Shown here one piece after another: positions 1-30,337 of a stretch of 30,337 nt of DNA. Made by a program: the position numbers and the translations under genes. Position 1 is the first letter of the stretch, and each line of letters begins with the position of its first letter. The DNA is taken from contig CAYNWC010000001.1 of assembly GCA_964400805.1 (NCBI GenBank), positions 1 through 30,337 on the forward strand. Direction: 5' to 3'. Origin of the DNA: an uncultured bacterium. Its GTDB lineage: Bacteria > Chlamydiota > Chlamydiia > Chlamydiales > SM23-39. The notes below the pieces were generated by a model that was given only the letters and a program-made list of their open reading frames with translations, did not search any database and was not told the DNA's origin.

Positions 1-2
1 GT

Positions 3-68
3 TTGGCCAAATCCCGCCTCGTCGATTCAGGCCAAGTGAAAATGTATAAAATCATGATAGGAGCATAA
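3..68 (+). CDS. rpmI: 50S ribosomal protein L35, 3' end only (5' truncated by the window)
   Basis: Frame from nt 3 reads LAKSRLVDSGQVKMYKIMIGA* (TAA 66-68). It resembles the chlamydial L35 C-terminus (…PLVDKGQVGMYKRMM) and lies directly upstream of rplT. Confidence 0.85.
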   Translation: MAKSRLVDSGQVKMYKIMIGA

Positions 69-72
69 GCCC

Positions 73-432
73 ATGGTCAGAATCACCAATTCAGTTGCGG
101 CCCGCCGCAGAAACAAGAAGCTCCTCAAGCGCTGCAGCGGCTTTTACGGAGATCGGAAAAACCACGTCAAGCTCAGCAAAGACGCCCTCATGTCGGCCCT
201 TGCGTTTAACTACAAGCACCGCAAGCTCCGCAAGCGCGACTTCCGCAGCCTTTGGATCACCCGTATTGGCGTTGCTGCCAAGATGAATGGCCTCTCTTAC
301 AGCAGGCTCATCGACGGTCTCAAGCGCAGCGGTTGCGACATCAATCGCAAAGTGCTCGCTGATCTCGCTACCCGCGATCCCAGTGCCTTCACGGCCATTG
401 TAGGAACAGCAAAGCAAGGTCTTGCTGCATAA
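73..432 (+). CDS. rplT: 50S ribosomal protein L20
   Basis: 119 aa, basic; typical L20 motifs (RKLRKRDFRSLWITRI, SYSRLIDGLK, INRKVLADLA); canonical rpmI-rplT-pheS order. Confidence 0.98.
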   Translation: MVRITNSVAARRRNKKLLKRCSGFYGDRKNHVKLSKDALMSALAFNYKHRKLRKRDFRSLWITRIGVAAKMNGLSYSRLIDGLKRSGCDINRKVLADLATRDPSAFTAIVGTAKQGLAA

Positions 433-444
433 CCGAGACATTGC

Positions 445-1479
445 ATGGCCTCCTTACCCGATCAAATCGGCGATCTTCGCTCCCATTTTCTGAGCGAGCT
501 CAAGGAGGCCTCCCATTCCAAAGATCTCGAACACCTCCGCACCAAGTATCTCGGCAAAAAGGGCCCTCTCCAGTCCCTCATGCAAGAGCTCAAAAACTGT
601 GACCCCGTCCAGCGTCCTCAGTTCGGCAAGCTCATCAACGACCTCAAAGAAGAGCTCACTCTCCACTGCGATCACACCCTTGCCCGACTCAAGCAAGCCG
701 AGCTCAACGACCGCCTCAAGCAAGAGTGGATTGACGCCACCCTTCCTGGCCGCCCGCGCCCCCACGGCCACCTCCATCCCATCCATCAGATGCTCTATCA
801 GATCATCGACATCCTCACTCAAATGGGTTTTTCCGTCCAACTCGGTCCCGACATCGAAAGCGACTACAACAACTTTGAAGGGCTCAACTTTGCTCCCGAC
901 CATCCCGCCCGCGACATGCAAGACACCTTCTACCTCTCTCCCGGCGCCTCTCTCCTCCGCACCCACACTACCACCGTCCAAGTCCGCGCCATGGCTCAAC
1001 ACTCTCCCCCCCTTCGCGTCATTGCTCCCGGCCGCGCTTTCCGCAACGAAGACATCTCTGCCCGCTCCCACGTCTTTTTCCACCAACTCGACGGCTTTTA
1101 CATCGACGAGAACGTCGCCTTTGCCGACCTTCTCTCCATGATGGAGCAATTCATGGCCAAGCTCTTTGGTCCCCACACCAAAACCCGCTTCCGTCCCTCG
1201 TACTTTCCCTTCGTTGAGCCCGGCGTTGAAGTCGACGTTAGTTGTACCGCCTGCAAAGGCGCCGGATGCCGTCTCTGCAAACATACCGGTTGGCTTGAGA
1301 TCCTTGGCGCTGGCATGATCCATCCCAACGTCCTCAAGAAAGCCAACATTGACCCGGACCGTTATTCTGGTTACGCCTGGGGGATGGGCATTGAGCGGCC
1401 CCTTCTTCTTCGCGCTGGTATTCCCGACATTCGTCTACTCACGCAAAACGACCTTCGTTTTCTTGCGCAATTTTCTTGA
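445..1479 (+). CDS. pheS: Phenylalanine--tRNA ligase alpha subunit
   Basis: N-terminal coiled coil, HPARDMQDTFY, LRTHT, PGRAFRNE, FRPSYFPFVEP, CxxC..CxxC Zn ribbon, GWLEILGAGM, AWGMGIER. Confidence 0.98.
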   Translation: MASLPDQIGDLRSHFLSELKEASHSKDLEHLRTKYLGKKGPLQSLMQELKNCDPVQRPQFGKLINDLKEELTLHCDHTLARLKQAELNDRLKQEWIDATLPGRPRPHGHLHPIHQMLYQIIDILTQMGFSVQLGPDIESDYNNFEGLNFAPDHPARDMQDTFYLSPGASLLRTHTTTVQVRAMAQHSPPLRVIAPGRAFRNEDISARSHVFFHQLDGFYIDENVAFADLLSMMEQFMAKLFGPHTKTRFRPSYFPFVEPGVEVDVSCTACKGAGCRLCKHTGWLEILGAGMIHPNVLKKANIDPDRYSGYAWGMGIERPLLLRAGIPDIRLLTQNDLRFLAQFS

Positions 1480-1505
1480 ACGAAAGGCACTTCAGTATAT
1501 AGAAT
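1476..1505 (+). promoter_or_regulatory. Possible sigma66 promoter for tRNA-Ser
   Basis: TTGAAC (1476-1481), 18-nt spacer, TAGAAT (1500-1505), just upstream of the tRNA at 1522. Confidence 0.4.
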
Positions 1506-1521
1506 ATAAACCTTTATCTTT

Positions 1522-1607
1522 GGAAGAGTGGCAGAGCGGCCGATTGCACCTGTCTTGAAAACAGGAGGCCCCTTCGGGGTCCGTGGGTTCGAATCCTACC
1601 TCTTCCG
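1522..1607 (+). tRNA. tRNA-Ser (anticodon TGA), CCA not encoded
   Basis: Acceptor stem GGAAGAG/CTCTTCC with discriminator G1607; anticodon stem CCTGT-CTTGAAA-ACAGG; long variable arm (GGCCCC-TTCG-GGGTCC); T arm GTGGG-TTCGAAT-CCTAC. Confidence 0.97.
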
Positions 1608-1762
1608 AGATTTTTCGGAGAAAAAATTCGGAAGAAAGGGAAGCCACTTGAGTGGCTTTCCGTGGCAGGATTCGAATTTTTTTCGGTTGAACCCGAAAAA
1701 AATCGCCGGCCCGGTAGCAAGGGCCGTTTCGGCTCTGCGCGAGGGCATCCTACCTCTTCCGA
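1593..1762. repeat. 16-bp direct repeat of the tRNA-Ser 3' end flanking a 138-bp palindromic segment
   Basis: ATCCTACCTCTTCCGA at 1593-1608 and 1747-1762. Intervening stems include AAAAAATTCG/CGAATTTTTT, AAGCCACT-TG-AGTGGCTT, ATTTTTTTCGG-TTGAAC-CCGAAAAAAAT and GGCCC-N8-GGGCC. Confidence 0.85.
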
Positions 1763-1787
1763 ATTTTGAACTCTCTTTGGAGGCGCT

Positions 1788-2165
1788 ATGTCAATACATG
1801 CTGGTATTTGTAAATTTTATAGAACTTGTGCGGATCAAACAATAACAGTAGAAGCTATCCCTAACAAAGTTACTACAGAGATTTCATCCATCCCCAGGTG
1901 GGGCTTTCCTGTTTGCGCAGTTATTGCCACCGCCTTGCTTGTAAAACGAATTGCTATCTCTGTCTTTTTCTTGGCCGCCTCTATTGTAACCTTTGGCCTT
2001 CATGAAGGAATGAAAACCTCTTTATCGAACAATGTGAGAGGGAGCCTCGTCTATGTAGGAGTCATTTCTTCAGGATTAATGGGCTTGTTCTTTCCCCAAA
2101 CGATCAATGAAAGAGTCCTTCGACTTCCTTATAGCGTAAGCGTTTTTTTAAGCGCAAAAGCATAG
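1788..2165 (+). CDS. Small AT-rich membrane protein, Inc-like candidate
   Basis: 125 aa; long hydrophobic stretch WGFPVCAVIATALLVKRIAISVFFLAASIVTFGL and a second one SLVYVGVISSGLMGLFFP; GGAGG RBS upstream; visibly lower GC than its neighbours. Confidence 0.65.
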   Translation: MSIHAGICKFYRTCADQTITVEAIPNKVTTEISSIPRWGFPVCAVIATALLVKRIAISVFFLAASIVTFGLHEGMKTSLSNNVRGSLVYVGVISSGLMGLFFPQTINERVLRLPYSVSVFLSAKA

Positions 2166-2249
2166 TCCTTATTTTGCGCAAACGGTTCATCGCGCAATAT
2201 CATATTGCGCGAACTGGTTCCATATTGCGCGATCAGAATCAAAATATTA
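2152..2249. repeat. Cluster of TTGCGC/GCGCAA repeats, 11-bp palindrome and IHF-consensus site
   Basis: TCGCGCAATAT-C-ATATTGCGCGA (2190-2212); CATATTGCGCGA at 2201 and 2221; TTTGCGCAAA (2173-2182); AATCAA-AATA-TTA (2237-2249) matches WATCAANNNNTTR. Confidence 0.7.
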
Positions 2250-2327
2250 AATCACAATAAGTTAGCACTTTTTGAAGAATGGGATCTCAGGAGACGCTGC
2301 CACCGAGCGACCTGAATCGCGCCATAT

Positions 2328-2477
2328 TTAACGCCTTTTGAAGAACTGGATCTCTCGCTCGTGCTTGACGGCAGCGGCGCGGGAGGCGAAGGTGCCGAGG
2401 TTGCGCCGTTTGCCGGTTTTGGGGTTGATCTTGCGAGAGTAGAGGCGATATTCGCCGGAGGGGAGTTTTCTAATCAT
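2328..2477 (-). CDS. 49-aa basic hypothetical protein, possible Arm/AP2-like nucleic-acid-binding beta-sheet domain (below the ORF-track cutoff)
   Basis: MIRKLPSGEYRLYSRKINPKTGKRRNLGTFASRAAAVKHEREIQFFKRR*. Its ATG overlaps the monooxygenase TGA (ATGA coupling) and codon usage matches neighbouring genes. Confidence 0.8.
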   Translation of the reverse strand: MIRKLPSGEYRLYSRKINPKTGKRRNLGTFASRAAAVKHEREIQFFKRR

Positions 2478-3901
2478 TGTTTTCCGAGTTTAATGTTTTC
2501 CCGCGCAGCGATGTAGAGATCGGGGCGGATGAGATAGGTGGAGGGCTGTTGGATGCCGTAGATGGCGTTGGCGGCAGTGTTGTTTCGGATGAGAAGGGGG
2601 ATGGCGTCGATGGGAGAAGGGGGCAGGGAGTCTGCGAAGCAGAGGAGATGGTAGCGGGTCGAGCGGCGGAGGAGAGTGTAGAGGTCGGTTTTTTGGCCGT
2701 GGAGGAAGAGGGGAGTGTTGGGGGCGCGGGTTCCCGCTGGAGGGCCGCCGTTGAAGGAGCCGGAGTTGCGGACGATGGCGCTGGGGGGGTAGTGAATGGA
2801 GAGTTGGGCGATGGCACGGGTGAGGGAGACTTTGCAGAAGGGGACGAGGTGCTCGATCCCCCAATTGCGGGGCGCTTGCGCGAGGGGATTTTGCCAGCTG
2901 GCAACCCAGGTGGCAAAGCGGGTGGTGCGGAGAAGGTTCTTGGCCCAGGCGTGTCTTTCGAGAGTGTAGGTGGGGAGGAGATGGGGATATTTGAGTTTCC
3001 AGATGAGGTTGAAGGCGTCTTGGAAGCCAGAGTTCATCCCTTGTCCCCCAGCAGGGCTGTGAATGTGGGCGGCATCGCCCGCGAGAAAGACTCTTCCCTT
3101 TTGATAGCTTTTGACAAGGCGACTGTGAATGTGAAAGTGGGCCATCCAACGGCTGTTTGAAAGGTGGGCTTGGGGATCGGCATAGCGGCGAACTCTCTCT
3201 TCTGCTTGCGCAAGTGTTGGCTCTTGTGCGGAGGGAAAGACGAGTCGATAACGGTTGGCGCCAGGCATTGGAATGGCAGCGAGGATCCCTTCTGGAGTGA
3301 GAAAGAGGAAGAGCTCATCATGGGGATACTTCCAGGAAATCTCTACGTCAGCGAGGGAAAAGGCGGAGGGAAAGGCGGTGCCGGAAAAGGGGATGTTGAG
3401 TGTTTTTCTCACAGCGCTATGGGCGCCATCGCAGCCTGTGAGATAGGAGGCGGTGACGTGTTCTTTTTGTCCGGTTTTTTGATGGAGAAGGGTGGCTGTG
3501 ACGGTCTCTGCATTTTGCTGCAGATCGAGGAATTCTACGTCTCTTTCGATGGAGATGCCAAAGGAGGAGAGATAGTCGGTCAGAATGCGCTCGGTGTGAC
3601 TCTGCTCTAGGCTGAGAATGAAGGGAAAGGGAGAATCGAGCCCTTCGAAAGAGAGGCGCGCGAGGGGTCTGAAGTGGGAGATAGGGTTGGCAGCATGGAC
3701 TTTGAGCCCTTGAGAGAGAAAGGGGTCGATGATTCCCAAATGACTCAAGATTTCTAAGGTGCGGGGCTGGATGGCGAGAGCTTTGGACTGGAGGGAGGGA
3801 GAAGGGGCTTTATCGATGATGCGGCAAGAAAGCCCATGGCGGGCCGCCTCAGCCGCCATAAATAATCCAGTAGGGCCTGCTCCAATGACGAGTAGATCCA
3901 T
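2474..3901 (-). CDS. FAD-dependent monooxygenase (FAD_binding_3 / aromatic-ring hydroxylase class)
   Basis: GAGPTG Rossmann motif, GCDGAHSAVR, GRVFLAGDAAHIHSPAGGQGMNSGFQDAFNL, C-terminal thioredoxin-like region (GTRAP…LIRPD). Confidence 0.95.
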   Translation of the reverse strand: MDLLVIGAGPTGLFMAAEAARHGLSCRIIDKAPSPSLQSKALAIQPRTLEILSHLGIIDPFLSQGLKVHAANPISHFRPLARLSFEGLDSPFPFILSLEQSHTERILTDYLSSFGISIERDVEFLDLQQNAETVTATLLHQKTGQKEHVTASYLTGCDGAHSAVRKTLNIPFSGTAFPSAFSLADVEISWKYPHDELFLFLTPEGILAAIPMPGANRYRLVFPSAQEPTLAQAEERVRRYADPQAHLSNSRWMAHFHIHSRLVKSYQKGRVFLAGDAAHIHSPAGGQGMNSGFQDAFNLIWKLKYPHLLPTYTLERHAWAKNLLRTTRFATWVASWQNPLAQAPRNWGIEHLVPFCKVSLTRAIAQLSIHYPPSAIVRNSGSFNGGPPAGTRAPNTPLFLHGQKTDLYTLLRRSTRYHLLCFADSLPPSPIDAIPLLIRNNTAANAIYGIQQPSTYLIRPDLYIAARENIKLGKQ

Positions 3902-3904
3902 GGA

Positions 3905-4882
3905 TCACCTGAGAAACAAATGAGTGAGTAAGTAGGCGCCGGCTCCGATGCTCGCTGCGCCTGGCAGCGTCAAAACCCAGGCAATCACTAATTTACCGGG
4001 AGTTTTCCAACTGACTGCAGAGAGGCCCTTGGCTGTCCCGACGCCGACGACGCTGCCGGCGATCATGTGGGTAGAGCTGATGGGCATGCCCAGAAAGCTG
4101 GCTGTGAGGATGACGACAGAGGCGGAGGCCTCGGCGGCAAAGCCTTGGATCGGCTCGAGACGGGTGATGGAAAAGCCGAGGGTTTTAATAATGCGGAAGC
4201 CGCCGGTGGCGGTGCCAAGACCCATCATGAGCGCGCAGGCCATAATGACCCAAAAGGGGATGGTGGTGTTGGTGAGGTAGCCGCCGGCAAAGAGGCCGAG
4301 AGTGATAATCCCCATACTTTTTTGCGCATCGTTAAGTCCATGGGCCAGAGCGACAAAGCAGGCAGAGCCGATCTGCAGGTGGCGGAAGAATGTGTGGTTG
4401 TGGGTTTGCAGGAAGCGATAGAGTCCCTTCATGACGAGAAAGGCGAGGAGAAAGCCAAGAAGGGGTGTGACGATCATCGGGATGATCACCTTGCCGAGAA
4501 GGCCGCTCCAGATAATGGTCTCGGTCCCTTGATGGATCCAGGCCGCTCCAATGAGCCCGCCGATGAGGGCGTAGGAAGAGCTGCTGGGAATGCCGAAGTA
4601 CCAGGTGATGAGATTCCAGGCAATAGCGCCGATGACGGCTGCAAGAACGACGATTTGATTGGCGTCTTGGACCTCGACAAGACCGGTCGCAATGGTTTGC
4701 GCAACGCCGCTGATTTGGGTGGCGCCGATGAAATTGAGGACGCCCGCCATCACAATGGCAGAGAAGGGAGCAAGAGCACGGGTGGCAATGACGGTGGAAA
4801 CGACGTTGGCCGCATCGTGAAAGCCATTCGTATAGTCGAAAATGAGTCCCAAGATGACGATCAGGATAATGAGCCATTCCAT
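3905..4882 (-). CDS. Inorganic phosphate transporter, PiT family (short form)
   Basis: PiT signatures NGFHDAANVVST and HGLNDAQKSMG, GMPISSTH, multiple TM segments. Confidence 0.95.
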   Translation of the reverse strand: MEWLIILIVILGLIFDYTNGFHDAANVVSTVIATRALAPFSAIVMAGVLNFIGATQISGVAQTIATGLVEVQDANQIVVLAAVIGAIAWNLITWYFGIPSSSSYALIGGLIGAAWIHQGTETIIWSGLLGKVIIPMIVTPLLGFLLAFLVMKGLYRFLQTHNHTFFRHLQIGSACFVALAHGLNDAQKSMGIITLGLFAGGYLTNTTIPFWVIMACALMMGLGTATGGFRIIKTLGFSITRLEPIQGFAAEASASVVILTASFLGMPISSTHMIAGSVVGVGTAKGLSAVSWKTPGKLVIAWVLTLPGAASIGAGAYLLTHLFLR

Positions 4883-4943
4883 ATGTGAAGGAATAGCGGA
4901 AAATGAGTTTTTTTGATACGCTGATCATTTTTTGGAGGAATTT

Positions 4944-5495
4944 ATGATCAAATTCATGGCCTTTTTAATGGCCGTCGTGTTTCCCATATTTACGATTACA
5001 GCTGAGGAGAGTCAACCCGTGAAAAATCCCATTGTCGTTTTTGAAACCAATCTTGGTTCTTTTGAAATCACCTTAAAGCCCGATGTGGCGCCGAAGGCCT
5101 GCGAAAATTTTGTGGGGCTGGTCGAAAAGAAGTACTACGATGGAGTGGTCTTCCATCGGGTGATCAAAAACTTCATGATCCAAGGGGGAGATCCGACGGG
5201 AACAGGAGCCGGCGGAGAGTCGATCTGGGGCAAGGCGTTTGCCGATGAGTGCAAAACAACGGTGAAGTTCGATAAACCAGGTCTTTTGGCGATGGCCAAC
5301 CGGGGTCCTGCAACGAATGGAAGCCAATTCTTCATCACAACGGTTAAGACAGAGTGGCTGAATATGAAGCACACGATCTTTGGCGAGGTAACGACTGGCT
5401 ATGAGATCGTGAAAAAGATCGAAACCACTCCAGTGGGTGGCGGCGATCGCCCGGTTCAACCGGTCAAGATCATCAAGGCCTATGTGAAATCATAG
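4944..5495 (+). CDS. Cyclophilin-type peptidyl-prolyl cis-trans isomerase with signal peptide
   Basis: YYDGVVFHRVIKNFMIQGGDPTGTGAGGES, LAMANRGPATNGSQFFIT. ATG 4944 chosen because GGAGG lies at 4934-4938. Confidence 0.95.
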   Translation: MIKFMAFLMAVVFPIFTITAEESQPVKNPIVVFETNLGSFEITLKPDVAPKACENFVGLVEKKYYDGVVFHRVIKNFMIQGGDPTGTGAGGESIWGKAFADECKTTVKFDKPGLLAMANRGPATNGSQFFITTVKTEWLNMKHTIFGEVTTGYEIVKKIETTPVGGGDRPVQPVKIIKAYVKS

Positions 5496-5502
5496 AAACT
5501 TA

Positions 5503-5539
5503 CACGCTAAAAATTGTTTGGCGTGATAGAGTTTTTTTT
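5503..5539 (+). terminator. Possible intrinsic terminator after the cyclophilin gene
   Basis: CACGCTAAA-AATTG-TTTGGCGTG stem followed, after a short gap, by a T8 run. Confidence 0.3.
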
Positions 5540-5565
5540 GAACCTTATAGATAAAGGAGTAATGC

Positions 5566-5964
5566 ATGGAGTACGCACCTGTAGATTGGCTCACTGTTAT
5601 AGTGGCCGCCGTCTTAAATATGATCATCGGTTTTTTTTGGTATTCGAAATGGCTCTTTGGCCCCACTTGGCTCCACTTGCAAAAGATGAAGAGCGAAGAG
5701 GCCAAACCGGAGAAAAGCAGCATCCTCTATGGAGCGCTCGTCTCTCTGATCATCGCCTATTTTCTGGCCCGTTTTGAGGCGGAGTTGAATATCACGACAG
5801 TCACCGACGGGATGTTCCTCGGCTTCTGTCTCTGGTTGGGATTCGTCGCCACGACTCAGATCTCCTCTGTCATTTGGGGCAAAAGGCCCTTTAAGCTCTT
5901 TGTCCTCGATACGGGCTGCAAACTCCTTTCCTTCCTCGTAATGAGCGGAGTGATCGGCGCTTGA
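5566..5964 (+). CDS. DUF1761-like membrane protein
   Basis: DWLTVIVAAVLNMIIGFFWYSKWLFGPTW matches the family N-terminal pattern; about 4 TM helices; AAGGAG RBS. Confidence 0.8.
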   Translation: MEYAPVDWLTVIVAAVLNMIIGFFWYSKWLFGPTWLHLQKMKSEEAKPEKSSILYGALVSLIIAYFLARFEAELNITTVTDGMFLGFCLWLGFVATTQISSVIWGKRPFKLFVLDTGCKLLSFLVMSGVIGA

Positions 5965-6016
5965 CAGAAGATCGGTCCCCCTTTAGATAGAGAGTGAGAA
6001 CAGAAAAGAGAGAGAT

Positions 6017-7336
6017 ATGCCTATTTCTAAAACGAAGCCGAAGAAACTGCTCCTTCTCACCTCGAGCGGCGGAGGGGGGCTTCTCCAAGCGGCCAACGCC
6101 AAAGAACAAGAGGCATTGGCCAAAAATCCCGACCTAGAAATCATCCGGATCGATGTACTCAAAGAATGGGCTCCTTTCAGCCGCTTCTGCATCCATTTTT
6201 GGAATAGCGCCCAGCAGAGCGGAAAAATCTGGATGCAAATGATCGCGGTGAGATACCAGTTTCTTTGGGATATTGTTTTGTTTCCCATTATTTTTGCTCG
6301 CTCTCTTTCTATTTATCTGAAGGAAGAGATCGATCAGATCATCGATACGCAATGTCTGGGCACTGCGGGTATCGTCAAGGCGGTTCGGGTTTATAATTGG
6401 TTGCGCGGGAAAAACTTACGGATCGAACTGATCCTTGTCGATCTCCCTACCAAGGAGGCGAACCACTTCTTTCGCCCCATCCGCAATCTCTCGAAAAGGA
6501 ACCGTCAATTGCTCCAAGTGACGGCGATCGCCCCTCTCTTAGATGAGGGAGAAACGGGGGAGCAATTTTGGCAAAAGACCTGCCGTCTTTCGGAAACAGA
6601 GATCTGCTATGAAGAGGCCTATATCAGACAGGCCTTCCACAAATACAAGCGGAAGAGCCGCCCCTCAGAGCCGTTCCACATTCGGTTGCGCTATAAAAAT
6701 AGGGAAGAGCTCGCTCTGATGCAGAGCGCTTTTCAAAAAGGGCCTATTTCCGCTTGCGCGAGCGTTGATGAAGTGGACTTCCGGATCGCCCCCGAAGACC
6801 GGATGGCGACGATTTTACTCGGCTCACAGCCCGCGGCAGAAGCCTCGCTCAACTATATGAAAACGTGGTCCGCCATGGCAAAGGAATACCCGGAGATCAC
6901 CACGCATCTCTTTGTTTTTTGCGGGGATCACAAAGAAGGGGAGCAGTCCCTCTTTAAGAGAATGGCCGACGCGGTGAGCGAAATCAAAGATTTCCCCAAG
7001 AATGTATCGATCATCCCCTTTTCCTTCCAAAACGAACATGTGATAGCGCCGCTGTTTTTCCGCAGCGACGTCACCTGCACCCGTTCGGGCGGGCAGACGG
7101 CGATGGAGCTCATGTCGGTGAGCACCGGAGAGATCTGGATCCATTCAGAGGCGAAAAAAGGGCAAGACATTCTCGAGGGAATTCCCGGATGGGAAGCGGC
7201 GAGCGCCCTTTATATGCAAAAACTGCATAAGGCGAAAATTGTAACGCCGGAGACGTTCACTCCTCTCGCGCGGCATTTGTATCAAACAAGTAATTCACAA
7301 GCCCAATCCAATCGCGCGCTTGAATCAACGGCTTAA
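6017..7336 (+). CDS. GT-B glycosyltransferase-like protein (MGDG synthase/UgtP, GT28-like)
   Basis: N-terminal KKLLLLTSSGGGGLLQAA aligns with the MGD1/UgtP loop (ILMSDTGGGHRASA); C-terminal DVTCTRSGGQTAMEL and IPGWE align with the GT28 nucleotide-sugar motifs. Confidence 0.7.
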   Translation: MPISKTKPKKLLLLTSSGGGGLLQAANAKEQEALAKNPDLEIIRIDVLKEWAPFSRFCIHFWNSAQQSGKIWMQMIAVRYQFLWDIVLFPIIFARSLSIYLKEEIDQIIDTQCLGTAGIVKAVRVYNWLRGKNLRIELILVDLPTKEANHFFRPIRNLSKRNRQLLQVTAIAPLLDEGETGEQFWQKTCRLSETEICYEEAYIRQAFHKYKRKSRPSEPFHIRLRYKNREELALMQSAFQKGPISACASVDEVDFRIAPEDRMATILLGSQPAAEASLNYMKTWSAMAKEYPEITTHLFVFCGDHKEGEQSLFKRMADAVSEIKDFPKNVSIIPFSFQNEHVIAPLFFRSDVTCTRSGGQTAMELMSVSTGEIWIHSEAKKGQDILEGIPGWEAASALYMQKLHKAKIVTPETFTPLARHLYQTSNSQAQSNRALESTA

Positions 7337-7907
7337 TGGGCCCGGGCGATTTTCCCATTTCCGCTGCGAAATCGGGGATGTAGCGATAGAGTTTAGTTCC
7401 TTCTCGCTCCATCCCTTTTCGGATCCCCTTAAGGATCTCTCCGATCTTAAACGAACTGCCTCCATTGAAAATAGTCCTCACGTGCTCTTTGGGGGCGGCT
7501 GCGAGAAAGGCAAATGGGTGGATCCCGTCGATTTGATCTCCCAATTGGATTAGCCTCCAGGCGGGGCCATCTTTATTGAAGGGATTTAAGAAAGAGCGAC
7601 CCAATTCGAGATACCCTTTTTCAGCAATTGTTTTAAAGATCTCCTGCACCTTTTCTTTTTCTTTTTTTTCCTCAGAGCAGCGGGGAAAACGGGGATTTTC
7701 CTCTACCGGCGCTTCACCCATTTGCGGCAGCCCAGGCTGAGGGACGGCGATGAAGAAAGAGCGTCTCTTTCTAAAGATAGCAGGACCTACTGCAACGATT
7801 GCAAAAAGGGCGTTGATTTCCAACGCAAGCCACCCGATCCGTTCCCAAGCGGGTTCTTCCGATTCTCCGGCGGCCGCGCTCTGAGAGCCAATGGCATCGA
7901 TTGCCAT
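7257..7907 (-). CDS. Hypothetical protein with one N-terminal TM segment, paralog of 7907-8410
   Basis: Likely start MAIDAIG at 7907 (TAATG overlap with the upstream stop). Shares EI..T.AE.G, G..I..(I/V)HP..FL, Y..(D/E)FA.E and W.GLV..L with its neighbour. Confidence 0.8.
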   Translation of the reverse strand: MAIDAIGSQSAAAGESEEPAWERIGWLALEINALFAIVAVGPAIFRKRRSFFIAVPQPGLPQMGEAPVEENPRFPRCSEEKKEKEKVQEIFKTIAEKGYLELGRSFLNPFNKDGPAWRLIQLGDQIDGIHPFAFLAAAPKEHVRTIFNGGSSFKIGEILKGIRKGMEREGTKLYRYIPDFAAEMGKSPGPIKPLIQARDWIGLVNYLFDTNAAREE

Positions 7908-8410
7908 TAGAGGGCGCTGTGGTGAATGAGGTGATGGACGAGACCTTCCCAATTGCGCGTGTCGAAAAAGCCCTGAATCGACTCATGCGGAACCTGGATC
8001 TCATCGGCAAATTCTTTGATATATTGATGCAATTTCCCTTTTTCGGCTTCTCGCGTTAACGAAGGGCAGAGGCCATCTAAAAAGTGATTCCATTTAAAGT
8101 AGTCTGCCCAAACGGCCGGCATACACATTTTCAAATGAGGGTCACAGAAGATGGTGCTGAGGAATTTGAGCGGATGGACGTGTTGGATCTCTCCCCCGAT
8201 TTCTTTGAGGTGGCCCTGCTTAAAGAGAGCGAGGTGGACTTTCCCGTTTTCAGCGACAGTGGTAATGATTTCATAGATGATCTTTCGATCGTCCTCATTG
8301 CAGGCGAGTTCCGCGTAGGTCAATTCGACCGGTTTGGCCGGCGGTTTCTTAATGATCGAGGCAGATGCAGAGAGGGTCAAACAGAGAACGAGAATCAGAA
8401 AACGGACCAT
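7907..8410 (-). CDS. Exported hypothetical protein (HPLKFL-motif helical domain)
   Basis: Signal peptide MVRFLILVLCLTLSASA; GGAG RBS; paralogous to the downstream gene. Confidence 0.85.
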   Translation of the reverse strand: MVRFLILVLCLTLSASASIIKKPPAKPVELTYAELACNEDDRKIIYEIITTVAENGKVHLALFKQGHLKEIGGEIQHVHPLKFLSTIFCDPHLKMCMPAVWADYFKWNHFLDGLCPSLTREAEKGKLHQYIKEFADEIQVPHESIQGFFDTRNWEGLVHHLIHHSAL

Positions 8411-8497
8411 ATGTACACTCCATAAATAAGGACGTCTATTATACCTTTCGTCAAGTTTTTATTCCCAGAAAGTTTTTTGCCCCTTATCCTCTTCTCT

Positions 8498-9253
8498 ATG
8501 AGACGGATTCTCTTCTTCCTTTTCTTTGTCAGCGCGATGCTCTCTTTGCCCGCTTTGGCCAAGCGAGCGACCTATGGCTTTCGGGTGGCGAAAATCCAAT
8601 TCGATTTCCCCGCAGATCCTCAATGGGATACGCCGCTGTTCCCAGAAATTTCTGCGATTTTAAAACAGCCCTTTCGCTTTCTCGGAAAAGGGGCGCAGAG
8701 CTACGTATTTGAAAGCGCAGATCAACGCTATGTGATCAAACTGTTTCGCTCCTCCTCCCAAGAGAAGGTCGCGGACCTCTTTGCGGCTTGCAAGCTCGCC
8801 TTTGACCATCTTCGGGAGGAGACGGGTCTTGTCTATATCCACCTCAACCCCACCTCCCTCCAGCTTCCAACCCTCTTCTGTCGCGATGCGATTGGTCGCT
8901 CCTACCGCCTTCCTCTAGACCCCCTCCGGTTCGCCGTGCAAAAAAAGGCGACGCCTTTTCAGAGCACGCTGGTAAAAGCGCGCCAAAAACCCCGGCAAAT
9001 GGAGGCGCGGATCGATGCGTTTCTCTCGCTTTTGCGCGCGCGCGCTGCCAAGGGGATTTACAATCGCGATCCTAACCTGAACCGGAACTTTGGTTTTCTG
9101 GAAGAGGGGGCCATTGAGTTCGATTTTGGCCAATTTCGCTACGACCCTTCTTTGAACCAGAAAGAAGAGATCTCCCGCTTTGCTAAACGTCTGCGCCGTT
9201 GGCTGGCCAAGCATGATCCCGAATGGGTCGCTTACCTCGATGAACGTCTATGA
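8498..9253 (+). CDS. Exported or membrane-anchored protein-kinase-like fold protein
   Basis: N-terminal hydrophobic signal; Gly loop LGKGAQ, YVIKLF Lys, catalytic-loop-like RDPNLNRN, DFG. ATG 8498 preferred over TTG 8477. Confidence 0.75.
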   Translation: MRRILFFLFFVSAMLSLPALAKRATYGFRVAKIQFDFPADPQWDTPLFPEISAILKQPFRFLGKGAQSYVFESADQRYVIKLFRSSSQEKVADLFAACKLAFDHLREETGLVYIHLNPTSLQLPTLFCRDAIGRSYRLPLDPLRFAVQKKATPFQSTLVKARQKPRQMEARIDAFLSLLRARAAKGIYNRDPNLNRNFGFLEEGAIEFDFGQFRYDPSLNQKEEISRFAKRLRRWLAKHDPEWVAYLDERL

Positions 9254-10050
9254 AGAAAGGTTTTTTCATCCTCTCCATCGCCCTTGGCCTCTCTGCGATC
9301 GCCCATCTTCGTACCGATGGCTTTGCCCTCCACCGCATCCAAGCGCCTCTTCCCAACGCGTCGCTCGCCCCCCTGCCTCCTTCTGCCGAACAGGCCCTCT
9401 CGCAACCCTTCCACTATTTGGGAAAAGGGAGGCAATGCTTTGTCTTCGAAAGCGCTGACGGACAATACGTTCTGAAATTCTTCAACCAATCCTATCTACA
9501 AATGCCTTGGTACTCTTTTCTAATCAAAGAGAAGGAGCAAACCAAACGGGCCCGCCGCCGCCATTTTTATGAACACAGCTATGAAATTGCCTTTCGGAAG
9601 CTCGGCGAGGAGATCGTCTACCTGCATCTCGGCCCTTCGGATCGCCCTCTGCCTCTTCTGTCCCTCACCGATCGTTGAGGATGGGAGTTCGCTGTCTATT
9701 TGAACGCCTTGCCCTTTGTTCTACAGAGAAAAGGGATTCCGATCTACACGGTCCTTCAGGAGGTCTATGAGCGAGAAGGGCTAGATGGCCTATGCCGCGA
9801 GATCGACGCCTTTGTGGCTGCCGTCTCTCTTCGGATTGGCAAAGGAATCGCCGATGGGGATCACGATGTGGAACACAATTGGGGATATGTAGAGGGGAGG
9901 CTTTTCCATCTCGATCCGGGCCGTCTTTACTATGACGAGCGGCTCCAGGACCCTGCCCGCCTTCAGGTTGAATGGGAAGGAGCCACCCGCAACTTCCGCA
10001 AGTGGCTCCAATGTCATTATCCTGACGCTAGAAATCGAGCGCGGCTTTGA
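9250..10050 (+). pseudogene. Second kinase-like paralog interrupted by a single in-frame TGA (9676-9678)
   Basis: ORFs 9250-9678 and 9700-10050 share one frame. Read-through gives 266 aa colinear with the upstream paralog (LGKGRQ, YVLKFF, GDHDVEHN, DPG). ATGA overlap with the upstream gene. Confidence 0.8.
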
Positions 10051-11179
10051 CCGTTAACCCCTGCAAATATAAGTTCGGGGCGGAGGTGCCGATTCCCACG
10101 TCGGTGACGTCTGCTAAACTTCGCATCATGTTCTGATTCCAAAATACTTGGAAATCATAGGTGGCGAGAACATCGAAGTGGTATTTGCGGCTATTGAAAT
10201 AGTTGCCCCAGCCAAGGCCCAGATTTATCTCATTTACAGCTCTTAAACAATTGAGATCGGTGAATTGGGTAGAAACAGGAGCGCTTGTCGTGGTGGTTTT
10301 GCTGAGATTGCTGCTGACCTTGGTATATTGGGTAAAGAGAAGAGACGCAGCCATATCGCCCTCCGCTCTAAATCCCCAACGGAGATGCCATTTTGTATTA
10401 AAGCCCGCGCGAGGACCGACGGCCCACGAGTGAGATTTGGCATTATATGTCGAGAGAAGCCCAGCGGCGCCACCTCCTGACATATTCACCGTTACGCCAG
10501 AGATATCCAGGTTTTGCCGGATCCACTGTCCCCGTATTCCTCCAAAAGGAGCGACGATGAGATGGGTTCCTTGATAGTAAGGACGGCTGACTCCTACATC
10601 GGCCAAGTCCATATTGACGCGCCACTTCGAAGAGACCGAAGAGAGGGCTACTGAACCCGCGGTGCCATTATTGTTAGATACTACATACCAGGCGTCCATG
10701 AACCAAACAGGAGTCCCTCGGCTATCTGCAGGAGGAGCGCTGTTCGTTGTGGTTGTCGATCGGAACCACGCATATTCAGCGAATCCAATCCAGCCGTCGC
10801 GCCGAAGATCCATTCCTAGACCGATTTTAAATCCCGGCTTATATTGGTTGTCTTGAAAAAGAAAGGTGCCGCCAACGGGCGAGAAGAGGACATTGCTAGA
10901 AGAGACTGCTGTACTTTCTGCTAAATCCATCCCATCTTGCAAAGCTTCCCAATAGGTAAAGCTAGCGTCGATCCAATAGTCCCAGGCGCAATTCAATTCG
11001 TACTGAGCAGGTTCATTGTAAGCCGAGGGAAAGCAGCAATTTCTATTTGGGTAGCCTCTCTCAAAGCAGACAGGAGGGCAAGGTTTTGTACATTCGTTTG
11101 GCGCGCAGTTATTGGCGTCCAATAGCAGCGGCAATAGCAACAGACTCAGGCTAGTGGCAACTCTAGAAGAAAAGTTCAT
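10028..11179 (-). CDS. MOMP-like outer-membrane beta-barrel porin (Simkania MOMP-like / Lpg1974-like), copy 2
   Basis: Start MNFSSRV at 11179 with AAGGA RBS; signal peptide; Cys-rich N-terminus; amphipathic beta strands; C-terminal GLTVKAALDF with terminal Phe. Confidence 0.88.
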   Translation of the reverse strand: MNFSSRVATSLSLLLLPLLLDANNCAPNECTKPCPPVCFERGYPNRNCCFPSAYNEPAQYELNCAWDYWIDASFTYWEALQDGMDLAESTAVSSSNVLFSPVGGTFLFQDNQYKPGFKIGLGMDLRRDGWIGFAEYAWFRSTTTTNSAPPADSRGTPVWFMDAWYVVSNNNGTAGSVALSSVSSKWRVNMDLADVGVSRPYYQGTHLIVAPFGGIRGQWIRQNLDISGVTVNMSGGGAAGLLSTYNAKSHSWAVGPRAGFNTKWHLRWGFRAEGDMAASLLFTQYTKVSSNLSKTTTTSAPVSTQFTDLNCLRAVNEINLGLGWGNYFNSRKYHFDVLATYDFQVFWNQNMMRSLADVTDVGIGTSAPNLYLQGLTVKAALDF

Positions 11180-11199
11180 TTTTATTTCCTTTTGTAAGA

Positions 11200-12348
11200 T
11201 TAGAAATCGAGCGCGGCTTTGATCGTTAAACCTTGCAAGTATAAATTCGGCACGGATCCTTCGGTGCGAACAGAAAGATCGTTTGCTACGGCTCTCATCA
11301 TATTTTGGTTCCAAAATATTTGGAAATCATAGGTGGCGAGAAAATCGATGTGGTATTTGCGGCAATTCGAGTAGCTGCCCCAGCCAATTCCTAGATTCAT
11401 TTCATTGACGGCTCTTAAGCAATTGAGATCGGGAAATCGGCCAGAAACAGGGATGCTCGTGGTGGTTGTTGCGCTCAGATGGCTGCTTGCCTGTGTATAT
11501 TGGGTAAAGAGAAGGGAGGCAGCCAAAGCGCCTTCGGCTCTAAATCCCCAGCGGACATGCCATTTTGTATTAAAGCCTGCGCGAGGACCTACCGCCCACG
11601 AATGGGACTTGATGTTACATGTAGCGAAGAGATCTGCTGTTCCGCTGATTCCTTCATCGGCGGTGATGCCAGAGATATCCAAACTTTGCCGGATCCATTG
11701 TCCTCTGACTCCGCCAAAAGGGGCCACGATGAGGTGAGTTCCTTGATAGCAGGGGCGGCTTACCCCTACATCGGCCAAGTCCATATTGAGTTGCCACTTC
11801 GAGGAGAGTGAGGAGAGAGCTGTTGAACCGGCAGGCACAGTGCCATCGCCAGATAACACATACCAGCTGTTCACGCTCCAAACGGCAGCTCCCCGACTGT
11901 CTGCAGGAGGGGTCCGATGGGTGCTGGTCACTGACCGGAACCACGTATATTCACCGAATCCAATCCAACCATCGCGCCGGAAATCAACCCCCAGACCCAC
12001 TTTGAATCCAGGTTTATACTCTGTATCTTGAAAGAGGTAGTTGCCTCCATCGGGCGAAAAGAGGATGGAAGTGGAAGGGGATAGGGCTGTGTTCACCGCC
12101 AAATCCATTCCCTCCTGGAGGGCTTCCCAATAGGTGAAGCTCGCATCGATCCAATAGTCCCAGGCGCAACCCACTTCATACTGAGCGGGTTCATTATAAG
12201 CGGCGGGAAAACAACATTTTGTATTTGGGTAGCCCCGTTCAAAACAAACTGGAGGAGCCTGACATTCTTTCGGACAATTATTTTGTGCGGTCAATACCAG
12301 TGGCAATAGCAGAAGGCCTGTAGCAGCGAATTTCGCAGTGATGTTCAT
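11200..12348 (-). CDS. MOMP-like outer-membrane beta-barrel porin, copy 1
   Basis: Signal peptide, Cys-rich N-terminus, YKPGFKVGLG, AVGPRAG, C-terminal GLTIKAALDF; colinear with its neighbour. Confidence 0.88.
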   Translation of the reverse strand: MNITAKFAATGLLLLPLVLTAQNNCPKECQAPPVCFERGYPNTKCCFPAAYNEPAQYEVGCAWDYWIDASFTYWEALQEGMDLAVNTALSPSTSILFSPDGGNYLFQDTEYKPGFKVGLGVDFRRDGWIGFGEYTWFRSVTSTHRTPPADSRGAAVWSVNSWYVLSGDGTVPAGSTALSSLSSKWQLNMDLADVGVSRPCYQGTHLIVAPFGGVRGQWIRQSLDISGITADEGISGTADLFATCNIKSHSWAVGPRAGFNTKWHVRWGFRAEGALAASLLFTQYTQASSHLSATTTTSIPVSGRFPDLNCLRAVNEMNLGIGWGSYSNCRKYHIDFLATYDFQIFWNQNMMRAVANDLSVRTEGSVPNLYLQGLTIKAALDF

Positions 12349-12436
12349 CGGAGTTTCCTCAATAAAGTGGACTCTACTTTGTCAAAAAACATTTTTTATT
12401 TCCAGAAATTCTTGAGACACTGCTAACGTCTAAAAT

Positions 12437-13738
12437 ATGTTCCATCGAGTCCGACACTACTTCACAGAGGCGCTTTGGAATTTTCCTTTAGGCCGAGAAA
12501 AGGGGTGGCGCCGGTTCGGCTTGAAATGGCTCCGCGTCGCCTACTTAGCAGGTCGAGGATTTGACCAAGATTATTGCAGCTTGAGTGCTTCCTCTCTCAC
12601 CTATTATACCTTGATGTCCATTGTGCCTGTGCTCGCCATGGCGTTGGCCATTGCGAGGGGATTTGGCTACAGCGAACTGCTCAGACAAGAGCTCTTCAAC
12701 CGGTTTCAAGATCAGAACGAGGCGCTCACACAGATTTTTCAATACGCAGACAACTTTCTCGATCAAGCCAAGAGTGGGATCATCGCCGGTTTCGGCTTTG
12801 CGCTCCTCTTCTTGACGGTGATTTTGCTGCTCCGCAATTTGGAGGGCATTCTCAATGGGATCTGGGGTGTCAAGAAGCTGCGCTCGTGGCGGCGCGTTCT
12901 CACCGACTATTTTGCAGTGGTGCTCATCGCGCCGGTGATCTTTGTCATCGCCAGTAGCGTTTCGGTATTCGTCGTCGATATACTGGAGAAAGGGATCCGG
13001 CTCCTCCCGGCCTCTCTATGGGCGATCTCCTGGCTTCTCTTTCTCGTCCACTTAGTCCCTTATTGCCTTTTCGCCCTCTTCTTCACGTTCCTCTATCTCT
13101 TCATGCCCAATACAAAAGTACACTTTGCCTCTGCCCTTCTCGGCGGTGTGATCGCAGGGTGTTTGTATACGGCGGTTCAGTGGGGCTATATCTATTTCCA
13201 AGTCGGTGTGAGCCGCTATGGAGCGGTCTATGGCAGTATGGCGGCTCTCCCTCTCTTTCTGGTTTGGCTGCAGCTCAGTTGGTTCATCGTTCTCTTTGGA
13301 GCGGAGGTCAGCTGCGCCCATCAGACGATGGACGAGCATGAATTTGAAGTGAAAGCGGGACGTATCAGCTACAGTTTCAAGCGCCTCCTAACCCTCTGGA
13401 TCCTCCATTTGGCTCTCAAGGGATTTTTAACCCGCGAACGGCTCGTCAAGCACTATCAGGTCCCCTCCGTCCTTGCCACGCCCATCTTGCAAGAACTCGT
13501 CGCCTGCCACCTTCTCCACGAGACGCGCGGCGGCTATGTCGCTGGCCATCACGTACAAAACTTGAAAATTTCTGAAGTAATCGCCATTCTGGAAGAAAGA
13601 GGGGAGAATGCGTTTCCCTTCATTGAGGCCAGATCGCTGGCCCCTTTTGAGAGGGCCCTAAGGGCATTTTGTAAAATGATTGAATCTTCACCCGAAAACA
13701 TTCAGTTGAGCGATACTATGACCGCTCAAAAAGGGTGA
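12437..13738 (+). CDS. yihY: YihY/virulence factor BrkB family inner-membrane protein with C-terminal winged-helix-like extension
   Basis: ASSLTYYTLMSIVP, LYLFMPNTKV, YGAVYGSMAALPLFLVWLQLSWFIVLFGAE. Confidence 0.92.
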   Translation: MFHRVRHYFTEALWNFPLGREKGWRRFGLKWLRVAYLAGRGFDQDYCSLSASSLTYYTLMSIVPVLAMALAIARGFGYSELLRQELFNRFQDQNEALTQIFQYADNFLDQAKSGIIAGFGFALLFLTVILLLRNLEGILNGIWGVKKLRSWRRVLTDYFAVVLIAPVIFVIASSVSVFVVDILEKGIRLLPASLWAISWLLFLVHLVPYCLFALFFTFLYLFMPNTKVHFASALLGGVIAGCLYTAVQWGYIYFQVGVSRYGAVYGSMAALPLFLVWLQLSWFIVLFGAEVSCAHQTMDEHEFEVKAGRISYSFKRLLTLWILHLALKGFLTRERLVKHYQVPSVLATPILQELVACHLLHETRGGYVAGHHVQNLKISEVIAILEERGENAFPFIEARSLAPFERALRAFCKMIESSPENIQLSDTMTAQKG

Positions 13739-13743
13739 AAAAT

Positions 13744-13855
13744 GCCAAGGAGGCGCCTTGAATTTGAGCCAGGCGTAGCCGGCGCCGAGGAAGCTAAACT
13801 TAAAAAGTTTAGCGACGCAGGCGGGTCTCAAATTCAGTGGCTGTCCGACGCTGGC
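13744..13855. repeat. Intergenic palindromic element, possibly related to Rickettsia-type palindromic elements (RPE)
   Basis: Nested stems TGAATTTGAG (13759-68)/CTCAAATTCA (13827-36) and GCTAAACTT-AAA-AAGTTTAGC (13793-13813), plus weaker outer pairings. Confidence 0.6.
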
Positions 13856-13888
13856 AGATTCACACTTTTTGAGTGGGAGTAGTATCAC

Positions 13889-14827
13889 ATGTATCCAATT
13901 CGCTTTGAGCCGATTTATCAAGATTATGTCTGGGGCGGCGACCGGATCGCCCTGCAGTTTAAGCGCCAGGTGCATCAGCCCCGCGTAGCGGAGAGCTGGG
14001 AGCTTTCCGATCGGGACGATGGGATGAGCGTCGTCATGAATGGCGCCTATAAAGGGAAGACGATCCATCAGCTCGTTCAAGAATTAGGAGAGAACCTCCT
14101 TGGACACGGCCAGAAATACAGCCGATTTCCCCTCCTCTTTAAAATCATCGATGCCAAGGAAAACCTCAGCATTCAAGTCCACCCCGATGAAGAGACAGCC
14201 CCTGCCCTTCAAGGGGAGCCCAAAACGGAAATGTGGGTGATTCTCGAAGGAGGTACCGTCTATGCCGGCCTCAAAAAGGGGGTGACCGAACCGGAACTTC
14301 TCGAGGCGATCAAGCAGAATCGGGCGGAAGAGCTCCTCGAAAAAGTGGACCTGCGCAAAGGCGATGCGGTCTACATTCCCGGCGGCCGCGTCCACGCCGT
14401 TTGCGGAGGGAGCCTCCTCTATGAAGTGCAGCAAAACTCCAACACCACCTACCGCCTCTACGATTGGGGCCGAACTGGCAGAGCGCTCCATCTCAAAGAG
14501 GGGATGGCCGCGATCCATTGGAACGATCGGGCGCAGGCCAAAGTCACCCCGCGCCACCTCAGCAGCGACCTGCACCACCAGCTCGTCACTCTCGTCACCG
14601 CTCCCTTCTTCGTCGTCGACCGGATCGACGTCTTCAAAAAGCTCCACATCGCCGTCATTCCAAAGACCTTTCAGGTCTTCTTCTGCATGGAAGGAGGGGA
14701 GGGGCAGATCATCGTGGATGGGGAGAAAGAGCCCTTTGAGCCAGGGATGACCTACCTCATACCCGCTGCGGCTAAATCGATAGAGATCGAAGGAAAATGC
14801 CAAACGCTGCGCGTGAGGTTGCCTTAG
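13889..14827 (+). CDS. manA: Type I mannose-6-phosphate isomerase
   Basis: YVWGG, AESWE, LSIQVHPD, KTEMW, GRVHA, EVQQNSNTTYRLYDWGR. Confidence 0.93.
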   Translation: MYPIRFEPIYQDYVWGGDRIALQFKRQVHQPRVAESWELSDRDDGMSVVMNGAYKGKTIHQLVQELGENLLGHGQKYSRFPLLFKIIDAKENLSIQVHPDEETAPALQGEPKTEMWVILEGGTVYAGLKKGVTEPELLEAIKQNRAEELLEKVDLRKGDAVYIPGGRVHAVCGGSLLYEVQQNSNTTYRLYDWGRTGRALHLKEGMAAIHWNDRAQAKVTPRHLSSDLHHQLVTLVTAPFFVVDRIDVFKKLHIAVIPKTFQVFFCMEGGEGQIIVDGEKEPFEPGMTYLIPAAAKSIEIEGKCQTLRVRLP

Positions 14828-14828
14828 C

Positions 14829-15803
14829 TTACTTCCCCAATTTAGCCAATGCCTGCTTGGCCAAAGCAAGGCCGCTCAATTCACTGATCTGATCGCCGAG
14901 AGCGCTCACCTCGATCCGACAAGCCCGCACATTCTCCTTCCAGGCAAAATGGGGCAGTTGCTTTTTCAATGGATCGAGCAATAGGGCCCCGCTGTGAATG
15001 GCGATCGTCCCCAAAATCACCACCTCTGGATTGAAGTTCATCAACACCACGCCAATCCCTTGGGCCAATCGGAGGATGAACTCGTCCCAAACCTTCAGGG
15101 CATACGGATCCTTCTTGCGCACGGCTCGAATCAGACAGCCCGCATCGATCTGGTCCATCTTCCCCTTCGCCTCCTCGAGGATCGCCGTTGTAATCCCATC
15201 TCGCTGAATCTCTTCGCGCATCTTTTTGGCCAGCGCAGCGCCTCCGCAATAAGTCTCAAAGCACCCTCTTTGCCCACAGGGGCACTGAGGGCCATGAATA
15301 TCGAGGACAAAGTGCCCCACCTCTGCAGCCGTATCCGATACGCCCTGCAGCAGCTCTCCATTCACAATCGCTCCGCCTCCCATCCCCGTGCTGCAGGTCA
15401 AGTAGATCAGATTTGGCGTTCCCTTCGACGCGCCAAACAGATACTCGGCTACTCCCGCCGCATTCGCGTCGTTATTCATCATTACGTGTTTGTGGAAATG
15501 GCTCTTAAAGAACTCGACCAGAGGGGCATTTTCCCAGCCCGGCAGATTGGGCGGGTTGAGCATCTTTCCCTCTTTCGTGGAGATCGGCCCCGGCGAGGAA
15601 ATGCCGATCGCCCCCACTTGCTTCAGGTCCACCTTCTGCTCGGCGAGCACCTCGTGAATTAAGTCAGCGGTGGCCTTCAGGCCATTTTTCCACCCTTTCA
15701 AAGGCTGTGTGGCGATCCGCTTCGAAGCGAAAATCTTTCCCTCATGATTGCCCAAGCAGGCGCAGATCTTCGTCCCGCCAATATCCACTCCGATCAGATG
15801 CAT
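14829..15803 (-). CDS. ROK family sugar kinase (glucokinase-like)
   Basis: GVDIGGTK, NDANAAGVAE, STGMGGG, EVGH, CPCGQRGCFE. ATG 15803 chosen from the purine-rich RBS upstream. Confidence 0.93.
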   Translation of the reverse strand: MHLIGVDIGGTKICACLGNHEGKIFASKRIATQPLKGWKNGLKATADLIHEVLAEQKVDLKQVGAIGISSPGPISTKEGKMLNPPNLPGWENAPLVEFFKSHFHKHVMMNNDANAAGVAEYLFGASKGTPNLIYLTCSTGMGGGAIVNGELLQGVSDTAAEVGHFVLDIHGPQCPCGQRGCFETYCGGAALAKKMREEIQRDGITTAILEEAKGKMDQIDAGCLIRAVRKKDPYALKVWDEFILRLAQGIGVVLMNFNPEVVILGTIAIHSGALLLDPLKKQLPHFAWKENVRACRIEVSALGDQISELSGLALAKQALAKLGK

Positions 15804-15835
15804 GGTGATTTTCCCCCTCATTGCCATTTAACACG

Positions 15836-30337: not shown

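Follow-up and report, generated by a model that had tools for sequence, protein, structure and literature searches.

Tandem kinase-like paralogues with export-type N-termini from a large chlamydial family

To our knowledge, hardly any kinases have been described that act beyond the cytoplasm of bacteria, as ATP is assumed to be lacking there. The secretory-pathway kinases of eukaryotes (POMK/SGK196, Fam20, VLK, and FAM69) combine a signal or type II anchor with a kinase fold, in a compartment with imported ATP. Chlamydiae are a natural exception to the expected lack of ATP, since host ATP is imported across the periplasm. Small bacterial kinase-fold enzymes are found at the membrane (WaaP, WaaY, and KdkA; PF06293), and the PhoP-regulated protein YrbL (PF10707) is a minimal kinase-like protein of about 200 residues and of unknown function. 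We know of no N-terminal signal in WaaP, WaaY, or KdkA and of no export signal in YrbL. Other relevant proteins are AceK, a cytoplasmic protein of 570 residues that carries a large regulatory domain but no signal, and RIO1, RIO2, and Bud32, which are cytoplasmic or nuclear ATPases associated with ribosomes and tRNA. The RIO proteins and Bud32 have a minimal kinase core that lacks an activation segment and substrate-binding subdomains.

Here we describe two adjoining genes, kin1 and kin2, from an uncultured soil chlamydia. Each encodes a small protein with a predicted kinase fold. The window, which is the whole stretch of DNA that we analyzed, is 30,337 nucleotides long. Our best explanation, with a probability of roughly 0.55, is that kin1 and kin2 are anciently diverged and co-transcribed paralogues from a chlamydia-only family of phosphotransferases, and that their catalytic domains most likely lie outside the cytoplasm.

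The gene pair and its predicted fold

The features of the pair are listed below, by their position in the window. The ATGA overlap and the first two motifs of kin2 are read from the DNA and its translation.

8498 to 9253, plus strand: kin1 (gene 1), an open reading frame of 251 amino acids with an N-terminal signal or anchor and then a compact protein-kinase-like domain
8498 to 8560, plus strand: export-type N-terminal segment of kin1 (residues 1–21), with MRR, a 14-residue hydrophobic core, and P-A-L-A
8681 to 8698, plus strand: Gly-rich loop of kin1, LGKGAQ; G65 and Q67 are kept across the family
8738 to 8740, plus strand: beta-3 lysine of kin1, K81, within YVIKLF; Lys in 301 of 301 aligned members
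9068 to 9088, plus strand: catalytic-loop motif of kin1, D191-x5-N197 (DPNLNRN)
9122 to 9130, plus strand: DFG of kin1 (D209-F-G211), the metal-binding Asp motif
9250 to 9253, plus strand: ATGA overlap of the kin1 stop and the kin2 start (translational coupling)
9250 to 10050, plus strand: kin2 (gene 2), 266 codons and one internal stop
9418 to 9435, plus strand: Gly loop of kin2, LGKGRQ
9475 to 9477, plus strand: beta-3 lysine of kin2, in YVLKFF
9676 to 9678, plus strand: in-frame TGA at codon 143 of kin2; the hairpin region that holds it is variable
9859 to 9879, plus strand: catalytic-loop motif of kin2, DHDVEHN, also supported by the alignment of the kin2 group
9913 to 9921, plus strand: DPG of kin2, where kin1 has DFG; the kin2 group keeps the Asp and the Pro without exception

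A first-pass annotation had read a signal- or anchor-like segment, a Gly loop, a beta-3 lysine, a D-x5-N motif, and DFG or DPG in both genes, and all of these are present. The ATGA coupling that it reported is present as well and also occurs in two genomes of the same genus. As it proposed, kin1 and kin2 are true paralogues, with 33% identity over 258 columns (E = 2e-35). kin2 belongs to a distinct and conserved group of orthologues with the motifs GKGRQ, DxDVEHN, and DPG. A scan for promoters and terminators found nothing that exceeded the shuffled expectation.

In both genes, the Gly loop, the beta-3 lysine, the catalytic Asp and Asn, and the DFG Asp occur in the usual order. Among 301 aligned homologues, G65, K81, Q148, N197, and D209 are each conserved in 300 or 301, D191 in 298, and H115 in 296. 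The motif residues are 99–100% conserved, which is far beyond chance, so members of the family are probably active enzymes. The spacing from the catalytic Asp to the Asn (D-x5-N) is one residue longer than in classical kinases, and no alpha-C Glu is conserved at 85% in the 301-sequence alignment. Gln148 and His115 are near-invariant and specific to the family. By analogy, the Gly loop and the beta-3 lysine would hold the nucleotide, the Asp of DFG or DPG and the loop Asn would hold the metal, and the loop Asp would act as the base.

The AlphaFold2 models of kin1 (pLDDT 97.1) and of a kin2 orthologue from another genome (G159; pLDDT 87.2) both have a compact protein-kinase-like fold. Foldseek matched kin1 to CK2, AceK, Lpg2603, and RIO2 (E about 1e-5). 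VIA matched kin1 to AceK (Z = 11.6 over 190 residues, rmsd 3.5), RIO1 (10.7), Bud32 (10.3), and POMK (9.9), and matched the kin2 orthologue to AceK (10.5 over 207 residues), RIO2 (9.8), and POMK (8.3). The top 50 VIA and Foldseek matches in PDB were kinases without exception, including many of the eukaryotic type. The first-pass annotation had claimed a kinase fold and suggested a Foldseek comparison with protein-kinase-like (PKL) families; these models and structural matches support the claim for both types of paralogue. Given the predicted bilobal fold and the motif set in order, kin1, kin2, and their relatives are assigned to the PKL superfamily. We also predicted the complex of the intact kin1-kin2 pair from G159, with the N-terminal segments removed; the score was 0.00, which is not evidence for or against a heterodimer.

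None of the known kinases appears to be a close relative. The kinase domain of AceK (PDB 3EPS, 3LC6, and 6K5L) is the best structural match to both types of paralogue and also leads a search of Swiss-Prot AlphaFold models, and it shares the compact bilobal ATP-binding core. However, identity to AceK is only 13–17%, there is no sequence-profile match, and kin1 has no second domain. Because AceK's Z score is tied with those of many ordinary kinases, the likeness is at the level of the fold and not of family membership. RIO1, RIO2, and Bud32 (Z of 9.5–10.7; TM of 0.52 for Bud32) resemble the family in their minimal core, but the family has no Pfam match to them, and they lack its invariant Gln148 and His115 as well as its N-terminal signal. 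The secretory-pathway kinases are larger and disulfide-rich, and beyond the common fold no specific closeness to the family was evident: POMK sits among a crowd of ordinary kinases, and Fam20 is not among the matches listed.

As for the small bacterial kinases, one AlphaFold cluster with a WaaP/WaaY/KdkA-type name was matched (TM = 0.47), but the PF06293 model did not match kin1, kin2, or any of 46 aligned members at E ≤ 1. Across the whole genome, PF06293 hit three other loci but missed all four copies of the family, which by HMM places the family outside the known Kdo/WaaP-type kinases, as the first-pass annotation had supposed. YrbL is the nearest named cluster by protein-language-model features, with a score (0.90) at the level of a lead only; PF10707 is carried by 22% of the members of this YrbL-like cluster and did not match our family. 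Finally, the models for eukaryotic-type kinases (PF00069 and PF07714) did not match either gene or the 46 relatives at E ≤ 1. Eukaryotic-type Ser/Thr/Tyr kinases have an activation segment with APE and an alphaF–alphaI lobe, whereas in the kin1 model, DFG is followed by only about 10 residues and two helices, with no activation segment.

The in-frame TGA of kin2

The motifs of kin2 are in place, as the first-pass annotation reported, but it overlooked the TGA at 9676–9678, which splits kin2 in the window into two open reading frames (9250–9678 and 9700–10050). If the TGA is real, then kin2 could be a pseudogene in this organism and the system could be decaying to a single kinase. The TGA is present in the assembled sequence, and TGA is a normal stop here, because kin1 ends with it. 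(The same fact led us to reject recoding of TGA. Matches in some other genomes were also flagged as containing a TGA, but the one that we examined, in genome G253, was the terminal stop of the gene.) On the other hand, the depth is only about 3–5x, and no contig confirms the TGA: the single public contig that spans the site, which is 254 nt long and comes from run X2 with a depth of 3.3 and 6 differences, has GGA, encoding Gly. Also, kin2 has no further lesions and all of its downstream motifs are still in frame. The orthologues of kin2 are uninterrupted in 14 of 14 aligned loci, with lengths of 270–302 amino acids and with A, G, S, I, or L at the position of codon 143. We consider a decaying kin2 to be doubtful. 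The TGA is probably a strain variant (a nonsense change) or an assembly error, and not a property of the system.

Range, arrays, and neighbors of the family

Counting clusters at 50% identity, the family has about 2,500 clusters (2,533 cluster representatives); a word index found 126 homologues. Of 300 genomes sampled across the phylum, 219 had a match; there was none in the 29 genomes from one family with genomes of 1.0–1.3 Mb, which is probably the Chlamydiaceae. The named carriers are chlamydial isolates or MAGs, or else MAGs that are labelled as Verrucomicrobia, as “uncultured bacterium”, or, once, as Acidobacteriota. We read every named record as either chlamydial or a mislabelled MAG, which agrees with the initial view of this as a chlamydial family.

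The family had also been described as uncharacterized, and we found nothing to change that. Pfam and NCBIfam gave only a weak match to FTA2 (E = 0.018), which we take to be a kinase-clan family. Searching the PDB sequences with the family's profile found no kinase chain, just two chance matches (E about 0.4). All of the homologues' database names are “hypothetical,” including those from Waddlia chondrophila (ADI38011.1) and Protochlamydia amoebophila (WP_044045460.1), which are cultivable. Literature searches by words and by accessions found no description of the family, and where a paper on the chlamydial pangenome discusses protein kinases, it names just CopN and Pkn5.

Members of the family usually lie in same-strand arrays of 2–8 genes, with about 3.8 copies per 8.8 kb. 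Neighbors within an array are about 30–35% identical. This genome has four copies, and genomes from one chlamydial family have at least 8. At least 14 loci retain the order kin1 then kin2, and the margins of orthology are large.

Two features upstream of kin1 are syntenic with the pair:

6017 to 7336, plus strand: a 439-amino-acid protein with no Pfam match, MGDG-synthase-like according to the first-pass annotation; syntenic upstream
7257 to 8410, minus strand: a divergent pair of small exported or anchored paralogues (231 and 167 amino acids), syntenic with the kinase pair

When we clustered the neighbors at 77 loci, the 439-amino-acid gene was present in 13 and relatives of the small paralogues adjoined the kinase pair in 16. 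PHO4, DUF1761, BrkB, PMI, HSP20, Vut_1, and an unnamed exported protein of 274 amino acids were also syntenic. No conserved neighbor at these loci names a substrate. Elsewhere in this genome, a third paralogue overlaps lptG by 4 nt, in the operon lptF-lptG-kinase-M32 peptidase. The overlap recurs in several relatives, and no fewer than four other lineages or records show the same gene order. We considered a link to LPS export as a clue to the entire family and rejected it. The association is limited to some lineages: it is absent from one genome of the same genus, and in 40 genomes from 20 chlamydial families, no family member lies within 1.5 kb downstream of lptG (a positive control worked).

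Export, topology, and proposed role

In nearly all of the standalone members that we analyzed, 1–3 Lys or Arg at the start are followed by a hydrophobic stretch. Its median length in 111 diverse representatives is 15 residues, and in 37 of them it has just 11–12, which is too short to span a membrane and is typical of a signal peptide. The flanks of the stretch have charges of +2.25 on the N-terminal side versus +1.77 on the C-terminal side, with the N-terminal flank more positive in 57 representatives and less positive in 34. The charged N-terminus and the short hydrophobic stretch fit a Sec signal or anchor, so export of the family by this route is likely. (A Tat signal was rejected: relatives often have KR or KK instead of the twin Arg. 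A conserved disulfide was rejected as a marker of export: no conserved pair is evident, and in the alignment, by eye, the two semi-conserved Cys do not co-vary.) Relatives with two fused domains have a single hydrophobic segment, at the N-terminus, and the second domain is not preceded by one.

The kin1 group has features of its own. kin1 starts with MRR, then has 18 uncharged residues that end with PALA, and then KR; kin2 starts with MKK and 15 uncharged residues. PALA before KR is a site of the A-x-A type, which the kin1 group has and the kin2 group lacks, and it puts KR directly at the putative cleavage site. Immediately C-terminal of residues 1–21 is a conserved basic motif, KRxTxGFRxAK, and the mean net charge in the kin1 subfamily is about +3 over the 15 residues that follow the stretch, versus +2 before it. 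In E. coli, positive charges right after the signal segment hinder Sec export, so this cluster, together with the position of the KR, speaks against easy Sec export of kin1. Furthermore, the hydrophobic segment of kin1 (ML-S/T-L-P) shows unusual conservation, and its model is a single long helix of high confidence (residues 2–25). Both features are more in keeping with a permanent anchor than with a signal that is cleaved.

We propose that kin1 and kin2 are co-transcribed members of a large family of compact (~220-residue) PKL phosphotransferases, which we found only in chlamydiae. A Sec-type signal or signal anchor would place the catalytic domain outside the cytoplasm, either tethered to the inner membrane or released from it. 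There it could use host-derived ATP that is passing through the periplasm to the NTT carriers. The acceptor might be an envelope protein or a glycolipid, or else a molecule that comes from the host. The first-pass annotation viewed the source of ATP outside the cytoplasm as an open question, but this objection is weaker than it was put: chlamydial ATP/ADP translocases import host ATP, and this genome has four NTT/TLC nucleotide carriers, which implies that host ATP must cross the periplasm. There is also a precedent for an exported chlamydial nucleotide kinase, as WcNdk2 from Waddlia has a signal peptide and leaves the bacterium (PMC13318545).

If instead the N-terminal helix is an inner-membrane anchor and the catalytic domain faces the cytoplasm, then the substrates might be membrane lipids, LPS, or glycolipid precursors, as for WaaP, WaaY, and KdkA but with enzymes of another family. 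ATP is certainly present on that side, and the basic motif right after the helix of kin1 would fit, as would the more positive C-terminal flank in 64 of 87 members of its subfamily. A minimal core without an activation segment is also seen in small-molecule and atypical kinases, and the third paralogue's overlap with lptG, in its conserved order, points the same way. However, the near-universal positive N-terminus would then need to move across the membrane, and in a third of the diverse members (37 of 111) the uncharged stretch is too short for a transmembrane anchor. The lptG link is confined to some lineages, the Kdo/WaaP model matches no copy in this genome, and a role as LPS core kinases would hardly account by itself for arrays of 5–8 paralogues. 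We consider a cytoplasmic domain to be unlikely. We also considered that the proteins might leave the bacterium altogether, for instance by type II secretion, and act as effector kinases in the inclusion or the host cytosol. Tandem expansion and fast divergence, as in these arrays, are typical of host-interaction families, and the best Foldseek matches include Lpg2603, an effector kinase of Legionella. In Waddlia, WcNdk2 and CPAF, which bear signal peptides, are found in the host cytosol (PMC13318545, PMC7143554). But the juxtamembrane motif and the hydrophobic segment suggest that the anchor is retained, and the kin1/kin2 pair is kept one-to-one across deep divergence, which is not typical of effector turnover. 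In the accessible part of the Waddlia host-cytosol secretome, no protein was recognizable as a family member in a search made without the locus tag of the Waddlia homologue. So effector kinases seem improbable.

A kinase-like fold might also support some other chemistry, such as ATPase switching (as in RIO and Bud32) or the AMPylation or glutamylation known from SelO and SidJ. In favor of this, the best structural matches include the RIO proteins and Bud32, the D-x5-N loop has an atypical spacing, no conserved alpha-C Glu was seen, and Gln148 and His115 are peculiar to the family. Against it, the full canonical set of Gly loop, Lys, Asp and Asn, and DFG Asp is present in the usual order, and, judging by sequence motifs rather than by the coordinates of the pocket, nothing indicates a flipped nucleotide pose. 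We give such chemistry little weight and favor phosphotransfer outside the cytoplasm.

This family accounts for several of the “hypothetical proteins” in each environmental chlamydial genome. Since it was not found in the 29 small genomes, which are probably Chlamydiaceae, its presence may set environmental chlamydiae apart from pathogenic ones. Even should the domain prove to be cytoplasmic, the family is a new one of the kinase-like type and merits a database model. It is large, conserved, and unannotated, and with its intact kinase active site and export-type N-terminus, it allows a direct test of whether such enzymes act outside the cytoplasm. Tentatively, environmental chlamydiae might phosphorylate targets in the periplasm or on the cell surface with an expanded set of membrane-tethered mini-kinases, from 2 to 8 or more per genome, that are fed by host ATP en route to the NTT carriers. 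If so, these would be a bacterial counterpart to the secretory-pathway kinases of eukaryotes.

The gene pair and its predicted fold

The tandem kinase-fold gene feature is real: 8498–10050 is filled by two ORFs, both on the same strand.

8498–9253, + strand: kin1 (the first gene), an intact ORF of 251 amino acids
9250–10050, + strand: kin2 (the second gene), which starts inside the ATGA that ends kin1 and is listed as the ORFs 9250–9678 and 9700–10050, in one frame
9676–9678, + strand: in-frame TGA in kin2, seen in the sequence

The first-pass annotation had described ATGA-coupled paralogs with kinase motifs, and both points held up. Every motif was found in kin1 and kin2, kin2 starts within the terminal ATGA of kin1, and their products share 33% identity over 258 columns (E = 2e-35).

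Whether the internal stop of kin2 is real is rather doubtful. Parts of this stretch are present in four soil-metagenome runs, at a depth of about 3–5x, and the sole contig across 9676–9678 (254 nt, with 6 differences from the window) has GGA, or glycine. The TGA site corresponds to a variable hairpin, where orthologs have A, G, S, I, or L, and 14 of the 14 aligned orthologs are uninterrupted, including two from the same genus. The interruption is confined to the present assembly only, and we read it either as a nonsense change at the strain level or as an assembly error due to low coverage. We also considered recoding of TGA and rejected it: because kin1 ends with TGA, this codon is an ordinary stop in the organism.

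Neither protein has a family match in Pfam, NCBIfam, or the sequences in PDB. An AlphaFold2 model of kin1, built from an alignment of 46 sequences, has a mean pLDDT of 97.1, and all of its Foldseek matches are kinases (CK2, AceK, Lpg2603 of Legionella, and RIO2; E around 1e-5, TM 0.40–0.46). In a structure search independent of Foldseek, the top match was the kinase domain of AceK (Z = 11.6, 190 residues, rmsd 3.5), followed by FES, PINK1, RIO1, Bud32, and POMK at Z = 10–11. The intact kin2 ortholog from a same-genus genome was modeled at a pLDDT of 87.2 and gave the same picture (AceK, Z = 10.5; RIO2, 9.8; RIO1, 9.5). So, as had been proposed from the motifs, the modeled fold is protein-kinase-like, and none of the solved families stands out. 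Membership in a known Kdo/WaaP-type family had been named as part of one alternative; by the sequence tests we ran, these proteins do not belong to the Pkinase, Kdo/WaaP, AceK, or YrbL families. The kin1 model is minimal, with about 10 residues and two helices past the DFG and no activation segment. In their mode of working, the kin proteins would be closest to a minimal atypical kinase at the level of AceK, RIO, or Bud32. In architecture (a signal or anchor and then a kinase domain), they are like the eukaryotic secretory-pathway kinases.

Across 301 aligned relatives, the Gly-loop glycine is conserved in 300, the beta-3 lysine in 301, the loop aspartate in 298, the loop asparagine in 300, and the DFG aspartate in 300. 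Gln148 (301/301) and His115 (296/301) are conserved and specific to the family, and the spacing of the loop Asp and Asn is the classical one plus one residue. No candidate for the alpha-C glutamate reached 85% conservation in this alignment. The conservation is the pattern expected from sequence for active enzymes, not pseudokinases.

A large chlamydial family

The kin family is large, chlamydia-specific, and unannotated. A word-index search turned up 126 relatives, every one of them "hypothetical" and, where named, from a chlamydial MAG; with an exhaustive profile search we obtained 2,533 cluster representatives, and for 1,822 the E value was below 1e-30. Named records are from chlamydial MAGs (including Rhabdochlamydiaceae, Parachlamydiaceae, and Waddlia), and the rest are from MAGs labeled Verrucomicrobia, "uncultured bacterium," or, once, Acidobacteriota. 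Our literature search found no paper describing the family, which agrees with its earlier description as uncharacterized. In a sample of the phylum, 219 of 300 genomes had a match; one family, presumably Chlamydiaceae, had none in 29 genomes (1.0–1.3 Mb in 1–10 contigs). The MAG that contains the window is 80% complete and has four copies. Three proteins of 500–564 amino acids (P0121, P0123, and P0127) are natural fusions of two kin-family domains. The cultivated carriers are Waddlia chondrophila (ADI38011.1/D6YV50) and Protochlamydia amoebophila (WP_044045460.1), and both proteins are unnamed. In the best family member from each, DIG replaces DFG and the D-x5-N loop is DxALMQN.

We found 294 family ORFs in 77 loci, nearly always in same-strand arrays of 2–8. 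The arrangement in the window is the short version of a conserved one (DUF1761, a 439-amino-acid gene, two small divergent paralogs, kin1, kin2, BrkB, and PMI), which is present in about 14–16 loci. A second type, with several examples labeled Rhabdochlamydiaceae, has PHO4, an exported 274-amino-acid protein, 5–8 kinases, HSP20, and Vut_1. By best-hit typing, the order kin1 then kin2 is clear in at least 14 loci, sometimes with a kin4 type ahead; the pair is therefore old, with both members kept.

10028–12348, - strand: two tandem MOMP-like porin genes, between kin2 and BrkB
L049:1228–2052: example of the 274-amino-acid protein, with 25 other loci likewise

The one porin that we scanned matched Pfam Legionella_OMP (E = 1.4e-17). 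In the same-genus genome, BrkB directly follows kin2, with no porin genes at that position. The first porin ORF, in its listed form, shares 23 bp with the 3' end of kin2 and 115 bp with the second porin ORF, and the true start of the first one therefore probably lies further downstream. Pfam has no match for the 274-amino-acid protein, which is unnamed, apparently beta-rich, and equipped with a clear signal peptide. In 26 of 77 loci it is encoded immediately upstream of the kinase arrays, most often with PHO4 on one side and the first kinase on the other. By hhalign (probability of 0.2%), this protein and the kin family are unrelated.

Substrate clues from gene neighborhoods

L002:918–2842, contig C121 of the window's own genome: third paralog (279 amino acids) in an lptF-lptG-kinase-M32 carboxypeptidase operon

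The third paralog overlaps lptG by 4 nt, and several related MAGs share this gene order. The link to lptG is absent from one same-genus genome, and in none of 40 genomes sampled from 20 other chlamydial families did the 1.5 kb downstream of lptG contain a family member; as a substrate clue, the link was downgraded. In W. chondrophila (L151:496–2424) and P. amoebophila (L101:4207–6938), the best family member is divergent from a putative fabI (enoyl-ACP reductase), so called from the look of its N-terminal sequence. Together with the 439-amino-acid gene, BrkB, and the porins, this context says "envelope" and no more, and no substrate can be named from it.

Location of the catalytic domain and ATP supply

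We propose that the catalytic domain is extracytoplasmic and probably tethered, with a probability of roughly 0.6 from the N-terminal sequences. The evidence is residue and charge counts on family sequences, including 111 diverse representatives. Nearly all standalone members analyzed start with 1–3 Lys/Arg and then directly a hydrophobic stretch, whose median length in the 111 representatives is 15 residues; in 37 of them it has only 11–12, which is too short for a membrane span and typical of signal peptides. Fused two-domain relatives have one N-terminal hydrophobic segment and none ahead of the second domain, which marks the segment as a targeting element rather than a piece of the fold. 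The mean charge is +2.25 in the N-flank versus +1.77 in the C-flank (N > C in 57 representatives, N < C in 34). In kin1, P-A-L-A precedes KR. Export of the family looks plausible.

A catalytic domain that faces the cytoplasm seems rather unlikely, and its case comes from the kin1 subfamily. In these proteins the uncharged stretch is exactly 18 residues long and includes a conserved ML-S/T-L-P; next comes KRxTxGFRxAK, also conserved, whose net charge is about +3. In E. coli, such a positive C-flank would hinder Sec export and favor the cytoplasm for the C-terminal side. Also, the N-terminal helix of kin1 is modeled at very high confidence, which suits an anchor that is kept better than a signal that is cleaved off. 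One of the two small paralogs at 7257–8410 (- strand) has a clear signal peptide (MVR..SASA) and a positive mature start, SIIKKPPAK; judging from this single case, exported proteins of the organism may tolerate a positive mature N-terminus.

An extracytoplasmic kinase would need ATP there. Host ATP can reach the chlamydial ATP/ADP translocases (NTT carriers) only by passing through the outer membrane and the periplasm, so that periplasmic ATP would be expected in the phylum. The window's own genome has four TLC/NTT carriers. Ndk2 of Waddlia, which has a signal peptide (SignalP 0.999) and reaches host compartments, is a precedent in this group for exported nucleotide-handling enzymes (PMC13318545).
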